Part shown: positions 1 to 64,000 of the stretch, in pieces
How the letters are laid out: each line of letters starts with the position of its first letter
How positions within the stretch are numbered: the stretch's first letter is position 1
Sequence record: MN850590.1
Direction: 5' to 3' (one strand)
Source: Escherichia phage moha
DNA: 64,000 bases
Program-made: the position numbers and the translations under genes
Notes under the pieces: generated by a model
Told to the model about the DNA's origin: nothing
The model's input: only the letters and a program-made list of their open reading frames with translations
The model's database searches: none

Positions 1-2
1 TA

Positions 3-449
3 GAAGCAAATAATTGTGTATTTGATGCTAATGTTATTGGTGATAATACTGCGGAAGGTTATGTTCTGAAGCCTTGTTTCCCTAAATGGCTGCCAAACGG
101 TACTCGTGTAGCTATTAAGTGCAAGAACTCTAAATTCAGTGAAAAGAAAAAGTCTGATAAGCCTATTAAAACTCAGGTTCCATTAACCGAAATTGACAAA
201 AACTTGCTTGATGTTCTAGCTTGTTATGTTACATTAAATCGTGTTAATAATGTTATTTCTAAGATTGGGGATGTAACGCCAAAAGATTTTGGCAAAGTGA
301 TGGGATTGACTGTTCAAGATATTCTGGAAGAAACTTCTCGTGAAGGTATTGTATTAACATCATCTGATAATCCGAATCTTGTTAAGAAAGAATTAGTCCG
401 AATGGTGCAAGATGTTCTGCGTCCTGCATGGATTGAATTAGTATCATAA
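3..449 (+). CDS. rnlB: RNA ligase 2-like protein, C-terminal part (5' end lies outside the window)
   Basis: Open frame runs from the window edge to the stop at 449; convergent with gene 24 and separated from it by a bidirectional hairpin terminator; the position matches T4 gene 24.1/rnlB. Identity assigned from memory and synteny. Confidence 0.5.
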
Positions 450-451
450 CG

Positions 452-479
452 AAAAAGGGGACCTTACGGTCCCTTTTTT
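452..479. terminator. bidirectional rho-independent terminator between rnlB and gene 24
   Basis: aaaaa-GGGGACC-ttac-GGTCCC-tttttt; A-run upstream and T-run downstream allow termination on both strands. Confidence 0.75.
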
Positions 480-1761
480 ATTCATCAATGATAATTTTTG
501 GTAGCTTAACACCTAATAAAACAGACAAGTCTGAACGTCCTGCCATTTTATCCATGTCCCCACCATCAATTATTCTCGCTTCTTTTTCATCTTTTGCTAC
601 TGTGTAAGGATTTGCTGATAAAGCATATCTAACCAATAATCCGATAGACGGTTGCAAGCTTTCTGGATCAACTACAACTTTAAATGCACCAACATGTTCC
701 GGGTCATCTAAATCTACTCCTTCAGTGTATGGAGCATAAAAGATGGACCCTACAATTTCTTTTTCGCCGATATTTTCTACAACACCCACAATAACATAAT
801 CTAATGGACTGTTGGTATCGCAGTAAAGAGGTAATCCATTTGCCAAGAATCCATAAGCATTTTGTGAAAGATACTTGTCATCTTCTGGCTTATGTTTTAA
901 CCAACCGGAAGCAGCAAGAATAGCAGCTGCACGAGCTGAGGCCACACAAAACGTTGCAGTATAAGTTGTCTCTTTTTGAATGTGTGATACCATTTCACAC
1001 ACCATTCGATATAACGAACGACCTGCTTCTGGAGCGGATGCATAGCTCAAGTCAATAAATCCGGTGTCAGTAATTCCTGTAACTTTATAACGTTTCGATA
1101 CAGTAATTAAAGACTGAAGAATATCTTTATTAATTTCATCAGCCATTTCAGTAGCAAGTAAATCTTCTAAGAAGTTAGGGGCATCAAATCCATTCGCTTC
1201 CAAATCTTGCGCTAATTCAACCGTGAGGCCAGTTTTAAGTTTACGAGATTTGACTGAAGTTTGCCATTTATTAATCTGGAATCTTGCATCAGAAATTTCG
1301 CTATCAGAGCTTTCAAATTTGCTTGTTACCGCTGCATCTGAAAATAACCGTACCTTTAAATGAACGACTGCAATCTGAAGAGCTAATTCTAGATCACTTT
1401 CTTGAATATCTGCAAATGGTGTATCTTCTAACACTTTATAGACGATATTATTATATTTGAAAAAATCACCTTTATTTAGTGTGACTTTTGATTCTTCTGT
1501 GAGTTCAGTAATTTTTTCTCGGTCTACATATCCAACTTCGCCAGCATAAGTAGCACCAGTTTTAAATGTAAATTCATTATCTGGGTTAAGATATTTGATA
1601 CCATAAAAAGCAGCAACAGGTTGATTAGTTCTTTGTGTTGCTACAATGTCAGAATATACTAATTTAGTCGTAGCGCGAGTCAAAGCAACGAGATTTGGGC
1701 GACCAATTGAGTTGCTAGTAGACGTTGTAGATTCACGCAATAATTTTTGGATTTTACTCAT
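478..1761 (-). CDS. 24: capsid vertex protein gp24
   Basis: 427-aa ORF, same length as T4 gp24; lies immediately downstream of gene 23 in T4 order. Confidence 0.93.
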   Translation of the reverse strand: MSKIQKLLRESTTSTSNSIGRPNLVALTRATTKLVYSDIVATQRTNQPVAAFYGIKYLNPDNEFTFKTGATYAGEVGYVDREKITELTEESKVTLNKGDFFKYNNIVYKVLEDTPFADIQESDLELALQIAVVHLKVRLFSDAAVTSKFESSDSEISDARFQINKWQTSVKSRKLKTGLTVELAQDLEANGFDAPNFLEDLLATEMADEINKDILQSLITVSKRYKVTGITDTGFIDLSYASAPEAGRSLYRMVCEMVSHIQKETTYTATFCVASARAAAILAASGWLKHKPEDDKYLSQNAYGFLANGLPLYCDTNSPLDYVIVGVVENIGEKEIVGSIFYAPYTEGVDLDDPEHVGAFKVVVDPESLQPSIGLLVRYALSANPYTVAKDEKEARIIDGGDMDKMAGRSDLSVLLGVKLPKIIIDE

Positions 1762-1788
1762 TGCATTTTTTCCTTATGTGATATAGAT

Positions 1789-1796
1789 TATTTATA
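1789..1796 (-). promoter_or_regulatory. T4-type late promoter (TATAAATA) for gene 24
   Basis: Plus strand reads TATTTATA, 28 nt upstream of the gene 24 start codon. Confidence 0.6.
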
Positions 1797-1802
1797 AAGA
1801 TT

Positions 1803-1831
1803 GTTTACAACGTATTTGGTATGTGATACTA
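1803..1831 (+). promoter_or_regulatory. early-type sigma70 promoter
   Basis: GTTTAC at 1803-1808, 17-bp spacer, TG-a-TACTAT; followed by the conserved leader TAGACTTATCAACTACAGAGGAG and an ATG at 1863. Confidence 0.6.
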
Positions 1832-1862
1832 TAGACTTATCAACTACAGAGGAGTAAACAAA

Positions 1863-2132
1863 ATGACTAAAGCACGTTTCTTACGAGATACTTTAAAAGT
1901 TCTGGAAGCTGAAGCAGTTAAGTTAGTAGAAAAATATGGTGCAAAAGTTAATGGTAATGCCTTCAACAAAGTATGGATGAAAGTTGATTCTGAAGCTCGA
2001 GCTAAAGGTTATTGGGCCACTGATAAACTTGCATCATTCAAAAACAAAGATGGTTCTCCGGCATATGTCCAAGAAGGTATGCCTAATTGGCAAAATATTT
2101 TGAAAACTTACATCGAAATTGCACAGAAATAA
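1863..2132 (+). CDS. hypothetical early protein (89 aa), oriented against the late capsid genes
   Basis: ORF with GGAG Shine-Dalgarno and its own early-type promoter, sitting between genes 24 and 23. Confidence 0.6.
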   Translation: MTKARFLRDTLKVLEAEAVKLVEKYGAKVNGNAFNKVWMKVDSEARAKGYWATDKLASFKNKDGSPAYVQEGMPNWQNILKTYIEIAQK

Positions 2133-2160
2133 AACCAAAAATGGGAGACCGAAGTCTCCC
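2131..2160 (-). terminator. rho-independent terminator downstream of gene 23
   Basis: GGGAGAC-cgaa-GTCTCCC hairpin; on the minus strand it is followed by a U-rich tract (ATTTTTGGTTTT). Confidence 0.7.
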
Positions 2161-2184
2161 AAAATAAGATTTAATCAATTAAGA

Positions 2185-3753
2185 TTAGATGCCTTTTACA
2201 TATACACGGCGGAAGTAAGCGTTCTTACCAAGGCTGTTCAGGATAGATGGCATACCGGACTGGATGCGAGCACCTGGAGCCTGCAGGGAACTTTCAGCAA
2301 ACGGGTTAACACCGATACCGTAACGAGTTTTAAAGCCCATTACCGGCTGGAAGTTCTTAGGATCGGAACCACGCAGCGGGGTAAGTGCAACGTAAGGAGC
2401 ATAGTAAATACCTGCATCCATTTCGTTAGCGCCTTTGTAACCAACGGTGAAGTAATCCTGTTTAGCATACTGGTCGATGTATACGCGGTATTTACCACCA
2501 AGTACACCGGCAAATACAGACTTAGTAGTGTCGGTATTAAAACCAGAAGCCAGGCCCTGTGCAGCGTAAGAAATACCAGTATCAACTGAAGCCAGTACGT
2601 TAACTACGTTACGGGAAGCGATAATGAAGTTACCTTCACCACGACCGGTTTGACGAGCAATTTCAACTGCTTCTTTATCAATCTGGAACAACAGAGATTT
2701 AAAGCTTTCACCGGCCCAACGAGCACCACGGATATCAATCGGGTCCTGGAAGTCAAATACACCAGCTTTAGAACCCGGAGTCAGGGTCATACCAGATTTA
2801 CCAACCTGTGCTGAGTAGTTAATCCAATCAACAACTTCACGGTTGATTTCTAGCATAATTTCTGTAGCCAGAATACCGCTCAGTTCAGCATCAGCATCCA
2901 TACCGTGTACTGCACGGAGGTCTTGTGCTAATTCGATAGAGTAAGCAGCTTTCAGCTGGCGAGATTTAGCTTCGATAACTTGTTTATCGATACGGAAGCC
3001 CATTTCATTCCATGGGTTATCGGTAGAACCGTTGAAACCTTCCTGGAGTTCAGCGATAGAAGTAGCCATACCTTCAGCGATTTCTACCAGTGCACCAGCT
3101 TCCATTTGTTTCTTAACTTCTGCATCTAATTTAGCTGCATCAGTTGCACCAGAATCAAGTGTTACGACAGCAGAAGCTTGCAGATATACAGTACCAGTTT
3201 CTTGGAAGAAGTGAGTATAGATATCACCTACAACAGTAGTAGTGTCAGCAGCCAGAGCTGGGAATTTCTTAGCAGCACCCTGACCAGAGAACATCGCGTC
3301 TGGGGCATACATCGGATGGAAAGCTTCTTTAGCGCCAGCAGCGATAGGGTCTTTACCATATACTGCACGGAGAGCAAATACCTGACCGGTCGGGCTGTTC
3401 ATAGGCTGAACACCACAAATATCAAAAGCGATCAGATTAGGAATAGCACGACGAACCATACCCATAACTGCCGGCCCAATTTGGGTTACTGCACCAGAGG
3501 TTTGACCTGCTGCGATGTTCTGAGCATTATAACCATGGTCACCACCAATTTCAGCTTCGGTCAAGAAAGAACCAAATGCCTGAGCGATTTTCTCGTCTTT
3601 ATATTCAGGGGATACTTCGAAATCTTTTTCCTGGTTTTCGAAGATTTTAGCGATAATAGCCTGCTTGCTATTAGCGATTTCCGGCAGGCCTTCACCTTCC
3701 AGCAGTTCTTTCCATTTGTCTACGAGCTGAGCTTTAGTTTTGATAGTAGTCAT
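2185..3753 (-). CDS. 23: major capsid protein gp23
   Basis: 522-aa ORF; the translation is recognisable as T4 gp23 and the length matches (T4 521 aa). Confidence 0.97.
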   Translation of the reverse strand: MTTIKTKAQLVDKWKELLEGEGLPEIANSKQAIIAKIFENQEKDFEVSPEYKDEKIAQAFGSFLTEAEIGGDHGYNAQNIAAGQTSGAVTQIGPAVMGMVRRAIPNLIAFDICGVQPMNSPTGQVFALRAVYGKDPIAAGAKEAFHPMYAPDAMFSGQGAAKKFPALAADTTTVVGDIYTHFFQETGTVYLQASAVVTLDSGATDAAKLDAEVKKQMEAGALVEIAEGMATSIAELQEGFNGSTDNPWNEMGFRIDKQVIEAKSRQLKAAYSIELAQDLRAVHGMDADAELSGILATEIMLEINREVVDWINYSAQVGKSGMTLTPGSKAGVFDFQDPIDIRGARWAGESFKSLLFQIDKEAVEIARQTGRGEGNFIIASRNVVNVLASVDTGISYAAQGLASGFNTDTTKSVFAGVLGGKYRVYIDQYAKQDYFTVGYKGANEMDAGIYYAPYVALTPLRGSDPKNFQPVMGFKTRYGIGVNPFAESSLQAPGARIQSGMPSILNSLGKNAYFRRVYVKGI

Positions 3754-3770
3754 TTGTGTTAACCTTTAAA

Positions 3771-4583
3771 TTAGAAACGAGATGCGACTTTCGCATATAA
3801 ACTTACATTAGAATTCTGTTCTACCTGAGTTGTGGTAGTGTCAACTGCTTCGGCAACAAAATTAAGACCGGCAGCGTCATTGTCAACTGTATTTATACTT
3901 TCGGTAATAGCGGCTTCTTCTTTAGTAGAACCTTTAACCATTTCTACAATAGCAGTTAACTTAGTACCAAATGCGTCAGAATAATCCATACCTTCAACCA
4001 GGCCAATAACTTTTTCTTTCTGAGATTCAGTCAGGTCTTTTACGCTTTCATTAATAGCGGTTTCACGCTGAACGTAATTGATATATGCATCACGTTTGGT
4101 AACTTCTTCGAACAAACGAGCGGTTTCTTCTTTATGTTCGGCCAGCTCTTCTTCCATTTCTGCTACAACATCTACAGATTCTTCTGGAACAACAACGTTA
4201 TGTTCAACAAACAGTTCTTTCAGACCACCAAGCATGGATTCGAACAAATCAGCTTTAATGCCTTTATCAACTGCGATTTGGTTTTCTGCGAGCCATTCTT
4301 TTGCAAGATGGTCCAGGAATTTAGAAGCTTGTTCAGCCAATTTTTTATCAGCTTTCTCTTCAGCATCTTCTTTAGCCTTTTCAACTTCTTCTTCGGCTTT
4401 TTCGGCGATAGCTTTGATATGAGATTCAGCTAGTTTGACTGCTTCCTGCTTAACGGTGGCTTCGAATACAGTGCTGAAATTAGCTTTAACGTCCGGAGAC
4501 AGTTCTACTGATTCGAAAACACTATTAAGAGCAACTGAAGTCTCGATATTCTGAGCTTCTTTCAAAAGTTGTTCTTTGATCAT
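3771..4583 (-). CDS. 22: prohead core scaffold protein gp22
   Basis: 270-aa acidic, coiled-coil-rich ORF (T4 gp22 is 269 aa) in the expected position. Confidence 0.88.
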   Translation of the reverse strand: MIKEQLLKEAQNIETSVALNSVFESVELSPDVKANFSTVFEATVKQEAVKLAESHIKAIAEKAEEEVEKAKEDAEEKADKKLAEQASKFLDHLAKEWLAENQIAVDKGIKADLFESMLGGLKELFVEHNVVVPEESVDVVAEMEEELAEHKEETARLFEEVTKRDAYINYVQRETAINESVKDLTESQKEKVIGLVEGMDYSDAFGTKLTAIVEMVKGSTKEEAAITESINTVDNDAAGLNFVAEAVDTTTTQVEQNSNVSLYAKVASRF

Positions 4584-4613
4584 TTTAGTGTCCTGTGGTT
4601 TAGATTACATTAT

Positions 4614-4621
4614 TATTTATA
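4614..4621 (-). promoter_or_regulatory. late promoter (TATAAATA) for gene 22
   Basis: Plus strand TATTTATA about 31 nt upstream of the gene 22 start. Confidence 0.5.
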
Positions 4622-5258
4622 ATGCTTTTAAACTCTCTGCGAGAGCTTTAAATGCTTCATCAGCACTGTTTTTGGTGATTTCCACCGAATTTTCTGATTC
4701 TGATATTTGTTTAGGAGTAACCCAAGCATCTGGAGCAGAAGGTCCCCATACGGCATCTACGCCGACGGTTAATTTAAATCCTTCGTTCACGATACGGTAC
4801 CCTTTATTGGTGTCGGTTAAAGAACCAAGACCACGAGAGGAAACACCTGGAATCCAACCAGCACGTATATTAGCAGCTAATTTATCACCGGGACCATGGT
4901 CGCCTTCAATAATTCTAGCACGTCCATATACATCGTTTCCTTTCCACCACATATCTTCAATAATGATAGCGGCTTGCATAGGGTCAACATTTGCACGAGG
5001 TGGATGGTTTAATTCTCCAAGGGCTTGTTTGGTTGCGACTTGTTCTTTAATATAGTCACTTACTGCTTTTTCCAAAACGCGTTTAGGATATAAACGTTTA
5101 TTTCGGTTAACAACCTCTGCCTGAAGAAAAATACCTTCTATATAAAGCCCTGGTTTTAAGCCAGAATCTTTTCCATCATGAGATTCCAACATTGGAACGC
5201 CATCAATAATCTCACCGGGTTGACCCCAAGTTTCAATAAGTAACTCGGGTTTATTCAT
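4617..5258 (-). CDS. 21: prohead core protease gp21
   Basis: 213-aa ORF (T4 gp21 is 212 aa) in the expected position. Confidence 0.9.
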   Translation of the reverse strand: MNKPELLIETWGQPGEIIDGVPMLESHDGKDSGLKPGLYIEGIFLQAEVVNRNKRLYPKRVLEKAVSDYIKEQVATKQALGELNHPPRANVDPMQAAIIIEDMWWKGNDVYGRARIIEGDHGPGDKLAANIRAGWIPGVSSRGLGSLTDTNKGYRIVNEGFKLTVGVDAVWGPSAPDAWVTPKQISESENSVEITKNSADEAFKALAESLKAL

Positions 5259-5683
5259 TAGCTTAATCCTAATGCTTTACGACGTTTAAGAGCCTTTTTA
5301 CGCTTACGCAAGCCTTTAACTTGGCCTGAAGGGTTAGCTTTTTTAGCTTTAACGACCTTACGAGCGATTTGTCTACGTTTTGCTTTAGAAAGACCAGTGG
5401 TTTGGAACGCGTTACGTTCACGAGTTTTACGGTCTTTAGTGCGGGTGACTTCACCACGAGAAGAAACATGTTTAACGATAAACTCATTTAACTGTTCTTC
5501 ATTAATAATGGAAGCCATTGCAACAGCTAAATCCGTTTCAGTTTCAAGCATGTTCTCGATAATAGTATTTATATCGTCAATATCGAGAGCAGAAGACAAT
5601 GCATCGATTCGGCCCTGTGCTTCAGGAATAAGTGCTTCGACATTTTCGAGTACCAATTCATAAGATTCAGGGATAAGATACAT
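5258..5683 (-). CDS. 68: prohead core protein gp68
   Basis: 141-aa ORF with a basic C-terminus; length and position match T4 gp68. Confidence 0.8.
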
Positions 5684-5916
5684 TATTCATCGTCCTCATC
5701 ATCTTCGTCTTCGTCGTCATCGCCTTCATCAGCGTCGTCTTCCGAAGCTTTCTTTTCTTCTTCTTCAGGTTCTTCGCCTTCAATCAAAAATTGAGAAGCG
5801 ATTTCTGCTTTGCGTGCTTCAATCAAACGAACCGTTTTTTCTGCCATTGCACTTTCAAAAAACTTTCGAGTAGCAACGAGGTCGTTTGATTTAATAGCTT
5901 GAATTAAATCGTCCAT
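5683..5916 (-). CDS. 67: prohead core protein gp67
   Basis: 77-aa ORF with a poly-acidic C-terminus, located between genes 20 and 68. Confidence 0.8.
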
Positions 5917-7487
5917 TAAAAATCCTCTTGTTCTTGGTCGGGGTCTTGGAAACGAGCCTCTTTCGACTCTTCTTCAATTTGCTTAGCCTCTTGTTCAATT
6001 TCCTCGTCAGACATCTGAAGAATATCTTTCATAGCTGTTCTGTGAGAAATATATTTACCAATAAATGGTTCGGCCATCTGAAGCATATTAATGCGACGCT
6101 CCAGAATCTCAGCATCCTTTAATTCCGAGAAATAACTATCCCGATGAAATTTTATCTTAATATTATTTATTTCATCATTCCACTCATCTTCTGTAATAAT
6201 TCCTTTAAGAATTAAATTAGTTTTAAGCGGGTCTAGGAATATCTCTTCAAATTTATGTTGCAGCTCACGAATAAATTTACCAAATGATAATTCATCTCGT
6301 GTAATAGAAGTACCAGCATCAAACTGTATACCACCTTGGTCACTTGGAATACGGGTAATAGGAATACGTAAAGCCATATAAAGCGCATTACGGAACCAAC
6401 GTACATCTTCCATATTTCCGGTATTATCTGCACCTGGTAATGTATCAACTTCTGTTACTGCTTTACCATCACGTCGTTGTAACCAATAATCTTCGGTCAT
6501 CGACATAATATGCTGCTGGTTTTTAATCTTGCCTGTAGTAGCATCATATGCAATACGGTTTTTCATCGTATTCATAACATGTTGCATATGTTCTGCTGCT
6601 TTTCTTGAAGGCATATTACCTGTATCAACGTACCATACACGACGATCAGGAGCACGAGTAATACGATAAATTACGACGGCATCTTCAAGAAGTTTTAATT
6701 GGTTCGCCGGCTTAATAGCCCGATGCAAATAACCAATGATATTTTTACCACAACAATCAACTAAACCAGAATGGGCATAAACAATCGCGGCTTTAGGGAT
6801 TTTTATTTTTGTGCCAGCTTCATATATGCGACCATCACAAGCGTAAGATTCGTGTGATGTGTCATAAATGAAATATTCTTTATAACCCTTGACTATTTTA
6901 ACACCGGCTTCAGTGGTTGTAATAACTTCACGGACATATTGAACTTGACGTGGATCTAAACGACGAAGCTCTTTAATACCTTCTTTAGGGCGTTTAGGGT
7001 CAATAATTTTATGGAAGAAAATTCGAGAATCTACATACCAACGCCTAAAATGGTCTGAACCTTTACGTTGGAAAGATAAATGATTCAACACTTCGTTAAA
7101 TTCATCCAACATCAATGATTTTATATTTGGACTAAATTTTGTGTTGTCTAAATTTATAGAAACGACTTCTGTATCATCTTCATATACGATAGCATCAGAA
7201 ACTATTTCAGAGACTGCATTATCCACTTCATAGTTCGTCATCAAATTTCGATACGTATCGATTAATTCACGGGTTGATTTGAGCCCTGGTTCTTGACTAC
7301 CGAACATTCTCTGAAACATAGCATTATATGTTTGCTGTGCTTCATTTTCAGATACTTCGTATTCTTTAGCACCGTCGTCCAATTTTGGTGCTGTGATAGA
7401 TTCTAAATTTTCTTTTTCTTGGTCTTTGTAATCACGTTCGTCCATTTTTGCCCATGGAGCAAACAAACTTAAGATATTAAATTTCAT
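5916..7487 (-). CDS. 20: portal vertex protein gp20
   Basis: 523-aa ORF (T4 gp20 is 524 aa) in the expected position. Confidence 0.93.
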
Positions 7488-7516
7488 TGTATTCTCCGAA
7501 TGGGAATTATAGTTAT

Positions 7517-7524
7517 ATTTATAT
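7517..7524 (-). promoter_or_regulatory. late promoter (TATAAATA) for gene 20
   Basis: Plus strand TATTTATA 30 nt upstream of the gene 20 ATG. Confidence 0.6.
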
Positions 7525-7571
7525 GGACTTCTCCGTCATCACGGGAAGATGGGGATTTCTCCCCAACCAGA

Positions 7572-8063
7572 TTATTCCCACCAATCAAGAGCAAGAGTTA
7601 CTTCGAACGTTTCAATCTCGTTATTGCTGTCCCAGTCAAGAGATACTTCGCCAACGTTAGTAGGCCACAAGCCGACAATTTCAACTTCTTTAGTGACCGT
7701 TTTAGCATCACGGGCAAATTGACGAACGATAGCAGACTTTTTATATTCAGCAGGTTTACCACCGGTAATTTCATTACCTTGTCCTGCTGCAATACCTTGC
7801 CAATCAACAAATTTCTGACGAATGCTATGAGCATCATCGTTCATTACTGTAATAGTCCAATCATCGAATGTACGATCACCGGCCACGTTAATTTTACGGT
7901 TCATATAAGAAACAGGAACCTTTTCAACAATCGCAGCAGGAAGAGCCGTAGCACGACACTGGAAGCTAAAGTTTTGCCCAAGATAAGAGATTTCTACTTC
8001 GAACAGGTTAGGGCGAGCGAAATCACCTGATTCGAATGCACGAGTTACGTCATCTACAAACAT
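7572..8063 (-). CDS. 19: tail tube protein gp19
   Basis: 163-aa ORF, same length as T4 gp19, in the expected position. Confidence 0.93.
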   Translation of the reverse strand: MFVDDVTRAFESGDFARPNLFEVEISYLGQNFSFQCRATALPAAIVEKVPVSYMNRKINVAGDRTFDDWTITVMNDDAHSIRQKFVDWQGIAAGQGNEITGGKPAEYKKSAIVRQFARDAKTVTKEVEIVGLWPTNVGEVSLDWDSNNEIETFEVTLALDWWE

Positions 8064-8135
8064 ATTAGCCTCTGTAGTAATATGGGCTTAGGATTAACCT
8101 GATGCCCATAGAATTAATTTTTAAACGATATAGTA

Positions 8136-8143
8136 TATTTATA
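8136..8143 (-). promoter_or_regulatory. late promoter (TATAAATA) for gene 19, preceded by a hairpin
   Basis: Plus strand TATTTATA; the GGGCTA-ccgaaa-TAGCCC hairpin at 8144-8161 sits between the gene 18 stop and this promoter. Confidence 0.55.
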
Positions 8144-8175
8144 TGGGCTACCGAAATAGCCCATCAGGCGTCTTA

Positions 8176-10158
8176 TTAGCCACCTACAGCACCAATTAGT
8201 TCGTCGAAATCGGCACCAGTTGCTGTTGCTACAAAGTTCAACGTAATATAATTTATCGAGCGGGCAGGTTGTAAGTAGAAAGTAGCTACAAATTCATTAC
8301 GGTCGATAACTGCTGGAGTGTTATTGGTAGTATCACAAACAACTTTAAAGTTATATACACCACCAAGAGCTTTAATACCCTGTAGATATTGAGAAGTCTC
8401 TGTACGGAAAGAAGAACGGGTAAATGCGTTGTTCAATTCAAACAGGCGATATTTAGATGCTGAACCAATATTCGTTTTAACCATATTGAACAAACGACGA
8501 ACGTTAATACGGTCAAATGGCGAAGGAACAGAAGTGGCAGTTTTATCACCGTACAGAACATACCCATCACCACCAGTACCAGTAACAGGGTTAATAGCTT
8601 CCTGATACAAACGATCACGCTGCGCTTGGCGAGTTTCAATTGCAAGCTTAATAACGTTAAGAATTTGTCCACGGTTATAACCGGCTGGAGACATCCAAGG
8701 CTGAGAAATATTGTCTGTACGAGCACAAAGACCAGCGATATCAGCAGCTAATGGAACCCAACGATTCACGTCATTATATTTGTCATATTGATATTTATAG
8801 TTACCGTCAATAGCAGCATAAGTAGAACTTACATTAAAGTTATTATCAGTGTAAGTTCCTGACGCAGTACGCCAATCAACCAGATTATCAACTGCACGAT
8901 TAACAGGAATACCGACTATAGTTGCACGTGGCGGTGAGCAAAGAACCAAGCAATCTTGGCGAGAATCACCAATTGCTACAACATGTTTCTGAACTGTAGA
9001 AGCAACTTCTAAAGATTCACCTGCACAAGAACCGGCAATAAACAACTGCGCATTAACAGATTCGCGGTCAGCAAACAAATCCCAAGCTTCCATTAAATCA
9101 CCAGCGTCAACCGTTTCATTAGATGATAAGCCGCCACCCAGTTTGATTACGCCAGAGAAACCTTTTGGCCAACCTTGTGCAGTAGCGAAAATATAATTGC
9201 TTGCACCTTTAGCAAAGAAATCATCAATAAAGATATTACTACCATAAATATCGCGTTCACCACGTTTAGTAGAAAGAACTACGCTCTGAACTACAGCATC
9301 GTTACGACGAACTATAATTGCATATTGGTCATCAGTTTGTGGGCCATACCCAAAGATTGCTTTAGCAGTAGATGCGCGAGTACCACCATCAGGATAAATT
9401 TTTAACTGGGCTGAAGCACCTTTGTCATAGTCTGCTTTAGATACGATTTCAATTTCGAGCTGGTCGCCAAGTTCACCAGGATAAAGAGCAACTACGCCTG
9501 GGACACCATATTTTTTAATAGATTCTTGGAAAGTTAGAGAAGTAATAGCTTCTTCAGAAGTTTCAACTTCAGTTAACAGAATACCCGAATCGGTTACGAT
9601 AGAACCAATTGTAATAACGCCAGAAAGTCCAGAAGAAGAACTGGCAACTTCGGCGGTCCAGTTAGAACCCAATGCCGGATATTCATTAATTTCTTTTGCA
9701 CGAGCAATAATTTTACCGGTTGGGATATAAATGTTAAGAATTTTACCATCGACATCAACCGAAGTGACATAACCATCTGCTTCAACAGTTTCGGTCAAAT
9801 ACTTAACGATAATTTTATCACCAACTGCATAGTTACTACCAGCAGCAGAGATTGTGAATTCAATATTGCCTGCTACAGGAGATGAGTTCTTAGCAGTATC
9901 ACGGTCAACTGCGCGTACAACACGAAGGTCATTACCATATTGAAGGAAGTTCATAGCAGACATGAAATAATCTGCTGTATCCGTATTAGGAGTACCAAAC
10001 ATATCAACTAATGCAACTTCATCAGTGATTTGTTTAATCTGGAATGCAGGTCCCCATTGGAATTTTCCAGCCAGGGCAGCAGTACCAGTGGAGTTATTAA
10101 CTACAGTACTCTGTACGGTAGTTTCTTTGAGCTCAACGCCCGGAGAGAGAAGTGACAT
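8176..10158 (-). CDS. 18: tail sheath protein gp18
   Basis: 660-aa ORF (T4 gp18 is 659 aa) in the expected position. Confidence 0.95.
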   Translation of the reverse strand: MSLLSPGVELKETTVQSTVVNNSTGTAALAGKFQWGPAFQIKQITDEVALVDMFGTPNTDTADYFMSAMNFLQYGNDLRVVRAVDRDTAKNSSPVAGNIEFTISAAGSNYAVGDKIIVKYLTETVEADGYVTSVDVDGKILNIYIPTGKIIARAKEINEYPALGSNWTAEVASSSSGLSGVITIGSIVTDSGILLTEVETSEEAITSLTFQESIKKYGVPGVVALYPGELGDQLEIEIVSKADYDKGASAQLKIYPDGGTRASTAKAIFGYGPQTDDQYAIIVRRNDAVVQSVVLSTKRGERDIYGSNIFIDDFFAKGASNYIFATAQGWPKGFSGVIKLGGGLSSNETVDAGDLMEAWDLFADRESVNAQLFIAGSCAGESLEVASTVQKHVVAIGDSRQDCLVLCSPPRATIVGIPVNRAVDNLVDWRTASGTYTDNNFNVSSTYAAIDGNYKYQYDKYNDVNRWVPLAADIAGLCARTDNISQPWMSPAGYNRGQILNVIKLAIETRQAQRDRLYQEAINPVTGTGGDGYVLYGDKTATSVPSPFDRINVRRLFNMVKTNIGSASKYRLFELNNAFTRSSFRTETSQYLQGIKALGGVYNFKVVCDTTNNTPAVIDRNEFVATFYLQPARSINYITLNFVATATGADFDELIGAVGG

Positions 10159-10185
10159 TTTAATTCCTCTTAATTTGCTTTATTT

Positions 10186-12502
<2,317 letters not shown>

Positions 12503-12511
12503 ATTTACCTC

Positions 12512-13336
12512 TTATTGTTTTCTAGGACCAGGAGGGGTTGGTGGAGTCGGGATTGGAATATCATGAGTATAAGTTTGTTCAACTTCACCATTCCAATCTT
12601 GTGCTTCAACGTCTCTCGGTTTAATTTCTGTATCAACTGATTCAAAAACACTGGCGGCTGTTTGAAGGTCTCGTTCATTAGCATGAAAATCAAGATAAGT
12701 CGTTTTAATAAGGCCTTCAGCTGCGCCTACCGGAGGATACATCCATCCATTTACTTCAAATGTTAATGACCACTCTAAACGTCGACGAGATAAATTATCG
12801 CCGTCTATTTGTTCATCCATTGCTGCTGCCATCCATACGACTTTAATATCCCTTTCAAATGGAATATCCTGCCCATATTGCTCAATCATAGTCGTATTAA
12901 AATGCGGCTGAAAATATGGAATAATTTGCTCAACGATTTGGAACATATCATCTTCATAACGAGTAAAGATGCTCAGTTCAAAAATCATTTTAATTGGTGA
13001 TGGGTTGTATTGGTCTACAATATCCTTAGTCGATTTACTCAAAAGAGAGTTATTCAATATATTCGTTTTAAACGTTGGGTTATAAACGAAATCTACCATT
13101 TGGAGATTTATACGTGGTAGAATAGTTTCGACTTTAGCCACATCTTCTTGTGAGTTTATAGAGGTCCATTTATTAAGTTTCATCATAAAGTGCTCTTTAG
13201 ATGCATACGTAATAGGAACTCTAATTAATTTATTGCCTGTAGACAATTGACGGTTAACTTGGATATTTGAAAACAAATCGCCCATCATTGTGATATATCG
13301 CCTGAACGACGAGTTGTAAAAATAACCAAACATCAT
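12512..13336 (-). CDS. 15: tail sheath stabiliser / tail completion protein gp15
   Basis: 274-aa ORF (T4 gp15 is 272 aa) in the expected position. Confidence 0.88.
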   Translation of the reverse strand: MMFGYFYNSSFRRYITMMGDLFSNIQVNRQLSTGNKLIRVPITYASKEHFMMKLNKWTSINSQEDVAKVETILPRINLQMVDFVYNPTFKTNILNNSLLSKSTKDIVDQYNPSPIKMIFELSIFTRYEDDMFQIVEQIIPYFQPHFNTTMIEQYGQDIPFERDIKVVWMAAAMDEQIDGDNLSRRRLEWSLTFEVNGWMYPPVGAAEGLIKTTYLDFHANERDLQTAASVFESVDTEIKPRDVEAQDWNGEVEQTYTHDIPIPTPPTPPGPRKQ

Positions 13337-13385
13337 TTCTCCTAACCGGCCTTTCGACCGGTGTTTGCTTTATCTTATCTATTTA

Positions 13386-14150
13386 TTAATTCATAAACCC
13401 ATCGTCAAATGGTGAATTTTGTCTACCACGGTTGTTAACTACTACATACGGCTCAACGTATTCACTTGCCTCTGAATTGATTTGCTCAACTTCAGAATAT
13501 TCATCGATATTAATGTCATGGATACCGTCAAGATTTCTAACAGGGTTAAGTTCCAAGTCACTAAATTCAGGTATATTGATACCTTCATTTTTCTGAAGCA
13601 CCGGATTGATTTCTTCGCCAGAGTAAATAAACTTGCCTGCAGTAATTTTACGAATCGCATTTTTACCTACTTGATAGAATGGGTCATATGGTTCAACCCA
13701 GTTAATCTCAAACAAACTGTTGTCCATTGGGAAGTATATTAAATCACCTTCCTTAGGCTCCTGATTGTTGACCTGGTGTTTGAAAAGACCCGGGTTAATA
13801 GATAATGTAACCTCGTCTTGAACTTGCATTCCGAAGTTGCTGAAGAACGATTTCGCTCCTTCATAACCTTCAAAAGAGTTCAGATATGCAGCAAATTTCC
13901 ATGCTTTAGTAAATTTATTTTTAAGGTCCTCACCAAAGATAAGGTCCACAGCAACATATTCACGTGGAACATAAAAACATTCAATACCGCGCATCTGTAT
14001 GCTTTCTGCCACTAGAACATCGGCTAATGTCTGACTATTCTCATAATTATTAAAATTGACAAATGGATTGAGGATTTCAGTCTCATTTGTCTGAGAATAC
14101 CCACCACGATTTTCTAGCTTGGCGAAAAGATTTTTATCATAAGTTGCCAT
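13386..14150 (-). CDS. 14: neck protein gp14
   Basis: 254-aa ORF (T4 gp14 is 256 aa) in the expected position. Confidence 0.88.
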
Positions 14151-14151
14151 A

Positions 14152-15078
14152 TTAACCTACCAAAATACCTGCAGGAGGGTCCAGTAAATATAACTCTTCT
14201 CGTAAAGCTTCTTTCTCTAAACGAGCTTCTTCAATTAATCGAACACCATCAACAGTGACGCCACCAGGTAACATCATACCTTGATGTTTAGCAAGAATTT
14301 GTCCATTAAGCTCTTTAGCTAATGCAGTTGCATAATCTTTAACCCAGCGGTTGTTATATGCGCCTTGTTTAGTTGCAGGATCTTCACCAACTCGACGTCC
14401 TACCAAATTATGGTCTGGATTATCATAACGTTCAGAAATAGACCATGAATCACGAGGACCAACCTGACCGTACCCTACTGTATTTCCTACCATCTTATGG
14501 GTCTCGATATAAGAGCGAACATACGATTCAACGATAATGACATCTTTCTGTCTAAAGTTACCCATTACTTTTAATTGCTCGTTTGCAGAGTTAAACCAAA
14601 AATCTGGAAGAGGAGCAATCATATCTTGAAGCATACCCATATAAGATACTAATTGAGAATAATACCCGAGGTCAGCGCCAAAAGCGTTCGGACCGTAGAA
14701 TTTACCACAATTACTACCCATACCACCTGAAACACCAGCCATTCCTAAAAGGAAATCGGTGAACCATGGATAAGTTGCATTACCATCCATTGAAGTAATA
14801 GAGCCAACATTTGTTCTTATAATTCTTGTTACGGCAAATACGTTAGAACCACGCATATCAAATACGCCGTGACGGTATTTTTCTTCGTCATCAACAAAAA
14901 ATACATGGAAACCTTTATTCAACCCGTCAAAATGGTATTCGCCATAAAGTTCTAACGCTCGTGAAATACAATCATAAATTTGGTCCGTAGTTAATTCAAC
15001 ATTTACAATAGGAGCGCCTAAACGACGTAATATTACATCCTTTAATTCTTTAGGGTTTTGTGCATTATAACCTGACAT
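14152..15078 (-). CDS. 13: neck protein gp13
   Basis: 308-aa ORF (T4 gp13 is 309 aa) in the expected position. Confidence 0.88.
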
Positions 15079-15110
15079 ATAAATCCTTTAGGGCCCGAAG
15101 GCCCTTTTCA

Positions 15111-16559
15111 TTAAGCTGTAGGAAGTTCAACCCATGCGCCATCTTTGCGAACATAGAATTTACCGTCTGAAGGAGCATCTTCAATATATCCAGCGTCCTT
15201 AAGAGTTTGGATTTCAGCTTCTGCAGCGGCCAAATCAGTTTCAAGAGTAGCAATTCTAGAAGTTAAACCATTAATTGTCATATCATGACTTTTAACTGTA
15301 GGCAATATACCGCGTTCTTCAACAGTCGAACCATTTGGGTTGGTGCCATTTATAAGAGTATTTAATGTGTTTACAGAACCCTTAATTCCTGTGCTATTAG
15401 TCCCAACATCAGTTTGAATGTTCTGAATGTCATTACTCATCCCACTGATAGTTCCTTCAAGCTCTCGAGTACGATAAAGCAAAGAGCCGTCTGGTTCCGG
15501 TTTCCCACCTGAAGCGTCAACACCAACTACGTTATTTAACCATGACACATTAAAACGCAATCCTGATGAAGAATCAGAGCCGACAACAGTGTTCAATGCT
15601 CCGATAGCATCAGTATTGAGTTTAATACGTCCTTGGATTGTAGTAGGCAAATCATCAGCGCCAATGGCAGTTTCTACTGTAGTCAAACGAGGTTTAATAC
15701 CACCGGATTGATTGAGCTCAAGATTAATGTCATTTATTGCTGAACTATTTGCATTAGTGGTAGTAATAATAGAAGTCGTATTAGGATACCCAATAGACTG
15801 TTTAATGCCATCCAAGTTAGCATTTTGACGCGACAAAGTTAAATCAATACTGGAAAGACGACTAAACACTGGAGTAGTGAAAGAAGTGCGAGGTCCCATT
15901 TCTTCACGCAAGTGTTCAACTTCAATAGTTAAAGAGCCGACGTCAGAATCAGCAAATTTAGTTTCTAGATCAGTTAATCGAACACCGTGGTCAACAATTA
16001 CGGAGCTATTAGTCATAATACGGCGTTTCATACCAGTGCTATCATTTCCTGGAGTAGGAACCCCATTAATATCTTGACCAGTGTATTGTCCTAATTCGTT
16101 TTTAATCCAAAGCAGGTCGTTACGAACCGTTCTATAAACTGAATCTGTTTCCTGATTATAAACACCAATATCATCAGTATTCGCATCAATATGTTCATTC
16201 AAATCATTCAATTCACTAGCATGGGTTTGAACTGTGACTTTAATGACATCGATATCTTGGGTGTTCTGACCTATCTGTGCAAGAGCATCAACATCCCCAG
16301 AAACATCTAAAATACCTTGAATAACTTTGATATCTTCATTGGCCGTATTCAAAGAAGATGCTATAGTTTTAATATTAACATCTAACGCTTCTACGTTACG
16401 TTGAACTTCAACAATAGGACGGTTCATTACACCTTCAGAACCGTATTTTGTGTCAGCACCTGTTATTTCTTCATCGTTTTTAATCCATTCAATACGACTC
16501 TGACCCGCGTCTGGCGGGCCGTCAACATATGGTAAATCTACCAGAGTTATATCAGCCAT
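15111..16559 (-). CDS. wac: fibritin (whisker) protein
   Basis: 482-aa ORF (T4 Wac is 487 aa), mostly coiled-coil, ending in a foldon-like ...GYIEDAPSDGKFYVRKDGAWVELPTA. Confidence 0.9.
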   Translation of the reverse strand: MADITLVDLPYVDGPPDAGQSRIEWIKNDEEITGADTKYGSEGVMNRPIVEVQRNVEALDVNIKTIASSLNTANEDIKVIQGILDVSGDVDALAQIGQNTQDIDVIKVTVQTHASELNDLNEHIDANTDDIGVYNQETDSVYRTVRNDLLWIKNELGQYTGQDINGVPTPGNDSTGMKRRIMTNSSVIVDHGVRLTDLETKFADSDVGSLTIEVEHLREEMGPRTSFTTPVFSRLSSIDLTLSRQNANLDGIKQSIGYPNTTSIITTTNANSSAINDINLELNQSGGIKPRLTTVETAIGADDLPTTIQGRIKLNTDAIGALNTVVGSDSSSGLRFNVSWLNNVVGVDASGGKPEPDGSLLYRTRELEGTISGMSNDIQNIQTDVGTNSTGIKGSVNTLNTLINGTNPNGSTVEERGILPTVKSHDMTINGLTSRIATLETDLAAAEAEIQTLKDAGYIEDAPSDGKFYVRKDGAWVELPTA

Positions 16560-18142
16560 TATTTTACCTTAATGATATAGTTTAAAGAAATATTCCATGG
16601 ACGAGTTTCATTTCCAATTAATTCTGGACGATTCATGGTATATTTAGAGTTACGCTGAGACGCTGGATCAATTTCATATCCTTCGTTAGTAAAATATGAA
16701 CGGTTATCCCAGTCAAGTCCTTTACGAGTACCAACAAAGTTTGAACGACGAGTATTACCAAATGCACCGGAATCGTCATGTTCGCCAAAACCACCAGCAT
16801 GCTTATGATACGACATCTGTTGTTTTTGCACTTCACCGACATATCCACCGGTACAACCTACCGCCAGACGAGGCTTACCGAATTGGTCATTACCATTAAC
16901 ATTAGGGTTAGTTAAATGGTTACCACGACCTGAGCCGCGAACAAATAATCCACGCATATCAGGCAAGCCCGGGTTAGAAGAGCTACCACCATATCGTGTC
17001 CCAATTCTGGAAGCATATACAGGACATTCTGAAGCAGAAACGGTCCCACCATGACAGAAGCGCCAGTCAGAACTCGGTAAACTATCTGCAGCCCACATTG
17101 TAATAGCGCCAACTGGAAGAATTCGGTCCAATTCATTTTGAGTCACAATACGATTGCCTTGAATATAACCACCGGTCATATTGACATTACCAGTTATATT
17201 AGCTCCACCAGAACCAACCGTCAACGTATTATTAATGCGAAGCGTGCCATTAATAGTTTGTCCACCTCGTTGGTGGATAACATCAGCATTCCAAGCAAGG
17301 GCAGAAGAACCATCACCACCTGATTGGTTACCCGCTTGTGTAGTTAAACGAACAACTCCACGTAAAGAAGTTGTAGCCCCACGGCCGTTTAATGTTGCGC
17401 CGGTCACTACAACTGAAGAGTTGTTACTATTTACTTCAGTCTGTGTCCCTAGTTTAACGACACCTTTATTAGTTTCTGATGCTACTGAATTCATAAAGGT
17501 ATAAGGTGAAATTGCATAGCCTTCACGCAGGGTGCCTTGTTGTGCTTGAGCAACTGTAGCCAAACGAACAACACCGGTAATAGATTCGGTGGCGTCACTA
17601 TTATTTGGAGCAATTTGTGAAATAAGTTTAATTGCTAATTGCTGTGTTTTTAACGGGGTCATTGCCGTTGTATCATCAGAACCAGCTAATGCCGCAGCAG
17701 AAGTTGAAATTTTAATTACACCATTTGTTGCTTCTGTTGACACTTTTGTCTGAAATACATTGTCTATTTTTTGATTCAATTTAAGCGGAGTAATTGATGC
17801 ATCGTCAATAGTTCCTGTTACTGCTTCATCTTCAGTAGCATAACGAGTTAAGCCATATTGAGTTTCGGTTGCATTAGGATATTGTAGACGAGCATTCAGT
17901 GATGCCGGAGTAACAGCTTTACTATTATCTAATCCATCAATAACTTCTTGTGGAGTAGCTATTTGAATAATTCCTGGTGTAGTAGTTGTTGCTTCTGGTA
18001 CACCATTAACACCTGAAGGAGAAATAGCAGCTAATGCGGCTTGGACATTAGTGACTGTATCTGGAAAATTCGACCCCGTAGGGTCGAATTCAACGTAAAT
18101 GGATTCGTTTGAAACGTGTTGGTATGTATTGTTATTACTCAT
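16559..18142 (-). CDS. 12: short tail fibre protein gp12
   Basis: 527-aa ORF, same length as T4 gp12, in the expected position. Confidence 0.9.
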
Positions 18143-18798
18143 GAGGCTCTCACAAAGTGGTAGAAAACGGTAGGAGTATCATGGTTATCAAGAGTAACCG
18201 TTTGGGCACCCAATAAATTCCATGTTCCGTATCCGGATTTTGCTTCAGACAAAATTTCTTGCGAAATTGTTACACCAAACGAAGCATATGTTGGCAACAC
18301 ATGACGTTGGTTATCTAAATATGTCACCTGAAGTTTATTACCTTCAGACGGATGGTCTTTATAAGAAGAAATAGCGATTTGATTAGCAATGGCTTCTTGT
18401 AAAGCTATACGAACTTGTGCCGTTAATTCGTTATCAGTCATACCGATTGTTGCTTTAACAGCAAGTCCAAATACGTTAATAACGACAGGCGTTCCAGGGG
18501 CCAAAGTATCGTCGAGAACATCACCAGAAAAAGTCCAATAATCAACTTGTGCTGTACCTTCAGGCGATATGCCTGAAGTGTTTGTGACAACAGTACCAAT
18601 ATCAGCTCGTGCCATATTATGGACATCATTTATTGCAGATTCTACGTTAGCGTCATAAAAACCGCGAGCTAACTGAGAAATAGTCACGGAACCTACAGCT
18701 TGGTTGTTTAAAACATCAATTTGATCTGGATTTTTTCTGTAATTCAAAAAATCAGCATGACGGGAAATAACTCCCGCCTTTGTATTAAGTACAGTCAT
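18139..18798 (-). CDS. 11: baseplate wedge protein gp11
   Basis: The ORF track gives 225 aa; the start matching T4 gp11 is the internal Met (MTVLNTKAG...), giving 219 aa as in T4 and an ATGA overlap with the gene 10 stop. Confidence 0.88.
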
Positions 18799-20603
18799 TA
18801 TGCAATCCTTACCCAACGGTATACAGTTATAGATGGCTGAATATTAGTTATAGAACGCGCTGGAACATGAGATCCATTAGTTTTTGCATGGTCTTCACGA
18901 TATTTAGTGTAAATAGGACCTTCTTCATCCGGGTCATATTGGCAACCGCCTATAATTACTGTACCATTATCATCAGAAATAAGAACCTTTTCATCGGTTT
19001 GTGTAGCCGGTAAATCAGCATTTTCTAATGTGATGGTTGTTACACCAACGGTACCACCTGCAGTATGAGTAGGGTTACCATTGACGTCAAGGTCATTATT
19101 ATTTAATGCAAAATTAGGATCCGACGCGTCGTCATTCCAACCTGCTAATACTTTGCCTTGTCCCCAAATTTTCCATGAACCAAAACCTAAATAAGTGGCC
19201 GGATTATTAGGGTTAACCGCATTTTCGTAAATAGTCCCGACAGGATAAATTGTATCAAATATTGCTGAGATAGTCGAGAATTCACGTTCATACTTAGGAA
19301 CAGGTTCTACATTAGGCCATCCAATTTTATCGAAATCGGTTAATGCAACGTCACCAGTAATTTCAATGTTAGACCCTTGAGAAACATATTTCTCATCAGC
19401 GACATCAAGGATTTCTTCCATTTCAAGAAGAGTTCCTAAATCGTTATTAAACCATGTGATGGTAATAATGTCTTGGTCTTCAAATTGACGGTCAAACAGA
19501 ATTGCGCTAGGGATATTATCAGTATATTCAATCGCATAATCTGTATACGATTGAGTCCATGTCCCACCGAGATTAGCGCATGACTCTTCAGAATCAGCAT
19601 CCACACCTTCACAACGGAAAATAGGAGTTCCAACAGTACCCGCTAATTCTTGGAGAATACCATTGAAACGAACTTCTAATGAATTCGGGTTAGGTGGTTC
19701 TGTAGGATTAATACCAAATGCTGTAAATGGAATAGACCTGAATGTACTCAAATCAGTGACGTAAATACTTCCGTCAATAGACTTTTTAGCAGTCAATTTA
19801 CTATCTAAAATGCGAACTTGGCGACGAGTATATGAACTACGCCACTGAGAAACACCGTCTAGGAATGTCTCAATTTGTACAGTGTCCCCAACATTACATG
19901 GTTGGCGTAATCTAATATTAAATCCATCAAGTGCAACCAGTTCACCAGGATTAGCGCCTGGAGAACCAAAATCACTATTATCACTGAATACATCACCATA
20001 ATACAATTCGTTGCCACGATGTTTTACGCGAATGTTGTTAACGTTATAAGAGGTACCGTTAAAAACATCCATGAAATCGGTCTGACCTTGGGTTTCAACC
20101 AGATATTCTCTACGAGCAACATTACTAATGTCAGAGCTAACTATTTTATCAATTTGTTTGTTCTTGATGTATTCCCAACGTCCAGGAGCACAATAAACTA
20201 ATTCTAAATCAGAGAACTGAACGTTAATTTCTACCGGAGATGAAGAACCTTTAATCGTGTCTCCGTTTGCCGGAATTAAAGTAACAGGGTTAATGTTCCA
20301 AGTTGCAAATACGTCACGAGCACGAATAACTTTATTATAGTCTGCAATTGTCCCTTTAGGAAGATTTACCGAAACTCGCCCAGAAGTAGTATTAATTGCA
20401 TAAGATTTACCCCAAGCAGCCTTAAGATTAAGACCATCAGCCGCATCATAAGTCTTCCATGCGCCAGCGGCATAAGGAACTTCACCATCACCTAATTCAT
20501 AATAGATTTCGTCAAAGTTCTCATTTATTTTTTCACCACCTCGACGAAGGTAATCGCCTTGTCCGTCATCAACGACGTTACCAATTTTAATATTTTGTTT
20601 CAT
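18798..20603 (-). CDS. 10: baseplate wedge protein gp10
   Basis: 601-aa ORF (T4 gp10 is 602 aa) in the expected position. Confidence 0.9.
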
Positions 20604-21475
20604 TATTGAGCGACCCCAATTTTCTGAGTTGAGATAATTTTAACTGCCGAACGTAATCCAATAATATCGGATGTAATCGTCATAGTAGCAAAGTTGTTAA
20701 TAATACTAAAGCTAATATTAGCAATCTCGTCGGTTTCATCTACATTACCAACTCGCATTACTGCAAATTCGGTAGAAAGAACTTCCGAGTTAATTGTATC
20801 TATTAGAATATTTATTTCGCATGTTTTTATTTTTCTACCGTCGGCGGATTGGCATGTAACAAGCAATTTAGCCATGTTATAATCCGTGCGATAAAACAGA
20901 GGAATAGAAACTGTGTTTCCTGTAAGACTCCAAGTCCCATCGACAGGAGATTCTTTCTGCCCAAACATGCTATCAGTAGAATAATTCCATACTGAAGTTG
21001 GCCCGTTAAGTTCAACACAACGAAGAACAACATGGGTATAAGGGGTGGAAATAACAAGATTATTAAGAACACCTTTAATCGAACCATCGGTTACTTGGAT
21101 ACTTAAAGGATTGTTAACAGAAATAGACCCATTAGAGTTTATGAATTCTACAGAGTCACCTAATTCAGGTCGGTCAATAATAACAATCACACCACCATCA
21201 GAAGCATCAATATCATGCATAGTGCCTGGTTTAATAGGAGTTTGATAATCGACCGCCTTTCCTTTTTGATAATAACCTGTGGCATGGATAGTTTGACCTG
21301 TAGGTCCGGTTCCATCTGCTACGGCCATTTTACGTTGATCGCCAAATGCATTGTAAATAGCGTTGATATCGTCATTTATTTTATTACCACCGTCGAATAA
21401 GATATCTCCTGTTGAGGCATTACCAATTTCGCCGGTATCGATTAATTGTTTAGGAGTTTGCTTAAAAAATGCCAT
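20603..21475 (-). CDS. 9: baseplate wedge / long tail fibre socket protein gp9
   Basis: 290-aa ORF (T4 gp9 is 288 aa) in the expected position. Confidence 0.9.
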   Translation of the reverse strand: MAFFKQTPKQLIDTGEIGNASTGDILFDGGNKINDDINAIYNAFGDQRKMAVADGTGPTGQTIHATGYYQKGKAVDYQTPIKPGTMHDIDASDGGVIVIIDRPELGDSVEFINSNGSISVNNPLSIQVTDGSIKGVLNNLVISTPYTHVVLRCVELNGPTSVWNYSTDSMFGQKESPVDGTWSLTGNTVSIPLFYRTDYNMAKLLVTCQSADGRKIKTCEINILIDTINSEVLSTEFAVMRVGNVDETDEIANISFSIINNFATMTITSDIIGLRSAVKIISTQKIGVAQ

Positions 21476-21507
21476 AATTCTGCCTTTTGTTGTCCGATAT
21501 TATATTC

Positions 21508-21515
21508 TATTTATA
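21508..21515 (-). promoter_or_regulatory. late promoter (TATAAATA) for gene 9
   Basis: Plus strand TATTTATA about 30 nt upstream of the gene 9 ATG. Confidence 0.6.
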
Positions 21516-21520
21516 GATAC

Positions 21521-21544
21521 AAAAATGGGAGCCTTCGGGCTCCC
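21521..21544 (-). terminator. rho-independent terminator downstream of gene 8
   Basis: GGGAGCC-ttcg-GGCTCCC hairpin; on the minus strand it is followed by ATTTTTG. Confidence 0.65.
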
Positions 21545-21547
21545 TAA

Positions 21548-22552
21548 TTAAAACATAAACAAAATGTTAATTTCTTCTGTTTGGTCCATTGCCATAATAA
21601 CAGGTGGTCGGTTTTCCATATAAATCATTTCACCAGAATGACGTTGCAGGTCTCTAGGGTCGTAATAATCCTTTTCTGCTTTAACATTAGGGTCATTTGG
21701 ATTTTTCTTAGCTTCTAACGGGTTTGCGATAATTGATATCTGTCTAAAACCCTTGTTACCAGGCAAAGCTGCCTCAGGGAAATAAACAGAATCAAAATAT
21801 GCTTTAAACCGCATCGTATTAGCTTTAACACGGTAAATCAAACCGTAGTCATCTTGTTGCCAAGTTAAGTTATTTTCATATCCCCAACGGGTTGGGTCTT
21901 CTTTAATTTCTTCCGGCCATGGAACTACAAGATATTCATTAGTGCAACGGTTAATTGACACATCGGCAGGAATCTCGTAAAGATATTCCCAAATATATCC
22001 ATCACCGGTTTCGATAACCCCATTAGCATCGCCTCTGCCTTCAGGAGGAGACATAGAACGAACAGACGGGGTCCATTTACCACCTAATTTAAGACATTCA
22101 TCTTTATTATCTAAAGATTCTATTGAACAGAGCCCTACGTCAGGGACATCTAAACAACGGTAAATTAACCAACCAGCTCCAACTTCTGTCGCGTTGTACG
22201 GAGCAGTATTACATGCGACTATATCGTTAATTCTAAACGTGTAAGGGTCTGGATATCGCACATCTCCCCAATCACGTCTAGGAATAACAGAATCTAACAT
22301 TGAAGGTAAAACTTTAACGGTACCCATCATATGGGTCCACATATCAGTAACACCAAGAACAGAATCTGTAGGATAAGGTGGGGCGAAGCCCACCTCATTT
22401 TCATTTGACGCCCAAGGCTCTGAACGTCCAAACGTAATATAAATGGAGTTCTTATCGTCTCCATCCCCAACTGAATTATAAAAATTCAGCATTTTCTCTG
22501 TTCTAAATTTTGATGTAACTATTGCACGATAGATAACACTTGAATCATTCAT
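21548..22552 (-). CDS. 8: baseplate wedge protein gp8
   Basis: 334-aa ORF, same length as T4 gp8, in the expected position. Confidence 0.9.
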   Translation of the reverse strand: MNDSSVIYRAIVTSKFRTEKMLNFYNSVGDGDDKNSIYITFGRSEPWASNENEVGFAPPYPTDSVLGVTDMWTHMMGTVKVLPSMLDSVIPRRDWGDVRYPDPYTFRINDIVACNTAPYNATEVGAGWLIYRCLDVPDVGLCSIESLDNKDECLKLGGKWTPSVRSMSPPEGRGDANGVIETGDGYIWEYLYEIPADVSINRCTNEYLVVPWPEEIKEDPTRWGYENNLTWQQDDYGLIYRVKANTMRFKAYFDSVYFPEAALPGNKGFRQISIIANPLEAKKNPNDPNVKAEKDYYDPRDLQRHSGEMIYMENRPPVIMAMDQTEEINILFMF

Positions 22553-25500
22553 CTAATTTAACCTGTGGTGGATTCACGGGGTCTCTTGGATTTCCTACAT
22601 TATCGATTAACCGTTGTTCAACCAAATCTCTAAATCTAGAGAATGTTGTTCCGGACGCATCAAATAATGGGCTCATCAGTTTACGTCGTTCCGATGGAAG
22701 TTGACCTTGAAATATGGAGTTATTGTTTTCAGCGTTATAATCTTCAGGCAATGGATAATCTTGACCAGCCATAGGGCCTATTTCATATATCGCTTTACCT
22801 GTAATAGGGTCAAACTCAACATTTCCTTGTGGGTCTAATTTAGCCACTCGGTCTGCATATTTAGTCGGTAATCCAGAATCCCACTTATAGTTTTTGTATT
22901 TATTAATAATGGTTTCAACATGTTTAAGTGTTAATCCAGTGTTAATAAACATTGTGAGAAGGGTAATTGCGATAAATCCAAATCCAACCGGATGAACAAA
23001 ACGTAATACGTCTGATTTCCAACGAGATGATGGAAGTTTAGATTTAATCTTCATTACGTAGTATGCTCTACCACGATTTATGTAATCGATGTTGTTCTGA
23101 GAAAGCTCTTTACCTTTAATACCACGAACAATTTCACCTTCAAAACCAGGGAGTCTTTCAGCTTTAACTTCCTGTCCTTGGATTAAACGACCTAAGAGGT
23201 TGTGAATTGTTACAGTCCATTGTAATTTACCTTTAGAGTAACTTCTCTCGATATACGTCACATTACAACGTCCTGTAGCGGTGTATATGGTTTGTCCGAC
23301 CAAATCTTCTGTCAACGAATCAGATTCAATGATGATATCATATTCGGTCCCGGAACTAGATTCAATTTCAATTTCAACATCTTCGTTATAAAGCACTTTA
23401 AACAAGAATTTATATGACGCTTCAGTTCCTTTAGTTGAATAGAAGTCATAACTTCTTGATTCAAAGAAACGAGACACTAAATCGCGTTTTTCGGCGTTTA
23501 AGTAAATGTTTCGTTTATAAATCTCAGACCATAAGTATTCCCACGCATGTTCTTCGCGCGGATATTGATTTTTAATAAGATTCAAAAGGTTGTTATAATG
23601 GGTCCCATAACCGTCAGAAAGATACTGAATATAAGCCTCGCAGAATGCTTCAAAGTTTGTATTATCTAAAAGATAAGACTCCGGCATCATTGTAGTGAGC
23701 AATGGTCGTAAATCTGGGTCTGCAATACCGTTCTCTTCTACAGGAGTCCATGTGGTATCTTTTTCTTGGTTTTGTAACGATGCTGTTAAGAATATATTAG
23801 TAGGCTTCCAAATTATAGAAACATTATCTCTAACACGATAACTAAAATCATAATAAGAAATAATCTCACCTGATGATTTATAGAAAATCATGCCGGATGC
23901 ATATTTTTTAAATCCGGTGAAATCTACGTTAGGCATCACTATTGTACAGTCACCGTCCTTCCAATATTCATGAACTTCACGGTCTGAAGAACTAAGTGGA
24001 TGATTCTCAATAACCTTAGTGTAAAGTAAATCAGAATAAATTACAACGGCCTTGTCTGAGTTATTAATCCAACATCGAGTACCAGACTTTCTAGAATAAC
24101 TAAAGAATGGCTCAGCATAGTATTCCATCGGTTGAGGAGTGAACGATTCCCATTGAGAGTCTTCAGTTGAAATAAATGCCATCATATGATAATGTTTATC
24201 AGCTAACCATTCGCTAGGATACTCATATTTAACAGCACCGATTAAACCGTACTTGATTTGTGTTTTTGGGTCATCAACAATATCCGATTCTAGAAATTTA
24301 AAATTACTAGACGAAATAGATAACTCAACACCATCAGTAGACATACTGGTGTACCCTGGTTCAATAAGACGGCGTTCTTCTTCAGTATTACCAAACACAC
24401 GTTTAAATGTGCCAGCATCATGATCTAGAACGTAAACACCTTTATCAGCAGAATCAACAATAGGAGTAGTCCTCGGGTCATCGTTAAGATTAACAACTTC
24501 ACCGATAATCAGTGCAAATATTTTACCACCAACAGAATCCATTTTATAGCAAACTGCCTTAGGGTTACCTGTGATGTTAAATGTTTCTTGTTCAAACAAA
24601 CGTTCGGAATACGTCGGAGATAACGGGTCTGAATCAATAGGGGCATTACTAGTTTTAATAAAACGAACTTTATCTCGAGCAGCAACGTATACATAATCGT
24701 CATTGCAAACGATAGCTTCTGCAATACGTGACACGTTAGCAGGTAATGATGCGTAGTTACCAAATATTTCTACATCAAATCCTAAATTTAACTGGTCACC
24801 AATTTTAGCAAATGTTATATCTTGAGAACTAAATCTCACATCATCAGCAGACCAACGAACGTCAGTTGATTTACGGCCGTAAAATAATTTATCATACCCA
24901 AGAACATACGTGGTATAACCTGTCTGGTAATACACTGTTCTTGATACAGGGTACCCTACACGGTCATTAAACAATTTAACCGATTTCCAGGTTTGTCCCT
25001 TATCATTAGAGACTTTAACCACAGGCTGATACCGTTCAAACAAATAAAGAATTCCTTCGGATTCCATCAAATAAACACGGTTTATATCATGACACACCTG
25101 TTGAATCGAACCTTGAATTTCATGATACTCATTTTCGCCAATAATGAAATTTTTAATAGATGAAATATCCGCATAAGCAGGGCTAAATTGGAACGATTCA
25201 TTCATTAGAGCTGCCATTATAGTGTCGTTATTAAAATCGACATAAGACATGTTGTTATTTGTAAATTTTTCTCTAATAAAAGTGTTAGCCAATTGCATTT
25301 CAATCATATGTTGAAATGTATACGCGTTAGTCTGAAATGATTCAAATATTTCGGTATATACCCAATCAGATCTCTCGAAGCCTTCGGCGGCAGTTGATAC
25401 ACGAATAATATAAGAAGTTAATGGGTCTAAGCTACTTTCGAACCAGTTGCTATTAGGAGTATATCCTAAATTTATCCATCTGTAGCTGGCAGGGGGAATT

Positions 25501-25643
25501 ATTTCCCCGTCTGCCGTTTTAGTCTCAGCGATTTCTACGAAATAGTAGAAATTAGCACCAACGTCATCCCAGCGTATTTGAACTTGGTTAGCGGACAACT
25601 TGGATATTCTGAGACTTGTGACTGCTGGCGCTTTTACTGTCAT
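22545..25643 (-). CDS. 7: baseplate wedge protein gp7
   Basis: 1032-aa ORF, same length as T4 gp7, in the expected position. Confidence 0.9.
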   Translation of the reverse strand: MTVKAPAVTSLRISKLSANQVQIRWDDVGANFYYFVEIAETKTADGEIIPPASYRWINLGYTPNSNWFESSLDPLTSYIIRVSTAAEGFERSDWVYTEIFESFQTNAYTFQHMIEMQLANTFIREKFTNNNMSYVDFNNDTIMAALMNESFQFSPAYADISSIKNFIIGENEYHEIQGSIQQVCHDINRVYLMESEGILYLFERYQPVVKVSNDKGQTWKSVKLFNDRVGYPVSRTVYYQTGYTTYVLGYDKLFYGRKSTDVRWSADDVRFSSQDITFAKIGDQLNLGFDVEIFGNYASLPANVSRIAEAIVCNDDYVYVAARDKVRFIKTSNAPIDSDPLSPTYSERLFEQETFNITGNPKAVCYKMDSVGGKIFALIIGEVVNLNDDPRTTPIVDSADKGVYVLDHDAGTFKRVFGNTEEERRLIEPGYTSMSTDGVELSISSSNFKFLESDIVDDPKTQIKYGLIGAVKYEYPSEWLADKHYHMMAFISTEDSQWESFTPQPMEYYAEPFFSYSRKSGTRCWINNSDKAVVIYSDLLYTKVIENHPLSSSDREVHEYWKDGDCTIVMPNVDFTGFKKYASGMIFYKSSGEIISYYDFSYRVRDNVSIIWKPTNIFLTASLQNQEKDTTWTPVEENGIADPDLRPLLTTMMPESYLLDNTNFEAFCEAYIQYLSDGYGTHYNNLLNLIKNQYPREEHAWEYLWSEIYKRNIYLNAEKRDLVSRFFESRSYDFYSTKGTEASYKFLFKVLYNEDVEIEIESSSGTEYDIIIESDSLTEDLVGQTIYTATGRCNVTYIERSYSKGKLQWTVTIHNLLGRLIQGQEVKAERLPGFEGEIVRGIKGKELSQNNIDYINRGRAYYVMKIKSKLPSSRWKSDVLRFVHPVGFGFIAITLLTMFINTGLTLKHVETIINKYKNYKWDSGLPTKYADRVAKLDPQGNVEFDPITGKAIYEIGPMAGQDYPLPEDYNAENNNSIFQGQLPSERRKLMSPLFDASGTTFSRFRDLVEQRLIDNVGNPRDPVNPPQVKLDE

Positions 25644-27613
25644 TGTGAAATAGGCTCCAAATCTATAGTTAAGTACTGAGGACGTAAGTCGTTTTCGAAT
25701 ACGATTAAAGAACCATCCTTTGTAAAAATAATATCATCTGCAGGGTCGGAATAAAGTTCAATTGTTTGAACTTCAAAACGGTCTGAAGTGAGGTCAATTT
25801 TAGCAATGTTCCAATAAATCGAATCGGCAGGATAATTCACTTCACCAATTGAATAGTATTTGTTTCGTCCGTCAGTAACAGTAAGTTTATTAAAATCATT
25901 ACCTGTATAAGGTTGTATATTTTCGTTTTCAACAACATCACCGTCTGCAAATGGACCAATAATAACTTGACCTATGCCACGATCATTACGGTCAGAAGAT
26001 ACTATGCGAACACCGTATTTAATAGTTTCGTTTGCATTTTCTGGATTAGGTCTGTGCGAATCAAACGAGAATATATTAGATTCCATCGATCTATCTTTAA
26101 TCTGATTATTGTATTTAATACCGGCCTCAGGCGTTTTATAGAAGTTTTGTACTTCGCGAACCATTTGAATAGTAGCTGAAGAACCAATAATAGAAATATC
26201 TGCATCATCGACATAAGTTAGCATTTTAGATTTTGCAAACGATGAGTTAAAAATTTCTACATCTTCAATATAATATCGGTCAATTTTATTAATAATTTGC
26301 CCTTCAAGATATTGTTCTGATTCTTGGAGTTTATTCAACGCGTATGTAACTTTGATATTCATTTTGATAAACAAATAATCAGGCGAAATAACAACAGGTG
26401 TAATAGTCCCTAAGTTATAATCATTCAAATAGTTTTTGATATCATCGCGTTGGACAGAAGTCAAATACAATCCAGATTTAGGCTTAGCAGCAATATATGC
26501 GTACCCTGGTTTAGATGAATCTGTGAATGTTTGAACCGCTTGAATAATAGAACCAAACCGCTCAGAAACGAATGTGTCATAGTCGGAAGCGGTTACACAA
26601 CGTTGTTGAGTTTCGCGTTTAATTGTGCCTAATTCGCGGATACGTTCAATATCTTCAGGGTCACCACCGCCGTCGGCCCCAACAAAGTCTGGGTTATTGC
26701 TAGGGTTCTCATTAATATCGATTACCGTGATATTAGCTAATGTATCAGCATAAGAAAATCCTACAGCACCGTTAGCATCTGCGCCATTAGTAGAAATATA
26801 CTCAATTACGATTTTAGAACCCTGAACAGGTTTAAGGCCACCAATATAGTTAGATGTTAACGCACCTTCTGACGTGTTAATAGAGATTTCGCCTTCACCA
26901 AAATAAAATTCGGTGTTCCCATCAACTGTTTCACGCATATAATAGATTGTTGACGTAGAACCAGCGTGAACCATCGACTTACGAGTCCAGTTAATCCATT
27001 CTGCTCCGTCAACATACAACTTAACCAAATTACGGTCAATATTCTTATCACGAATAATGATAGGTTTTAATCTATCAAATGTTAATTCAGTGCGAACAAT
27101 ACGTCCTTGAGCTAATCGAAGACGTGGAAAATATTGGTTATTTTTATCTTTAACTACAATGACATCTTCGGTAGAAACAAAGTTATACGGGTTAACAGAA
27201 GTATCTTTAGCGTATGCTAAGAAACGAGTGCCACGTGGAATGGTGATATAGTTTCTATTTAATGCATCCGTACATGTGAGCATAATTTCTGTTTGTGCTG
27301 CTGATTTAGATGAAGGCAGATATCCGTTATCTTGAGCCGCTTGTACAACAGAGCTACGCAAGTTTGCAGTGCGCATAAAACTTTCATACACTGCACTATT
27401 ACTGAACTGTTGGATGTAAAGAGTGTTATATGCTAAAAGGTCACACAATACGTTTAAGCGTGAACCTTCAAAATCATAATCAAGAAATTCATTCTGCCCA
27501 TTAAGCCATTCAATAATGTTCTGTTTGATTTCGGCAAATGTGCCCCCGATAAAAATCTCGGGAATAGCATTCGCTGTTCGTGTTAATTGATAATTTACAG
27601 GAGTGTTTGCCAT
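25640..27613 (-). CDS. 6: baseplate wedge protein gp6
   Basis: The ORF track gives 676 aa; the start matching T4 gp6 is the internal Met (MANTPVNYQLTRTA...), giving about 657 aa. Confidence 0.9.
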   Translation of the reverse strand: MANTPVNYQLTRTANAIPEIFIGGTFAEIKQNIIEWLNGQNEFLDYDFEGSRLNVLCDLLAYNTLYIQQFSNSAVYESFMRTANLRSSVVQAAQDNGYLPSSKSAAQTEIMLTCTDALNRNYITIPRGTRFLAYAKDTSVNPYNFVSTEDVIVVKDKNNQYFPRLRLAQGRIVRTELTFDRLKPIIIRDKNIDRNLVKLYVDGAEWINWTRKSMVHAGSTSTIYYMRETVDGNTEFYFGEGEISINTSEGALTSNYIGGLKPVQGSKIVIEYISTNGADANGAVGFSYADTLANITVIDINENPSNNPDFVGADGGGDPEDIERIRELGTIKRETQQRCVTASDYDTFVSERFGSIIQAVQTFTDSSKPGYAYIAAKPKSGLYLTSVQRDDIKNYLNDYNLGTITPVVISPDYLFIKMNIKVTYALNKLQESEQYLEGQIINKIDRYYIEDVEIFNSSFAKSKMLTYVDDADISIIGSSATIQMVREVQNFYKTPEAGIKYNNQIKDRSMESNIFSFDSHRPNPENANETIKYGVRIVSSDRNDRGIGQVIIGPFADGDVVENENIQPYTGNDFNKLTVTDGRNKYYSIGEVNYPADSIYWNIAKIDLTSDRFEVQTIELYSDPADDIIFTKDGSLIVFENDLRPQYLTIDLEPISQ

Positions 27614-27621
27614 TTTAATTC

Positions 27622-27915
27622 CTATTTTATAAAGACTTTTGACGAGGCCTGAGAAACAGTATCCCCGCATGAAATTGGGTCAGCCATTTGAACGGCCTTT
27701 TTACCGGTGACGTATACTTTAGATGTACGAGGTTCAGTAACACCTCCATGAGTCTCGTATGGTTTTTTAATTTCTGTATGAGGTGTTATTTGGTCTCCTG
27801 CCACAAGAACAGGAATACCGCCGGTGAACACTTTAGATTGGGAAGCATTTATTACAGTAGGAGGCCATGCTTCATGACCTGTTGTAACGCACTTGTCGTA
27901 ACTTAAGCCAGACAT
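27622..27915 (-). CDS. 5.4: PAAR-repeat baseplate spike tip protein gp5.4
   Basis: Starting at the internal Met gives 97 aa, the T4 gp5.4 length; cysteine and histidine rich. Confidence 0.75.
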
Positions 27916-27917
27916 TT

Positions 27918-28433
27918 TCACGGCCTCACATAAACATAGTTTCGTAATTGATGAGCCCATTTGCTCCAATTTCCTACTATAGTTTTTGTATAAACCTTAG
28001 TAAGAGTTTTTTGTACTGGAGCCGGTGGAGGTTCTGTACCAGAGTCACTTCTAGAACCGCCTGATGAACTTTCTTCTTGGTAGTTATAAATCATTTCAAC
28101 CGTATAACTAAACACTTTACGAAGATTCTGAGGAGCTCTCCACAAATATAACTGTGTGGACTCATCTTTTGGTAAATCATCCCATGAAGATGCGGTTTCA
28201 AAATCATCATTTAATCGGTATTTCAATGCGTCCGAAGAAAAGCTAAACACACTTTCATATGTTCCATATAAACGATTACCATCTACCGTAATGCCTTGTG
28301 TCGGTTCATAATCTGTTATATTTATTGACACTAAAGTTTCGGTTGTTTCTAACTGTGGAGTAAAAAGGGCGTCTATTGACGCCCCTTCCATGTCTTCTCC
28401 TAAGTCGGTATTTAAAGGAAGTATTTGTGCCAT
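27918..28433 (-). CDS. conserved hypothetical protein in the gene 5.1 position
   Basis: 171-aa ORF between gene 5 and gene 5.4, tightly packed with its neighbours. Confidence 0.55.
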
Positions 28434-28436
28434 ATA

Positions 28437-30170
28437 TTACCCAATATCAATACGAGATCCGTCAACAGTGTATTGTCCTGAAGCTACTGAGCTCATTGTA
28501 GACATTGTTTCTGCCCAATCCCCGGCAACAGTCATATCAACATTACCATTAACAGTCCATTTAACGTTTCCGTTGACGGTGTAATCATGATTCCCTTCGA
28601 CCTGAGTTTTTGCATCACCTTTAACAAGAATATCTGCATTTCCGTCAACAACTATTTTGATATTACCCTTAACGTAAAGAGTTCCATCGCCTTCAACAGT
28701 TTTAGATTGATTACCACGAATAAAGATTGTGTCATTGCCGTCTATTTGATGGAGGCGGTCTGCCATGTTATAATATATTTCATTAGCACCAACGTTAACA
28801 AGCTTATCGCCAGAAATCAAAAAGTTCCCATCGCCATTAGTGATGTCAAAAAGGTCTTCTACAGTTTTACGAGTACGACGCCCAGACGGAGAAACTTCCT
28901 CATATGACCCTGTTGGATGAACTAAGCGATAACGTTCATTACCTGGAGTATCGTCAAATTCTTGGATATGACCGCTTTCTGTTTCCATAGCATGAACGTA
29001 TGGATACTCACCACGATAACTTGATTCCGGTTCTTTAAAAAGGATGCGTGAATCTAATGGAACAGGAGGACCAGCTGGGTCTTCTGGATCGGTATTTCTA
29101 GTAACTAAATCGGCACCAACTCCTGGTGAAGGCGGCGTTTTAACAGGAACACCATATGATTCCATGTTACCGGTTAAAATAATTGTTGTTACACGTGAAG
29201 CGCGTCCTTTAGTCTGTTGGAACCATAATGAATCGCGTCCAGATTTGTATGCAGTTTTCCAATCGCCTGCGGCCATTGCTTTAAGCATAGTATTGAATTT
29301 TGCTACACCACCAACGCCCATTTGGAAACACATGTTTTCTAATGCCATTTGACGAGACCTGTTCATTTTAGCATAAACAGGACCTACTTTAGAATTAGAA
29401 CGAATGTCTTTCTGCATCTTAGCAAGGTCTTTCTCAAATAACGCTGTTGCTTCTTCTAATGTAATAGTTCCCGGATTTCCTGTTACTTCACGCCCTACTT
29501 GATCGGATAACAATTTATTAATTCGAGACATATCTCGGGTCTTTTCCATTACGATAAGGTGCCCAATACCTACGGTAGGATATCCGAGATGGTCCCAATA
29601 CACTTTATCACGAAGACCTTCGTCACGACGTAACATTTCTGTTATTGTAAAATTAGGGTCATCATCTTCTGGAATATTTGCTAAATCTGTATCATCTGGG
29701 TTTATACCATAATCCAAGTTGTTATCTTGAATTACGTTAGAGTTTGAATAATAACCAGCTTCACCACCTTGGTTTAATACGTTCGTATCATTACCTAAAC
29801 GTCGTGGATACTGGCCTGTCGGGTCTGAAAAACCTTCAAGTCTATTAGGCTTTTCACGTACGATTCCACCGTATGTACCAAGTACAATCCCGTTTGTTTT
29901 CCATTTGTCTAAGAAATGACCATATACTCGAGTTCCTTCAACAGGACCTGTAACAGAACCACCAATACCTGACATTGATGCAGACGTAATAGGTTGAATA
30001 ACAGTCATCCATGGAAGTTTTTCTGTAGGAATACCTTGTACATCACCTTGTGCTCTCTGTGCCGGATGAAGTCCAACGACTCGAACTCGAACTCGCCCTT
30101 GTTTTAATGGGTCCATTCTGTCCTCGACAACACCCACGAACCAATTAAGGCTACTGCTAATCATTTCCAT
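28437..30170 (-). CDS. 5: baseplate hub / tail-associated lysozyme gp5
   Basis: 577-aa ORF (T4 gp5 is 575 aa) with a central lysozyme-like region and a C-terminal beta-helix repeat region. Confidence 0.93.
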   Translation of the reverse strand: MEMISSSLNWFVGVVEDRMDPLKQGRVRVRVVGLHPAQRAQGDVQGIPTEKLPWMTVIQPITSASMSGIGGSVTGPVEGTRVYGHFLDKWKTNGIVLGTYGGIVREKPNRLEGFSDPTGQYPRRLGNDTNVLNQGGEAGYYSNSNVIQDNNLDYGINPDDTDLANIPEDDDPNFTITEMLRRDEGLRDKVYWDHLGYPTVGIGHLIVMEKTRDMSRINKLLSDQVGREVTGNPGTITLEEATALFEKDLAKMQKDIRSNSKVGPVYAKMNRSRQMALENMCFQMGVGGVAKFNTMLKAMAAGDWKTAYKSGRDSLWFQQTKGRASRVTTIILTGNMESYGVPVKTPPSPGVGADLVTRNTDPEDPAGPPVPLDSRILFKEPESSYRGEYPYVHAMETESGHIQEFDDTPGNERYRLVHPTGSYEEVSPSGRRTRKTVEDLFDITNGDGNFLISGDKLVNVGANEIYYNMADRLHQIDGNDTIFIRGNQSKTVEGDGTLYVKGNIKIVVDGNADILVKGDAKTQVEGNHDYTVNGNVKWTVNGNVDMTVAGDWAETMSTMSSVASGQYTVDGSRIDIG

Positions 30171-30745
30171 TATGCAATCTCCATCTCACGAATCAAATCA
30201 GTAATAAACGAGTTTATATCTTCTTTTGCAACAATTTTTATTTTACGAAGTTTTTCATTATCTAATACTGCCGCTTCATAAATATCTACTGCAGCTAAAG
30301 GTCCTTTATATTGCGGATACTTACGAGCTTCATCACCTTTATCGTACCACACTAAAGGCTCATCAGGATATGAAACTAAATTGTAAAATTTCTCACGGTT
30401 CTCGTTAATATGATAAAGAATTTGGTCTCCACCAGCATTTGCATATTTCTGAATAGAAGCTTGATACGCTGCTTCCTGAGATGTAATCCAACCATAATAC
30501 GGGTCGTAGTTATCGTTGCACATCAAAAGAACCCAGTATAATTGCGGGTTGCCATAAATGATATTCGCTAGTTCTTCAGGACGTGGAGAGCCTTTAATGT
30601 AATAAGAACGTAATCTATAATTGGCAGCAACACGCTTAAAGTACTCTTTATAGTTACGAAATATGTCTGTCATAGGAATAGTAGGTGCATTCTTATCAAC
30701 TGTTTTAGCACTATATCCTATTGGGTCGAAGAATGTAAATAACAA
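30170..30745 (-). CDS. 53: baseplate wedge protein gp53
   Basis: 191-aa ORF (T4 gp53 is 196 aa), immediately upstream of gene 5 on the same strand. Confidence 0.85.
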   Translation of the reverse strand: MLFTFFDPIGYSAKTVDKNAPTIPMTDIFRNYKEYFKRVAANYRLRSYYIKGSPRPEELANIIYGNPQLYWVLLMCNDNYDPYYGWITSQEAAYQASIQKYANAGGDQILYHINENREKFYNLVSYPDEPLVWYDKGDEARKYPQYKGPLAAVDIYEAAVLDNEKLRKIKIVAKEDINSFITDLIREMEIA

Positions 30746-30772
30746 GATAGTCTCCTTCCAATATGAAATTGG

Positions 30773-30780
30773 TATAAATA
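30773..30780 (+). promoter_or_regulatory. late promoter (TATAAATA) for gene 4
   Basis: TATAAATA 27 nt upstream of the gene 4 ATG. Confidence 0.6.
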
Positions 30781-30787
30781 ATAATAC

Positions 30788-30795
30788 TATTTATA
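30788..30795 (-). promoter_or_regulatory. late promoter (TATAAATA) for gene 53, divergent from the gene 4 promoter
   Basis: Plus strand TATTTATA 43 nt upstream of the gene 53 ATG. Confidence 0.5.
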
Positions 30796-30806
30796 AGGAG
30801 GACAAC

Positions 30807-31256
30807 ATGGCCTACTCTGGTAAATGGGTCCCAAAAAATTTAAAAAAATACCGTGGAGACCATACCAAAATAACGTATCGTTCAAACTGGGAAAAATTCT
30901 TTTTCGAATGGTTGGATAAAAATCCAGAAATTATTGCATGGGGTAGTGAAACAGCAGTAATTCCATATTTTTGTAATGCTGAAGGTAAGAAACGTCGATA
31001 CTATATGGACATATGGATGAAAGATACATCAGGTCAAGAGTTCTTTGTAGAAATAAAACCAAAGAAAGAAACTCAGCCACCTATTAAACCGGTGAATCTT
31101 ACAACTGCGGCTAAGAAACGTTATATGAATGAAATCTACACGTGGTCTGTGAACTGTGACAAATGGAAAGCTGCCTCAGCTGTTGCTGAAAAGAGAAATA
31201 TAAAATTTCGAGTTCTAACCGAAGATGGTCTTAGAAAACTCGGATACAAGGGGTAA
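30807..31256 (+). CDS. 4: head completion protein gp4
   Basis: Start taken at the ATG after a GGAGG Shine-Dalgarno, giving 149 aa (T4 gp4 is 150 aa); divergent from gene 53 as in T4. Confidence 0.85.
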
Positions 31257-31258
31257 TT

Positions 31259-32080
31259 ATGAGCATATTCCAAATTATATCTGAAGGCGTACAAGCCCCT
31301 AAGATTGCTCAGTCTATGAATGAAAGAAAATGGATTGAGATAGGATTAGAATACAAGAAAGCTAAAGAGAAAGGAATCACTGCAAAAGCATTTGCAGAAT
31401 CAAAAGGAATAAAATACTCGTCGTTTACATCTGCAATGTCTAGATATGCATCATCTATTAAGACTGCACAGAAAATTGAAACGCTTGAATCTAAACCTAA
31501 AAATAAACTCAATAAGCAAGAACGTCAACTTCTGATGATAAACTCGTTTCGCAGTTCAATACGAGAAAAGATTAGAAATGAAGGCGCAGCAGTAAACAAC
31601 AAATCATCTAAGTGGTTTGTTGAAACAATTAAGAAAAGTGTAAAAGGTCATAAAGTAGTCAAGCCTACGCCAGGCAAAATTTATACTTACGTGTATGATG
31701 CTAAACATAAAGATACTCTGCCGTATTGGGACAGATATCCTTTGATTATTTATTTAGGATTAGGTAAACATAATTTGATGTATGGGTTAAACTTGCACTA
31801 TATCCCACCTAAAGCACGACAACAGTTTCTTGAAGAATTGCTGAAGCAATATGCTAGCACAACCACTATTACTAATAACACAAAGTTGAAGATAGACTGG
31901 AGCAAGGTGAAAGGATTTCAAGGTGCTGACAAAATGATTAAAGCATACCTGCCAGGCCACATTAGAGGAACAATAACAGAAATAGCTCCTAAAGACTGGG
32001 CTAACATAATCATGTTACCTACTCAGCAGTTTATGTCAAAAGGAAAACGTTTCTCTGCGAATACTGTTTGGAAATCTTAA
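31259..32080 (+). CDS. 2: DNA end protector protein gp2
   Basis: 273-aa basic ORF (T4 gp2 is 274 aa); synteny 4-2-3-1. Confidence 0.75.
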
Positions 32081-32182
32081 TTCTATTCTCTTCCGCTCTT
32101 CCGATATTCTGTTAAACCGGATTAATGGAAGAGACCTAAAACCATTATACTGCATTTTTATTAAAGCGTTTTTGAGGTGCTT

Positions 32183-32767
32183 ATGACTCGTCCAGCGAGA
32201 CAGATTTTTAACCAAACAAATATAACAAACTTTGTTGTGGATATCCCAGATAGTACACGAACTTCAGGTTTTGTGCTCAATGCCCAAACGGCTCCATTAC
32301 CAGGTGTGAGAATTCCTGTTGTTGAAACTGTGACGGGCACAATGGGGTTAGGACGTGCAATGCGCGCAGGCACTACATTTGAATATGACCCTTTTATTGT
32401 ACGCTTTATAGTTGATGAAGACATGACGTCCTGGATGAACATGTATAAATGGATGCTCAGCACTAATAACTATATAACCGGTCATAATACAGCCCACTCC
32501 GATGGTCCTGAGTTTGTTACTTTGCACATTTTAAACAACAATAAGACTGAAGTAGTTTTGACGGCGAATTTCTATAAACCATGGATTTCTGATTTGAGTG
32601 AAATTGAATTTAGTTACACTGAAGACTCTGACCCTGCCGTTACATGCGTAGCAACTATTCACTTCGCGTATATGACGATAGAAAAGGATGGTGAAGTCAT
32701 TGTATCTCAACAACCACGTCAAGCAGTCGAATCTAAATCCATTTCTAGACACCCTTCCTTGCGTTAA
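32183..32767 (+). CDS. 3: tail tube terminator / tail completion protein gp3
   Basis: 194-aa ORF between genes 2 and 1; start taken at the ATG after the GAGGTG Shine-Dalgarno. Confidence 0.7.
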   Translation: MTRPARQIFNQTNITNFVVDIPDSTRTSGFVLNAQTAPLPGVRIPVVETVTGTMGLGRAMRAGTTFEYDPFIVRFIVDEDMTSWMNMYKWMLSTNNYITGHNTAHSDGPEFVTLHILNNNKTEVVLTANFYKPWISDLSEIEFSYTEDSDPAVTCVATIHFAYMTIEKDGEVIVSQQPRQAVESKSISRHPSLR

Positions 32768-32784
32768 TCGCTTCTAGCTCCGTA

Positions 32785-32793
32785 TGTTATAAT
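32785..32793 (+). promoter_or_regulatory. extended -10 promoter element (TGTTATAAT) upstream of gene 1
   Basis: Exact TGnTATAAT 28 nt upstream of the gene 1 ATG. Confidence 0.45.
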
Positions 32794-32820
32794 CACTCAT
32801 AAATTATATGAGGAAAACCT

Positions 32821-33555
32821 ATGGAGCTAATCTTTTTAAGTGGCATCAAACGTAGTGGCAAAGATACTACTGCTGATTACATCAATTCAAACTTTAAATC
32901 TGTAAAATATCAATTAGCATATCCGATTAAAGACGCTCTAGCAATAGCCTGGGGGCGTAAACATGCTGAAAATCCTGATGTATTCACAGAGTTGAAATAC
33001 GAATACTTTGAAGGCATTGGATACGACCGTGAAACACCATTAAATCTCAATAAGTTGGATGTTATTGAATTATTGGAAGAAGCGCTAATTTATTTGCAAA
33101 GTCAATATTTACCGATTAATAATGTTAAAGTATTATCATCGTTAGAAGGTGGATATTCGTATCTAGATATTAAACCATATGAAGCCCTGCGTGAAGCTAT
33201 AAATAATATCAACGACACATGGTCAATCCGCCGTCTTATGCAAGCCCTCGGTACGGATGTTGTCGTTAATTTATTTGACCGTATGTATTGGGTTAAACTT
33301 TTTGCATTAAACTATATGGATTATATTGGAAGTGATTTCGATTACTATGTTGTAACCGATACACGCCAAGTCCATGAAATGGAAACCGCTAGAGCGATGG
33401 GTGCTACAGTTATTCATGTGGTTCGCTCTGGTACGGAATCCACCGATAAACATATTACAGAAGCTGGGTTGCCTATTGAAGAAGGCGATTTAGTTATTAC
33501 AAACGACGGCTCTTTAGAAGAGCTTTATTCTAAAATTGAAACAATCTTAAGGTAA
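32821..33555 (+). CDS. 1: deoxynucleoside monophosphate kinase gp1
   Basis: 244-aa ORF with an N-terminal P-loop (FLSGIKRSGKDT); recognisable as T4 gp1. Confidence 0.9.
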   Translation: MELIFLSGIKRSGKDTTADYINSNFKSVKYQLAYPIKDALAIAWGRKHAENPDVFTELKYEYFEGIGYDRETPLNLNKLDVIELLEEALIYLQSQYLPINNVKVLSSLEGGYSYLDIKPYEALREAINNINDTWSIRRLMQALGTDVVVNLFDRMYWVKLFALNYMDYIGSDFDYYVVTDTRQVHEMETARAMGATVIHVVRSGTESTDKHITEAGLPIEEGDLVITNDGSLEELYSKIETILR

Positions 33556-33559
33556 TAAA

Positions 33560-34245
<686 letters not shown>

Positions 34246-34258
34246 TTTTAACAAAACA

Positions 34259-34294
34259 GTTTACATAAGGATGATGGTGTGTTACTATCATCCT
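34259..34294 (+). promoter_or_regulatory. early-type promoter with the -10 region embedded in an inverted repeat
   Basis: GTTTAC at 34259-34264, TGTTACTAT -10, flanked by the 8-bp inverted repeat AGGATGAT / ATCATCCT. Confidence 0.55.
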
Positions 34295-34322
34295 ATCAAA
34301 TAAACAGCCTCAAGGAAATAAA

Positions 34323-34610
34323 ATGAAAACCTATAAAGAATTTATATCACCTGTTGCTAACGTTTCTACTCTGACCGAAGCAACCCTTACTTCCGAAGTT
34401 ATTAAAGCAAATAAAGGACGTGAGGGTAAACCAATGATTAGCCTGGTTGACGGCGAAGAAGTAAAAGGTACTGTTTACTTAGGGGATGGATGGTCTGCTA
34501 AGAAAGACGGCGCTACTATTGTTATCTCTCCGGCCGAAGAGACCGCACTGTTTAAAGCTAAGCATATTTCTGTAGCTCAGCTTAAAATTATTGCAAAAAC
34601 TCTTCTGTAA
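34323..34610 (+). CDS. ipI: internal protein I-like protein with capsid-targeting leader
   Basis: 95-aa ORF starting MKTYKEFI..., matching the T4 internal-protein leader MKTYQEFIAE; position between 57B and the tRNAs as for T4 ipI. Confidence 0.7.
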   Translation: MKTYKEFISPVANVSTLTEATLTSEVIKANKGREGKPMISLVDGEEVKGTVYLGDGWSAKKDGATIVISPAEETALFKAKHISVAQLKIIAKTLL

Positions 34611-34613
34611 GTA

Positions 34614-34652
34614 GTTTACATCTTGATAGGACTATGTTATAGTAGTCCTATC
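34614..34652 (+). promoter_or_regulatory. promoter-early stem-loop (PeSL-type) cassette, copy 1
   Basis: GTTTAC, spacer, then GATAGGACTA-tgttatag-TAGTCCTATC: a perfect 10-bp inverted repeat around the TG-t-TATAGT -10. Confidence 0.65.
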
Positions 34653-34680
34653 AAAACAAATGAGTAAATGGAGAAATAAA

Positions 34681-34866
34681 ATGAAACGCGCTGAACTGAT
34701 TCGTAATGTTGCTGTAGTAATTGCTTCAATGGCTTTTAGTTTTTCGATGTTTGTAGGATTCATTTGCGGACTACTGACAACAACTGAAAATTCTATCTCA
34801 TTGGTAGTAGCATTTCTAATCGGTTTAATCGCTATCGTTATGGATAAAATTGCAAAAGGTGAGTAA
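34681..34866 (+). CDS. small membrane protein (61 aa, hydrophobic)
   Basis: ATG after a GGAG in the conserved leader; the ORF track start (34660) is probably upstream of the real one. Confidence 0.5.
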   Translation: MKRAELIRNVAVVIASMAFSFSMFVGFICGLLTTTENSISLVVAFLIGLIAIVMDKIAKGE

Positions 34867-34867
34867 A

Positions 34868-35230
34868 ATGAAATATCACGTATATGCGGATTTTGAAGCA
34901 AATCCTTCTAAAGACCCTGATTGTCGTTTGATACGCAAACCATTTGATTCAGCAGCTCAAGCATGGACTTGGATTAAATCTAAATCGCCTGGTTATATGT
35001 TCTTTGAAGTAGTCGATGACAATGGTACACTGCATCCAGAACCTACAGAAACTATTAATTTCCTTCTGTTTGCTGGTTACGACTGTTATCCTCTTGGCGG
35101 TATTGATGATCTTGTTGCTACAGGAAAAACTGTTGAGGCTCTTCGCGAAATTTATAAAAACGCAGAAGAAAATTTTGACTGGTATCATATTGTTGATGCT
35201 CACACCTTTGAAGTGGTGGAACATTCATGA
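34868..35230 (+). CDS. hypothetical protein (120 aa)
   Basis: ORF with start coupled to the upstream stop. Confidence 0.5.
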   Translation: MKYHVYADFEANPSKDPDCRLIRKPFDSAAQAWTWIKSKSPGYMFFEVVDDNGTLHPEPTETINFLLFAGYDCYPLGGIDDLVATGKTVEALREIYKNAEENFDWYHIVDAHTFEVVEHS

Positions 35231-35517
35231 TTCTTTATGCTAAGGTAAAATCCGTTGAGAATGGATATGAAAGCGACCGAGCTGCAGCTAAAGCACTAGT
35301 CGATTACTATGGTATTTTGACCCACTTTGAAGTTGAAAAGGTTTACGTCGACCGTTCATCTTCACAGGTTAAATTACTTTGGGAAGACCGCAAATTTAAT
35401 AGTGTGAACTTTGATTTCTTTATTGAAACAGAAAAAGGTCCTCTTGAATATGATATTTTCAAGAATCCTTTGAAATTACGTTGCATTGAATATAATTACA
35501 TTAATATGGTACGGTGA
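35227..35517 (+). CDS. hypothetical protein (96 aa)
   Basis: ORF with ATGA overlap to the upstream gene. Confidence 0.5.
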   Translation: MILYAKVKSVENGYESDRAAAKALVDYYGILTHFEVEKVYVDRSSSQVKLLWEDRKFNSVNFDFFIETEKGPLEYDIFKNPLKLRCIEYNYINMVR

Positions 35518-35521
35518 GTAA

Positions 35522-36037
35522 ATGAATATTTGTTTAGGCAGTACAATTCCTAAGGGTTACGTAATTGATGTCACTACTTGGGAAAATGACGGCGACAACT
35601 ATAAAACTAAAACGTTGTTTGGTGTAGAAGAGCATGAGCTCCAACAGTTTAAATATCTTTTGAAGAAATTTAAGAGCCGTCATTCCAGCACTAAAGCTGA
35701 ACGTTACTGTGGTAATACACTATTCAGTGATTGTTCGCTTTTAATCTATGAATACTTGGTTGAAGGATTGTTCTCAGACCAGCTTTATCCAGAATTCATT
35801 AAAAAGGTCTTTGATATTGAAGTCGACCTTGGTAATAAATCTGAAGAAGACGAATCGCGTGTATTTGACCTGTTCCATGAGAATGGATATTTAGTATCAG
35901 AAGGTCTCATTGATATTCTTGGTCATGCTTCTGAATATTATGATTATGATTTCTTGCGTGTAGTTGAATGTGTTGAATTTGCTTATATTGAAGAAGAAAT
36001 CGTTTTGCCGACTGTTAAAATGATTGATTTGCTTTAA
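35522..36037 (+). CDS. hypothetical acidic protein (171 aa)
   Basis: ORF in the co-directional early cluster. Confidence 0.55.
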   Translation: MNICLGSTIPKGYVIDVTTWENDGDNYKTKTLFGVEEHELQQFKYLLKKFKSRHSSTKAERYCGNTLFSDCSLLIYEYLVEGLFSDQLYPEFIKKVFDIEVDLGNKSEEDESRVFDLFHENGYLVSEGLIDILGHASEYYDYDFLRVVECVEFAYIEEEIVLPTVKMIDLL

Positions 36038-36116
36038 GAATTATGTGTTATTATTAATTCATACCCTCTATTACCAAAGGTGCTCTAAAGTGCCTTTCAT
36101 AATAGAAAGTTATTTA

Positions 36117-36191
36117 GGCCCTGTAGCTCAATGGGAGAGCTGTCAGCTCATAACTGATAGGTAGCTGGATCGAAACCAGCCAGGGTCACCA
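36117..36191 (+). tRNA. tRNA with CAT anticodon (Met, or Ile2 if C34 is lysidinylated)
   Basis: Manual fold: acceptor GGCCCTG/CAGGGTC, D-stem GCTC/GAGC, anticodon stem GTCAG/CTGAT with loop CT-CAT-AA, T-stem GCTGG/CCAGC, discriminator A and encoded CCA. Confidence 0.8.
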
Positions 36192-36194
36192 ATC

Positions 36195-36271
<77 letters not shown>

Positions 36272-36289
36272 ACTTTAAGTGAGGAAAAT

Positions 36290-36634
36290 ATGAAAGGCAA
36301 TATTTATCTGGTAGTTCATGACTTAACGTTTTATTTTAACGAACGTGAAACAGTTATTTCCGACCGGTTGATTAATTCGTTATATCAACACGCTGATTAC
36401 GTTTATTTCCAAAATGAATTTGGCCATTGGAAGTTTCTTAAAAACCGTTCAGGGTTAACTAGTTTTGAATACTTTGACCGTAAAGACCTTTTAAACGAAA
36501 TTCCATTACAACATCGGTTCCAGAAACGCGAATCACTATACTATTGTCGTCATATACCAAATGCTGAATGTGTTAATGAAGCGATTAATCTATGGCGGCG
36601 GCGTCGAGAGCAAATTGATGATATGCCAAAATAA
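36290..36634 (+). CDS. hypothetical protein (114 aa)
   Basis: Start taken at the ATG after GAGGAAAA, downstream of tRNA-Arg; the ORF track start (36242) overlaps the tRNA. Confidence 0.5.
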   Translation: MKGNIYLVVHDLTFYFNERETVISDRLINSLYQHADYVYFQNEFGHWKFLKNRSGLTSFEYFDRKDLLNEIPLQHRFQKRESLYYCRHIPNAECVNEAINLWRRRREQIDDMPK

Positions 36635-36639
36635 GAAGC

Positions 36640-36944
36640 CGGGTCGCTACCGGCAAGTCGTCGGACTGATGTTCCCTGAGTAAGGACTGGTCTTAATAAA
36701 TCTTTACGATTTGTTAATATCCCCTTACATCACAGCAGAAACGGCGCACCGAATTATCGATTCGAGGAAATATCTTTGCCGTAAGCCGAGTAGCGTTTTT
36801 GACGGAACGTTCGGATATGGTCGAGATATGGCCTTTTAAAAATATTGAGTAGCGTCAACTGCTTAATAACCGGGTTCGAATCCCGGCGTTTCGTACAAAC
36901 ACTTGCCTTAGCAGGTGGAACCCCGACAAGGTTGCCGCAAGGCT
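36640..36944 (+). ncRNA. candidate structured stable RNA region
   Basis: About 300 nt with no credible ORF, containing several hairpins and a canonical tRNA T-arm motif (CCGGG-TTCGAAT-CCCGG at 36870-36886), ending at a strong terminator. Confidence 0.25.
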
Positions 36945-36978
36945 TAGCCCCTTCCGAAAGGTCGGGGCTTTTTGGCAT
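36945..36978 (+). terminator. rho-independent terminator (34-nt sequence repeated exactly at 52157)
   Basis: TAGCCCCTTCCGAAAGGTCGGGGCTTTTTGGCAT: GC-rich stem, GAAA loop, T5 tract. Confidence 0.8.
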
Positions 36979-37018
36979 AATAATAAATAGATAAGTTAAT
37001 TAACTTAGGAAAAGCAAC

Positions 37019-37483
37019 ATGAAATCATACGCTGAATTTTTGACTGAACAATCTAGTTCAGATGTAAAAGCCGCTGCGATTGCAGCAATTCAAGCAGGTA
37101 AATATTCTTACAAAGACGCCTCTGATGAAGAACGTTTCCGTTTTATTAGAGATTTTAAAGCCGAAGGTTTTACTAATGCTAATACTGTTAGCCGAGTTTT
37201 TAAAAGCCTAGCTGCATCAGGTGAATTGTTCCAGAAAGCTACAGGTAAAGCACCTGCGCCAAAAACAGACCCTAAAGCAGCTCAAGAAAAAAATATCGCC
37301 AAAGGAATTATTTCTAAGTATGAAGCAATTCTTAAAGAGCTTTTAGTAATCAAAACAGAAGGCCAGAAACTGGCACGAGCACATAGCTTCAAAGATAATC
37401 CTCACGCTCATAGCCTTGAGTATGTTGAAGATATCCAAAAACTTATTAAAGACCGTATCTGGTCTGCTAAACAAATTAAATAA
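37019..37483 (+). CDS. internal-protein-like protein with capsid-targeting leader (154 aa)
   Basis: N-terminus MKSYAEFLTE resembles the MKTYQEFIAE leader; followed by a terminator. Confidence 0.6.
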   Translation: MKSYAEFLTEQSSSDVKAAAIAAIQAGKYSYKDASDEERFRFIRDFKAEGFTNANTVSRVFKSLAASGELFQKATGKAPAPKTDPKAAQEKNIAKGIISKYEAILKELLVIKTEGQKLARAHSFKDNPHAHSLEYVEDIQKLIKDRIWSAKQIK

Positions 37484-37489
37484 TAGAAT

Positions 37490-37518
37490 GCCCCTTCCTT
37501 ATGGTTGGGGCCTTTTGG
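37490..37518 (+). terminator. rho-independent terminator
   Basis: GCCCC...GGGGC stem followed by CTTTTGG. Confidence 0.6.
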
Positions 37519-37549
37519 TATCTAGGGCATAAAAATATTTCATAAAGAT

Positions 37550-37578
37550 GTTTACTTCTTCTAAGGACATGATACTAT
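37550..37578 (+). promoter_or_regulatory. early-type promoter
   Basis: GTTTAC, spacer, TG-a-TACTAT, then the TAGACTTATCAA leader and AGAGGA Shine-Dalgarno. Confidence 0.6.
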
Positions 37579-37606
37579 AGACTTATCAACCATAGAGGAA
37601 AATGTT

Positions 37607-38110
37607 ATGAGTCTTTACACTGAACTGAATAAAAAATCTGAAGAATCTGCTGAAACTATTTTTAAAAACGTGCAAAAGCGTATTTTGGAAAAGATGTATG
37701 ATGCAGCATCTAAAGGTGAAAAATCTTGCCGGTTTCCGATGAGGTGTTCTTCTGATTTATGCGCAAATACTATTGAATGGCTGGAAAGTGAAGGTCTTAC
37801 GGTAGAGAAAAACCCGGCGACTTCTATTGACGGCGAATCATATATTAGTATTTCTTGGGATAAATCAAGGGTAGAAGAGAAAGATGGTGATTGGGTTGTA
37901 GATGTTAAAACTTCTGATGGTGGACGTTCTGTTGAAGTTTCGGCTGTAGTTAAAGGTACCCACGAACAAAGGACTTGGGGTTGGGGTGGTGAAGAAAAAG
38001 AAATTGTTCTTAGTGTGATTGCCAGGTCAACTAGTAATAAAATTGCACAAAGCATCATTGACGCTGCAATTGCTGAAGCAGAAAAAATTTGCAAAATTAA
38101 AAATAAATGA
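37607..38110 (+). CDS. hypothetical protein (167 aa)
   Basis: ORF with promoter and Shine-Dalgarno; preferred over the overlapping antisense ORF. Confidence 0.6.
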   Translation: MSLYTELNKKSEESAETIFKNVQKRILEKMYDAASKGEKSCRFPMRCSSDLCANTIEWLESEGLTVEKNPATSIDGESYISISWDKSRVEEKDGDWVVDVKTSDGGRSVEVSAVVKGTHEQRTWGWGGEEKEIVLSVIARSTSNKIAQSIIDAAIAEAEKICKIKNK

Positions 38111-38169
38111 TGTACAAACGCCAAGGATGGTGGTACTATAGACTTATCAACTACAGAGGAGTAAACAAA

Positions 38170-38334
38170 ATGACTACTTTAATTATTTGGTTCGATGAAA
38201 ATGAAGAAACATACTGTGTGAATATTGGTGAAAGTCCAATGCCTGAATTTGAATCCTCGGATAAAAACTCTGTTGTATCTTGGGCTGAAGGTTATAAAGC
38301 AGCTAAAGGTGACGTTGAAATAATTTACATCTAA
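38170..38334 (+). CDS. hypothetical small protein (54 aa)
   Basis: ATG after CAGAGGAGTAAACAAA, the same leader as at 1840-1862. Confidence 0.5.
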   Translation: MTTLIIWFDENEETYCVNIGESPMPEFESSDKNSVVSWAEGYKAAKGDVEIIYI

Positions 38335-38380
38335 GTAAGTTTATGTTATAGTAGTCCTATCAAATCAAGAGGAAAACAAA

Positions 38381-38608
38381 ATGGCTAAAGTTAGTATTGA
38401 TGTCGTTGATTATGAATACACAGAAGAAGTTATTCGCAACCGCCACCCTGAAGTTCGTATCGATTCAGTCCAAGATTCCAAGTTCTGGACAACTGAGCTT
38501 AATCTGAGTGGTCCTTATGAAGCTGTTAAGAAGTTCATGGTTGAAGAATACTGCGAAGGCATGCACCCCGAAGACGCCAAGTTTTATGTCAATTTGATTA
38601 AAAAATAA
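38381..38608 (+). CDS. hypothetical protein (75 aa)
   Basis: ORF downstream of a truncated PeSL copy (right arm TAGTCCTATC at 38352-38361) with an AGAGGAAAA Shine-Dalgarno. Confidence 0.55.
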   Translation: MAKVSIDVVDYEYTEEVIRNRHPEVRIDSVQDSKFWTTELNLSGPYEAVKKFMVEEYCEGMHPEDAKFYVNLIKK

Positions 38609-38640
38609 TTTACAAACTCTTGAGAGCAGAGTATAATGCT
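38609..38640 (+). promoter_or_regulatory. sigma70-type promoter with the -10 inside an inverted repeat
   Basis: TTTACA, 17-bp spacer, TATAAT, with GAGAGCA / TGCTCTC arms flanking the -10. Confidence 0.6.
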
Positions 38641-38678
38641 CTCGTTGGATAATAAACCACCAATTGAAAGGTAATAAT

Positions 38679-39272
38679 ATGAACACACTGAAGAAACTTG
38701 TTGAATTCATCCGCACTAAACTTGGTACTGCTATGGCTAAAAATCTGACTGTCGAAGAACAGTATAACGCAGCTGCAGATAAGTTGATTACCCAAATCAA
38801 AGAACTAAAAACGGCTTCTGTTAAATCTATTAATGAAGAAAAACGTATTCGCGAACTTGTTAATGAAAAGAACAAGCAAGCCGCTTCTAAGGAACGTGAA
38901 ATTCGTAAGCTCCTGGCTGAAGGACAAGATGTTACCATGCATGCTAAGCTTGGTCTTCTGTATCGTCGAACTGCCGAACAACTTAATACAAAAGCTGACG
39001 GGTATGCCGCTATGCGAATTGAAATTGCTCGTAAGGTGGTTGAACTTGATGATGCTCGTCAGAATCTGGCAATCAAACTCGAATACATTCGTGAAACTCG
39101 AGCAGCCAATGCCCTTGGTATCTCTACGGCCGATGATGTAATTGAAATAGCTGCACTGACTAAGGTTGATATCGAAGACACTCTGACTCGTGTTGAAACG
39201 TTCAATGGCACTCCAGCCGGCGTCGAAACCACTTCTGCTGATGTACAAGAATATATTAACTCTTTGAAATAA
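38679..39272 (+). CDS. coiled-coil protein, possibly PspA/IM30-like (197 aa)
   Basis: Long heptad-rich helical sequence with an amphipathic N-terminus; assignment is by eye only. Confidence 0.4.
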
Positions 39273-39280
39273 AATAATAC

Positions 39281-39302
39281 GGAGGACTCCGGTCCTCCTT
39301 TT
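39281..39302 (+). terminator. rho-independent terminator
   Basis: GGAGGAC-tccg-GTCCTCC followed by TTTT. Confidence 0.7.
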
Positions 39303-39321
39303 GGATAATAAAGGAGTTAAC

Positions 39322-39924
39322 ATGCGAAACCAAAATAATGATATTGACTCAATGTTCGAAGAGTTCCGAGATAAGGTAAATCCACCTACGTCTTTAGTTG
39401 ATTCATTACGATATGTTGCAACCGGACGTAAATGGTACTGGTCGTCTTCTTATGAGACCACCGAGAAAACGGCTAGCCATAGCAGAAAATCTTTATTAGC
39501 CCCAGGTATTATGATTCATGATATCGGAGCTATTGCTAAACTAGTTGCAGACCATGATATTAGATTCACCGATTTCGTTGCTCCTACATGGTCTGTTTGT
39601 TGTTTAAACACTGAATGGGAATATATCAGCGAACGCTCTAAAGATTATTATGGTTTTAGAGATAAGCTTCTGAGGTCTAATATGTTTTATATCGATACAG
39701 AAGTTCTAGTCGATAATAAAAAATATTACTTTACGTTAATCATCGATTCTGAAACTATGTATGAAGGCAAGCCTTTGCTTAAAAGAGTTGATGCTTTAAG
39801 TGCTATTGATGCGCTTTATGAAACTATGGTTGTTAGTCCTAATTTCACTAACAATTTAATCCTTGAGCAATTTATTATGGAATGTAGAGAATATGTCAAA
39901 GCCAACCCTATACATGCCAAGTAA
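39322..39924 (+). CDS. hypothetical protein (200 aa)
   Basis: ATG after an AAGGAG Shine-Dalgarno. Confidence 0.55.
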   Translation: MRNQNNDIDSMFEEFRDKVNPPTSLVDSLRYVATGRKWYWSSSYETTEKTASHSRKSLLAPGIMIHDIGAIAKLVADHDIRFTDFVAPTWSVCCLNTEWEYISERSKDYYGFRDKLLRSNMFYIDTEVLVDNKKYYFTLIIDSETMYEGKPLLKRVDALSAIDALYETMVVSPNFTNNLILEQFIMECREYVKANPIHAK

Positions 39925-40285
39925 GCCCTGGGCGTATGAATACAAGCGTAAATTAATCCCAAATGAAGTACTATTTGGCCCTATTTTAGCTTTAGCATTT
40001 TTAATCTTTATGATTATAGGAGCTGTTTTAGATTCTAGTGAAGTTATATCGTCTGATGCAGTGTTTTTACTTATTATAGCCGGGTCGTTTATTGTGCCAT
40101 TTTTATTAATGCCTATTAACTGGGTGGGATATTGGTACCAAGGACGTCATTATAGAGCTCGAGTACGCGAATGGAAAATTCAATGTGCAAAAGCTCAAGC
40201 TCAGTATGATGAAGCTGTTAAAAAGTATGAATATGAAGAAGCTATGGAATTCGTTAAGGAAATAAGATGCAAAAGCCTGAACTGA
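39893..40285 (+). CDS. hypothetical membrane protein; start uncertain
   Basis: ORF with two hydrophobic segments; candidate starts at 39863, 39893 and 39914. Confidence 0.4.
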   Translation: MSKPTLYMPSKPWAYEYKRKLIPNEVLFGPILALAFLIFMIIGAVLDSSEVISSDAVFLLIIAGSFIVPFLLMPINWVGYWYQGRHYRARVREWKIQCAKAQAQYDEAVKKYEYEEAMEFVKEIRCKSLN

Positions 40286-40383
40286 ATTTATGCTGTTTAC
40301 GCTTCTCAAATGATTAGTTATAATGAACTCCTAGCTAGACGTGAAAATGAAACAATCGAAAACTTTATTAAGGAATGTAGAAA

Positions 40384-40689
40384 ATGAGTAAGATTATTGA
40401 AATTAAAGTACCAGAGTTTAATGATGCCAAATCCGCTTCAGATGCAATTTATAAACTTCTGAATCAAGCTGAACGTATCGAAGAAGAAGCAACAAAGATC
40501 GCAGACCAATATGCCGTATCATTTTCTGTAGGTGATTATGGTAGCGGTCGTACTTATTATCCTAAGGGTGAAATCGTATCCCAGTGGATGAAAAATGAAA
40601 TTGAAAATAACGGTGGCGATGTTAAGCGTGAAGGTAATGGTTACATTATTACTGAAGGTGCTTGGGTTTCGTCTTCTGCGTTGTGTTAA
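40384..40689 (+). CDS. small protein, paralog family member 1 (C-terminal GAWVSSSALC)
   Basis: 101-aa ORF; shares a C-terminal W-V-S/A-S-S-x-x-C motif with the next two ORFs. Confidence 0.55.
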   Translation: MSKIIEIKVPEFNDAKSASDAIYKLLNQAERIEEEATKIADQYAVSFSVGDYGSGRTYYPKGEIVSQWMKNEIENNGGDVKREGNGYIITEGAWVSSSALC

Positions 40690-40698
40690 GGAATCATT

Positions 40699-40971
40699 AT
40701 GTCTAAAGAACAAACCGAACTGGCTGAAGCTGTAGCAAAAATCTATGCAGCTATTGAGGCTGCCAAAGAAATTGCTGATAAACAAAACACAACATTCAAC
40801 TTGTACCCAGCTTATGGTATGGGTGGAACCTATCATTCACCCGGACATCTTAAAGCCGATCTTGAACGTTGTACAAAAAACGGCTATGCTGAATGGGCTG
40901 ACGTTTACCAATACGACTACAACCTGAGCCTCGAAACTGGTGGTTGGGTCGCATCTTCTCACACTTGCTAA
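40699..40971 (+). CDS. small protein, paralog family member 2 (C-terminal GGWVASSHTC)
   Basis: 90-aa ORF in tandem with the previous one. Confidence 0.55.
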   Translation: MSKEQTELAEAVAKIYAAIEAAKEIADKQNTTFNLYPAYGMGGTYHSPGHLKADLERCTKNGYAEWADVYQYDYNLSLETGGWVASSHTC

Positions 40972-40980
40972 GGAAACAAT

Positions 40981-41178
40981 ATGTCTCGTGAATTAGATTG
41001 TGCTGTACGTACGGCAGTAGCTGCCCTGGAAAACCTGTTCCAAATTGCAACAGAAGAACGCGAAGAAGTTACATTATGGATTGAAGATAACGCAGGTCTG
41101 AATCTCCAGGACGCGATCTCATTATCCCACAATAGTATCACTGTTCAAGGCTGGGTATCATCTAGTTATTCTTGCTAA
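40981..41178 (+). CDS. small protein, paralog family member 3 (C-terminal QGWVSSSYSC)
   Basis: 65-aa ORF in tandem with the previous two. Confidence 0.55.
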   Translation: MSRELDCAVRTAVAALENLFQIATEEREEVTLWIEDNAGLNLQDAISLSHNSITVQGWVSSSYSC

Positions 41179-41182
41179 AACA

Positions 41183-41221
41183 GTTTACAACAAGATAGGG
41201 CTATGTTATAGTAGTCCTATC
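41183..41221 (+). promoter_or_regulatory. PeSL-type cassette, copy 2
   Basis: GTTTAC, then GATAGGGCTA-tgttatag-TAGTCCTATC (one mismatch in the left arm). Confidence 0.6.
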
Positions 41222-41240
41222 AAAACAAATGGAGTCCACA

Positions 41241-41480
41241 ATGATTTATTACGAAAGTATCGGAACCAAAGTGGTTGGTAAAACCATTACTCGTGAAAAG
41301 TTTGCAAAGATATTCGATATGCGTTATAAAAAATCTGAACACAAAGGCATCCGATTCGAAGATGCGCACTGTACAATTTGCCCTTATAATGAAGACATAA
41401 ACGGTACAATCGTTCCATTGGTAGAGGCTTCACATGATGACCTCTGGGATGAATATAATATCGCATGTCGTGAAATTTAA
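41241..41480 (+). CDS. hypothetical protein (79 aa)
   Basis: Start taken at the ATG after the GGAG in the leader; the ORF track start (41229) lies inside the Shine-Dalgarno. Confidence 0.5.
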   Translation: MIYYESIGTKVVGKTITREKFAKIFDMRYKKSEHKGIRFEDAHCTICPYNEDINGTIVPLVEASHDDLWDEYNIACREI

Positions 41481-41508
41481 GTTAATGAATTAATCCGAGG
41501 AAAATATT

Positions 41509-42465
41509 ATGATGTTAGTTATTGGTTCTCGTGCACTTCACTATCACGGTCTTATTGATTCTAGCGCTATTAAAAATAGTGATTGGGACTTTATTGCGGA
41601 CCAATGTTCTTGGAATGCATTCAAAAATCAAATGATGGGTGTATATGTTCACCAAGATAACCCTGATGTCCAAGTTTTCAAATGCTTCCATAATGGACGC
41701 GAAACTCATTTTGAAGCATATATTGTTCCGGCAATCACTAATGTCCGTGAATTAGTCGGTGAACTCACTCCTGAAGATTTCACGTCTTCTTATGACCTTT
41801 TAAAATACGCCAAGAAAAATTTGACTAAAGACCGTTTGAACGGGTTTTACTGGGCAACTCCTGAGATATGTCTTGCAATTAAGATGTCTCATCGTTTCAA
41901 GAAAAATAATCCATTCTTTTTAAAGACTATGAACCATATTCAGTATCTTCGTGGTAAAGGTGTTACACTGAACGATGAACTTACTGAAATTATGCTGAAA
42001 CGCCAGAAAGAAACCTTGAACTATGCTCACCCAGTTCTTGACACTTCTAAAAGTGCGTTCTTTAAAGATGACATCTATACATATGACCATGATACTATTC
42101 ATGAAGCCATTGCACTAACAGACCGTCCGGCGTATACATTTTATATGAAAGATGGTTCTGAAGTCATGACCTCACGCGAGAAGTTCGAATCGTTACCAGA
42201 AATGGTCAAATTGGCCGGCGTATACGAAGAATCATGTGTACTAGCATTAGAACGTTCTCAAATTCCTAATGACTTTAAAATTAACCCTGAAGCCAGTTTT
42301 ATGATGGCATTGGAAAAAGTCTGTACAAGCATCACCTCTGGTTGGTTCCGTGAGTACGCATACGAGAACTATTATGAAGTAGTGGCTATGTATCATAAGC
42401 TCGGCAAAAATGATTACATCAAACGGTTTAAAGAAAATTTTCATATGGTAAAACCTTTCAAATAA
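41509..42465 (+). CDS. hypothetical protein (318 aa)
   Basis: Long ORF; N-terminus IGSRALHYHG...SDWDF loosely resembles a nucleotidyltransferase GS...DxD motif. Confidence 0.55.
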   Translation: MMLVIGSRALHYHGLIDSSAIKNSDWDFIADQCSWNAFKNQMMGVYVHQDNPDVQVFKCFHNGRETHFEAYIVPAITNVRELVGELTPEDFTSSYDLLKYAKKNLTKDRLNGFYWATPEICLAIKMSHRFKKNNPFFLKTMNHIQYLRGKGVTLNDELTEIMLKRQKETLNYAHPVLDTSKSAFFKDDIYTYDHDTIHEAIALTDRPAYTFYMKDGSEVMTSREKFESLPEMVKLAGVYEESCVLALERSQIPNDFKINPEASFMMALEKVCTSITSGWFREYAYENYYEVVAMYHKLGKNDYIKRFKENFHMVKPFK

Positions 42466-42477
42466 TTTCGCAAAACT

Positions 42478-42515
42478 GTTTACACAATTATAGGACTATG
42501 TTACAGTAGTCCTAT
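42478..42515 (+). promoter_or_regulatory. PeSL-type cassette, copy 3
   Basis: GTTTAC, then ATAGGACTA-tgttacag-TAGTCCTAT; both arms are complementary to each other. Confidence 0.6.
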
Positions 42516-42536
42516 TAAAAACATGAGGAGAATATT

Positions 42537-42842
42537 ATGAAATTAACAGACACCAATCGAATCGGTCTTTTAACAATATTTGCATCACCTTTTTACGCAG
42601 CCCTTTCTGTTGCAGTATTACAAAAGGCTTACGATATGGATGGTGTTCCTGGTTTTGTATTCTTATCGCCGTTTTTGCTATTCGTTGGAGCTTTGTTATT
42701 ATATGCCACGACTAGTTTCGACCATAATGTCTGGGTCAATTATAAACGTAAATTGACCGAAGAAGAACACGCAGAAGCTCGTAAAAAAGCTATTGAATCT
42801 ACCAATCTAGAAAATTTCATTAAAGAATGTCGAGGAAAATAA
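42537..42842 (+). CDS. hypothetical membrane protein (101 aa)
   Basis: Two hydrophobic segments; GAGGAG Shine-Dalgarno. Confidence 0.55.
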   Translation: MKLTDTNRIGLLTIFASPFYAALSVAVLQKAYDMDGVPGFVFLSPFLLFVGALLLYATTSFDHNVWVNYKRKLTEEEHAEARKKAIESTNLENFIKECRGK

Positions 42843-42843
42843 T

Positions 42844-43530
42844 ATGAATAGTTCTAAAGTGTTTAATAGTCAAGCTCGTGCAGTAGGTGGTTTTGCTCAT
42901 GCGATTAAAAATGACCAGATTAAAAACGAGCCTATGTTCTTTAATTGCGATTTGAATTTTGCTTTTGATAACGGCGGTCCAATTACTCGTAGCTTTATCC
43001 AAAATCTCCCTGACGATTGGAAAGACTCGGATGTAGTATTTGATTCACGAGTCCACATGCTGATGCCTGGTTGGTACCCTGCTATCCCAGGTTATCACCA
43101 TGACGATGTTCCACGTCCTGATATTCCAGTTGGTCAACACTTTATTACTGCAGGACAACCCGATTATGACAATCCTCGCTATTTGTCTGAACATATTCTT
43201 GGTCTTGTTAACGCTGATGTGTGTCCTACTCATTTTGCAACAGGAACTGCAGAGTTCAGTCAGATTCCTGATGGCGAACTTATCTATCGTCAGTGGCACA
43301 AAGAAGTCCTCGAAAAAATTGAAAAAGGTGAACTAGAGAAATGGGAAGCTCCAGATCGTACTCTTCTTCAGTTTGATTGGCAAACATGGCACACTGGTTC
43401 TCGTGCAATTAGTAACGGATGGCGTTGGTTCGGACGTGTATCTCGTAATACAGACCGAGTTAAAAAGATTACCAATGAAATTCGTGTCAACGCTCAAGTT
43501 TATCTAGAATTCCCTATGGAAGGCTGGTAA
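42844..43530 (+). CDS. hypothetical protein (228 aa)
   Basis: ORF tightly coupled to its neighbours. Confidence 0.55.
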   Translation: MNSSKVFNSQARAVGGFAHAIKNDQIKNEPMFFNCDLNFAFDNGGPITRSFIQNLPDDWKDSDVVFDSRVHMLMPGWYPAIPGYHHDDVPRPDIPVGQHFITAGQPDYDNPRYLSEHILGLVNADVCPTHFATGTAEFSQIPDGELIYRQWHKEVLEKIEKGELEKWEAPDRTLLQFDWQTWHTGSRAISNGWRWFGRVSRNTDRVKKITNEIRVNAQVYLEFPMEGW

Positions 43531-44009
43531 TGATTAACAATAATATAGACGATGGCGACGAAGGTATTTCATACTATTCAGTAGATTGGACAGGATGTCC
43601 ATCCTACTTAGTGAAACACCATTGTCAAGCATTTAAAATCGACAAACCAGCAGGTATTATCGTGAACAGATACATTAATGGATATCAACCTATCGATGAA
43701 GTAATACGAACAACCCAAGCTGAGCTTGAAAAGTTTTTCAATAAGTGTCAATGGATAACAGGATGGATTATATTTGTACCGTCAGTGTGGTTTTTTAGTA
43801 CTAAAGTAAGTGCCTTTGCTATACTAGATATTATCGCTATCTTATTAGCATCTACTATCGTAAGTATAATTGGCGGTATTATTGGTGGAGGTACTGTAGG
43901 CATCATTATTAATCTTGTTAAAAGTAGTTTACAGGAACGTAAAGACAAGATAAAGGCCAAGAATAATGAAGTTGAACGTTTTATTACCGAATGCAGGAAT
44001 TTGAGATGA
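43530..44009 (+). CDS. hypothetical membrane protein (159 aa)
   Basis: TAATG overlap with the upstream gene; Gly/Ile-rich transmembrane segments. Confidence 0.55.
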   Translation: MINNNIDDGDEGISYYSVDWTGCPSYLVKHHCQAFKIDKPAGIIVNRYINGYQPIDEVIRTTQAELEKFFNKCQWITGWIIFVPSVWFFSTKVSAFAILDIIAILLASTIVSIIGGIIGGGTVGIIINLVKSSLQERKDKIKAKNNEVERFITECRNLR

Positions 44010-44242
44010 GTATAGCAATTTACATTAAATCAGAATCATGTGATAGTTATCTGTACACATACGATAAAGATGTGTCAGAAGAAAAAATCAAAGACGACCT
44101 TAATATGGACCTTGATATGTTCTGTCCTATTGCAGATTACAAACTTGCGGTCTCTAATAGTGAAAGTCCATCTAAAGAAACGCGCATTGAAGAATTTATG
44201 TCCGAATTAATGGCCAAATCATGGAACCGAGATGATGAGTAA
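44006..44242 (+). CDS. hypothetical protein (about 78 aa)
   Basis: ATGA overlap with the upstream stop; the ORF track start at 43991 is the alternative. Confidence 0.4.
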   Translation: MSIAIYIKSESCDSYLYTYDKDVSEEKIKDDLNMDLDMFCPIADYKLAVSNSESPSKETRIEEFMSELMAKSWNRDDE

Positions 44243-44690
44243 GAAAAATAAAGTGAAAGAACTATCAGCCGGTATTATTTTCCTTACCGAAGATAAAGAA
44301 TTATTCATGGGGCGTGTAACTGGTTCTCGTCCTAAAGGTTCTTTAGCTCATCGGTGGGATATTCCTAAAGGACGTGTCGAGCCCGGTGAATCTCCTATTG
44401 AAGCCGCTATTCGTGAATGCGAAGAAGAAACTGGGTTTACACAATATGACCCTGCCTTCCTGAAAGACCTAGGTGAACATCATTACTCAGACAATAAGAA
44501 TATTCATCTGTTCCTATATACCATCCCTGTAGAGCACGAGCAATTCAGAAACAGTGTTTGTAATTCCTATCATACATTCCCAGACGGACGTCAGATTCCT
44601 GAATTTGATGCATTCGCTTTAATTAAACCTTCTCAATGGGAATATGTAATGGGCAAATCATTATATAAGGTGCTCACTACCCTCCTATAA
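44232..44690 (+). CDS. nudE: Nudix hydrolase
   Basis: 152-aa ORF with a Nudix box (GRVEPGESPIEAAIRECEEETG), directly upstream of e in this window. Confidence 0.85.
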   Translation: MMSKKNKVKELSAGIIFLTEDKELFMGRVTGSRPKGSLAHRWDIPKGRVEPGESPIEAAIRECEEETGFTQYDPAFLKDLGEHHYSDNKNIHLFLYTIPVEHEQFRNSVCNSYHTFPDGRQIPEFDAFALIKPSQWEYVMGKSLYKVLTTLL

Positions 44691-44724
44691 GTAATAAATA
44701 CCTCCTATAAACGTGGGAGGTATT

Positions 44725-45213
44725 ATGAATATATTTGAAATGCTTCGTAATGACGAAGGTCTTAGACTGACTTTATACAAAGACACTGAAGGCTTTTGGA
44801 CGATTGGCATTGGCCATTTAGTAACAAAGAATCCGTCTTTAGCCGTAGCTAAAGCTGAACTTGACAGAATGATCGGGCGTAAATGCAACGGTACAATTAC
44901 CCTTGATGAGGCTGAAAAGCTATTTAATGAAGACGTCGATAAAGCCGTTCGCGGAATCTTGGGTAATGCTAAACTTAAACCGGTATATGATTCTTTAGAT
45001 GCGGTTCGTCGATGTGCATTGGTCAATATGGTCTTCCAAATGGGTGTAGCAGGCGTCGCTGGTTTTACTAATTCTCTTCGTATGCTTCAACAGAAACGTT
45101 GGGATGAAGCGGCAGTAAATCTAGCCCAATCTAAATGGTATCGTCAGACACCTAATCGCGCGAAACGCGTAATCTCAACATTTAAAACAGGAACTTGGAA
45201 AGCGTATATATGA
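44725..45213 (+). CDS. e: endolysin (T4-type lysozyme)
   Basis: Translation [32 protein letters not shown]... is near-identical to T4 lysozyme; start taken at the ATG after a GGGAGG Shine-Dalgarno. Confidence 0.97.
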
Positions 45214-45491
45214 AAACATATAGTGAATTTTTATCAGAATCTATTCTTAACGAAGCTACTGACACATTTGCAACTAAGCTAGGTGCAGCTTTGGTTGAAG
45301 CCGAAAGTCTATTAGCACGTATTTCTGAACTTGCTAGTAAGATAGATACTCGCAAATTTGAACGTACCAGCGATATCGCTAAGCTTGAAGCCTTGTTACG
45401 TATGTGCGATAAACCGGACGAAATCGCTAAGAATGGCTCGCTAATGAAACAACGTCTTGAAAAATATATTTCAGGCGCTTCAGAAAAATAG
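45210..45491 (+). CDS. internal-protein-like protein with capsid-targeting leader (93 aa)
   Basis: Starts [10 protein letters not shown]; ATGA overlap with the e stop. Confidence 0.6.
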
Positions 45492-45492
45492 T

Positions 45493-45546
45493 GTTTACTT
45501 CCTCCAAGGACTTTGATACTATACATTCATCAACTACTTGGAGGAA
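45493..45546 (+). promoter_or_regulatory. early-type promoter with a Shine-Dalgarno-sequestering inverted repeat, upstream of denV
   Basis: GTTTAC, then left arm TTCCTCCAAG (45499-45508), TG-a-TACTAT -10, and right arm CTTGGAGGAA (45537-45546) containing the GGAGG Shine-Dalgarno. Confidence 0.6.
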
Positions 45547-45549
45547 ATT

Positions 45550-45963
45550 ATGACCCGTATCAATTTAACACTTGTTTCTGAACTGACCGACCAACATCTT
45601 ATGGCTGAGTATCGTGAATTACCACGCGTATTTGGTGCAGTCCGTAAACATGTTCAAAACGGTAAACGTGTAAAGGATTTTAAAATCTCTCCAACATTTA
45701 TCTTAGGCACAGGTCACGTAACATTCTTTTACGACAAACTCGAATTTTTACGTTTACGTCAAATCGAGCTAATCGCTGAATGCTTGAAACGTGGTTTCAA
45801 AATCAAGGACACGACTGTCCAGGATATTTCCGACATTCCTGTAGAATTTCGTAATAATTATGTCCCGTCCGAAGCGTCCATTGCGATAAGTCAAGCACGC
45901 TTAGATGAAAAAATTGCTCAACGTCCGACTTGGTACAAATACTATGGTAAATCAATTTACTAA
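45550..45963 (+). CDS. denV: endonuclease V (pyrimidine dimer DNA glycosylase)
   Basis: Translation [34 protein letters not shown]... is near-identical to T4 endonuclease V; 137 aa. Confidence 0.95.
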
Positions 45964-45969
45964 GGAAAA

Positions 45970-46230
45970 ATGAAAATGTATCAAGAATTTATCATTGAAG
46001 CAGATGCCAAAGGTCCTAAATTTAAAGTTAAAGCTTTCATTGGTGATGCGGAAGACTTTGGCTCATTAAAACGTAATGGGTATTTTTTCTTAGGTGGCGA
46101 TGGTAAAGAAATCAACACCTATGCAAAACGTAGTGAAATTGCTTATGTTGTAGCAAGTCCTAAAGTAGATGTTGACGATATTGGATACGATTTTAACAAC
46201 TTCGGAATTATTTCTGGCGGTAAAGCTTAA
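45970..46230 (+). CDS. internal-protein-like protein with capsid-targeting leader (86 aa)
   Basis: Starts MKMYQEFIIE. Confidence 0.55.
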   Translation: MKMYQEFIIEADAKGPKFKVKAFIGDAEDFGSLKRNGYFFLGGDGKEINTYAKRSEIAYVVASPKVDVDDIGYDFNNFGIISGGKA

Positions 46231-46233
46231 ATT

Positions 46234-46263
46234 GTTTACGCTTAAGTATTAATATGGTATAAT
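46234..46263 (+). promoter_or_regulatory. early-type promoter (GTTTAC, 18 bp, TG-g-TATAAT)
   Basis: Near-consensus extended -10 followed by the CTATCAAAACAAA leader. Confidence 0.6.
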
Positions 46264-46294
46264 TACTCTATCAAAACAAACAAGGAAACAAAAA

Positions 46295-46873
46295 ATGAAA
46301 ACATATAAAGAATTTATCGCCGAGGCCTTTGCAGGAAAAGCTCAAGGCATTAATAAGGACGAGTGGAATTATCGTGGCGGAAACGGCTTTGACCCTAAAA
46401 CTGCTCCACTTGAACGATATCTAGCCACAAAGGCTTCTGATTTTAAAGCCTTCGCTTGGGAAGGACTTCGCTGGCGTAACGATTTAAATATTGAAGTTGA
46501 CGGACTTAAATTTGCTCATATTGAAGATGTTGTTGCTAGTAACTTAGACGCAGCTTTTGTTAAAGCCGACAGTGACCTTCGTCGCTGGAATTTAAAACTG
46601 TTCTCTAAACAAAAAGGCCCGAAGTTTGTGCCTAAAGCAGGTAAATGGGTTATTGATAATAAATTAGCTAAGGCTGTCAACTACGCCGGTCTTGAATTTG
46701 CCAAGCATAAATCATCATGGAAAGGTCTTGATGCAATGGCTTTCCGTAAAGAATTTGCCGATGTTATGGCTAAAGGCGGCTTTAAGGCAGAAATAGATAC
46801 CTCTAAAGGTACGTTTAAGGACGCTAATGTTCAGTATGCTTACGCCGTTGCTAATGCGGCCCGTGGTAATTAA
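46295..46873 (+). CDS. internal protein III-like protein with capsid-targeting leader (192 aa)
   Basis: Starts MKTYKEFIAEA; similar in size to T4 IPIII (194 aa). Confidence 0.65.
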   Translation: MKTYKEFIAEAFAGKAQGINKDEWNYRGGNGFDPKTAPLERYLATKASDFKAFAWEGLRWRNDLNIEVDGLKFAHIEDVVASNLDAAFVKADSDLRRWNLKLFSKQKGPKFVPKAGKWVIDNKLAKAVNYAGLEFAKHKSSWKGLDAMAFRKEFADVMAKGGFKAEIDTSKGTFKDANVQYAYAVANAARGN

Positions 46874-46875
46874 TA

Positions 46876-46897
46876 AGGCCTAAGTATAGGCCTATTT
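46876..46897 (+). terminator. hairpin, putative weak terminator
   Basis: AGGCCTA-agta-TAGGCCT followed by ATTT. Confidence 0.35.
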
Positions 46898-47051
46898 ACA
46901 TTCAAATAAAATGGGAACAACCTGGACCTCATGATTCTATGAGGGATTCCCGCCAACCTGTAATAAGGTCGAGCCCAAGTGCGGTAATGGGTAAATACAG
47001 AAATGGACAATTCATGCGCCATGGAATGGCCCAACCTAAAAGAGAAACTAA

Positions 47052-47591
47052 ATGAGAACATTTTTAACCGGTCCTTATCTATCCCTGATGAATGCTTTTA
47101 CACACCATTCTGATGCTAGAGTAGAAGAAATTTGTAAGAACGGTTATGTCCCACCATTTGAAGACGTACTCAAGCAGTACTGTACACTTCGTTTAGACGG
47201 CGGCAGACAATCAGGTAAATCAATTGCTGTGACTAACTTTGCTGCTAATTGGCTGTATGATGGCGGAACAGTTATTGTTCTTTCTAATACTTCAGCTTAT
47301 GCTAAAATTTCTGCTGGCAACATTAAAAAAGAATTTTCTCGTTATTCTAGCGATGATATTCGATTCCGTTTATTTACTGATTCTGTTCGTAGTTTTATTG
47401 GCAATGAAGGTTCTAAATTCCGTGGATTAACGCTTTCTCGTATTCTGTATATAATTGACGAGCCTATTAAAGCTCCTGATATGGATAAGATTTACAATGT
47501 CCACATTAAAACAGTACAGCACTGCTGCAAAAGCAAATATTGCATCAGCGGTAATGCTCGTCCTCAATTTTTTGTGATTGGAATGCAATGA
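47052..47591 (+). CDS. P-loop NTPase-like hypothetical protein (179 aa)
   Basis: Walker A-like GGRQSGKS and Walker B-like ILYIIDEP. Confidence 0.5.
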   Translation: MRTFLTGPYLSLMNAFTHHSDARVEEICKNGYVPPFEDVLKQYCTLRLDGGRQSGKSIAVTNFAANWLYDGGTVIVLSNTSAYAKISAGNIKKEFSRYSSDDIRFRLFTDSVRSFIGNEGSKFRGLTLSRILYIIDEPIKAPDMDKIYNVHIKTVQHCCKSKYCISGNARPQFFVIGMQ

Positions 47592-47896
47592 TGACCACTA
47601 TTGAAGTTTTTGAGTATTGTTATAACAGCCCAGTATGCAATAAAAGGGCTCTTGTAGAAAATTATGAGATTTACCATTTTAAACCTAAACGATATCGTTT
47701 GACTAAAGGTCCGTTCGCAGGGCAGCAGGTTCTTTGTACTGCTCCTAATGCACGGTTGATGACTAGTATTCCGCATTTCAAAATGGAATTTATTGATGGG
47801 CCATTTAAGGGATTAATCACTCAAAGTTTAATGGCATTTAATTCCGACCCATTTTTGATTAAAGAAAAATCTTGGATAAATTTATTTTCTAATTGA
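47588..47896 (+). CDS. hypothetical protein (102 aa)
   Basis: ORF with start overlapping the upstream stop. Confidence 0.5.
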   Translation: MMTTIEVFEYCYNSPVCNKRALVENYEIYHFKPKRYRLTKGPFAGQQVLCTAPNARLMTSIPHFKMEFIDGPFKGLITQSLMAFNSDPFLIKEKSWINLFSN

Positions 47897-47902
47897 GGTT
47901 AT

Positions 47903-48265
47903 ATGAAAGCATATCAAATTCTTGAAGGTGCACATAAAGGCACTATTTATTTTGAAGACGGTACTCAAGCCCGGATTATTGTCTCTAAGACTTTTAAAGA
48001 AGACGCTATTGTAGACCCGGAAATTTTCTACGGTTTGAATGCCCGTGAAATTGAAATTGAACATCAACCTAAAGTTAAAATTGAAGGTGGTCAACACCTG
48101 AACGTTAACGTTCTGCGTCGCGAAACTCTGGAAGATGCAGTTAAGCATCCGGAAAAATATCCGCAGCTGACCATTCGTGTATCCGGTTATGCAGTTCGCT
48201 TTAACTCTCTGACTCCGGAACAGCAGCGCGACGTTATCGCTCGTACCTTTACTGAGAGTCTATAA
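47903..48265 (+). CDS. GrcA/YfiD-like autonomous glycyl radical cofactor
   Basis: 120-aa ORF with the glycyl-radical motif RVSGYAV near the C-terminus; the C-terminal roughly 60 codons are GC-rich with host-like codon choice. Confidence 0.8.
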
Positions 48266-48489
48266 TGGCTAAATTGATTATAGAAGGGTCTGAAGATGTT
48301 TTAAAATGTTTTGCCGCCTGGTTTAGTTGCTCAGGCGAGCAATCATTCACTGAAGCATTTAGAATGGGTGATATTACTGGAAACTATCCGACAACTGATA
48401 TCACTGTACGTGGATATGGTATTAATGAGCCTATCCAATTGGTCGAATATGACCTTGCCACCGATGAGGAAATTCCTTATGTCGATTGA
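48265..48489 (+). CDS. hypothetical protein (74 aa)
   Basis: TAATG overlap with the upstream gene. Confidence 0.5.
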   Translation: MAKLIIEGSEDVLKCFAAWFSCSGEQSFTEAFRMGDITGNYPTTDITVRGYGINEPIQLVEYDLATDEEIPYVD

Positions 48490-48745
48490 AGATATTAAAG
48501 GTTACAAACCGCACACCGATGACAAAATCGGTAAAGTGAACGCTATTAAAGATGCCGAAGTCCGTCTTGGATTGTTGTTTGATGCTCTGATTGAAGAAGC
48601 ATATATCTTGAAAGAAAATGAAACAGAGCAACAAACCAAAGAAGATATGGATGCAGTGCAGGCTCTTAAGTATGCTAAGCAACATCTAAAAGAAGCCAGC
48701 ATGTGGGCATGCCGTGCAGTATTTCGACCTGAGGAAAAATACTAG
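48479..48745 (+). CDS. hypothetical protein (88 aa)
   Basis: Start taken at the ATG overlapping the upstream stop; the longer ORF-track frame from 48311 is probably not translated. Confidence 0.45.
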   Translation: MSIEDIKGYKPHTDDKIGKVNAIKDAEVRLGLLFDALIEEAYILKENETEQQTKEDMDAVQALKYAKQHLKEASMWACRAVFRPEEKY

Positions 48746-48954
48746 TGAAAATTGAAAGTTTGCAAGAATTCCAACGTATCATTAGCGAAGCCTGTACCGG
48801 TTACCACAAATATTTGCTCGATGACCAGGTTGCTTGTCTTGAAGAAGGCGAAATGCAGTACGCTGTCCAGCGCCTTGAACAAGTGAAAGAGTTTTATCCT
48901 GCAATGGTAGAAATTTGTTCGATAGCTGGAAAACTCACACCATTCCAAGAATAA
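48745..48954 (+). CDS. hypothetical protein (69 aa, GTG start)
   Basis: GTG start preceded by GAGGAAAAA. Confidence 0.4.
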   Translation: MKIESLQEFQRIISEACTGYHKYLLDDQVACLEEGEMQYAVQRLEQVKEFYPAMVEICSIAGKLTPFQE

Positions 48955-48958
48955 AGTA

Positions 48959-49009
48959 GTTTACTTCTCCTCTAGTTGTGTTACTATAGACCTGTCAACT
49001 AGAGGAGAA
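48959..49009 (+). promoter_or_regulatory. early-type promoter with a 14-bp Shine-Dalgarno-sequestering inverted repeat, upstream of regB
   Basis: GTTTAC, left arm TTCTCCTCTAGTTG (48965-48978), TG-t-TACTAT -10, right arm CAACTAGAGGAGAA (48996-49009). Confidence 0.65.
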
Positions 49010-49015
49010 ATCAAA

Positions 49016-49474
49016 ATGACTATCAATTCAGACGTTTTTATCCGCCGTAATAAACTCCGTCGAATCTTTGAAACGGAGTTCCGCAAAATAAATGCCAGTA
49101 TAAAAGATGCTGCAAAGTCTCTTGGACTACCAGGCTTTCATATCAAGTATTCTCAACATCTCTTAGATCGTGCCATCCAGAGAGAAATAGATGAGAATTA
49201 CGTTTTTGAATTATTTCATAAAGTAAAAAATCATGTTAAAGAAGTTGCAGAATTTTTATCAATGCCGGCACGTCCAGATGTTGATGAAGATTTTGTCGAA
49301 GGTGTCGAATATCGCCCAGGCCGTTTAGAAATAACTGACGGAAATCTTTGGTTAGGACTTACAGTTTGTCGCGAAAATCCGGCATTCAAAATGAAGACTC
49401 TTCAATGTAGAATGGCTATTATTAACAGTAAACGACTACCAGGAAAAGCTTCTAAAGCAGTGATTAAAATCTAG
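49016..49474 (+). CDS. regB: RegB endoribonuclease
   Basis: 152-aa ORF (T4 RegB is 153 aa) recognisable as RegB, located between denV and tk. Confidence 0.8.
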   Translation: MTINSDVFIRRNKLRRIFETEFRKINASIKDAAKSLGLPGFHIKYSQHLLDRAIQREIDENYVFELFHKVKNHVKEVAEFLSMPARPDVDEDFVEGVEYRPGRLEITDGNLWLGLTVCRENPAFKMKTLQCRMAIINSKRLPGKASKAVIKI

Positions 49475-49482
49475 AGGTAAAC

Positions 49483-50025
49483 ATGAGAAAAGCACTACTC
49501 GCTGGTCTATTTGCTCTTTCATTATCAGCACATAGCTCCGAGCATACTTTTAGTAATGTCCAACTCGATAACTTGAATTATGCTTATCAGTTTGGGGAAC
49601 AGTTTTCTAAGGATGGAAAATTTAAAACGCATGAAAATATGCATAAGAAAGGACTTGGATACATAATGGCCGCAATACTATGGCAGGAATCATCTGCCGG
49701 TATTAATCTTAAAGATAAGAAAGGTCACCATGCGTATGGAATGTTCCAAAATTATCTACCGACAATGAGGGCAAGAATTAACCAGCTTGGTTATAATATG
49801 ACTGATGCCCAAATTAAGAAAATGCTATCTAAGCGGTCTAATTCAGCCAGATGGGCTTATATCGAATTTTCTTATTGGTTAAATATACATAACGGGGATA
49901 TAAGAAAAGCTATATCCTCATATAATGCGGGATGGAAGACAAGTGCCGGAAGTAAATATGCTTCTGAAGTCCTAGAAAAGGCTAATTACCTTAAATCAAA
50001 TAAACTACTGGAAATAAAAGAATGA
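49483..50025 (+). CDS. secreted lytic transglycosylase (SLT-domain)-like protein (180 aa)
   Basis: N-terminal signal peptide (MRKALLAGLFALSLSAHS) and SLT-like motifs (WQESSAG, GMFQ, YNAGW). Confidence 0.55.
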   Translation: MRKALLAGLFALSLSAHSSEHTFSNVQLDNLNYAYQFGEQFSKDGKFKTHENMHKKGLGYIMAAILWQESSAGINLKDKKGHHAYGMFQNYLPTMRARINQLGYNMTDAQIKKMLSKRSNSARWAYIEFSYWLNIHNGDIRKAISSYNAGWKTSAGSKYASEVLEKANYLKSNKLLEIKE

Positions 50026-50369
50026 CCAAAATGTTGGCTTTAATAGTTGGCTTGGTTTCATTTAATGCTCTTGCTAATACTACATATACTGATGTAACGG
50101 AGTATACAAACAGAACGGCGTCTGATTATTGTGGTAAAAGTCAAGAGTGTAAAGTAGATTTTTCACAAAAATTGTTATATGCGTATAAAGACGGAGAAAA
50201 AGACGGGGCGTCTAGTAGGTTCAAGGCGTCTACCTTAATTAAAAGATACTATAAAAAATGGCAAATATTAGAATGCTCGGTGGCGGAACCTAAAGATAAG
50301 GCAGCATGCAATTCTATGGTGGACCGTCTAGTTGACTCTTATAATAGAGGACTTGCAGCAAGTGATTAA
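50022..50369 (+). CDS. secreted hypothetical protein (115 aa)
   Basis: Signal peptide (MTKMLALIVGLVSFNALA) and four cysteines; ATGA overlap with the SLT-like gene. Confidence 0.55.
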   Translation: MTKMLALIVGLVSFNALANTTYTDVTEYTNRTASDYCGKSQECKVDFSQKLLYAYKDGEKDGASSRFKASTLIKRYYKKWQILECSVAEPKDKAACNSMVDRLVDSYNRGLAASD

Positions 50370-50826
50370 AAACTATATCAAGGGCGATATTGTCGCCCTG
50401 TTTTCTAAAGGTAATAATATTGCTCATGGGTGTAATTGTTTTCATACAATGGGCGCGGGTGTGGCAGGACAATTAGCAAAGGCTTATCCAAAAATTCTGG
50501 AAGCCGATAAACTTCAAACCGAATTCGGAGACGAGTCTAAACTCGGGACTTATTCGGTTTATGAAAAATATTTTAAGACCCATAAAGCTTATTGCTTTAA
50601 TCTTTATACACAGTTTGAGCCGGGACCTAATTTTGAGTACTCTGCTTTAATGAATTGTATAATAGAATTAAATGAATTCGGAAAGAATAAGATAACAAAG
50701 CCTGTAATTTATATGCCAAGAATTGGTGCAGGTATTGGTGGTGGAAACTGGGATGTCATCGAAGAGATTTTAGATACGTATTCCACTAAACTAGAAATTG
50801 TGATTGTTGATTGGGAACCTAAATGA
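50362..50826 (+). CDS. macro domain (ADP-ribose binding/hydrolase) protein
   Basis: Motifs KGDIVALF, IAHGCNCFHTMGAGVAGQL and PRIGAGIGGG. Start is uncertain: GTG at 50362 lies 10 nt after a TAGAGGA Shine-Dalgarno, and the ORF-track start at 50332 is a TTG. Confidence 0.65.
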   Translation: MIKNYIKGDIVALFSKGNNIAHGCNCFHTMGAGVAGQLAKAYPKILEADKLQTEFGDESKLGTYSVYEKYFKTHKAYCFNLYTQFEPGPNFEYSALMNCIIELNEFGKNKITKPVIYMPRIGAGIGGGNWDVIEEILDTYSTKLEIVIVDWEPK

Positions 50827-51005
50827 AATTAACTAAAGAAGAGAAAGCTAAACTGTTCGAACTTATCCATGACCTATTGGATGAACAAGCAGCCACCAAT
50901 GCGTATGATGAATATGCTCCTTTAACAGATGAAGAATATCAAGCATTGATGGAATCATTTGACAGGAAAGAACAAGAACTCATTGACTACGTGAATTCAC
51001 TATAA
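50823..51005 (+). CDS. hypothetical small acidic protein (60 aa)
   Basis: ORF with start overlapping the upstream stop. Confidence 0.45.
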   Translation: MKLTKEEKAKLFELIHDLLDEQAATNAYDEYAPLTDEEYQALMESFDRKEQELIDYVNSL

Positions 51006-51014
51006 GGGACTCTT

Positions 51015-51596
51015 ATGGCTAGTTTAATTTTTACCTATGCCGCTATGAACGCTGGTAAGTCTGCTTCATTACTTACTGCCGCACATAACTATAAAGAACG
51101 TGGCATGGGTGTATTAGTTCTTAAACCGGCTATTGATACTCGCGATTCAAAAGGTGAAATAGTCTCTCGTATTGGTATTCGTCAGGACGCCAATATAATT
51201 ACAAAAGACATGGATATCTTTGAATTTTATAAATGGGCTGCAGCACAAAAGGATATTCACTGCGTATTTGTTGACGAAGCTCAGTTCTTAACTACTGAAA
51301 AGGTGTATCAACTTAGTCGTATTGTTGACGTATACAATGTGCCGGTAATGGCATATGGACTACGAACAGATTTTAAAGGTAATCTATTTGAAGGTTCTCA
51401 AGCATTAATGGCTATTGCCGATAAGCTTGTTGAACTTAAAGGTGTCTGTCATTGTGGTAAAAAGGCCACAATGGTAGCTAGAGTCACGGAAGACGGACTT
51501 CCAATTACAGATGGCAGTCAAATTGAAATTGGTGATACCGATAGATATGTGTCATTATGCCGGAAGCATTGGAACGATTTGACAGGGTTGTTATAA
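51015..51596 (+). CDS. tk: thymidine kinase
   Basis: 193-aa ORF with a P-loop (AAMNAGKSASL) and a C-terminal CHCGKKA zinc motif; recognisable as T4 Tk and the same length. Confidence 0.93.
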   Translation: MASLIFTYAAMNAGKSASLLTAAHNYKERGMGVLVLKPAIDTRDSKGEIVSRIGIRQDANIITKDMDIFEFYKWAAAQKDIHCVFVDEAQFLTTEKVYQLSRIVDVYNVPVMAYGLRTDFKGNLFEGSQALMAIADKLVELKGVCHCGKKATMVARVTEDGLPITDGSQIEIGDTDRYVSLCRKHWNDLTGLL

Positions 51597-51623
51597 ATAC
51601 TAATATCTAACCAAGAGGTATAT

Positions 51624-51836
51624 ATGCAGCAATTAAACGAAAGACAACTTCGTAATCTTACTGTAACCCAATTGGATGAAATCCGAAGAGAATTAGGACA
51701 TTCTATTTCTCATTTAAACGAGGATATCCGTCAAACTGGTTCTAAAGCTGATTATACACGCAAGCGCAAGCTGGAAAAATACCTCACAGATGTTAAGGCC
51801 GTCCAAAGGCGAAAAATAAATACTGGCCAAAATTAA
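51624..51836 (+). CDS. hypothetical protein (70 aa)
   Basis: ORF after an AAGAGG Shine-Dalgarno. Confidence 0.5.
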
Positions 51837-51848
51837 CAGGAGGCCTAT

Positions 51849-52151
51849 ATGGCCTTAAGAGCGATAGCTGTCATAGCGATGCTGGGGTTTTTTGCAGCAA
51901 CAACTCCTATCGTTGGTACTGCACATATCGACCCATATTTTGATAACTTTATGGAATCAGGGATTAAAAACGTATATACTTTGTTTGAAATTCAAAATGT
52001 CGAGAATTCTGAAAAATTCTATAAGTATATGGCAAAGCATTACAAAAATAGCCCCTGTGATGATGCATTTGAATGTTATGAACAAGGCATAAAAACTGCC
52101 AGACAATTTGCCGAGTTCATGAAAATAAAATTAGAGCCTACATCTATCTAA
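51849..52151 (+). CDS. rI: lysis inhibition regulator RI (antiholin)
   Basis: 100-aa ORF with an N-terminal signal-anchor and conserved DPYFDNFMESGI...FEC pattern; recognisable as T4 RI. Confidence 0.75.
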   Translation: MALRAIAVIAMLGFFAATTPIVGTAHIDPYFDNFMESGIKNVYTLFEIQNVENSEKFYKYMAKHYKNSPCDDAFECYEQGIKTARQFAEFMKIKLEPTSI

Positions 52152-52156
52152 TTTAC

Positions 52157-52190
52157 TAGCCCCTTCCGAAAGGTCGGGGCTTTTTGGCAT
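52157..52190 (+). terminator. rho-independent terminator (exact copy of the 34-nt element at 36945)
   Basis: TAGCCCCTTCCGAAAGGTCGGGGCTTTTTGGCAT. Confidence 0.8.
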
Positions 52191-52196
52191 CTATCA

Positions 52197-52248
52197 GTTT
52201 ACTTCTCCTCAGGTTGTGTTATAGTAAACCTTACTTACTAGAGGAGAA
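52197..52248 (+). promoter_or_regulatory. early-type promoter with a Shine-Dalgarno-complementary upstream arm
   Basis: GTTTAC, then TTCTCCTC..., TG-t-TATAGT, and ...GAGGAGAA. Confidence 0.55.
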
Positions 52249-52252
52249 CGTT

Positions 52253-52432
52253 ATGTCACGTAAAGAAAAAATTTCTAAGTTAATGTTTTTGATTGAAGAG
52301 TACGCTAATGCGGTATCTGATTGGGAAAATGCTCATGGTTGCGAAGATGGAGACATCGACATTAACAGAGCTATGAAAAAGATGGCTGACACCCACACCG
52401 AATTGCAAATGTATGTTAACGAGATTATGTGA
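52253..52432 (+). CDS. hypothetical small protein (59 aa)
   Basis: ATG after GAGGAGAACG; the ORF track start (52184) would precede the promoter. Confidence 0.45.
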   Translation: MSRKEKISKLMFLIEEYANAVSDWENAHGCEDGDIDINRAMKKMADTHTELQMYVNEIM

Positions 52433-52439
52433 GGATATT

Positions 52440-52649
52440 ATGCTTTACGATTATACTGGAAAATCTGAAGACGGTGTACTTGAACTTTTACCTGAAAGCG
52501 CTGAAGATGACGATATGGCGATGGTGATGTTTTGTAAAAATGGTCCTGGGGATAAGGGATGGATTTATCTTCGTCAAGAAAATGACTTAATTGTTTTGGA
52601 CCCTAAACAAGTTGAAGAGCTTTATCAACATTTAAAACACAATCGGTAG
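52440..52649 (+). CDS. hypothetical small acidic protein (69 aa)
   Basis: ATG after a GAGGA Shine-Dalgarno. Confidence 0.45.
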   Translation: MLYDYTGKSEDGVLELLPESAEDDDMAMVMFCKNGPGDKGWIYLRQENDLIVLDPKQVEELYQHLKHNR

Positions 52650-52686
52650 TTTACAACTTGATAGGACTATGTTATAGTAGTCCTAT
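52649..52686 (+). promoter_or_regulatory. PeSL-type cassette, copy 4
   Basis: GTTTAC, then GATAGGACTA-tgttatag-TAGTCCTATC; identical to copy 1. Confidence 0.65.
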
Positions 52687-52914
52687 CAAAACAAATGGAG
52701 AACAAAATGAAACTTTTGCTTATCGCTTATGTTGTAGTACAATACAATTATCCGATGTTTACGTATAACATGGTAAATGGTGTAATGAATCTTATTGAAG
52801 CGAGTATGGTAAAATGACCTGTGAAATGGATCTTATTTAATTTTTATAGAAATCAGGTTGATGCTCGTCAGAATGATTTGGTGAATTTTGTTGAAACTTT
52901 AATTGGTGAATAAT

Positions 52915-53445
52915 ATGAAAACTGTAATTGAAACGACTGAGTTGTTTGGTGATTTATGTATCGAAAAACGTGGTTATGCGTACGTTCTGACGCAAGAAGA
53001 TGATGTTGTTACTATTCTTCCTATGGAACTAGACAAGATTTTGAAACTCAATCCACCCGGTCATGCATCTGTAATTAACATTGATGAAGACCTTCAAGTT
53101 CGTTTTTATCACGGACTTTATAGTGGGGTTAATATCGAAACCGAAGATGAATGTTTTTCTATTAATAATTGGAAAACATTTGTCACTAAGGTGAAAGAAT
53201 TCATGGAATCTGAAACAGCCAAAAAGGCCAAACTTCAATGGGCTAAATGCCGTAATGCTTTTATTACAAATCAGGAACGCCCTGACTATACAACAGTCCT
53301 GGGAGTTAATCCTTCTTATGAAGACGGTGATGTCGTAGTTATTCGCCAAATTGATGACCTTCGTCAACATATCATTACATTAGACAAAGATGAGGCAGTT
53401 GCTCTTAAAGCTTATCTCGATTCTATTATCCCAACTTTGAAATAA
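52915..53445 (+). CDS. hypothetical protein (176 aa)
   Basis: ORF after a GGTGA Shine-Dalgarno. Confidence 0.5.
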   Translation: MKTVIETTELFGDLCIEKRGYAYVLTQEDDVVTILPMELDKILKLNPPGHASVINIDEDLQVRFYHGLYSGVNIETEDECFSINNWKTFVTKVKEFMESETAKKAKLQWAKCRNAFITNQERPDYTTVLGVNPSYEDGDVVVIRQIDDLRQHIITLDKDEAVALKAYLDSIIPTLK

Positions 53446-53454
53446 GGAATTATT

Positions 53455-53928
53455 ATGATTATCAATGAAAACTCTTGGCACTTTAAAATTTATGCCGCGT
53501 TCAATAGTACATGGAATCGTCCGAAAACGTTGTGTGCTTATTTTTGGAAAACGTTAATCCCGGTATTGTCTGTTTCAATTATTGGATTTGCGATTTTAGC
53601 AGCAGTCACAATCATTGGCCATGAAATTTTAACTAAATTCTTTGTTTTTAGCAGTCTATGGACATTAGTTCCAGCATCAATTGGTGTAGGCATTTTAATG
53701 GTAGCAGTCATGGCTTTTATTTCTACCGGGTTGGTAATTGGCCCGTCTTGGTTGTTAGACAAATATAACGACAGAAAATATTATAAAGAAATTGAGCTCA
53801 TTGCACAAAACCAAGAACGAATTAAAAATGGACTTGAGCCTATTGAACGTAAGAAATCATTAATAGGCGAATACCTTAAAGCTCGTAAAGAAAAAGTCTG
53901 TCCTACTCTTGAATATAAGGCTAAATGA
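53455..53928 (+). CDS. hypothetical membrane protein (157 aa)
   Basis: Multiple hydrophobic segments. Confidence 0.55.
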   Translation: MIINENSWHFKIYAAFNSTWNRPKTLCAYFWKTLIPVLSVSIIGFAILAAVTIIGHEILTKFFVFSSLWTLVPASIGVGILMVAVMAFISTGLVIGPSWLLDKYNDRKYYKEIELIAQNQERIKNGLEPIERKKSLIGEYLKARKEKVCPTLEYKAK

Positions 53929-54914
53929 TGAAAACAATTGTGAAAACTTATTTTGGTAGCCACCTTTATGGAACGTCTACCCCAGAATCTGACGTTGATT
54001 TTAAAGAAATTTATGTCCCTCATGCTCGTGATATCTTGACCGGTAACGTTAAAGAACACATGAGCAAGAACACGAATAACACATCTTCTAAGAACACAAA
54101 AGACGACGTGGACCATGAGTTGTATAGTCTCAAATATTTCTTTAAACTAGCTGCGGATGGTGAAACCGTCGCATTAGATATGCTTCACACTCCACAAAGT
54201 CTAGTAGTTAAATCTGATTTGCCTGATGTATGGAAGTATATTCAAGATAACAGGTCTCGTTTCTATACCACTAACATGAAATCTTATTTAGGGTATGTCC
54301 GTAAGCAAGCTTCTAAATACGGTGTCAAGGGTTCTCGACTGGCTGTTCTTCGTCAAGCCCTTAAACGTTCTAATGAATGGGGACAATACTTTGATAATGG
54401 TGCAGTAATTCGTTTATCACATATGAAGAATGTTCTGCCTGTAGGTGAATTTGCTTCGTGGGTTGAAACAGAAAACGAGAAAACAGGTAAGCAAACATTC
54501 TATAATCTGTTAGACCGTAAATTCCAAGATACGTTAACCAATAAAGAGTTCAATGCCATCCTGGTTAAACTGGAAGAGAACTACGGTGAACGTGCTCGTA
54601 AGGCAGAAGCCAACGAAGGTATTGACTGGAAAGCATTGAGTCATGCATGTCGTGGTGGACTTCAACTATTGGAAATTTACAAAACCGGCGACCTGGTTTA
54701 CCCACTTCAGGATGCTCCATTTATTCTCGATGTTAAGCTTGGTAAACATACGTTTAAAACTGTACAAGAATTCCTAGAAGATATCGTTGACCAAGTTGAA
54801 CAAGCATCAGAACAAGCCGCTAAGAACGGTATGCAACAAAAAGTAGATATGAGTTTCTGGGATGATTTCCTTGAGCAAGTCTATCTCGAAAATCATAATT
54901 CTTACTATAAATAA
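53925..54914 (+). CDS. nucleotidyltransferase-fold (Pol-beta superfamily) protein (329 aa)
   Basis: N-terminal YFGSHLYGTSTPESDVDF matches the hG[GS]x(9-13)Dh[DE] nucleotidyltransferase signature; ATGA overlap with the upstream gene. Confidence 0.55.
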   Translation: MMKTIVKTYFGSHLYGTSTPESDVDFKEIYVPHARDILTGNVKEHMSKNTNNTSSKNTKDDVDHELYSLKYFFKLAADGETVALDMLHTPQSLVVKSDLPDVWKYIQDNRSRFYTTNMKSYLGYVRKQASKYGVKGSRLAVLRQALKRSNEWGQYFDNGAVIRLSHMKNVLPVGEFASWVETENEKTGKQTFYNLLDRKFQDTLTNKEFNAILVKLEENYGERARKAEANEGIDWKALSHACRGGLQLLEIYKTGDLVYPLQDAPFILDVKLGKHTFKTVQEFLEDIVDQVEQASEQAAKNGMQQKVDMSFWDDFLEQVYLENHNSYYK

Positions 54915-54945
54915 ATAGATAAATAACCCTTAACTCGAGGTAAAT

Positions 54946-55212
54946 ATGAAAAAATTAGTAATTGGTTTATTCGCAGTAATGATGGCATTCTCTGTTGGTG
55001 CTACCACAGGTGCAGGAGCTGGTGGTAACCAGTCTTCTGGGCCTTCCAATGGTTCGGTAAATGCATCACATTCTCAGGGTATTGAGAACATTAAATCAAG
55101 CTATATTAATAGCACGGCCGGACAAGCAACTGAAGCATGGTCAAAGGGTCGAGTAGTTACTCGCTCCGTATTCTGTGATATGCCTAATTATGTTGCTAAG
55201 TGCGATAAGTAA
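54946..55212 (+). CDS. secreted glycine/serine-rich small protein (88 aa)
   Basis: Signal peptide and a C-terminal cysteine pair; followed by a terminator. Confidence 0.55.
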   Translation: MKKLVIGLFAVMMAFSVGATTGAGAGGNQSSGPSNGSVNASHSQGIENIKSSYINSTAGQATEAWSKGRVVTRSVFCDMPNYVAKCDK

Positions 55213-55216
55213 ATGT

Positions 55217-55238
55217 GGGGACCTTCGGGTCCCTTTAG
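55217..55238 (+). terminator. rho-independent terminator
   Basis: GGGGACC-ttcg-GGTCCC followed by TTT. Confidence 0.65.
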
Positions 55239-55263
55239 GGGGTTAAAATATTTAAAAAAGTAG

Positions 55264-55290
55264 TGTACATGCTTTTAGGATATGATACTA
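55264..55290 (+). promoter_or_regulatory. early-type promoter (-35 variant TGTACA, TG-a-TACTAT)
   Basis: Followed by the TAGACCTATCAAAACAAGAGGAG leader. Confidence 0.5.
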
Positions 55291-55321
55291 TAGACCTATC
55301 AAAACAAGAGGAGAAAACAAA

Positions 55322-55540
55322 ATGAAAACCAAAATGTTAGAAATGATTCGTGAAGCAGGTGATAAAGGTCTTATGGTTAACACTCGTGATGCAGACCAAC
55401 GTCAAGCATTCGGTGAACTGAAAGCTAAAGGTCTAGTTAAAGCATCCTTAGGAATAGGTAATGCATTACGAGTCACCTTAACCCCAGCCGGTAAAGCAGT
55501 GTTCTTTCAACCTCTTACCAAAAAATCTCGTCGCAAATAA
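55322..55540 (+). CDS. small basic protein, possible winged-helix DNA binder (72 aa)
   Basis: Sits between its own promoter and the next promoter; helix-turn-helix-like GELKAKGLVKASLG. Confidence 0.45.
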   Translation: MKTKMLEMIREAGDKGLMVNTRDADQRQAFGELKAKGLVKASLGIGNALRVTLTPAGKAVFFQPLTKKSRRK

Positions 55541-55542
55541 TT

Positions 55543-55571
55543 GTTTACTTTTGCTTTAAACATGTTATTAT
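55543..55571 (+). promoter_or_regulatory. early-type promoter
   Basis: GTTTAC, spacer, TG-t-TATTAT, followed by the TAGACCTATC leader. Confidence 0.55.
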
Positions 55572-55609
55572 AGACCTATCGAAACGAAATGAGTAAATTG
55601 GAGAATAAA

Positions 55610-56590
55610 ATGTTCAACGTTCAAATCAAAAAAGGTATCTATCGTAATAACGAAATCTCTGGTTCTTATGTTGCCACAAAGACCTGGTTCCCGGCAAAGC
55701 TTAATCCTGAATGTTCCCACTTAGGTGACGGTAAAATTTTCGTTATGATTGATGGTTCTGAACGTGGAGTATGGGTCTTCAAATCAGACATCGTAATGGA
55801 AGGAGTTGAGACATCACCAGTTGCAGTTGTTGAAAGCACTGAAGATATGAAAACTCGTATCAACAAACGCTTTAAAGTAATGAACATGATGACGAATGGT
55901 ATTATCGATGGCAAAATTCGTTCACTCATTATTTCAGGTGCAGCCGGTATTGGTAAGACGTATTCTCTGGATAAAGCACTTAATAATGCTAATGATAATG
56001 GTTTCATCAAATACAAAAGCATTAATGGTAAAATCTCTGGTATAGGTCTTTACGAACAACTTTGGCTCAACCGTGATGCAGACAGCGTTCTCTTAATCGA
56101 CGACGTTGACGTATTCTCGGATATGGACATCTTGAACCTTCTTAAAGCAGCATTAGATACCGGTGATAAACGCAAAGTTTGCTGGAGCACTGCATCATCT
56201 TATCTTGATGATAAGGGTATCGATAAAGAATTTGAGTTTGAAGGTACTATCGTTTTCATTACAAACGTTGATATCGATAAAGAGTTAGAACGTGGTTCGA
56301 AACTTGCTCCTCACCTTCAAGCTTTAGTATCTCGTTCAGTATATCTCGATCTTGGAGTACACTCTAATGAAGAGATTATGGTTCGAGTTGAAGATGTAAT
56401 ATTATCTACTGACATGATGCAGAAACGTGGCTTGACTGATGCTGAAACGTACAAAGCATTGTCCTGGATGAAGGCTAACGTATCTCGTCTTCGTAATGTG
56501 TCATTACGTACAGCTCTTTATGTAGCAGATTTTATTTCAACTGATAAAGATGGTTGGGAGGAAATCTCTGAAGTAACTTTACTGAAATAA
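55610..56590 (+). CDS. AAA-type P-loop ATPase (326 aa)
   Basis: Walker A ISGAAGIGKTYS and Walker B VLLIDDVD; roughly 120-aa N-terminal domain upstream of the ATPase core. Confidence 0.6.
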   Translation: MFNVQIKKGIYRNNEISGSYVATKTWFPAKLNPECSHLGDGKIFVMIDGSERGVWVFKSDIVMEGVETSPVAVVESTEDMKTRINKRFKVMNMMTNGIIDGKIRSLIISGAAGIGKTYSLDKALNNANDNGFIKYKSINGKISGIGLYEQLWLNRDADSVLLIDDVDVFSDMDILNLLKAALDTGDKRKVCWSTASSYLDDKGIDKEFEFEGTIVFITNVDIDKELERGSKLAPHLQALVSRSVYLDLGVHSNEEIMVRVEDVILSTDMMQKRGLTDAETYKALSWMKANVSRLRNVSLRTALYVADFISTDKDGWEEISEVTLLK

Positions 56591-56728
56591 GCTTATAGGA
56601 AGTTCTGAGGTAACAAAAGCCATAAAGATGAATAATCATATGGCTTACCTCAAAGAAGGACACCAGGAACCTACTGAGGGCATAGAAATATTTAAAAATA
56701 ATGATGTACAAATCAAAGAGGATATGTT

Positions 56729-57016
56729 ATGGATTTTATGCAAAAAATTAAAGCCGCAGTCGAACTCTATGCTCATCGTATGGTTAGTTCTACAATGCAA
56801 TATAGCGAGGAGGTTCGCCAGGATTCTTCCTTGAAAGGAAAAACTAAAGCCTTAATTACCTTAGACCGTTTGCAAAAGAATGCCATAGAGATGCTCCAGT
56901 ACGACAAGGGTGTATATAAGAAAGAACGGGAAGAGAAACTTAAATCTGAAAAATTACAAAAAATCCCGAAGTCTGTTTGGTTCAGTGGAAAAAATACCGA
57001 AAAAAGTTTCTTTTAG
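56729..57016 (+). CDS. hypothetical protein (95 aa)
   Basis: ATG 8 nt after an AAGAGGA Shine-Dalgarno; preferred over the overlapping 68-aa frame at 56628. Confidence 0.45.
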   Translation: MDFMQKIKAAVELYAHRMVSSTMQYSEEVRQDSSLKGKTKALITLDRLQKNAIEMLQYDKGVYKKEREEKLKSEKLQKIPKSVWFSGKNTEKSFF

Positions 57017-57018
57017 TT

Positions 57019-57047
57019 GTTTACAAGGTCTATGGTTATGTTATTAT
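57019..57047 (+). promoter_or_regulatory. early-type promoter
   Basis: GTTTAC, spacer, TG-t-TATTAT, followed by the TAGACCTATCAACTACTGGAGG leader. Confidence 0.55.
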
Positions 57048-57074
57048 AGACCTATCAACTACTGGAGGTAAAAC

Positions 57075-57602
57075 ATGAACGCTAAAGATATTTTCAACCT
57101 GGTAAATTATAACGACGGTAAATTTAAATCTGAAGCACAAAGCAAGTTCTTTAATGACGTTGCTTATGGTAACGAGATTACCGTGGACGGAGGACAGATT
57201 TTCAAATCTCGTTGGAATTGGATTGTTATCATCGATTCAGTTGGAATTGTGGAAGTCTACAAAAACACTAACAAAAAACGTACATTATTCTGGTCTCGTG
57301 AAACTAACGAGCAGTACAAAAAGGATAAAGCATCTCGTTTATCCAAAGTAACCCAGGAAGATATCGACTTCATCAAGAAAGATATCTTAATGTATGAAAA
57401 TTTAATCGCTGAAGACCAGGCAGTACTCGATAAGTTCGATGAAATTAAAGCTTCTCGAGAAATCCCTGACTTCATGAAAGAAACAGTAAACGAACGTTAC
57501 GCTCTCACTTCAGAACGTATCTTGAACTACACAAAACAGAAAGCAGAACGCATTAGTACTCTTCATAAATTCGAAGAACGTTTAAAGACGGTTCACGCAT
57601 AA
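57075..57602 (+). CDS. hypothetical protein (175 aa)
   Basis: ORF after a GGAGG Shine-Dalgarno. Confidence 0.55.
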   Translation: MNAKDIFNLVNYNDGKFKSEAQSKFFNDVAYGNEITVDGGQIFKSRWNWIVIIDSVGIVEVYKNTNKKRTLFWSRETNEQYKKDKASRLSKVTQEDIDFIKKDILMYENLIAEDQAVLDKFDEIKASREIPDFMKETVNERYALTSERILNYTKQKAERISTLHKFEERLKTVHA

Positions 57603-57664
57603 ACGCTTTACCCAAGGACGGGTTATAATGGTTCTGAGTTCCAATTCAATCTGAGGAAATAGTT

Positions 57665-58636
57665 ATGAGTATTACATCTGATGCAGTAAAACATGAAATT
57701 GCCGGTTTATGTGCTTCACAGATTAAAGTATGGTTTGATGGACATAATGATCGACGTTCACTCAATTATGAGCAAATCGCTATTCAGGTTCACCAATTAC
57801 TGGTTAGTAAATTTGATTTCCACATGCCGTCTGAAATCTATACTAATCTGCCACGAGCAATCATTAAAGCATGTAAAGGCTACGGAAAATCAATGGCAGA
57901 TGGAATCTTCAACGCGTTGAATAAACTTAACGTTCTGTCGATGATTAACTCTAATAATATATTGCGTAATCTCGGACGTACCGATTTGTTTGGACGTGAA
58001 CAGGGTAAAATGCCTTTGAAACAGATTATTGCTCATCTTAACCAGAACCAAACACGTTTTCTGGCTGTAGCAGCTCGCTTACAGACTGGCTTAGACCGAC
58101 AGATGAACTTTAAAACTCATCCACGTTATTCAGGTTCATCTGAGTTCTTTAATTGTGAATTACAAAAAGTTGCTGGTAAAACGGTCTTAGTGGTTCGTGT
58201 AACGTTTGAAGGACGACGTCAAGGATATTTTGACTTAATCGGTTCTGGGCTTAAACACTGTGGATTTATTGACGAAGTTGATATCAAGCGTGACGGCATT
58301 GGATATCGTATTGGGTATGTTTGTACTCTTAAAGAAGAAGAAATTTCAGAACCAGTGCCACCTAAGGTTAAAGCTCCTAAAGAAGTTACATACGATATTA
58401 ACCGAGATGATGCTCTTCAAGGCCTTATTGATGAACTAAACGAGGAAGTTATTCCAGTACAGAAATTTGAATCAAAGCACGCTGAGCAAATCAAATACTT
58501 TGAAGCTTTGATTAACGAACTTAATGTAACTATTCAACAGACCGACGATGAAATCTCACGATTAGCAGGGATGAACGGTAAAAATAAAACAGAACGAGCT
58601 AATCTCATTCAAGTAGTAAAACTTCTTAAGGATTAA
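57665..58636 (+). CDS. hypothetical protein with C-terminal coiled coil (323 aa)
   Basis: ORF after a GAGGAAA Shine-Dalgarno. Confidence 0.55.
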   Translation: MSITSDAVKHEIAGLCASQIKVWFDGHNDRRSLNYEQIAIQVHQLLVSKFDFHMPSEIYTNLPRAIIKACKGYGKSMADGIFNALNKLNVLSMINSNNILRNLGRTDLFGREQGKMPLKQIIAHLNQNQTRFLAVAARLQTGLDRQMNFKTHPRYSGSSEFFNCELQKVAGKTVLVVRVTFEGRRQGYFDLIGSGLKHCGFIDEVDIKRDGIGYRIGYVCTLKEEEISEPVPPKVKAPKEVTYDINRDDALQGLIDELNEEVIPVQKFESKHAEQIKYFEALINELNVTIQQTDDEISRLAGMNGKNKTERANLIQVVKLLKD

Positions 58637-58638
58637 TA

Positions 58639-58839
58639 ATGGAAATTATTTGTTTTATTTTTGTATATATTGTGTTAGGGTTCATTATAGTAATGATTGG
58701 ACGAAACCACATGGAAATTAGTTCAGGCGGTGAAGCTGTATTTGCCACATTTATTTGGCCTATTCTTGCTTTATTTGGAATAGTTTGGATTGTATCCTGG
58801 CCTTTAGCTAAACTTTATGAAAAAATATTTAGACTATAA
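58639..58839 (+). CDS. small membrane protein (66 aa)
   Basis: Two hydrophobic helices; coupled to the upstream gene. Confidence 0.45.
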   Translation: MEIICFIFVYIVLGFIIVMIGRNHMEISSGGEAVFATFIWPILALFGIVWIVSWPLAKLYEKIFRL

Positions 58840-58858
58840 TACGAAAATTGGAACATGT

Positions 58859-58920
58859 AATGAATGCATTAAAATCATAAAACAGTTTACAACCAAGGAT
58901 GGTTGGAGTATAATAAATCT
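58859..58920 (+). repeat. 62-bp repeat, copy A (gene 3' end plus early promoter)
   Basis: AATGAATGCATTAAAATCATAAAA-c-AGTTTACAACCAAGGATGGTTGGAGTATAAT-a-AATCT; two mismatches against copy B; includes GTTTAC and TATAAT. Confidence 0.8.
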
Positions 58921-58940
58921 TTCAACATGAGGAATACAAA

Positions 58941-59870
58941 ATGGCTTTTATTACACGCAAAGAACTTATCAAAGAATTTACTTCGTATAACGACAAAACC
59001 ACCTACCCTAAGCGTAAAGCTCGGACTCCTGCGCAGATTGAACAGATATGTGCGTACTACGGGATTAATTCTCGCAAATTCAGCGACTTTGAATGTGCTA
59101 CCAATGTGCCTGTTAAAGAGCTCACTAAAAATGGCGAGTTCGCTCGTGTTCTGGCTAAACAGAAACTTCGTAATTTTTGTATTGGCGGCGAAGGCCAATA
59201 TTTTGCTAAGCAGTTCCGAAATAACCTTAACAATCTGATGGCTATTGCTTCTCGTATTCGTTCGCAATCAGTTAACATGAAGCATCTGAAGTATACTTAC
59301 GATAAGTTAGAAATCATGGTTATCAGTGAGAACGAGTTCACTCTCACATATAAACCCGAGAACGATAACGTCGCTCGTGTATTCAACCAAGCGTTGGAAG
59401 TGTTAGGCGATAATATTCATCAGATTAAAGCAATTTATTCTCGTGAGCTTAATATTATCGACCCTGTCAAGAATAAGGGTCATATCGCTATTCAAGCTCG
59501 TGTATCTGTTGGTAAAAAAGTTCCTGCACCGTGGTGGCACAAAGACTCTGAGTATTACCAAAATCTTAAAAAGGAAAATGCAATGTTCGAAGGCAATATT
59601 ACAGCAACACCAGTCGGTAATGCAGAGGTTCTAAGCGCATATTCTACTGCTCCATCTATATACACTTCCGCGACGACTAAACTGGAAATCTCTAACAACC
59701 TTCTTCCAGCCGAAGATTACCATTACAACCAAATCAAGGTCACTGTGGACCAACTGTCTGTTGAACTTGACAAAGCACAAGCTAAGCTTCGTGATGCTCA
59801 AAGTGTTGTAACGAATCTCCAGTTGCAGTATTCTAAACTTTTTAACGCAATGAATGCATTAAAATCATAA
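58941..59870 (+). CDS. hypothetical protein with C-terminal coiled coil (309 aa)
   Basis: ORF after a GAGGAA Shine-Dalgarno; its last codons (...NAMNALKS) lie inside repeat copy B. Confidence 0.55.
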   Translation: MAFITRKELIKEFTSYNDKTTYPKRKARTPAQIEQICAYYGINSRKFSDFECATNVPVKELTKNGEFARVLAKQKLRNFCIGGEGQYFAKQFRNNLNNLMAIASRIRSQSVNMKHLKYTYDKLEIMVISENEFTLTYKPENDNVARVFNQALEVLGDNIHQIKAIYSRELNIIDPVKNKGHIAIQARVSVGKKVPAPWWHKDSEYYQNLKKENAMFEGNITATPVGNAEVLSAYSTAPSIYTSATTKLEISNNLLPAEDYHYNQIKVTVDQLSVELDKAQAKLRDAQSVVTNLQLQYSKLFNAMNALKS

Positions 59871-59910
59871 AATAGTTTACAACCAAGGATGGTTGGAGTA
59901 TAATGAATCT
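59849..59910 (+). repeat. 62-bp repeat, copy B
   Basis: Near-identical to 58859-58920; spans the 3' end of the 58941-59870 ORF and the promoter of the next gene. Confidence 0.8.
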
Positions 59911-59932
59911 ATCTTAACGAGAGGAAAATATT

Positions 59933-60883
59933 ATGACACGTTCACATTACATTGAATACTTTGCAGGTCTTATCGCTAACGTTCATGCCCAACGTGCTTC
60001 TGGTGCACTAGGATTTGATGTTCCACACCGAGATGTAGTAAGTGGTATTCTTCGCGATTTTGGTACATACATAGGCCAAGAAAATCATATCTGTAAAGAT
60101 ACTCAAAATGCGTATTCTCATTCGTTAGGGACGTTGCTTCAATGGTTCAAACGTTCTCGTTTATTATCTTCTACTGTAGCTCGCGATAACATTAAAAACT
60201 TTATGAAGCCGAGCTTTATTAAATCTGTGACATCTAAAACCGATTTGGTTGAATTCACTATTGTTAATGATGTTAAAAAGACTCATTTGGCTGATTGGTT
60301 ATCTACCATTCCTGAAACTAAATTTGCTGATAAATTTGCTTGTGAATTCAATAACCAAGTGAATATGCTTTTTAAACATTCTCGTAAATTATTCACAGGC
60401 GGCGATGATCGTACAAATAAAGTTCATGTTAAAGATTGGGTTACTGCAGTATTCAAACCAACCGGTAATGGTAACGCATCATTATCAATTGATATCCAGG
60501 TTCCTTATTACTACTCACGTAATCTCGGTACCATGAAAGCCGAAGAAATTAATAAGCGCAACAAAACCATTCGTTCGCTGTCTTATAAACTTCGCATGAT
60601 GTTAAGAATCATGGACGTGGTAGAAATGTATGATGAAACCGAAGATAATGGTTCAATGTTATACAGTTCTCGCATTCAAATTAAGTTGAAGAACCCTAAC
60701 GAGTATAAGCCTAAGCCTATTAAAGAGCCTAAAGCAGAAAAAGTTGATAACTTAAGAGAAGAACGCGAATATCTCAAATCTCGTCTGAAAGAAGTCGAAG
60801 CCCAGATTGCAGAACAAACTAAATCGTTAAAAGCTCTGAATGCGAAAGCGGATGGTTTACGAAATGCCATTGAGGTGTTATAA
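59933..60883 (+). CDS. hypothetical protein with C-terminal coiled coil (316 aa)
   Basis: ORF after a GAGGAAAA Shine-Dalgarno. Confidence 0.55.
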   Translation: MTRSHYIEYFAGLIANVHAQRASGALGFDVPHRDVVSGILRDFGTYIGQENHICKDTQNAYSHSLGTLLQWFKRSRLLSSTVARDNIKNFMKPSFIKSVTSKTDLVEFTIVNDVKKTHLADWLSTIPETKFADKFACEFNNQVNMLFKHSRKLFTGGDDRTNKVHVKDWVTAVFKPTGNGNASLSIDIQVPYYYSRNLGTMKAEEINKRNKTIRSLSYKLRMMLRIMDVVEMYDETEDNGSMLYSSRIQIKLKNPNEYKPKPIKEPKAEKVDNLREEREYLKSRLKEVEAQIAEQTKSLKALNAKADGLRNAIEVL

Positions 60884-61188
60884 TGAAACTACGTCTTTTA
60901 GAGGATATTGATATGAGCACTAATCATGGCTTGGTTAAGTTTATTGACGATAGTTCAAAGATTGAATTTGTTCAGCGAGATAAAATCCACGGTGAAGAAG
61001 AGTTCGTTCCTCCGGCATGGAACGAAATAATGAAAATGGTTGAACGACGTGAAAATGCTGCCAAATCGGCAGCAAAACATCCATGTCCGGAATGTGGAAC
61101 TATCCAAGTCCAACTGGTTAACTGGACCAGTGATAACTTGAAATTGAAATGCCGTAAATGCTTCCACAAATTTGAGAGAACATTATAA
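60883..61188 (+). CDS. zinc-ribbon small protein (101 aa)
   Basis: CPECG...CRKC motif. Confidence 0.5.
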   Translation: MKLRLLEDIDMSTNHGLVKFIDDSSKIEFVQRDKIHGEEEFVPPAWNEIMKMVERRENAAKSAAKHPCPECGTIQVQLVNWTSDNLKLKCRKCFHKFERTL

Positions 61189-61601
61189 TGAGATATAGCC
61201 TTCGTTGTTTTATCGCAGCTTTAGTTTTTGCTATTATTCCATTCATTTGGAACAGCCAGAATACTTACATGGAAACTAAAGTAATTCCTGTGGAGGTAGT
61301 GGAATTAATCTCAGGTCAATCTACAGGAAAATATTCTAAATTAGAATTTATTGCAGTCTATAAAGATGAGCAAGGACGAGTTTTTGACAGGCGTGTATCG
61401 CCATCGTTTTATACGCTTCTGAATAAAGGTGATACGATAGCTATAGAAATTCGTGAGATGGATATCAAACAAACTACCAAAGATAACTTGATTTGGTTCT
61501 TTGGTACAGTGTTGTTGGTTTCTATCTGTATCACAGGTTTTATTACATGTATTGTATTTGGCATTGCATATTTAATTGATGAAAGGAAAAATAATGTTTA
61601 A
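61188..61601 (+). CDS. hypothetical membrane protein (137 aa)
   Basis: N- and C-terminal hydrophobic helices. Confidence 0.5.
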   Translation: MRYSLRCFIAALVFAIIPFIWNSQNTYMETKVIPVEVVELISGQSTGKYSKLEFIAVYKDEQGRVFDRRVSPSFYTLLNKGDTIAIEIREMDIKQTTKDNLIWFFGTVLLVSICITGFITCIVFGIAYLIDERKNNV

Positions 61602-61857
61602 AGTGTACGGGTATGACTCTACTATTCATAAATGCATTTATTGTGATAATGCGAAACGATTGCTGACTGTTAAGAAACAACCATTCGAATTCATTAATGT
61701 TATGCCGGAAAAAGGTGTGTTCGATGATGAGAAAATTACTGAGCTTCTGGTTAAGCTTGGACGTGAATCACAAGTTGGATTGACTATGCCTCAGGTGTTT
61801 GCTCCTGACGGAAGTCACATTGGTGGATTTGACCAACTACGAGAATATTTTAAATGA
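61594..61857 (+). CDS. nrdC: glutaredoxin/thioredoxin
   Basis: Translation MFKVYGYDSTIHKCIYCDNAKRLL... with a CxxC active site; recognisable as T4 NrdC, 87 aa from the ATG at 61594. Confidence 0.93.
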   Translation: MFKVYGYDSTIHKCIYCDNAKRLLTVKKQPFEFINVMPEKGVFDDEKITELLVKLGRESQVGLTMPQVFAPDGSHIGGFDQLREYFK

Positions 61858-62150
61858 GTATTGATTTAACTTTCCCTGGCCCTTATGACCAGGGTGAATT
61901 AGAAGCTTTATTATATCAAGAAATGTGCTCTCGTGCCAAGAACGATATTCAGTATGCTATCGATAATCCATGGGGCGAATTTCGAGTAATGATGGGTAAT
62001 CGAATCATCGGTGTCCAATGGCGATTCGTTGGCCTTGAGCCTGAGGACTATGAAGAAAACGAGCACGGTGACTGGATTCCTGTTGGTGAATATCACTGGG
62101 AATACGGTGGTCCTGATTTTGAAGTCTCTTGTTCATGGGTAGAACAATAA
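61854..62150 (+). CDS. hypothetical protein (98 aa)
   Basis: ATGA overlap with the nrdC stop. Confidence 0.5.
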   Translation: MSIDLTFPGPYDQGELEALLYQEMCSRAKNDIQYAIDNPWGEFRVMMGNRIIGVQWRFVGLEPEDYEENEHGDWIPVGEYHWEYGGPDFEVSCSWVEQ

Positions 62151-62168
62151 CCTGCTAGAAAATTTTAA

Positions 62169-62525
62169 ATGACATATTCATTAAATCTTAAAGATTTCCA
62201 AGATGTATACGAAGTTTGTGCCAATGAACTTGGTCCTGATGCTCCAACTATTATTGAAGTTTTAAATGTGCTCCCTTCATCATTAGCTTACGAAGCCAAA
62301 TCATGGGGATGGAACGACACTGTCGTTCGTGATGACCTTTACGTCCTGATGAACGACATGATGGTTAAAAAGGCAGAACCGGTTGCACCAATGGTTACCA
62401 TTACCGTTGAAGAATATAATCGCCTGCAAGCCATTGAAGAGCTTCTGTGGAACATTGAATGTGACCTGCCGTCAGGGCTAGAATCCTGGATTGATTATGA
62501 AGAGCTCAATAAACTCCGGGGTTAA
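62169..62525 (+). CDS. hypothetical protein (118 aa)
   Basis: ORF in the co-directional cluster. Confidence 0.5.
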   Translation: MTYSLNLKDFQDVYEVCANELGPDAPTIIEVLNVLPSSLAYEAKSWGWNDTVVRDDLYVLMNDMMVKKAEPVAPMVTITVEEYNRLQAIEELLWNIECDLPSGLESWIDYEELNKLRG

Positions 62526-62653
62526 GCCATGGTATTCGGCTCGATGGGAGACAGTCGAGCCAGACGTCGAAACAGTTTACAACGACGAAGAAACGTGTTA
62601 TGATGAACCTTCAATAAATGAATTAATTGATATGGAGATGGGAAGAGATTATT

Positions 62654-62824
62654 ATGCAAGTTAAATTATTGTACCGTTTATTAAAAAGTGGCGAACACGA
62701 TTGGTATTTGCTTATTAAAACCGATCCGAATTTTTTCTCTGGACAACCATTTACAGTTCGTCCTACTAAACGTCAGCTTCGCAAAGCTAAACGTTCTCAT
62801 CGTAACTTTTATAGAGAATATTGA
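62654..62824 (+). CDS. small basic protein, paralog A (56 aa)
   Basis: C-terminal ...FTVRPTKRQLRKAKRSHRNFYREY resembles the ORF at 63249. Confidence 0.4.
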   Translation: MQVKLLYRLLKSGEHDWYLLIKTDPNFFSGQPFTVRPTKRQLRKAKRSHRNFYREY

Positions 62825-62825
62825 T

Positions 62826-63239
62826 ATGAATATTTCTGAAACTCGCGGTAAATGGTTCAAGATTGTTAAAGAAGATGAAGAACTACAAGTCAAGTTTCCT
62901 GAATTAAAGAAAGATACGATCATCAAGGTAATTGGTACTACTACCGAAGATGGTTATGGCGACCATGGCATTATTGAAGTGATGTTGAACACAGGTGAGA
63001 AACTTTGCATCTATGACCGTGATACTTCTCTTTGGTGCTTCTGGGAATCCCATTCAATAGATGAACTCGAAGAAATTGACCAAGTAGTTTGTGATGGTGG
63101 ACTTGGCGAATTCGAAGGTGAACGTATTTCTTATGCTTTAGCTAAATTAGCCGCCCAAGAAAATAATGACGGTTATGAAGGTAATCTGATGCAAGCCGCA
63201 GCGGAATACATTGAATATTTAGAAAGACGTTTAAGTTAA
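62826..63239 (+). CDS. hypothetical acidic protein (137 aa)
   Basis: ATG adjacent to the upstream stop. Confidence 0.5.
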   Translation: MNISETRGKWFKIVKEDEELQVKFPELKKDTIIKVIGTTTEDGYGDHGIIEVMLNTGEKLCIYDRDTSLWCFWESHSIDELEEIDQVVCDGGLGEFEGERISYALAKLAAQENNDGYEGNLMQAAAEYIEYLERRLS

Positions 63240-63248
63240 AGGTTTATT

Positions 63249-63428
63249 ATGAAAACTGAACTATTTTATGGCGAAAGAACAAACGGCCAAAAATCCTGGA
63301 AATTTATTATGATTGGGGCTCCAAACAATCCGAACATGAGGACTTCAATCATTTCGGTAACACGTCCTACTAAAAGAATGATTCGACAGTATAAACGTTT
63401 TCATCGAGACTTTTATAACGTTTACTAA
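63249..63428 (+). CDS. small basic protein, paralog B (59 aa)
   Basis: C-terminal ...ISVTRPTKRMIRQYKRFHRDFYNVY; below the 60-aa ORF-track cutoff, found by manual translation. Confidence 0.4.
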   Translation: MKTELFYGERTNGQKSWKFIMIGAPNNPNMRTSIISVTRPTKRMIRQYKRFHRDFYNVY

Positions 63429-63430
63429 AT

Positions 63431-63462
63431 TATAAATACCCTTATCTATATATGGTAAGGGT
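63431..63462 (+). promoter_or_regulatory. gene 49 late promoter plus Shine-Dalgarno-sequestering hairpin
   Basis: TATAAATA at 63431-63438, immediately followed by ACCCTTA (63438-63444), which pairs with TAAGGGT (63456-63462) containing the Shine-Dalgarno. Confidence 0.7.
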
Positions 63463-63467
63463 TTATT

Positions 63468-63941
63468 ATGTTATTATCTGGCAAATTATACAAAGAAGAA
63501 AAACAAAAATTTTATGATGCACAGAATGGTAAGTGTCCTATTTGCCACCGTGAATTAGACTCTGATGTTCAAGGTAACCATCTTGACCACGACCACGAAT
63601 TAAACGGGCCAAAAGCCGGTAGAGTTCGTGGATTACTCTGTAATCTGTGCAACGCAGCAGAAGGCCAAATGAAGCATAAGTTCAATCGTTCCGGTCTTAA
63701 AGGACGTGATGTTGACTACCTCGAATGGCTTGAAGCTCTTCTTGCTTATTTGAAACAAGATTATTCTGATAATAATATCCATCCTAATTTTGTTCCAGAC
63801 AAAACTAAAGAGTTCTCAAGACTAGGTAAAGAGGAAATGATGGCTGAGATGCTTCAAAGAGGATTTGAATATAATGAATCTGACACCAAAACACAGTTAA
63901 TAGCTTCATTTAAGAAGCAACTTAGAAAGAGTTTAAAATGA
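63468..63941 (+). CDS. 49: endonuclease VII (Holliday junction resolvase)
   Basis: 157-aa ORF; translation MLLSGKLYKEEKQKFYDAQNGKCPICHRELDSDVQGNHLDHDHELNG... is near-identical to T4 gp49. Confidence 0.95.
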   Translation: MLLSGKLYKEEKQKFYDAQNGKCPICHRELDSDVQGNHLDHDHELNGPKAGRVRGLLCNLCNAAEGQMKHKFNRSGLKGRDVDYLEWLEALLAYLKQDYSDNNIHPNFVPDKTKEFSRLGKEEMMAEMLQRGFEYNESDTKTQLIASFKKQLRKSLK

Positions 63942-64000
63942 CAATTGAAAAAGAAATTGAAGGATTGATTCATAAAACTAATAAAGACCTTTTAAACGAG
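63938..64000 (+). CDS. hypothetical protein, 5' fragment (continues beyond the window)
   Basis: ATG overlapping the gene 49 stop (ATGA); only 21 codons visible. Confidence 0.3.
   Translation, partial: MTIEKEIEGLIHKTNKDLLNE

Follow-up and report, generated by a model that had tools for sequence, protein, structure and literature searches.

The vs.1-vs locus

The DNA analysed (the window, 64,000 nucleotides of Escherichia phage moha, sequence record MN850590.1) is RB69-like Mosigvirus DNA, 98-99% identical at the DNA level to RB69-type phages, in which vs.1 and vs are annotated under the matched DNA. An initial annotation, made from the sequence alone, had described here two open reading frames of 180 and 115 aa on the plus strand with an ATGA overlap, and both are present as described (Table 1). 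The T4 orthologues of both (vs.1 and vs) could be aligned with the window proteins, and both are real genes rather than chance open reading frames, because 2060 phage records contain vs.1-like sequence and 795 contain vs. By orthology and position, the pair is the long-known vs.1/vs of T-even phages, located between regB and tk.4; tk.4 overlaps vs by 8 nucleotides, and its counterpart in T4 is AdfM (preprint 10.1101/2025.11.20.689424). The earlier interpretation was upheld as to the signal peptides, the motifs of soluble lytic transglycosylase (SLT) and the four cysteines, but the pair is not new, and the second gene is the orthologue of T4 vs. Since both genes were already catalogued and the SLT hint for vs.1 had been published, the finding adds little by itself.

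Table 1. Features of the vs.1-vs locus and its neighbours in the window.
Feature	Coordinates	Strand	Basis
regB (endoribonuclease), upstream neighbour, outside the module	49016..49474	+	Pfam REGB_T4 E 2e-69; RB69 annotation
Shine-Dalgarno of vs.1, GAGG, 5 nt before ATG	49474..49477	+	sequence reading
vs.1, 180 aa precursor	49483..50025	+	ORF; orthology
Predicted Vs.1 signal peptide, residues 1-18, MRKALLAGLFALSLSAHS, followed by SE after cleavage	49483..49536	+	heuristic; 37/37 homologues
SLT core of Vs.1, residues 61-154	49663..49944	+	Pfam SLT match over residues 61-154
GAA codon of Glu69, presumed catalytic acid/base	49687..49689	+	invariant in 37 sequences
ATGA start/stop overlap of vs.1 and vs, 4 nt	50022..50025	+	sequence reading
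vs, 115 aa precursor (12.9 kDa)	50022..50369	+	ORF; orthology
Predicted Vs signal peptide, residues 1-18, MTKMLALIVGLVSFNALA, followed by NT after cleavage	50022..50075	+	heuristic; 40/42 clusters
Cys37-Cys43 codons (C-x5-C), flanking the helix 1/helix 2 loop	50130..50150	+	family-wide invariance; AF2 helices
Cys85-Cys96 codons (C-x10-C), flanking the helix 3/helix 4 loop	50274..50309	+	family-wide invariance; AF2 helices
tk.4 (macro domain), downstream neighbour, outside the module	50362..50826	+	mapped RB69 annotation; Pfam Macro E 2e-6

Predicted export of Vs.1 and Vs

Signal peptides were judged by an in-house heuristic for n-, h- and c-regions, by which both products start with a predicted Sec-type signal peptide, as the initial annotation had proposed. 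The N-terminus of Vs.1 divides into MRK, ALLAGLFALSL and SAHS before SE, and that of Vs into MTK, MLALIVGLV and SFNALA before NT; both window proteins have the tripartite structure of a positive n-region, an h-region of 8-15 residues and small residues at -3 and -1. The same architecture is found in all 37 Vs.1 homologues (in one case preceded by a 5' extension of the gene call), and 40 of the 42 full-length clusters of the Vs family have a signal-like N-terminus; across both families the letters of the signal peptide vary while the n-/h-/c-pattern is kept. At the same position, a Vs relative in Enterobacter phage PG7 shows the lipobox LSGC. Export of both Vs.1 and Vs is therefore a prediction from N-terminal features that recur throughout the two families.

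After cleavage, Vs.1 would be a protein of about 162 aa (18.7 kDa, computed pI 9.6) with no cysteines, and Vs one of about 97 aa (11.0 kDa). The T4 factor described by Muller and Marchin in 1977 is said to be roughly 10 kDa, to which the size of mature Vs comes nearer than the 13 kDa of its precursor, and this was counted in favour of an exported Vs.

Vs.1, a predicted lytic transglycosylase

The E-S motif is an established hallmark of family-1 lytic transglycosylases. Vs.1 possesses it as motif I (E69-S70-S71, with E69 and S71 invariant in 37 sequences), along with motifs II and III and the downstream tyrosine (G86-M-F-Q89; S146-Y147-N148-A149-G150; Y159), and the stretches that had been quoted as typical of SLT domains (W67-Q-E69-S-S-A-G, G86-M-F-Q89 and Y147-N-A-G-W151) are all found in the protein. 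The 37 Vs.1 homologues, which go down to 40% identity, all share nine residues (E69, S71, G86, Q89, N90, Y147, N148, G150 and Y159). The window protein matches Pfam SLT (PF01464) with 18.8 bits (E 0.0013), below the gathering threshold of 21.3, but 34 of the 37 homologues match it at E <= 0.01 (best E 1.3e-7), and a precomputed PF01464 match is recorded on many clusters. The AF2 model of Vs.1 has a pLDDT of 90.4, and the protein has a predicted lysozyme-like alpha-helical fold. Already in 2006, a marginal Pfam SLT match of vs.1 was described in six T4-like phages (PMC1524935). Searches of the PDB with Vs.1 and its family profile, by sequence and by profile, returned nothing or chance matches, neither Vs.1 nor Vs has a match in NCBIfam, and no experimental test of Vs.1 function was found in the searchable literature. 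From its motifs and N-terminus, Vs.1 appears to be an exported single-domain GH23/SLT lytic transglycosylase.

Such an enzyme might instead travel with the virion or act at the lysis stage, as a murein hydrolase that assists either injection of the DNA or the final lysis in the manner of T7 gp16 or phiKZ gp144, with its N-terminus serving as a signal-anchor-release membrane tether, and some distant Vs.1 homologues in FelixO1-like phages are indeed annotated as 'putative lysin'. T4 has gp5 and gp e for cutting murein in DNA entry and lysis, however, so that these jobs are already covered, and vs.1 sits in the regB-tk cluster, apart from the structural and lysis genes. Its product has a short h-region (about 11 residues) followed by an A-x-S/A-x-A motif typical of cleavable signal peptides, and T4 can do without the gene (saturation 0.88). 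A virion or lysis role for Vs.1 is thus very improbable.

The Vs family

Vs belongs to phrog_1256 ('valyl-tRNA synthetase modifier', E 1.8e-35), and PF26829 is recorded on a protein (P0121) nearly identical to it. It shares its length and 67% identity with T4 Vs, and its gene lies between vs.1 and tk.4 as in T4. Orthology to a T4 vs-region protein of cytoplasmic function had been named as an outcome that would speak against the initial annotation, and nominally this is what was found for the second gene. An exhaustive phmmer search with Vs among 1.84 billion representatives matched only 7 proteins, but the open reading frames downstream of vs.1 and a profile search revealed a far broader family, with PF26829 on all 43 clusters obtained from the profile search. 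PDB searches with Vs and its family profile likewise gave nothing or chance matches; the chance matches met across all PDB searches of the locus included a metacaspase, an argonaute and an antibody light chain.

The AF2 model of Vs (pLDDT 86) contains helices at residues 14-37, 41-64, 69-85 and 90-114, and Vs is predicted to be a four-helix bundle. The four cysteines noted by the initial annotation are confirmed as exactly four (C37, C43, C85 and C96), all invariant; besides the initiator methionine, these four, G58, L103 and G110 are the residues kept without exception across Vs relatives at 19-32% identity. The second pair becomes C-x8-C in distant relatives, so that its spacing follows the length of the loop (x10 versus x8), which is what disulfides that close a loop should show. 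Disulfides C37-C43 and C85-C96 are predicted on this pattern, though the four cysteines, at one end of the bundle, could instead bind a metal in the cytoplasm.

The gene owes the name vs to classical genetic and biochemical work on T4, according to which a phage factor binds cytoplasmic valyl-tRNA synthetase (PMC8076793; 10.1101/2025.11.20.689424). A strong rival to periplasmic function follows from it, a real possibility if a somewhat doubtful one: Vs.1 would be an exported SLT enzyme of unclear role, and Vs the cytoplasmic tau factor that alters the stability and tRNA affinity of the host valyl-tRNA synthetase. On this textbook view the hydrophobic N-terminus of Vs would serve no export or only a transient tether, and the adjacency of the two genes would be a frozen early gene order of T-even phages. 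The T4 annotation carries over to the window gene, and valyl-tRNA synthetase binding is given as the function in both summaries (PMC8076793 and 10.1101/2025.11.20.689424). The family as a whole looks otherwise, with a canonical signal peptide in 40 of 42 clusters, a lipobox in one relative, and four invariant cysteines as its most conserved feature. The valyl-tRNA synthetases of Acinetobacter, Shewanella and Pseudomonas are assumed to differ considerably from that of E. coli, yet phages of all three retain a member of the Vs family. Furthermore, N-terminally His-tagged full-length T4 Vs was insoluble when produced in the E. coli cytoplasm (PMC8076793), and the PDB searches found no solved structure or complex of Vs. 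The cytoplasmic residence that the name demands is not apparent in the sequence features of the protein.

Gene order and transcription

Translational coupling of the pair had been proposed from the ATGA overlap. The overlap is present, but 7 of the 13 consecutive gene pairs in the RB69-annotated cluster overlap, including vs/tk.4 and tk.4/tk.2, and vs.1 and vs abut without overlap in IME08 and in Klebsiella phage PWKp16; because overlaps are common in the cluster and this one is absent from those two phages, the coupling is not specific to vs.1/vs, and the overlap was ruled out as the mark of a special pair. A promoter scan of positions 48600-51100 found 6 sigma-70-like sites, compared with a mean of 8.3 in shuffled sequence, and nothing between regB and tk.4 convincing as a promoter, upon which a separate transcription unit for vs.1/vs was dropped.

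A Vs-family gene is located directly 3' of vs.1 in T4, RB69 and IME08, and also in phages of Klebsiella, Proteus, Shewanella, Acinetobacter and Enterobacter, the divergent downstream copies being recognised with hhalign probabilities of 91-94%; among Acinetobacter phage records, 69 have vs.1 and 69 a Vs-like gene. Vs.1 without a detectable Vs-like gene was found in Aeromonas phage avDM4 and Citrobacter phage Margaery, and three Vs-family queries gave no Aeromonas or Vibrio matches. In many of the phages with the pair, a third signal-peptide protein (phrog_4957) is encoded 3' of it, making the stretch a run of exported proteins; PDB searches with a phrog_4957 member gave nothing or chance matches. 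The window and the T4 locus gave only weak matches to phrog_4957, confined to hydrophobic N-termini, and a homologue at either place was rejected. The synteny is weak evidence for a partnership of Vs.1 and Vs, because the whole order regB-vs.1-vs-tk.4-tk is conserved despite unrelated functions; that this order is kept whatever the genes do, and that some phages have vs.1 without Vs, also speaks for a cytoplasmic Vs.

Fitness effects in T4

In the T4 HIDEN-SEQ data (Extended Data Table 6, 10.1101/2025.11.20.689424), mean insertion counts in LB are 26.6 for vs and 22.6 for vs.1, versus 178.6, 652 and 289.6 for the neighbours regB, vs.3 and tk.4. Between LB and M9, vs changes by a log2FC of -2.19 (q = 0) and vs.1 by -0.87 (p = 0.0055), with the neighbours of the pair near 0, and no T4 gene is more depleted than vs in M9 glucose; between K-12 and the clinical strain CFE299, the values are -1.20 (q = 0.015) for vs.1 and -1.04 for vs (10.1101/2025.11.20.689424). 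Both genes are non-essential (10.1101/2025.11.20.689424). According to these published data, insertions in vs.1 and in vs have in common a mild fitness cost and a minimal-medium defect that are absent in the neighbours. A fitness pattern shared with vs.1 counts against a purely cytoplasmic Vs, although the low insertion counts of vs.1 could also stem from polarity on vs. The minimal-medium defect fits a translation-related role for Vs equally well, as aminoacylation could limit growth in M9 glucose, where vs is so depleted.

The same data bear on the proposal of a dedicated role for Vs in the periplasm, as inhibitor of Vs.1 or as its immunity protein, which would restrain the transglycosylase until lysis, comparable to Spackle-gp5, Ivy, PliC and PliG. 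In favour of this, vs.1 is co-expressed with vs, export is predicted for both proteins, and Vs would be small, helical and likely disulfide-bonded, as is Spackle. A Vs that acted as a brake and nothing else predicts neutral insertions in vs.1, but these are as depleted in LB as those in vs (22.6 versus 26.6) and more depleted than those in vs on CFE299, and Aeromonas phage avDM4 has Vs.1 without Vs. With vs.1 insertions costly in themselves in T4, the role of pure inhibitor was down-weighted and is unlikely.

A possible periplasmic Vs.1/Vs module

The best reading of the locus, tentative as it is, is a periplasmic envelope module of Vs.1 and Vs. Both genes would be transcribed together with regB and tk.4 in the leftward cluster, before DNA replication. 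Vs.1 would carry a cleavable Sec signal peptide when synthesised and be freed into the periplasm, to work there as a lytic transglycosylase of family 1 (GH23/SLT), small and of a single domain: Glu69 would protonate the MurNAc-beta-1,4-GlcNAc bond and promote attack by the C6 hydroxyl, leaving 1,6-anhydro-MurNAc ends. The enzyme may thereby nick or remodel host murein from early infection, apart from the endolysin. Vs would also be exported, as a four-helix bundle of approximately 11 kDa with each helix-connecting loop closed by a disulfide, and would work in the envelope beside Vs.1, more likely as a partner or cofactor than as a brake. Together they would form a dispensable accessory module that raises phage fitness, most clearly in minimal medium. 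Contact between Vs.1 and Vs, and the physiological purpose of the module, are conjectural; for the latter, the initial annotation had suggested superinfection exclusion, lysis timing or DNA entry.

On the periplasmic reading, the textbook label of Vs would be incomplete or attached to the wrong open reading frame. The broader claim, that the 'valyl-tRNA synthetase modifier' Vs of T4 is really an exported, disulfide-bonded protein which forms with Vs.1 a conserved envelope module of Straboviridae, joined by phrog_4957 in many genera, is doubtful at present. If it were true, the tau factor would be another small open reading frame of the vs/tk region, or Vs would have a second, cytoplasmic role.

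The label 'valyl tRNA synthetase modifier' now stands on well over a thousand phage genome records, those of Acinetobacter, Proteus, Erwinia and Pseudomonas phages among them, and is at odds with a family whose branches look secreted and disulfide-stabilised, encoded beside the gene of a secreted murein-cutting enzyme. T4 vs has been reported as the strongest conditionally important gene in minimal medium, and whether Vs acts in translation or in the envelope changes how that phenotype is read. The periplasmic reading, if correct, would also provide the first function for Vs.1, a widely conserved enzyme that would act on the host wall from early in infection.

Comparison with known systems

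Vs.1 of T4 and RB69 (phrog_600; NP_049725 and NP_861805) is the orthologue of the window protein, which is about 99-100% identical to RB69-type proteins and 82% identical to that of T4, is encoded in the same place between regB and vs, and shows no material difference. T4 Vs (PF26829, phrog_1256) is likewise an orthologue and shares the invariant C-terminal SMVDRLVDSY-x-RGL, but the features of the Vs family (signal peptide, four cysteines and lipobox variant) point to export, unlike the cytoplasmic role in the name of T4 Vs. The likeness to Spackle/gp5, Ivy, PliC and PliG is conceptual only, that of a small exported protein acting on a periplasmic murein hydrolase, and no similarity of Vs in fold or sequence to Spackle, Ivy, PliC/MliC or PliG was detected. 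With respect to the bacterial family-1 lytic transglycosylases of GH23 (Slt70, MltC, MltE, MltF and the small specialised EtgA), the sequence similarity of Vs.1 is so low that HMMER links it to no solved structure. Vs.1 differs from these enzymes in having no lipid anchor, LysM or superhelical accessory domains, and in possessing an N-terminal helix and hairpin conserved within its own family (residues 23-50, with Q27, N30, A34 and G38 invariant). Also in contrast to them, it is the product of a lytic-phage gene, without attachment to a secretion machine.

Identity and organization of the vs.1-vs locus

Both ORFs proposed in the initial annotation are present, overlapping by ATGA, and a GAGG Shine-Dalgarno sequence lies 5 nt upstream of the first ATG. 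RB69-type (Mosigvirus) phages match the 3-kb stretch around the pair at 98-99% identity, and the records of RB69 and T4 name the two genes vs.1 and vs; the sequence was read correctly, yet both are already known genes. PHROGs assigns the first to phrog_600 (unknown function) and the second, which is Vs, to phrog_1256 ("valyl tRNA synthetase modifier"). On one side of the pair lies regB (Pfam REGB_T4, E 2e-69); on the other, tk.4, a macro-domain gene, precedes tk.2, tk, rI.1 and rI. The window shows the cluster in the reverse of its GenBank orientation. A mechanical ORF list places the start of tk.4 earlier, at a TTG (50332); the T4 orthologue of this gene has recently been named AdfM, an anti-DarTG2 defence factor (10.1101/2025.11.20.689424).

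The overlap from which translational coupling had been proposed is real but not distinctive of this pair: in the RB69 annotation of the cluster, overlaps occur at 7 of 13 consecutive junctions, among them vs/tk.4 with 8 nt and tk.4/tk.2 with 4 nt. The T4 vs.1/vs overlap is 8 nt, and there is none in IME08 or in one Klebsiella Marfavirus. A consensus promoter scan from regB to tk.4 gave no signal above chance, consistent with co-transcription of this stretch. A terminator-like hairpin lies 12 nt past the vs stop codon, within the 5' end of tk.4, and could attenuate or stabilize the regB-vs.1-vs transcript.

Features of the vs.1-vs region and related loci (positions in the window unless a locus from another phage is named)
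Feature	Location	Strand	Description
vs.6	47903-48265	+	C-terminal glycyl-radical motif RVSGYAVRF; GrcA-like in RB69 annotation
vs.4 counterpart	48479-48745	+	presumably anti-CBASS sponge Acb2
vs.1	49483-50025	+	180 aa
vs	50022-50369	+	115 aa
Terminator-like hairpin	50381-50399	+	AGGGCGA-TAT-TGTCGCCCT, then GTTTTCT
tk.4	50362-50826	+	GTG start, 8-nt overlap with vs; macro domain
rI	51849-52151		
88-aa ORF	54946-55212	+	clear signal peptide; Gly/Ser/Asn-rich mature part
137-aa ORF	61188-61601	+	hydrophobic segments at N- and C-terminus
vs-like gene, Enterobacter phage PG7 (KJ101592)	L007:2292-2619		two frames, 2292-2489 and 2434-2619
phrog_4957	L008:2309-2701		
phrog_4957	L009:2310-2753		
phrog_4957	L010:2296-2736		
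phrog_4957	L005:2585-3010		
phrog_4957	L007:2616-3035		Enterobacter phage PG7

Vs.1 as a predicted lytic transglycosylase

The motifs WQESSAG, GMFQ and YNAGW, on which a soluble lytic transglycosylase (SLT) domain had been proposed, are all found in the first ORF, but the Pfam SLT match of this protein alone is marginal (E 0.0013; 18.8 bits versus a cut-off of 21.3). From the Vs.1 family 128 clusters were collected; in an alignment of 37 diverse sequences, with identities as low as 40%, the residues E69, S71, G86, Q89, N90, Y147, N148, G150 and Y159 are invariant, corresponding to the E-S, G-x-x-Q and Y-N-A-G motifs of family-1 lytic transglycosylases. Pfam SLT is matched at E <= 0.01 by 34 of the 37 (best E 1.3e-7); unlike that of the window protein alone, the predicted SLT match is solid at the level of the family. 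The alignment-based AlphaFold2 model reaches a pLDDT of 90.4; sequence searches of the PDB with Vs.1 returned no match, and the relationship is therefore remote. The SLT interpretation is well supported but not new: a conserved but marginal match was published for vs.1 of six T4-like phages by Nolan et al. in 2006, citing earlier PSI-BLAST results (PMC1524935).

Sequence resembling vs.1 is found in 2060 phage records, including those of T4-like phages that infect Acinetobacter, Aeromonas and Vibrio. More distant relatives are present in Salmonella Det7/S118 and Dickeya Ds3CZ, phages of ~157 kb, and in Escherichia JH2 and Shigella Sf17, phages of ~87-90 kb; going by their names, we take these to be Ackermannviridae and FelixO1-like phages.

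Predicted export and the Vs family

Direct scoring of n-, h- and c-regions bears out the signal peptides proposed for both proteins: MRK / ALLAGLFALSL / SAHS|SE in Vs.1 and MTK / MLALIVGLV / SFNALA|NT in Vs. The predicted mature forms are ~18.7 kDa (pI 9.6, no cysteine) and ~11.0 kDa, respectively. The architecture is kept in all 37 Vs.1 homologues examined, with poor conservation of the residues themselves, as expected of signal peptides. Elsewhere in the window, rI and the ORFs of 88 and 137 aa show that the early region encodes several envelope-targeted proteins.

Window Vs is 67% identical to T4 Vs, the N-terminus of which is likewise signal-like. In searches with a single sequence the family appeared very small (8 clusters by word-indexed search, 7 by exhaustive phmmer), a picture widened by the ORFs that directly follow vs.1 in other phage genomes. 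In Acinetobacter DLP2, Klebsiella RCIP0102, Shewanella Thanatos-1 and Proteus PM2, this position is occupied by a protein of 104-110 aa with a signal peptide, C-x4-5-C ... C-x8-C and, at the C-terminus, the motif Y/F-x-x-G-hydrophobic, which in two of these phages is Y-x-x-G-L. These ORFs are linked to the Vs alignment by hhalign at 91-94% probability and placed in phrog_1256 by PHROGs. The Enterobacter phage PG7 gene is split in its record, through a frameshift or else an error in sequencing, and encodes an N-terminal lipobox (LSGC) in place of the A-x-A cleavage site. A profile search with the Vs family yields 43 clusters, all carrying Pfam PF26829; besides the initiator Met, only the four cysteines, G58, L103 and G110 are invariant across this wider family. 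Among 42 full-length clusters, 40 have a signal-like N-terminus (the other two look like mis-called starts) and 41 show the pattern of four cysteines within their mature part.

The four cysteines noted initially in the window protein are present. Its AlphaFold2 model, with a pLDDT of 86 overall and >90 over the mature part, shows a four-helix bundle (helices 14-37, 41-64, 69-85 and 90-114), in which one hairpin loop lies between C37 and C43 and the other between C85 and C96. In the second pair, the cysteine spacing varies across the family with loop length, which would fit loop-closing disulfides; a metal site formed by the same four cysteines is a possible alternative. Neither Vs nor its complex with ValRS (valyl-tRNA synthetase) has a structure in the PDB copy searched.

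Possible functional link between vs.1 and vs

Several observations count toward a functional link. Phages ranging from those of Escherichia to those of Acinetobacter and Shewanella carry vs.1 and the vs-like gene side by side, and Acinetobacter phage records with vs.1 and with a Vs-like gene number 69 each. In many genera the gene after the Vs-like one encodes a third protein with a signal peptide (phrog_4957, 130-147 aa, unknown function), found in T4-like phages of Klebsiella, Shewanella, Proteus, Acinetobacter and Enterobacter; all members have G-C-G and Y-x-T-Y, the enterobacterial ones W-E-K-L-P-G-Y-P, and no homologue is present in the window or at the T4 locus.

The T4 fitness pattern is likewise counted as evidence. 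In the HIDEN-SEQ data on T4, vs and vs.1 are both non-essential (10.1101/2025.11.20.689424), with mean insertion counts in LB competition of 26.6 and 22.6, versus 178.6 for regB, 652 for vs.3 and 289.6 for tk.4 (Extended Data Table 6 of that preprint). In M9 glucose the fall is log2 -2.19 for vs (q = 0) and -0.87 for vs.1 (p = 0.0055, q = 0.155); between LB and M9 their neighbours are unmoved save for a mild enrichment of regB (+1.17, p = 0.049); in the clinical E. coli strain CFE299 the log2FC is -1.20 for vs.1 (q = 0.015) and -1.04 for vs, and most neighbours of vs.1 are unchanged (10.1101/2025.11.20.689424, Extended Data Table 6).

Against a link, the whole regB-tk order is conserved despite unrelated gene functions, and polarity on vs could account for the signal of vs.1 insertions. 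No Vs-like neighbour of vs.1 was found in Aeromonas phage avDM4 or Citrobacter phage Margaery, and three Vs-family queries matched no Aeromonas or Vibrio phages. A role for Vs as a mere brake on a harmful Vs.1 was also considered; the fitness data argue against it because loss of vs.1 is itself costly.

Cytoplasmic or exported Vs

In the most likely reading, held tentatively, Vs.1 would be exported by the Sec pathway and attack the murein of the host as a lytic transglycosylase from early in infection, and Vs would be exported too and work in the envelope alongside it. The initial annotation put forward superinfection exclusion, lysis timing and DNA entry as candidate roles. A serious rival, somewhat less probable, is the textbook one, that Vs acts in the cytoplasm: the gene takes its name from T4 work on a phage factor that binds cytoplasmic valyl-tRNA synthetase (cited in PMC8076793 and 10.1101/2025.11.20.689424). 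Under the refuting condition set in the initial annotation itself, orthology to this protein nominally refutes the secreted pair as far as the second ORF is concerned, but the sequence features of the Vs family all point to export, against the orthology-based label. In the literature searched, no paper mentions the synthetase together with both T4 and the periplasm. The purified T4 factor is reportedly of roughly 10 kDa, to which the mature mass of Vs is nearer than the 13 kDa of the precursor. Full-length His-tagged T4 Vs was insoluble when produced in the E. coli cytoplasm (PMC8076793); this insolubility and the mass comparison are two small pointers towards export. The name of this widely propagated phage protein family is in contradiction with its sequence, and the contradiction is sharp and cheaply testable.

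What the first reader, a model, noticed from the sequence alone, without database searches (positions are those of the whole stretch)
50362..50826. Macro-domain protein between regB and tk: candidate ADP-ribose hydrolase
The translation carries the macro-domain hallmarks in the right order and spacing: GDI near the N-terminus, IAHGCNCFHTMGAGVAGQL (compare the canonical NAAN...GGGV...AI segment) and a C-terminal PRIGAGIGGG phosphate-binding loop. I do not recall a macro domain in the T4 reference gene set. In a phage that uses ADP-ribosyltransferases, such a protein could reverse ADP-ribose marks, either to tune the phage's own modification of host proteins or to counter ADP-ribosylating host defences. 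The start codon is unresolved (GTG at 50362 versus TTG at 50332).
Basis: partly seen in the sequence, partly recalled or inferred. Interest (0 to 1): 0.65.

Follow-up and report, generated by a model that had tools for sequence, protein, structure and literature searches.

The report
Phage Tk.4/AdfM macrodomain, already known
The flagged ORF is a real macro-domain protein, but it is the long-annotated T4-family gene tk.4, recently renamed adfM after a T4 knockout became sensitive to the DNA-ADP-ribosylating defence DarTG2, so it is a correct call and not a new one.

Summary

T4 tk.4 is 84% identical, sits in the same vs-tk.4-tk position, and dN/dS is 0.065. About 2,800 phage records carry a homolog.

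A 2025 preprint (HIDEN-SEQ) found tk.4 to be the only T4 gene needed on DarTG2 hosts, confirmed this with a clean knockout, and renamed it AdfM. The 'tune the phage's own ADP-ribosyltransferases' branch is not.

My added point concerns the active site. The catalytic Lys of DarG/TARG1 is an invariant Gln (Q84) in the Tk.4 family, as in Streptomyces SCO6735 (Q85), which cleaves thymidine-ADP-ribose. Tk.4 fails every DarG membership test. It is also a different lineage from PhiKZ gp104, which carries the same name AdfM.

Hydrolase activity of Tk.4 itself has not been shown. Novelty: already known. Interest is low.

The parts
50362..50826 (+). tk.4 / adfM coding sequence (154 aa, GTG start, TGA stop): single macro domain
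   Evidence: ORF list. Pfam Macro above cut-off. RB69p113 has the same coordinates and start. 84% identity to T4 Tk.4. AF2 pLDDT 95.6.
50347..50351 (+). Shine-Dalgarno GAGGA, 10 nt upstream of the GTG start, inside the 3' end of vs
   Evidence: Sequence. The same GAGGA sits at the same distance before T4's ATG.
50362..50369 (+). 8-nt overlap GTGATTAA between the tk.4 start and the vs stop, suggesting translational coupling (inferred)
   Evidence: T4 has an ATGA overlap at the same junction.
50383..50391 (+). GDI (aa 8-10), N-terminal strand motif shared with SCO6735/BT1257/TARG1-class proteins (Y[IV][KR]GD)
50419..50475 (+). Loop-1 region IAHGCNCFHTMGAGVAGQL. Contains invariant H22, nearly invariant N25, and the G31-x-G33 motif. 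N25 aligns with the DarG 'NTVN' Asn and with PhiKZ AdfM N23.
   Evidence: Family invariants. hhalign to DarG-type profile. PhiKZ N23A reduces activity.
50611..50613 (+). Codon for Q84 at the end of strand beta 75-84. This is the position of the catalytic Lys in DarG (K80) and TARG1 (K84) and of Gln85 in SCO6735.
   Evidence: Invariant in 54 family members. hhalign to DarG profile pairs T83-Q84 with T-K. hhalign to the SCO6735/BT1257/ALC1 profile pairs Q84 with Q85. The role of SCO6735 Q85 comes from PMC9411070.
50716..50745 (+). Loop-2 PRIGAGIGGG (aa 119-128), the diphosphate-binding loop. It matches SCO6735/BT1257 PRIGCGLAGG more closely than DarG PPLGAGNGG.
50823..50826 (+). ATGA overlap between the tk.4 stop and the tk.2 start

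Best explanation
The ORF is the RB69-type ortholog of T4 gene tk.4, recently renamed adfM (anti-DarT factor, macrodomain). It is a stand-alone early-region macrodomain of the TARG1-like (ALC1-like) class. Its most likely job is counter-defence. When a host DarTG2 toxin-antitoxin system releases DarT2, that enzyme ADP-ribosylates thymidines in single-stranded phage DNA and blocks replication. Tk.4 would bind the ADP-ribose through its two glycine-rich loops and hydrolyse the thymine-ribose bond, restoring replicable DNA and releasing free ADP-ribose. The chemistry is probably SCO6735-like and not DarG-like: an invariant Gln (Q84) replaces the catalytic Lys, which points to substrate positioning plus an activated water. 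Shown here: gene identity, fold class, residue equivalences, purifying selection and distribution. Shown in the literature for the T4 ortholog: the genetic requirement on DarTG2 hosts. Inferred: enzymatic removal of ADP-ribose from DNA, the Gln-based mechanism, and transfer of the phenotype to this RB69-like allele.
Against: No biochemical assay of any Tk.4-type protein was found. The preprint itself says only that enzymatic removal 'seems likely'. The phenotype is shown for T4 and not for an RB69-type phage. Tk.4 lacks the catalytic Lys of DarG, SCO6735's K34 (A32 here), and its long Lys-bearing mobile loop, so DNA handling may differ. The source is a single preprint.
Confidence: 0.68

Rival explanations
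1. Non-enzymatic antitoxin. Tk.4 neutralises DarT2 mainly by binding it or shielding modified DNA ('interaction-inhibition'), with hydrolysis secondary or absent.
For: Catalytically dead SCO6735 Q85A, DarG K80A and TARG1 K84A still inhibit DarT in vitro. Tk.4 lacks the canonical catalytic Lys. Other phage anti-DarT factors, AdfA and AdfB, are described as blocking DarT activity, and AdfB appears to act through direct interaction.
Against: The residues lining the ADP-ribose pocket are invariant across a family that has diverged to about 40% identity: H22, N25, G31/G33, Q84 and the PRIGxG loop. That pattern is expected for a catalyst. Tk.4 also lacks the C-terminal DarT-binding domain of DarG.
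Confidence: 0.12
2. ADP-ribose-1''-phosphate phosphatase (the historical 'A1pp phosphatase' annotation, Poa1p-like), clearing a by-product of RNA repair or splicing.
Against: The annotation is purely homology-based. The only phenotype reported for the T4 gene is DarTG2 sensitivity. From established knowledge, not tested here, T4 RNA repair by Pnk and Rnl leaves no 2'-phosphate and therefore no Appr>p. The Poa1p match is strong only over the N-terminal half.
Confidence: 0.08
3. Hydrolase or sponge for small ADP-ribose-derived molecules (O-acetyl-ADP-ribose, cyclic or conjugated ADPr immune signals). This would blunt NAD-based signalling defences and would not involve repairing DNA.
For: [quoted passage not shown] JGI names several homologs 'O-acetyl-ADP-ribose deacetylase'. 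One metagenomic homolog lies near a cREC_REC gene, a domain predicted to process ADPr derivatives.
Confidence: 0.08
4. Eraser for the phage's own ADP-ribosyltransferases (Alt, ModA, ModB), tuning modification of host RNA polymerase and ribosomal proteins.
For: T-even phages carry such transferases and a macro domain in the same genome. No direct evidence was found.
Against: From established knowledge, not tested here, Alt, ModA and ModB modify arginine. Arg-ADPr is removed by ARH/DraG-type enzymes and not by macrodomains. None of these transferase genes is in the window. Tk.4 homologs also occur in many non-T4-like phages, but whether those carry Alt/Mod homologs was not checked.
Confidence: 0.04

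Closest known systems
T4 Tk.4 = AdfM (T4p110, NP_049723; HIDEN-SEQ preprint 10.1101/2025.11.20.689424)
   Same: Ortholog: 84% identity over 153 aa, same length, same vs-tk.4-tk position, same Shine-Dalgarno sequence and start position, all family-invariant residues shared.
   Different: GTG start where T4 has ATG. A32 (T4 S32, RB69 G32) and G127 (T4 K127) lie in the two binding loops. tk.3 and tk.1 are absent between tk.4 and tk. The anti-DarTG2 phenotype is shown only for T4.
Streptomyces coelicolor SCO6735 and Bacteroides BT1257 (PDB 5e3b, 2fg1/2afc): Gln-type ALC1-like macrodomains
   Different: The mobile loop after the Gln is 5-6 residues shorter and lacks Lys89/Lys93. K34 is Ala32. Tk.4 has a longer beta-hairpin before the Gln strand. 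Sequence identity is only about 25-30%. Tk.4 is phage-borne, not chromosomal.
DarG antitoxin macrodomain (T. aquaticus 5m31/5m3e, M. tuberculosis 5m3i; NCBIfam NF048014)
   Different: No catalytic Lys (Q84). No C-terminal DarT-binding domain. No adjacent darT. Scores 32.4 bits against the 250-bit equivalog cut-off.
PhiKZ gp104 'AdfM' (Cell Rep 2026, PMC13309987)
   Same: A phage-encoded stand-alone macrodomain that counters DarTG2. De-ADP-ribosylation of TNTC oligonucleotides has been demonstrated for it.
   Different: PhiKZ gp104 is a true DarG-type protein: FPTKDNWR motif with the Lys, E=9e-25 to Mtb DarG, 132.9 bits on the PADLOC DarG model against 33.7 for Tk.4. Only a 23-residue local BLASTP match to Tk.4. 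The shared name hides two separate lineages.
Human TARG1/OARD1 (4j5r) and yeast Poa1p (6lfq)
   Different: The TARG1 Lys84/Asp125 dyad is absent. Q84 takes the place of the Lys. The Asp position is Gly126 by my recollection of the TARG1 sequence, which was not verified with a tool. Poa1p's known activity is Appr1p phosphatase.

Membership tests
Macro domain superfamily (Pfam PF01661) | Profile match above the curated gathering score | tested here: met
   28.1 bits against cut-off 22, E=2.1e-6, profile positions 2-117 of 118.
Macro domain superfamily (Pfam PF01661) | Three-layer alpha/beta/alpha macro fold | tested here: met
Macro domain superfamily (Pfam PF01661) | Binds ADP-ribose in the cleft between the two Gly-rich loops | not testable with these tools
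   Both loops are present and family-invariant (MGAG; PRIGAGIGGG). Binding itself needs ITC or a crystal structure.
TARG1-like / ALC1-like macrodomain class | Closest structural neighbours are TARG1, DarG, SCO6735/BT1257 and Poa1p, and not MacroD/PARG/viral Mac1 | tested here: met
TARG1-like / ALC1-like macrodomain class | Hydrolysis of thymine-linked ADP-ribose on ssDNA | not testable with these tools
   Shown for TARG1, DarG and SCO6735. For Tk.4 there is only the T4 genetic phenotype.
T4 Tk.4/AdfM orthologous group | High full-length identity to T4 Tk.4 and the same genomic position (vs upstream, tk downstream) | tested here: met
   84% identity over 153 aa. Synteny shown.
T4 Tk.4/AdfM orthologous group | Required for growth on DarTG2-expressing hosts | not testable with these tools
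   Shown for T4 only.
DarG antitoxin (NCBIfam NF048014 equivalog; PADLOC DarG) | Score above the equivalog cut-off | tested here: not met
   32.4 bits against 250.
DarG antitoxin (NCBIfam NF048014 equivalog; PADLOC DarG) | C-terminal DarT-binding domain | tested here: not met
   The protein is 154 aa. Only profile positions 4-148 of 338 and 4-145 of 329 are matched.
DarG antitoxin (NCBIfam NF048014 equivalog; PADLOC DarG) | Catalytic lysine (Taq K80) in the FPTK motif | tested here: not met
   hhalign pairs NLYTQ with NFPTK. Q84 is invariant in the family.
DarG antitoxin (NCBIfam NF048014 equivalog; PADLOC DarG) | Encoded next to a darT toxin gene | tested here: not met
   The neighbours are vs and tk.2. 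Two metagenomic homolog contexts also showed no gene with a DarT Pfam hit; most of their neighbours have no Pfam hit at all.
SCO6735/BT1257 Gln-type macrodomains | Gln at the position of the DarG/TARG1 catalytic Lys | tested here: met
   hhalign pairs Q84 with SCO6735 Q85. Numbering checked against the 5e3b chain.
SCO6735/BT1257 Gln-type macrodomains | Extended Lys-bearing mobile loop (K89, K93) and K34 that position DNA | tested here: not met
   The loop is 5-6 residues shorter (FEPGPN, no Lys). K34 aligns with A32.
MacroD/YmdB-type O-acetyl-ADP-ribose deacetylases | MacroD-class fold neighbours and the catalytic Asp after the GGG[VI] motif (motif recalled from memory) | tested here: not met

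The most novel reading that the evidence does not exclude
Tk.4-type proteins may be a distinct, phage-specific branch of Gln-type TARG1-like hydrolases, recruited against DarT2 independently of the Lys-type DarG-like AdfM of chimalliviruses. By analogy with SCO6735 they could have a wider substrate range: thymine-ADPr on DNA, uracil-ADPr on RNA, and Asp/Glu-ADPr on protein. One small early protein could then blunt several ADP-ribosylating defences. Its short, Lys-free loop would imply a mode of ssDNA engagement not yet described.
Probability: 0.3. Interest if true: 0.45.

Novelty: already known. Interest (0 to 1): 0.22.

Why it matters
The gene is ordinary in annotation terms. It has been annotated in the T4 and RB69 reference records with an 'A1pp phosphatase motif', is already labelled a macro-domain protein in many GenBank records, and is present in about 5% of sequenced phage records. 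A recent preprint assigned its biological role as an anti-DarTG2 factor. The remaining value is mechanistic. No Tk.4-type protein has been assayed. Its active site has Gln where DarG has Lys. It shares a name with a non-orthologous PhiKZ enzyme. Settling this would show whether phages reached DNA de-ADP-ribosylation at least twice from different macrodomain lineages, and whether RB69-type phages, which are DarTG1-sensitive, rely on this gene for DarTG2 resistance.

Tried and rejected
(1) TTG 50332 as the start: rejected. The extra 10 residues have no homolog, and T4's ATG aligns with GTG 50362.
(2) The primary DarTG phage paper (LeRoux 2022), to check RB69 on DarTG2: not held by DOI or by the PMC id I guessed. 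Only indirect review statements were found.
(3) Promoter scan of 48700-51800: 8 sigma-70-like sites against 9.9 expected from shuffles, so no evidence for a dedicated promoter.
(4) The phmmer pairwise alignment to BT1257 is ungapped across the catalytic strand and shifts the Gln by 6 residues. I replaced it with profile-profile alignment, which inserts the loop gap and pairs Q84 with Q85.
(5) Looked for a darT next to metagenomic homologs, to test an 'orphan antitoxin' origin. No gene with a DarT Pfam hit was found in the two contexts examined, where most neighbours have no Pfam hit at all.
(6) ICP1 AdfB as a possible relative: it acts through direct interaction with DarT, and nothing in the paper describes it as a macrodomain.
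(7) Searched T5 for any TARG1-like macro ORF, expecting none because T5 is DarTG2-sensitive. None was found, while the positive control in the window was found.

Full report
**What is in the sequence**

The + strand between 49.0 and 51.6 kb carries a tight run of ORFs: regB (49016-49474, Pfam REGB_T4 E=2e-69), vs.1 (49483-50025), vs (50022-50369), the flagged ORF (50332/50362-50826), tk.2 (50823-51005, DUF7438) and tk (51015-51596, Pfam TK E=7e-57).

**What the window is, and which gene this is**

Megablast of 49000-51700 finds 151 phage records covering at least 80% of the query. RB69 matches in one piece at 99.0% identity. In RB69 the ORF is tk.4 (RB69p113, 'phosphatase; contains A1pp phosphatase motif'), annotated from the same GTG. 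Its product differs from the window's protein at one residue, A32 against G32. The T4 reference genome carries tk.4 (T4p110, NP_049723) in the same place, between vs and tk. It is 84% identical over 153 residues.

Many GenBank records already call this gene 'macro domain protein'. By tblastn, 2,800 of 50,697 phage records hold a homolog at E<=1e-5. PHROG 335 covers it at E=6e-67.

**Start codon**

T4's ATG aligns exactly with the window's GTG at 50362. Both sit about 10 nt behind the same GAGGA. All 54 aligned family members begin MI..(Y)IKGD. The TTG at 50332 would add ten residues with no counterpart in any homolog. The GTG overlaps the vs stop (GTGATTAA), and the tk.4 stop overlaps the tk.2 start (ATGA).

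**Is it a real, constrained macro domain**

- Pfam Macro: 28.1 bits against a gathering cut-off of 22.
- dN/dS against T4 tk.4: 0.065, with dS 1.35.
- AlphaFold2 model built on a 54-sequence alignment: pLDDT 95.6, pTM 0.91.

The protein is thus a TARG1-like (ALC1-like) macrodomain and not a MacroD/YmdB-type one.

**What is known about its function**

A bioRxiv preprint of November 2025 (HIDEN-SEQ, 10.1101/2025.11.20.689424) screened a T4 transposon library on a DarTG2-expressing host and found one significant hit, tk.4. A clean tk.4 knockout was sensitised to DarTG2. The authors renamed the gene adfM. They state only that enzymatic removal of ADP-ribose from DNA 'seems likely'.

Earlier work fits this. 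T2 and T4 lacking the NADAR factor AdfN remain DarTG2-resistant, so another factor had to exist.

As a consistency check I searched all 121,750 bp of T5, which is DarTG2-sensitive, with profiles of the Tk.4, DarG and SCO6735 types. No ORF matched. The same search in the window returned only tk.4.

**Active site: works like DarG, but is not a DarG**

Profile-profile alignment to a DarG-type profile (T. aquaticus, M. tuberculosis and Thermosipho DarG plus PhiKZ gp104) gives 98.7% probability. It pairs Tk.4 NLYTQ84 with DarG NFPTK, so the catalytic lysine (Taq K80) is a glutamine in Tk.4. Q84 is invariant in the 54-member family, together with H22, G33, D49, N80, Y82, T83, P119, G122 and G124. 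N25 is nearly invariant.

Alignment to an SCO6735/BT1257/ALC1 profile gives 98.5% probability and pairs Q84 with SCO6735 Gln85. SCO6735's mobile loop is 5-6 residues longer.

The SCO6735 paper (PMC9411070) shows that this Gln sits at the Lys position, that Q85A abolishes activity, that the enzyme cleaves thymidine-linked ADP-ribose on DNA, and that it rescues cells from DarT. It proposes a water-mediated mechanism. A 2026 study confirms that TARG1, DarG and SCO6735 all reverse T-ADPr and U-ADPr.

Tk.4 also shares AH.CN and PRIGxGxxGGxW with SCO6735 and BT1257. It lacks their K34 (A32 here) and the Lys-bearing long loop.

Against DarG membership:
- NCBIfam DarG equivalog scores 32.4 bits against a cut-off of 250.
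- Only the macro half of the DarG profiles is matched.
- There is no adjacent darT.

**Two proteins called AdfM**

PhiKZ gp104, named AdfM in a 2026 Cell Reports paper, removes DarT2-made ADP-ribose from TNTC oligonucleotides in vitro. It is a true DarG-type macrodomain. It carries the FPTKDNWR motif, scores E=9e-25 to M. tuberculosis DarG, and reaches 132.9 bits on the PADLOC DarG model against 33.7 bits for Tk.4. It shares only a 23-residue local BLASTP match with Tk.4. The shared name covers two lineages.

**Most likely mechanism and its rivals**

Best reading (confidence about 0.68): an early stand-alone macrodomain binds ADP-ribosyl-thymidine on single-stranded phage DNA and hydrolyses the base-ribose bond. 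Q84 would position the substrate and an activated water would do the chemistry.

The steps have different standing:
- Shown here: gene identity, fold class and residue equivalences.
- Shown elsewhere for the T4 ortholog: the genetic requirement on DarTG2 hosts.
- Inferred: hydrolysis by Tk.4, the Gln-based mechanism, and transfer of the phenotype to the RB69-type allele.

Rivals:
- Non-enzymatic inhibition of DarT2 (0.12). Catalytically dead SCO6735, DarG and TARG1 still inhibit DarT.
- The historical Appr1p phosphatase annotation (0.08).
- Processing of small ADPr-derived signals, as proposed generically for phage macrodomains (0.08).
- Erasing the phage's own arginine-ADP-ribosylation (0.04). 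This is disfavoured on established enzymology and was not tested here.

**Verdict**

The macro-domain call is correct. The anti-defence idea matches recent T4 genetics. The novelty claim is wrong. This is an already known gene with a recently assigned role.

Noticed in passing
window 50381-50399 (context 50375-50399): A GC-rich hairpin, AGGGCGA-TATTG-TCGCCCT followed by GTTTTCT, lies inside codons 7-13 of tk.4. The 25 nt ATATCAAGGGCGATATTGTCGCCCT are identical in the window, T4 and SHFML-11 (whose Tk.4 is only about 59% identical), despite dS 1.35 over the gene as a whole. They are not conserved in Karamvirus RZH or Klebsiella phage Roth68. This could be a recombination junction or an RNA structure. 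It is unresolved.
   Followed up: partly
window 50022-50369 (vs) and 49483-50025 (vs.1): Both proteins begin with Sec-signal-like N-termini: Vs MTKMLALIVGLVSFNALA|NTT, T4 Vs MTKILVLCIGLISFSASASA|DT, and Vs.1 MRKALLAGLFALSLSAHS|SEH. That fits Vs.1, which has a weak SLT transglycosylase hit (E=0.0013, below cut-off). It is odd for a protein annotated as a modifier of cytoplasmic valyl-tRNA synthetase. This is judged by eye, with no signal-peptide predictor. The HIDEN-SEQ preprint reports vs as the most depleted T4 gene in M9-glucose.
   Followed up: partly
window 44232-44690 (+): nudE, a Nudix hydrolase, is annotated in RB69 as active on ADP-ribose, FAD, NADH and diadenosine polyphosphates. It lies 5.7 kb upstream on the same strand. 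It could dispose of the free ADP-ribose that Tk.4 would release. This is speculation.
   Followed up: no
window about 50823 (tk.4/tk.2 junction); L010:1827-2242: Several relatives that are 99% identical (JK45, KAW3E185, APCEc01 and others) carry two extra small ORFs of 213 and 207 nt between tk.4 and tk.2. The window and RB69 lack them, and T4 has tk.3 there. The tk.4-tk interval is a variable cassette site.
   Followed up: partly
L004:5001-5741 and L004:7309-7623: A longer metagenomic Tk.4 homolog (P0118, 246 aa) sits about 1.5 kb from a gene with a cREC_REC domain (PF20274). A comparative survey predicted this domain to process ADP-ribose derivatives.
   Followed up: no
L007:1501-1980 (Shigella phage SHFML-11): The deposited annotation starts the tk.4 homolog at 1588, although the tblastn match and the conserved ATG are at 1501. 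The annotated product appears to be truncated by 29 N-terminal residues, including the GD motif.
   Followed up: no
L013:6447-8094 (phage T5): The T5 record annotates two 'Sir2' genes, T5.102 and T5.105. No TARG1-like macrodomain (Tk.4-, DarG- or SCO6735-type profile) is present anywhere in the genome. T5.105 (168 aa) is labelled Sir2 only by similarity to Aeh1 and 44RR ORFs and may deserve re-examination.
   Followed up: partly
literature: The name AdfM was given independently to T4 Tk.4 (Gln-type, this family) and to PhiKZ gp104 (Lys-type, DarG-like). They are not orthologs, which is a nomenclature clash likely to cause annotation errors.
   Followed up: yes

Follow-up and report, generated by a model that had tools for sequence, protein, structure and literature searches.

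The T4 enzymes Pnk and RNA ligase, acting against the PrrC anticodon nuclease, were the first RNA-repair system to be described. RloC-type nucleases also remove the wobble nucleotide, which has been proposed to defeat repair by Pnk and ligase. The name RlaP, now attached to a family of RNA 3'-end nucleotidyltransferases (NTases), was reportedly coined by Burroughs and Aravind in 2016. It had been predicted earlier that RlaP puts back, ahead of ligation, the nucleotides that RloC removes, and the distribution of RlaP in jumbo phages mirrors that of RNA ligases (PMC7824862). In this sense, repair by NrdC.11/RlaP has already been predicted in print, and the basic chemistry of the family has just been reported, in an unreviewed preprint of December 2025 that presents the in vivo role as a proposal (PMC12776372). 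In that study, the canonical enzymes PfRlaP and PaRlaP (Pseudomonas) added one or two NMPs to the 3'-OH of RNA and then stopped, labelled neither DNA nor protein, and showed little specificity for NTP or RNA. They preferred Mn2+ and, as substrate, the 5' half of cleaved tRNA over the 3' half, which bears the acceptor end, and they partly rescued the aminoacylation of tRNA lacking one nucleotide (PMC12776372). In the crystal structure of PfRlaP, a C-terminal helical domain and the NTase domain form a cleft, and the last helix packs onto the NTase domain (PMC12776372). The same work places T4 NrdC.11 in the Pfam family PF10127 and names it as the RlaP of T4, a family member in SSN cluster 5 (PMC12776372).

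Here we analysed a window of 64,000 nucleotides from Escherichia phage moha (MN850590.1), a Mosigvirus-like T-even coliphage, in which one ORF encodes a protein of 329 amino acids with the N-terminus MMKTIVKTYFGSHLYGTSTPESDVDF (Table 1). This is a real, conserved gene and a chance ORF is excluded, because relatives of the protein occur in 1519 phage records and in 3306 clusters of a 50%-identity representative search. Public databases hold proteins 98–100% identical to it, and many homologues are annotated there as 328 amino acids long, starting at the equivalent of the second in-frame ATG of the gene (position 53928). The protein shares 78.6% amino acid identity with T4 NrdC.11 (nrdC.11, tk.-11) over its full length, and the gene lies in the same genome region as in T4, between tk/rI and nrdC.10; judged by this likeness, it is the orthologue of T4 nrdC.11.

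Table 1 Features of the nrdC.11 locus (positions counted from the first nucleotide of the window; conservation among 102 diverse homologues)
Feature	Position	Strand	Basis or conservation
ATGA start/stop overlap with the upstream membrane-protein ORF (53455–53928)	53925..53928	+	sequence read
nrdC.11 orthologue, predicted RlaP-family (PF10127) nucleotidyltransferase gene, 329 aa (328 aa from ATG 53928)	53925..54914	+	ORF, T4 identity, Pfam, PHROG 388
Predicted N-terminal Pol-beta-type NTase domain, ~residues 1–115	53925..54269	+	
G11-S12 of the hG[GS] motif	53955..53960	+	G11 102/102, S12 101/102
D23-V24-D25, putative DxD metal-binding carboxylates	53991..53999	+	both Asp 102/102; codons gac/gat
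D63, probable third catalytic carboxylate (V-D-H, h[DE]h motif)	54111..54113	+	101 Asp and 1 Glu of 102
D85, further conserved acidic residue, helix after the NTase core	54177..54179	+	98 Asp, 1 Glu, 2 Asn, 1 Ala of 102
Predicted C-terminal mainly helical domain, ~residues 119–329, with three-stranded insert 177–201	54279..54911	+	AF2 secondary structure

An earlier note on this DNA had read the ORF as a Pol-beta-type nucleotidyltransferase and had suggested profile searches to place it in a family. These gave a significant match to Pfam RlaP (PF10127; 49.3 bits, gathering cutoff 23, E 7e-13), spanning only positions 20–145 of the 249 in the profile, and a match to the 'nucleotidyltransferase' family PHROG 388 (E 8e-126). 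Pfam RlaP was likewise matched by 101 of 102 diverse homologues, and the assignment of the window protein as a putative RlaP-family Pol-beta nucleotidyltransferase is supported. That NrdC.11 is an RlaP is already known: the family is catalogued, and the finding is correct and ordinary, the concept not being new. Sequence and profile searches of the PDB with the protein returned nothing meaningful.

When the NrdC.11 clade was compared with canonical RlaP (PfRlaP/PaRlaP, SSN cluster 1a) using hhalign, the two aligned with a probability of 95% and an E of 1.8e-8, with catalytic residues in register. Sequence alignment with the canonical enzymes was limited to the first ~90–140 residues (~90 by hhalign, ~135 in the Pfam alignment), while the C-terminal two-thirds of the window protein gave no match to canonical RlaP in hhalign. 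In line with this, the protein scored 474 bits on an HMM of its own clade versus 20.5 bits on one of canonical RlaP, and it is ~75 residues longer (329 versus ~255 amino acids).

Conservation was counted in an alignment (A2) of 102 diverse homologues taken from the 50%-identity representative search; close homologues (at least 98% identical) from a word-indexed search were left out, being useless for this analysis. The hG[GS]x(9-13)Dh[DE] signature pointed out in the earlier note proved to be an exact fit in its extended form, since F10-G11-S12-x10-D23-V24-D25-F26 corresponds to hG[GS]x(9-13)Dh[DE]h, with G11, D23 and D25 invariant in all 102 homologues. D23 and D25 align with the invariant D37 and D39 of canonical RlaP. 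The third acidic residue, for which the note had advised a search, is most likely D63, which lies in a predicted strand (residues 62–68 of an AlphaFold2 model), is aligned to D73, an invariant residue of canonical RlaP, and is acidic in 102 of 102 homologues; the conservation of the catalytic acids on which the note's reading depended is thereby upheld. D85, whose counterpart in canonical RlaP is the invariant E95, was also considered for this role and was dropped owing to its position in a predicted helix (81–87), whereas D63 sits in a strand, is acidic throughout and forms part of an h[DE]h motif. With G11-S12, D23, D25 and D63, the Pol-beta NTase active site is intact. The residues of the hG[GS], DxD and hDh motifs, together with a conserved acid at D85, are common to the window protein and canonical RlaP, and a conserved K-N-T-x-D-D preceding D63 and the beta insert at 177–201 are additional features of the window protein.

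The AlphaFold2 model (pLDDT 93.8, pTM 0.83) consists of an N-terminal NTase domain followed by a C-terminal domain, which includes the C-terminal 200 residues singled out for structure prediction in the earlier note; this second domain is predicted to be mainly helical and to end in helices 309–328. Comparison of the model with the published description of PfRlaP suggests the same two-part plan, an NTase domain and then a helical domain. BFVD phage NTases of 234–287 amino acids could be superposed on the full-length model with target-normalised TM values of ~0.5–0.7. Within the C-terminal domain, Y132, K236, R243 and G273 are invariant in the clade and R223 and H240 nearly so, and Y132, R223, K236, H240 and R243 make up a set of the protein's own when compared with canonical RlaP. 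By analogy with the description of the PfRlaP structure (PMC12776372), all six residues probably line a cleft for RNA and NTP, and the C-terminal two-thirds of the protein should determine the substrate.

Turning to genomic context, we found that cellular members of the NrdC.11 clade sit inside RNA-repair operons, and like canonical RlaP they are associated in the genome with genes for RNA ligases and other repair proteins. Repair genes were counted within 8 kb in 80 bacterial and archaeal loci encoding NrdC.11-type proteins. They were present in 26 loci, and comprised canonical RlaP, RtcB, RtcA, Ro60/Y-RNA (YrlA), Pnkp/Hen1, T4-like Pnk and Rnl1; the other 54 had no recognised repair neighbour within that distance. 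RtcB was found in 7 and Ro60/TROVE in 4 of the 80 loci (Pfam-checked). One locus, a Nitrosospira island, has the order Rsr, YrlA, RtcB, RtcA, NrdC.11-type, RlaP, Hen1, AAA ATPase, further ORFs and Pnkp (L033), and a second has NrdC.11-type, NT5C-like, T4-like Pnk, a 143-aa ORF and an Rnl1-like ligase (L013). Canonical RlaP accompanied the NrdC.11-type gene in 12 loci, directly downstream in most of them. Since both are present together in these loci, and adjacent in most, the two proteins are probably not interchangeable, and their tandem arrangement suggests different rather than identical activities.

Among phages, Rheinheimera phage Barba19A encodes a CCA-adding enzyme two genes upstream of its homologue, and Sinorhizobium phage phiM7 has an RNA ligase gene 3.3 kb upstream. 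At genus level in the Straboviridae, the counts of Rnl1 and Pnk are close to that of NrdC.11; this co-occurrence is supportive and is not independent evidence, because it is confounded by the shared ancestry of T4-like phages. In the window phage, nrdC.11 has no pnk or ligase gene next to it, the nearest ligase gene being the rnlB (Rnl2) homologue inside which the window starts (fragment 3–446), ~53 kb away.

We propose, with moderate confidence, that the window protein restores nucleotides at RNA 3' ends during phage tRNA repair; among the roles listed in the earlier note, the evidence favours 'nucleic-acid or tRNA end modification'. Extrapolating from the two canonical RlaP enzymes, NrdC.11 would use Mn2+ to extend the 3'-OH ends of broken RNAs by one or two nucleotides in a template-free reaction, and would favour the 5' half of tRNA cut at the anticodon. 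In the phage, a host anticodon nuclease of the RloC type would cut the tRNA and trim a nucleotide, after which Pnk would heal the ends, NrdC.11 would put back the missing nucleotide or nucleotides, and the phage 5'-phosphate RNA ligases Rnl1/Rnl2 would reseal the tRNA. A 3'-OH end of the kind made by an RlaP enzyme is exactly what Rnl1/Rnl2 require. The nrdC.11-mobD.3 segment has been lost from genome-reduced, laboratory-grown T4 mutants (PMC9825161), as would be expected of a conditional counter-defence gene. More tentatively, the NrdC.11 clade might constitute a second RlaP type with a function of its own, paired in bacteria with a downstream canonical RlaP (for example as a heteromer, or through complementary nucleotide or substrate preferences), and might be, in T4-like phages, an unrecognised third enzyme of Pnk/Rnl tRNA repair that overcomes RloC-type wobble-excising nucleases. 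What is added here to the existing prediction is the clade-specific context, namely the tandem with canonical RlaP and the islands of Rsr/RtcB and Pnkp/Hen1. If NrdC.11 does restore the missing nucleotide, the arms-race loop would be closed for a model phage, and it would become clear why T4-like phages can do without this near-core gene in laboratory hosts.

An unlikely alternative, the most probable of those considered, is that the enzyme maintains CCA ends, adding nucleotides to the acceptor end of trimmed or immature phage or host tRNAs instead of acting at anticodon-loop breaks. Class II CCA-adding enzymes (PF01743) resemble the activity proposed for the window protein in that they extend an RNA 3' end by a few nucleotides without a template, and differ in belonging to another Pol-beta family, in their fixed CCA product and in their specificity for the acceptor end. 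The homologue in Rheinheimera phage Barba19A lies two genes downstream of such an enzyme, with a hydrolase gene between them, and the window phage carries tRNA genes of its own; no match to PF01743, however, was seen among the Pfam results even at E up to 10. When total RNA of E. coli is the substrate, PfRlaP labels full-length tRNAs along with RNAs of rRNA size, indicative of loose specificity (PMC12776372). Against it, canonical RlaP favours the half of a cleaved tRNA that lacks the acceptor end, and the recurrent cellular partners of the clade (RtcB, RtcA, Pnkp/Hen1, Pnk and Rnl1) handle internal breaks.

It is less likely still that the protein is a general RNA 3'-tailing enzyme, serving host takeover and not repair by adding short tails that mark host or phage transcripts for decay or make them more stable. 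The undemanding NTP and RNA specificity of the canonical 3'-end NTases would suit such a role, as would the location of nrdC.11 in a non-essential region of T4 that genome-reduced mutants lose, but canonical RlaP halts after one or two nucleotides and makes no tails, and the genes around cellular members of the clade point specifically to RNA repair.

The two readings in which the NTase core would serve some other chemistry both appear highly improbable. According to the first, its product would be a nucleotide or oligonucleotide signal, such as a cyclic nucleotide or an oligodeoxyadenylate like that of HalB, or else a decoy that disturbs immune signalling in the host. The oligodeoxyadenylate-synthesising anti-phage NTase HalB of Hailong (PDB 9dbh/9dbj) has 16% identity to the window protein, in the core only; the window protein shares neither its C-terminal domain nor a HalA-like partner, so that the likeness is one of fold and not of family membership. 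The generic NTase core accounts for all of the similarity, which does not exceed that to KNTase or to the nucleotidyltransferase-like protein 3c18. PADLOC-DB gave no match at E up to 1 (its library dates from 2023 and may predate Hailong), Pfam gave no match to CD-NTases or related families, and no signalling-system partners recurred in 159 loci.

The second is nucleotidylation of a small molecule, an antibiotic-like or metabolite acceptor, in the manner of ANT/KNTase or LinB. The Foldseek matches of the model are Pol-beta-type NTases exclusively, and the best of those in the PDB are indeed kanamycin nucleotidyltransferase/ANT(4') and LinB, with KNTase aligned over ~318 columns; these matches are very weak, however, with E at least 2e-3, TM ~0.3 and 8–10% identity. 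KNTase/ANT(4') and 3c18 (E at least 2e-3, TM ~0.3, 8–12% identity) take small-molecule acceptors and are unconnected to RNA repair. The family matched by the window protein is RlaP rather than an ANT family, and canonical RlaP labels RNA only. An enzyme of this kind would meet no evident need of a phage, and metabolic partners do not recur.

A toxin or antitoxin NTase of the AbiEii/MNT type, put forward as a toxin in the earlier note, shares with the protein a minimal NTase core and is represented by an MNT chain that ranks low among the Foldseek matches (E 0.18), and it is effectively refuted by the family tests: Pfam AbiEii (PF08843) and PADLOC gave no match, NTP_transf_2 stayed below its cutoff of 21 (13.5 bits, E 0.099), no HEPN or AbiEi partner adjoins the gene in the window or related loci, and the protein has 329 amino acids and a large conserved C-terminal domain versus the ~100–150 amino acids of MNT proteins. 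Both this candidate and the second-messenger role raised alongside it found no support in the PADLOC-DB and Pfam scans.

The earlier note had also drawn attention to a membrane, secreted and ATPase neighbourhood. The genes are present as described: the upstream product of 53455–53928 belongs to PHROG 944 'membrane protein', and the TGA of its ORF overlaps the ATG of the 329-aa ORF (gct aaA TGA TGa); the 88-aa product of 54946–55212 has a signal-peptide-like N-terminus; and the 333-aa product of 55589–56590 contains the Walker A motif GAAGIGKT and has weak AAA Pfam matches. As a functional clue, the neighbourhood did not stand, reflecting only T-even synteny. When co-occurrence with 53455–53928 and 55610–56590 was checked, these genes were neighbours only in close T-even relatives and were absent from the cellular loci. 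The membrane protein and the nrdC.10-like ATPase were accordingly rejected as functional partners, as they co-occur only to the extent of T-even synteny, much like tk and rI, and in 0 cellular loci. A scan for promoters and terminators across 51.5–57.2 kb returned sites no more numerous than in shuffled sequence. In T4, nrdC.11 has the homing endonuclease gene mobD upstream and nrdC.10 directly downstream, whereas in the window phage the membrane-protein gene overlaps its start and two extra small ORFs precede nrdC.10; the ATGA overlap is specific to the lineage of the window phage.

The ORF that the earlier note had read as a possible nucleotidyltransferase (NTase) was borne out in position and strand (see the table), with 329 codons and the N-terminus MMKTIVKTYFGSHLYGTSTPESDVDF, and its ATG shares bases with the stop codon (TGA) of a 157-aa ORF upstream (gctaaATGATGaaa). 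A second in-frame ATG directly follows the first, and a 328-aa version is annotated in many public homologues. Counting residues from the first ATG, the Pol-beta signature hG[GS]x(9-13)Dh[DE]h is fitted by F10-G11-S12-x10-D23-V24-D25-F26. A profile search gave a single significant Pfam family, RlaP (PF10127; E 7e-13; score 49.3 bits, cutoff 23), over residues 4-138, equivalent to profile positions 20-145 of 249, and PHROG 388, 'nucleotidyltransferase', matched over the full length (E 8e-126). When 102 homologues sharing 34-52% identity with the window protein were aligned, 101 matched RlaP independently, and the catalytic acids proved to be conserved: D23 and D25 are invariant, as are G11, S22, Y132, K236, R243 and G273, and position 63 is acidic in 102/102, while S12, G16, N57, D61, D63, D85, R223, H240 and others are conserved in more than 90%. 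The third acidic residue, which the earlier note had left to be located, is most probably D63 (101 Asp, one Glu), on the predicted strand 62-68, where V-D-H corresponds to h[DE]h; D85, our initial reading, was dropped, as this position is Asp in 98/102 sequences but is located in a helix. The observation as a whole is confirmed and the NTase interpretation supported, and the protein is very likely an active RlaP-family enzyme.

Features of the window and of the collected loci with NrdC.11-type genes (locus coordinates are each locus's own)
Feature	Record	Coordinates	Strand	Remarks
rnlB (RNA ligase 2) homologue	window	3-446	+	window start lies inside gene; phmmer E 1.4e-75 against T4 rnlB
427-aa ORF	window	478-1761	-	adjoins rnlB homologue; in the position of T4 gene 24
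tRNA-Met(CAT) and tRNA-Arg(TCT)	window	36117-36271	+	adjacent
y05I-like protein	window	52903-53445	+	Pfam T4_y05I_N, T4_y05I_C 'putative transcription factor'; 47% identical to T4 MobD.1; adjoins membrane gene on its upstream side
Membrane gene	window	53455-53928		157 aa
NTase	window	53925-54914	+	329 aa
Small ORFs	window	54946-55540		88 aa, 72 aa
nrdC.10 orthologue	window	55589-56590	+	333 aa; Walker A GAAGIGKT; PHROG 1250; weak AAA_22, HTH_37 matches
Both NTase types	L014, L026, L032, L033, L039, L044, L054, L063, L064, L073, L079, L083			
RNA-repair island	L033	3558-16629		very dense; Rsr/RtcB and Pnkp/Hen1 systems combined
YrlA Y-RNA	L033	5398-5509		Rfam 80 bits, gathering score 69
Long NTase ORF	L050	6660-8945		
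Long NTase ORF	L042	1915-3261		
Long NTase ORF	L074	7620-8984		
CCA-adding enzyme, hydrolase, NTase	L006 (Barba19A)	1747-4400	one strand	consecutive

AlphaFold2, run on the 102-sequence alignment, returned a model (mean pLDDT 93.8, pTM 0.83) with an alpha/beta NTase core at the N-terminus, a long helix (119-155), a small three-stranded insert (177-201), five more helices of at least eight residues and a short last helix. Foldseek searches of the PDB gave Pol-beta NTases as every higher-probability match (KNTase/ANT(4'), 3c18, HalB, LinB, Tam41, AadA and MNT), all at E >= 2e-3, and searches of BFVD gave phage and giant-virus NTases, the full-length ones (e.g. Barba19A) reaching a TM of about 0.7; sequence searches of the PDB with the NTase found nothing. 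Since the model is confident and its Foldseek matches are NTases, the claim of an NTase fold is sound. When the profiles of the clade and of nine canonical RlaP proteins (~255 aa) were compared, residues 3-91 aligned with 95% probability (E 1.8e-8), in a register that places D23/D25 on the canonical D37/D39, D63 on D73 and D85 on E95, all of them invariant in those nine. With the RlaP enzymes assayed so far, the NrdC.11 clade has the N-terminal third alone in common.

The window derives from a Mosigvirus-like T-even coliphage. Over 3.3 kb round the gene, DNA identity is 96-97% to phages such as vB_Eco_F27, vB_EcoM_G2469 and Shigella phage phi25-307, and public databases hold proteins 98-100% identical to the window NTase. 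T4 NrdC.11 is 78.6% identical, and its gene occupies the corresponding region, with tk and rI on the upstream side and nrdC.10 on the downstream side. The gene is a well-catalogued T4 nrdC.11 orthologue, for which the Pfam RlaP assignment was already known. Relatives were found by tblastn in 1519 phage records, covering Tevenvirinae and other Straboviridae, phages of Aeromonas, Acinetobacter and Vibrio, Caulobacter phage Cr30, Sinorhizobium phage phiM7 and Rheinheimera phage Barba19A; when 1.84 billion cluster representatives were searched exhaustively with HMMER, 3306 clusters matched at E <= 1e-3, 765 of them at E <= 1e-30. Database names range from 'nucleotidyltransferase' and 'RNA repair pathway DNA polymerase beta family protein' to 'hypothetical protein' and 'thioredoxin'. 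The last, carried by many GenBank/UniRef records, is wrong for an RlaP NTase without a thioredoxin match, and has apparently spread from the locus name nrdC.11, nrdC being the thioredoxin of T4.

We collected 80 bacterial or archaeal and 79 viral loci with NrdC.11-type genes, called and clustered their ORFs, and searched these using HMMs as well as T4 Pnk, Rnl1 and Rnl2. This revealed that the clade is embedded in cellular RNA-repair operons: 26 of the 80 cellular loci have one or more genes of RNA-repair type no more than 8 kb away. RtcB (416 bits) is nearby in seven; by an order-of-magnitude estimate, a single-copy gene in a genome of 4 Mb has a chance of ~0.4% of lying in a given 16 kb, so that about 0.3 of 72 loci would be expected. 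Ro60/TROVE is the immediate upstream neighbour in three loci and the second gene upstream in a fourth, and others carry RtcA, Hen1, bacterial Pnkp, T4-like Pnk or Rnl1-like ligases. A Nitrosospira locus (L033) has, in order, Rsr, a YrlA Y-RNA, RtcB, RtcA, the NrdC.11-type NTase, canonical RlaP, Hen1, a MoxR-like AAA ATPase, several ORFs and Pnkp (ligase domain 619 bits). In L013, a contig of 4 kb from the bin of a Bathyarchaeota MAG, one strand carries in turn the NrdC.11-type gene, an NT5C-like gene, a Pnk that joins a kinase to a HAD phosphatase (E 8e-49 against T4 PseT), an unassigned 143-aa ORF and an Rnl1-like ligase. Full-length canonical RlaP (Pfam 175 bits) accompanies the NrdC.11-type gene in 12 bacterial loci, on the same strand in 11 and at most 50 bp downstream in nine. 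This pairing, of which the available portions of the RlaP literature make no mention, suggests a division of labour or a complex, and argues for an activity related, not identical, to that of canonical RlaP. Neighbours in loci without repair genes vary (radical SAM, methyltransferase, RecQ-like helicase, sliding clamp), with no alternative recurrent partner seen among them. At three bacterial loci the NTase-containing ORF is unusually long (448-761 aa), and the N-terminal 447 aa of that in L050 have no Pfam match; either gene fusion or the simple ORF caller may account for the length.

Burroughs and Aravind named RlaP after the RNA ligase genes to which it is linked, and predicted that it refills nucleotides lost at broken RNA ends before ligation, such as a wobble base excised by RloC; in jumbo phages its distribution mirrors that of RNA ligases (PMC7824862). 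According to a bioRxiv preprint of 30 December 2025, the RlaP enzymes from P. fluorescens and P. aeruginosa label RNA but neither DNA nor protein, require a 3'-OH, transfer one or two NMP (or dNMP) while discriminating little between NTPs, prefer Mn2+ or Co2+ and the 5' half of a cleaved-tRNA mimic, and partly rescue aminoacylation of repaired tRNA-Asp lacking one anticodon-loop nucleotide (PMC12776372). The crystal structure that it describes has an NTase and a helical domain, with the final helix packing back, and this first biochemical study already places T4 NrdC.11 explicitly in the family, in SSN cluster 5 (PMC12776372).

By analogy with this biochemistry, NrdC.11 probably acts on RNA 3' ends, where it would add one or two untemplated nucleotides to the 3'-OH. 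The explanation that we favour, with some reserve, is that it restores nucleotides in phage tRNA repair: a host anticodon nuclease would cut and trim a tRNA, Pnk would heal the ends, NrdC.11 would put back the missing nucleotide(s), and the break would be sealed by Rnl1 or Rnl2. A role specific to tRNA repair against RloC is a more tentative proposal. Because T4-type ligases require 3'-OH and 5'-P ends, they fit the RlaP product better than RtcB does. The preprint raises the fit of RtcB as a difficulty (PMC12776372). The rnlB homologue in the window means that the phage has at least one RNA ligase, which could seal what the NTase extends, and genus counts of Pnk and Rnl1 in T4-like phages almost equal that of NrdC.11. 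The window's tRNA gene pair, fewer than the eight tRNA genes of T4, is relevant to any arms race over tRNAs between the phage and host anticodon nucleases.

In phiM7 an RNA ligase lies 3.3 kb upstream of the NrdC.11-type gene, and in Barba19A the gene follows a CCA-adding tRNA nucleotidyltransferase and a hydrolase, a trio that may form a compact tRNA-end repair cassette. Maintenance of tRNA CCA ends is an unlikely function for NrdC.11, and general RNA tailing is somewhat less likely still. Family scans lent no support to three further readings: HalB-like signalling or decoy synthesis and small-molecule nucleotidylation are both highly improbable, and an AbiEii/MNT-type toxin is more improbable still.

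The genes around the NTase are as the earlier note had described them: the upstream product matches PHROG 944, 'membrane protein', and downstream come an 88-aa protein with a signal-peptide-like N-terminus, a second small protein of 72 aa and a Walker A protein with weak AAA matches. As a clue to function, this neighbourhood did not hold up, since the co-occurrence check showed no gene there credible as an obligate partner. The membrane gene lies within 10 kb in 35/37 viral loci at 60-90% NTase identity, in 7/28 at 45-60%, in 1/11 below 45% and in none of the cellular loci; tk and rI follow a similar pattern, so this is plain synteny. The nrdC.10-like ATPase reaches further, to Tevenvirinae and Acinetobacter phages (61% identity), and is absent near more distant homologues and from bacterial loci. 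T4 has no membrane gene near nrdC.11 and carries mobD, an HNH homing endonuclease gene, in its place, and the two small ORFs have no T4 counterpart within 6 kb; the flanks of nrdC.11 differ by insertion and deletion. The nrdC.11-mobD.3 segment is among the large fragments missing from genome-reduced T4 mutants, and the gene is therefore dispensable in laboratory hosts (PMC9825161).

Follow-up and report, generated by a model that had tools for sequence, protein, structure and literature searches.

In the present study, a locus in which two small basic open reading frames flank an acidic one was analysed in a 64,000-nucleotide stretch of Escherichia phage moha (sequence record MN850590.1), hereafter called the window. 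The window comes from an RB69-like (Mosigvirus) T-even phage. Over the 1.9 kb around the feature, identity reaches 98.5-98.6% with Escherichia phage WFbE185 and with Shigella phages JK36 and JK45, and 95-97% with many Mosigvirus (RB69-like) phages. The gene order on the plus strand is nrdC, a 49.3-like ORF, a 118-aa ORF, a 49.1 homologue, the first small frame (copy 1), pinA, the second small frame (copy 2) and gene 49, and both copies sit inside the variable segment that runs from nrdC to gene 49 (Table 1). RB69 lists 49.1, RB69ORF089c, pin, RB69ORF087c and 49 at the same locus, and the span there is also 875 nt. The 49.1 homologue is 71% identical to T4 49.1 by tblastn and is labelled gp49.1-like in the records of JK45 and SA79RD, and the gene 49 product, which is 90% identical to T4 gp49, marks the fixed downstream anchor of the locus. 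An earlier note had described two small basic ORFs around an acidic ORF of 137 aa, and their coordinates, plus strand and sizes were confirmed. It had also remarked that the 59-aa frame lay under the length cutoff of the ORF track; this was only a matter of the threshold supplied, and public records do annotate the gene.

The genes lie close together. The first 11 nt of copy 1 overlap the end of 49.1, the pinA ATG stands one base past the copy 1 stop (TGAtATG), and copy 2 begins 9 nt past the pinA stop with an AAGG Shine-Dalgarno sequence ahead of it. The candidate promoter within 49.1 matched the consensus at 10 of 12 positions in a consensus scan, and the SA79RD annotation carries a T4 early-promoter-like site at the equivalent position. 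This packing, together with the early-promoter-like site, suggests that copy 1, pinA and copy 2 would be made early, as one unit from the early-type promoter. At the other end, the hairpin ahead of gene 49 (RNA fold of -12.8 kcal/mol, z=-2.4) is kept in T4, PP01, p000v and APCEc01 and forms the downstream boundary of the variable cassette. A passage of PMC2988022 that draws on Barth et al. 1988 for gene 49 describes sequestration of the ribosome-binding site, in addition to a late promoter, among T4 late genes.

Table 1. Genes and signals from the 49.1 homologue to gene 49 (positions are those of the window).
Feature	Position	Strand	Remarks
49.1 homologue	62497..62664	+	55 aa from ATG; shares 11 nt with the 5' end of copy 1
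Sigma-70 / T4-early-type promoter-like site	62576..62604	+	TTTACA-17-TATGAT with TG upstream; within 49.1, shortly 5' of copy 1
DUF7279 copy 1	62654..62824	+	56 aa, ATG start, pI 10.5
pinA, putative host Lon protease inhibitor	62826..63239	+	137 aa, pI 4.4
DUF7279 copy 2	63249..63428	+	59 aa, ATG start, pI 10.7
T4 late-promoter box TATAAATA for gene 49	63431..63438	+	Read from the sequence; annotated at the equivalent SA79RD position
Hairpin, nine pairs	63438..63462	+	3' arm covers the ribosome-binding site of gene 49; found by terminator-like scan
Gene 49, endonuclease VII	63468..63941	+	Pfam Endonuclease_7 and Endonuc-dimeris

The acidic middle frame is, judged by its sequence, the orthologue of pinA, whose product would inhibit the host Lon protease. 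It matched Pfam Inhibitor_I24 with E=3.5e-47 (160 bits against a cut-off of 27, profile positions 2-136 of 136) and phrog_2167 with E=4e-51, and it is labelled pin in relatives. It lies upstream of gene 49, in synteny with the pin-49 order of T4, and is 50% identical to T4 PinA. PinA binds Lon and blocks the breakdown of folded substrates, and such biochemistry is known only for T4 PinA (PMC8835725).

The two flanking frames are anciently diverged paralogs of one family, DUF7279 (Pfam PF23945) or phrog_3272. The earlier note had noticed related basic motifs at their C-termini, and on pairwise alignment the similarity proved to be significant, since BLASTP aligned the two proteins over their full length with 21 of 59 identities (36%, E=4e-11) and the same two profiles were shared. 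The N-terminal halves without the basic tail still aligned on their own (E=1e-4), and the homology is therefore more than a common basic tail. Against the PF23945 gathering cut-off of 24.5 bits, copy 1 scored 53.4 bits (E=2.5e-14) and copy 2 scored 53.1 bits (E=3e-14), both covering profile positions 2-53 of 53. The matches to phrog_3272 (profile 1-59 of 59) reached E=3.2e-26 for residues 1-56 of copy 1 and E=3.8e-30 for residues 1-59 of copy 2. In a 17-sequence alignment both copies carry the features internal to the family, namely the conserved G13 and W17 and the motif RPTK..(I/L)R..KR.HR.F. By its position copy 1 appears to be the equivalent of RB69ORF089c. Copy 2 probably corresponds to RB69ORF087c, since the SA79RD record calls its own copy, which is 100% identical, similar to that RB69 protein; copy 2 is also 100% identical in WFL6982 and WFbE185. 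Between the window copies and the catalogued entries (PF23945, phrog_3272, RB69ORF089c and RB69ORF087c) we found no difference, and the family stands there with no assigned function. The idea of a small basic protein family put forward in the earlier note has thus held, and so has the conservation of both ORFs, which are labelled as hypothetical proteins in the records of close relatives. The finding itself is ordinary, as the family is already catalogued in Pfam and phrog_3272 and annotated in RB69 without known function, and it changes the annotation little: RB69 and dozens of relatives list these genes as hypothetical proteins.

Both copies are real genes. In Tequatrovirus and Dhakavirus the downstream type retains 51-60% amino-acid identity, and it was shown to be under purifying selection. 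Pairwise dN/dS was 0.12-0.26 between copy 2 of the window and these homologues, with synonymous sites saturated in this comparison, and 0.02-0.25 among the homologues themselves; over all the copy 2 homologues compared, synonymous sites ranged from moderately diverged to saturated. For copy 1, dN/dS was mostly 0.1-0.5, with a few pairs higher or undefined, and its orthologues are too alike for a strong test. A search for further copies had been proposed in the earlier note; the six-frame translation was scanned by hmmsearch with one narrow and one broad profile and also with two motif regular expressions, and no third copy came up in the 64-kb window. The two best sub-threshold matches, at 13010-13120 and 25913-26179, are antisense ORFs within large structural genes, and they were therefore set aside as chance. 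Among the tblastn matches listed for related phages, no record had more than two such places.

All the family members found belong to T-even-type phages of Enterobacterales, in Mosigvirus, Tequatrovirus, Dhakavirus, Gelderlandvirus and Moonvirus. Among 1.84 billion representative proteins, a profile search picked out about five small proteins that are genuine relatives, its long multi-stretch matches being repetitive proteins, and a word-indexed search of 5.8 billion sequences gave 21 proteins, most of them without a name, of which all those with a named source come from T-even-type phages of E. coli or Salmonella. By tblastn against a phage collection, the copy 1 type at 80% identity or more was present in 145 phage records, and all of those inspected were Mosigvirus/RB69-like. 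The copy 2 type was present at this level in 54 phage records and, at 50-60% identity, in a few hundred records of Tequatrovirus and Dhakavirus. Distant members occur in Salmonella phage S16 (Gelderlandvirus) and Citrobacter phage Merlin (Moonvirus); they fall in phrog_15176 and share the motif (K/R)PTK..IR..K(K/R)..R.(F/Y). These phrog_15176 proteins (Merlin gp79 and S16 gp48.2) have the same helix motif as the window copies, the Merlin gene also lies between pin and gene 49, and the BFVD model of the Merlin protein superposes on the model of copy 2 with TM 0.82. They differ in being only 22-31% identical and less basic (pI 8.8-9.6), with a shorter or different N-terminal hairpin. Weaker matches were obtained to phrog_8921, phrog_12748 and phrog_2375. 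Structural matches in BFVD with a probability of at least 0.98 were all uncharacterised proteins, the named ones being from S16, O157 typing phage 3, Merlin and CBH8. Our literature search found no paper mentioning DUF7279 or the RB69 ORF names.

The structures of both copies were modelled with AlphaFold2 on a shallow alignment of 17 sequences. The model of copy 2 (pLDDT 90.5) has strands at 2-9, 15-22 and 31-36 and a helix at 42-58, and that of copy 1 (pLDDT 85.1) has strands at 3-9, 15-24 and 27-33 and a helix at 39-55. Both copies are thus predicted to share a fold of about 55 residues, made of a three-stranded antiparallel sheet and a C-terminal amphipathic helix. On a helical wheel of copy 2, residues K42, R43, R46, K49, R50 and R53 fall inside one arc of 120 degrees, and M44, I45, Y48, F51, H52, F55, Y56, V58 and Y59 lie on the opposite side. 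In this model the helix would lie on the sheet with its hydrophobic and aromatic face, and the opposite face would present a fixed basic stripe. The 17-sequence alignment shows no variation at R46, K49, R50 and R53 and almost none at K42; in a wider alignment, positions 42, 46, 49 and 50 are Lys or Arg in 8/8 family members. Across genera, at identities of 22-60%, both the motif and the predicted fold are retained. It speaks against nucleic acid as the ligand of the stripe that an acidic protein could be bound equally well, PinA with its pI of 4.4 being one example.

Small DNA-binding domains of similar size, basic and with the same order of secondary structure are known, such as the N-terminal domains of the Tn916 and lambda integrases, AP2/ERF and chromo/Sso7d-like domains, and in these the DNA contacts come from the sheet and not from the helix. 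None of them was among the Foldseek matches in the PDB, and we have no evidence that DUF7279 belongs with them. Foldseek against the PDB returned nothing significant (best E 0.6); matches to Pur-alpha and dsRBD reached a TM of 0.3-0.45, and no superposition on the solved nucleic-acid-binding folds considered (Pur-alpha, dsRBD, integrase-N/AP2-like) was obtained in that search. A sequence search of the PDB gave a single spurious match to a designed protein, and the PADLOC and NCBIfam models for defence and anti-defence gave no families at E<=1.

The locus has been rearranged repeatedly. In phiE142 and at least 22 other Mosigvirus isolates, a single 56-aa gene follows copy 1 as far as ...HRNFY and continues with the NVY-stop and the downstream flank of copy 2, and pinA is gone. 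This chimera was found as one uninterrupted match in at least 27 records, from about 23 distinct phages. Its junction falls in ACTTTTATA, which is common to the 3' ends of both copies, and because the two genes are direct repeats this sequence acted as a crossover site. The crossover deleted pinA, and what remains in many Mosigvirus isolates is a chimera that keeps the reading frame. The locus is in this respect a real-genome example of how diverged direct-repeat genes let a phage lose the anti-host gene pinA through a microhomology of 9 nt with the reading frame intact. DNA identity between the copies is limited to short stretches (12, 9 and 8 nt), the identical sequences common to both being CGTCCTACTAAA, TAAACGTT, TCATCG and ACTTTTATA.

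A different event is seen in T4. Compared with PP01, T4 has a clean deletion of 137 bp, by which the pin stop codon and the first ~43 DUF7279 codons are lost and the last 15 DUF7279 codons are joined in frame to PinA (...SFSDR-MIQQYKRLHQMFYNT). T4 PinA (161 aa) hence ends in 15 residues derived from a DUF7279 gene that T4 has otherwise lost, whereas PinA of the window (137 aa) ends before the T4-type tail and DUF7279 stays a separate gene. The fusion is widespread in Tequatrovirus (T2, T4, phiD1, PST, slur04 and others). In the T4 tail R46 and R53 are replaced by Gln, while both Arg are present in 17/17 aligned family members. The T4 PinA used in all the biochemistry of Lon inhibition thus has a foreign tail of 15 residues, and this is relevant to modelling or truncating the protein. 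In L012-type Tequatrovirus phages a second fusion variant (...SFSDQKIRQYKRLHQMFYNT) is followed by a remnant of ~35 nt of the pin 3' end and then by a complete DUF7279 gene, an arrangement that looks like the product of an unequal crossover. In S16, gp48.2 joins the first 14 residues of pin to ~37 C-terminal residues of a Merlin-type DUF7279 protein.

These rearrangements agree with the plasticity known from T4-type hyperplastic regions. The locus resembles the PeSL shuffling of such regions in that small ORFs with no known function are gained and lost between very close relatives within a variable region between conserved genes, and in having an early-promoter-like site upstream of copy 1 and a stem-loop after copy 2. 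It differs in that the junctions lie in coding repeats or in microhomologies of 3-9 nt and not in promoter or stem-loop motifs, and in that the downstream stem-loop is here the translational hairpin of gene 49.

The distribution of the copies and of pin among related phages is a mosaic. T4 (apart from its tail) and CGG4-1 have pin without either flanking copy. APCEc01 and p000v have copy 1 and pin only, copy 2 being cleanly missing between the pin stop and the late-promoter box. PP01, Merlin and Dhakavirus have pin with the copy 2 type only, and in Dhakavirus the copy follows a pin that is split into two genes with their order swapped. In S16 an upstream copy overlaps 49.1 by 11 nt, just as in the window, and a downstream relic is present too; the downstream position is common to at least four genera. 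Two assignments in S16 were considered. The upstream gene, gp48.1, might be taken as the orthologue of copy 1 from the overlap, but its sequence is unsupportive (24% identity, against 35% to copy 2); and gp48.3, a 116-aa protein encoded between the two DUF7279-like genes, was dropped as a pin homologue, since it has no BLASTP similarity to pin and falls in phrog_13441. Since either or both copies are missing from close relatives, both were shown to be dispensable.

A role in binding nucleic acid fits the predicted fold and the charge pattern. We suggest that these are dispensable early accessory proteins, and that the ligand of the conserved basic helix face would be a polyanion, with RNA or DNA the most probable; as a whole we give this reading an even chance of being right. 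Such proteins might modulate some host or phage nucleic-acid transaction in a non-essential way. This is a first hypothesis from structure and charge for a family that carries no functional annotation, as searches of the PDB, Foldseek, PADLOC, NCBIfam and the literature found neither an annotated nor an experimental function for any family member.

Another explanation places the DUF7279 proteins in the PinA/Lon pathway, with the basic and aromatic C-terminal helix binding either acidic PinA as a partner or stabiliser, or Lon as a degron-like decoy. It would account for the persistence of these genes beside pinA and for the joining of their helix to PinA. The downstream copy adjoins pin in Mosigvirus, Tequatrovirus and Moonvirus, stands as a relic in Gelderlandvirus and lies beside the split pin in Dhakavirus. 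PinA of T4, T2 and many Tequatrovirus phages ends in the 15-residue DUF7279 helix as an in-frame fusion, a second junction variant exists alongside a full-length copy in the L012-type phages, and the charges of the copies and of PinA are opposite (pI 10.5-10.7 against 4.4). The Lon degron sul20 ends in a basic and aromatic stretch, ...KIHSNLYH, which is loosely like ...KRFHRDFYNVY. Gene order is, however, kept genome-wide in T-even phages, and adjacency to pin is therefore weak evidence. Pin also occurs without any copy (in T4 apart from its tail, and in CGG4-1) and copies occur without pin (in the phiE142-type chimeras and in S16), and the Gln residues at R46 and R53 in the T4 tail look like relaxed constraint and not like retained function. 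For these reasons we regard a role in this pathway as unlikely. The stronger form, in which the DUF7279 proteins would be functional partners in the PinA/Lon axis and use the basic/aromatic helix either as a decoy that engages Lon or as a cofactor of PinA, seems to us quite unlikely. If it were true, the T4 PinA tail would be a captured DUF7279 module contributing to Lon inhibition, and the textbook inhibitor would be a natural fusion of two genes for which RB69-type phages use three separate proteins.

The rearrangements also bear on an explanation in which the two ORFs matter mainly as DNA, that is, as repeated linkers for swapping or losing the pin cassette in a PeSL-like manner, with peptides of little function. 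At least four structural variants have arisen by recombination in or beside these genes (the copy 1/copy 2 chimera, the T4 pin::tail fusion, the S16 fusion and the L012 arrangement), and T4-type hyperplastic regions are known for modular shuffling at short conserved motifs (PMC2839356, PMC4122927). Yet the crossovers used microhomologies of at most 9 nt and not long repeats, the motif and the confidently predicted fold are kept at 22-60% identity across genera, and a dN/dS of 0.02-0.26, with synonymous sites diverging up to saturation, points to purifying selection on the protein. Because of this constraint at the protein level, we consider a role as a pure recombination handle improbable. As to the origin of the pair, the earlier note had suggested a local duplication around an inserted gene, and homologous direct repeats on the same strand immediately around one gene are what a recent tandem duplication, split later by insertion of the acidic gene, would leave. 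Such a history is highly improbable in our judgement. The copies share only 36% amino-acid identity and no extended DNA identity, synonymous sites are saturated between copy 2 of the window and its Tequatrovirus and Dhakavirus homologues, and pinA is a standard T-even gene, present also in phages that lack both copies. The downstream position recurs in at least four genera, and the upstream copy of S16 has the same 49.1 overlap. The only tandem-like state with a single copy that was observed, the pin-less one of phiE142 and its relatives, is a derived deletion chimera and not the ancestral form. Given the mosaic distribution of the copies and of pin, the two flanking copies are either old or recurrent.

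The last 15 residues of the reference T4 PinA (161 aa), MIQQYKRLHQMFYNT, are the C-terminal helix of a gene of DUF7279, the family (PF23945) whose two paralogs, copy 1 and copy 2, flank pinA in the window. Comparison of T4 with PP01 shows that this DUF7279 tail was joined in frame to PinA by a 137-bp deletion, and the same T4-type fusion allele was found in T2, phiD1, PST and many more phages. At two positions of the tail, T4 PinA carries Gln, while Arg was found in all of the aligned DUF7279 members (17 of 17).

A pin::DUF7279-tail fusion with another junction was present in some Tequatrovirus phages, including SHFML-11, G4500 and the phage represented by comparison locus L012. This arrangement, in which the fusion and a remnant of the pin 3' end are followed by an intact DUF7279 gene, looks like the product of unequal crossover or of partial duplication. 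In Salmonella phage S16, gp48.2 is a fusion in which the first 14 residues of pin precede the C-terminal part of a DUF7279 of the Merlin type. An upstream DUF7279, gp48.1, is also present in S16, and the two are separated by a 116-aa gene that is unrelated (phrog_13441). The next gene in S16 encodes a SegE-like GIY-YIG endonuclease, at the position that gene 49 occupies in CGG4-1. In Dhakavirus, pin appears to have been split into two genes with their order swapped. The first of them, of 57 aa, matches the C-terminal region of PinA (phrog_9092), and the second, of 100 aa, matches its N-terminal region (phrog_16960).

Rearranged pin and DUF7279 genes in related phages, with positions counted within each comparison locus (L)
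Feature	Position	Remark
PinA::DUF7279 tail, T4	L003 (NC_000866) 2398-2449	compared with PP01, L004 1995-2177
L012-type fusion locus	L012 2554-3270	pin::DUF7279 tail, then ~35-nt pin 3' remnant, then full DUF7279 gene
Salmonella phage S16 locus	L021 2501-3197	
CGG4-1 comparison locus	L022 1810-2244	
Dhakavirus, apparent split pin	L005 (JS10) 1329-1804; L018 and L019 2547-2971	
Copy 1/copy 2 chimeric gene, phiE142	L006 (= L020) 1801-1971	

In at least 23 distinct Mosigvirus isolates, pinA was wholly absent and one chimeric copy 1/copy 2 gene was found, with the crossover point inside the 9-nt ACTTTTATA common to both copies. Thus, the Lon inhibitor is often dispensed with by natural RB69-like phages.

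All of the indels seen at the pinA locus share a conserved right-hand limit, a 9-bp hairpin (-12.8 kcal/mol) which adjoins the late-promoter box TATAAATA (window 63431-63468) and whose 3' arm covers the ribosome-binding site of gene 49. The box and hairpin are consistent with the scheme described for T4 (PMC2988022), in which only late transcripts initiated inside the hairpin are translated.

Upstream of 49.1, the C-terminal ~55 residues of the 118-aa ORF (window 62169-62525) matched phrog_3402 (E=1e-32), labelled 'antitoxin from a toxin-antitoxin system', and this part is a separate 56-aa gene in PP01 (L004 929-1099). A weak match, below threshold, to the T7 gp5.9 RecBCD inhibitor (E=0.015) was also obtained. 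The region may represent a further fused module, either accessory or anti-defence in kind.

In the metagenomic contig L010 (~2998-3030), a T-run near the start of the copy 2 homologue has one T more than the window; this would cause a frameshift, and may be a sequencing error or the mark of a pseudogene. Product names in ESCO10 (OM386655, L007) look wrong across the whole locus: the 474-nt gene 49 homologue is named 'hypothetical protein', a 'Frd3 domain' label sits on a PinA fragment, and replication-protein names have been given to small ORFs. Likewise, the RefSeq name 'ribonucleotide reductase' for the 106-aa gene 49.2 of T4 and PP01 (L003, L004) looks like annotation carry-over.
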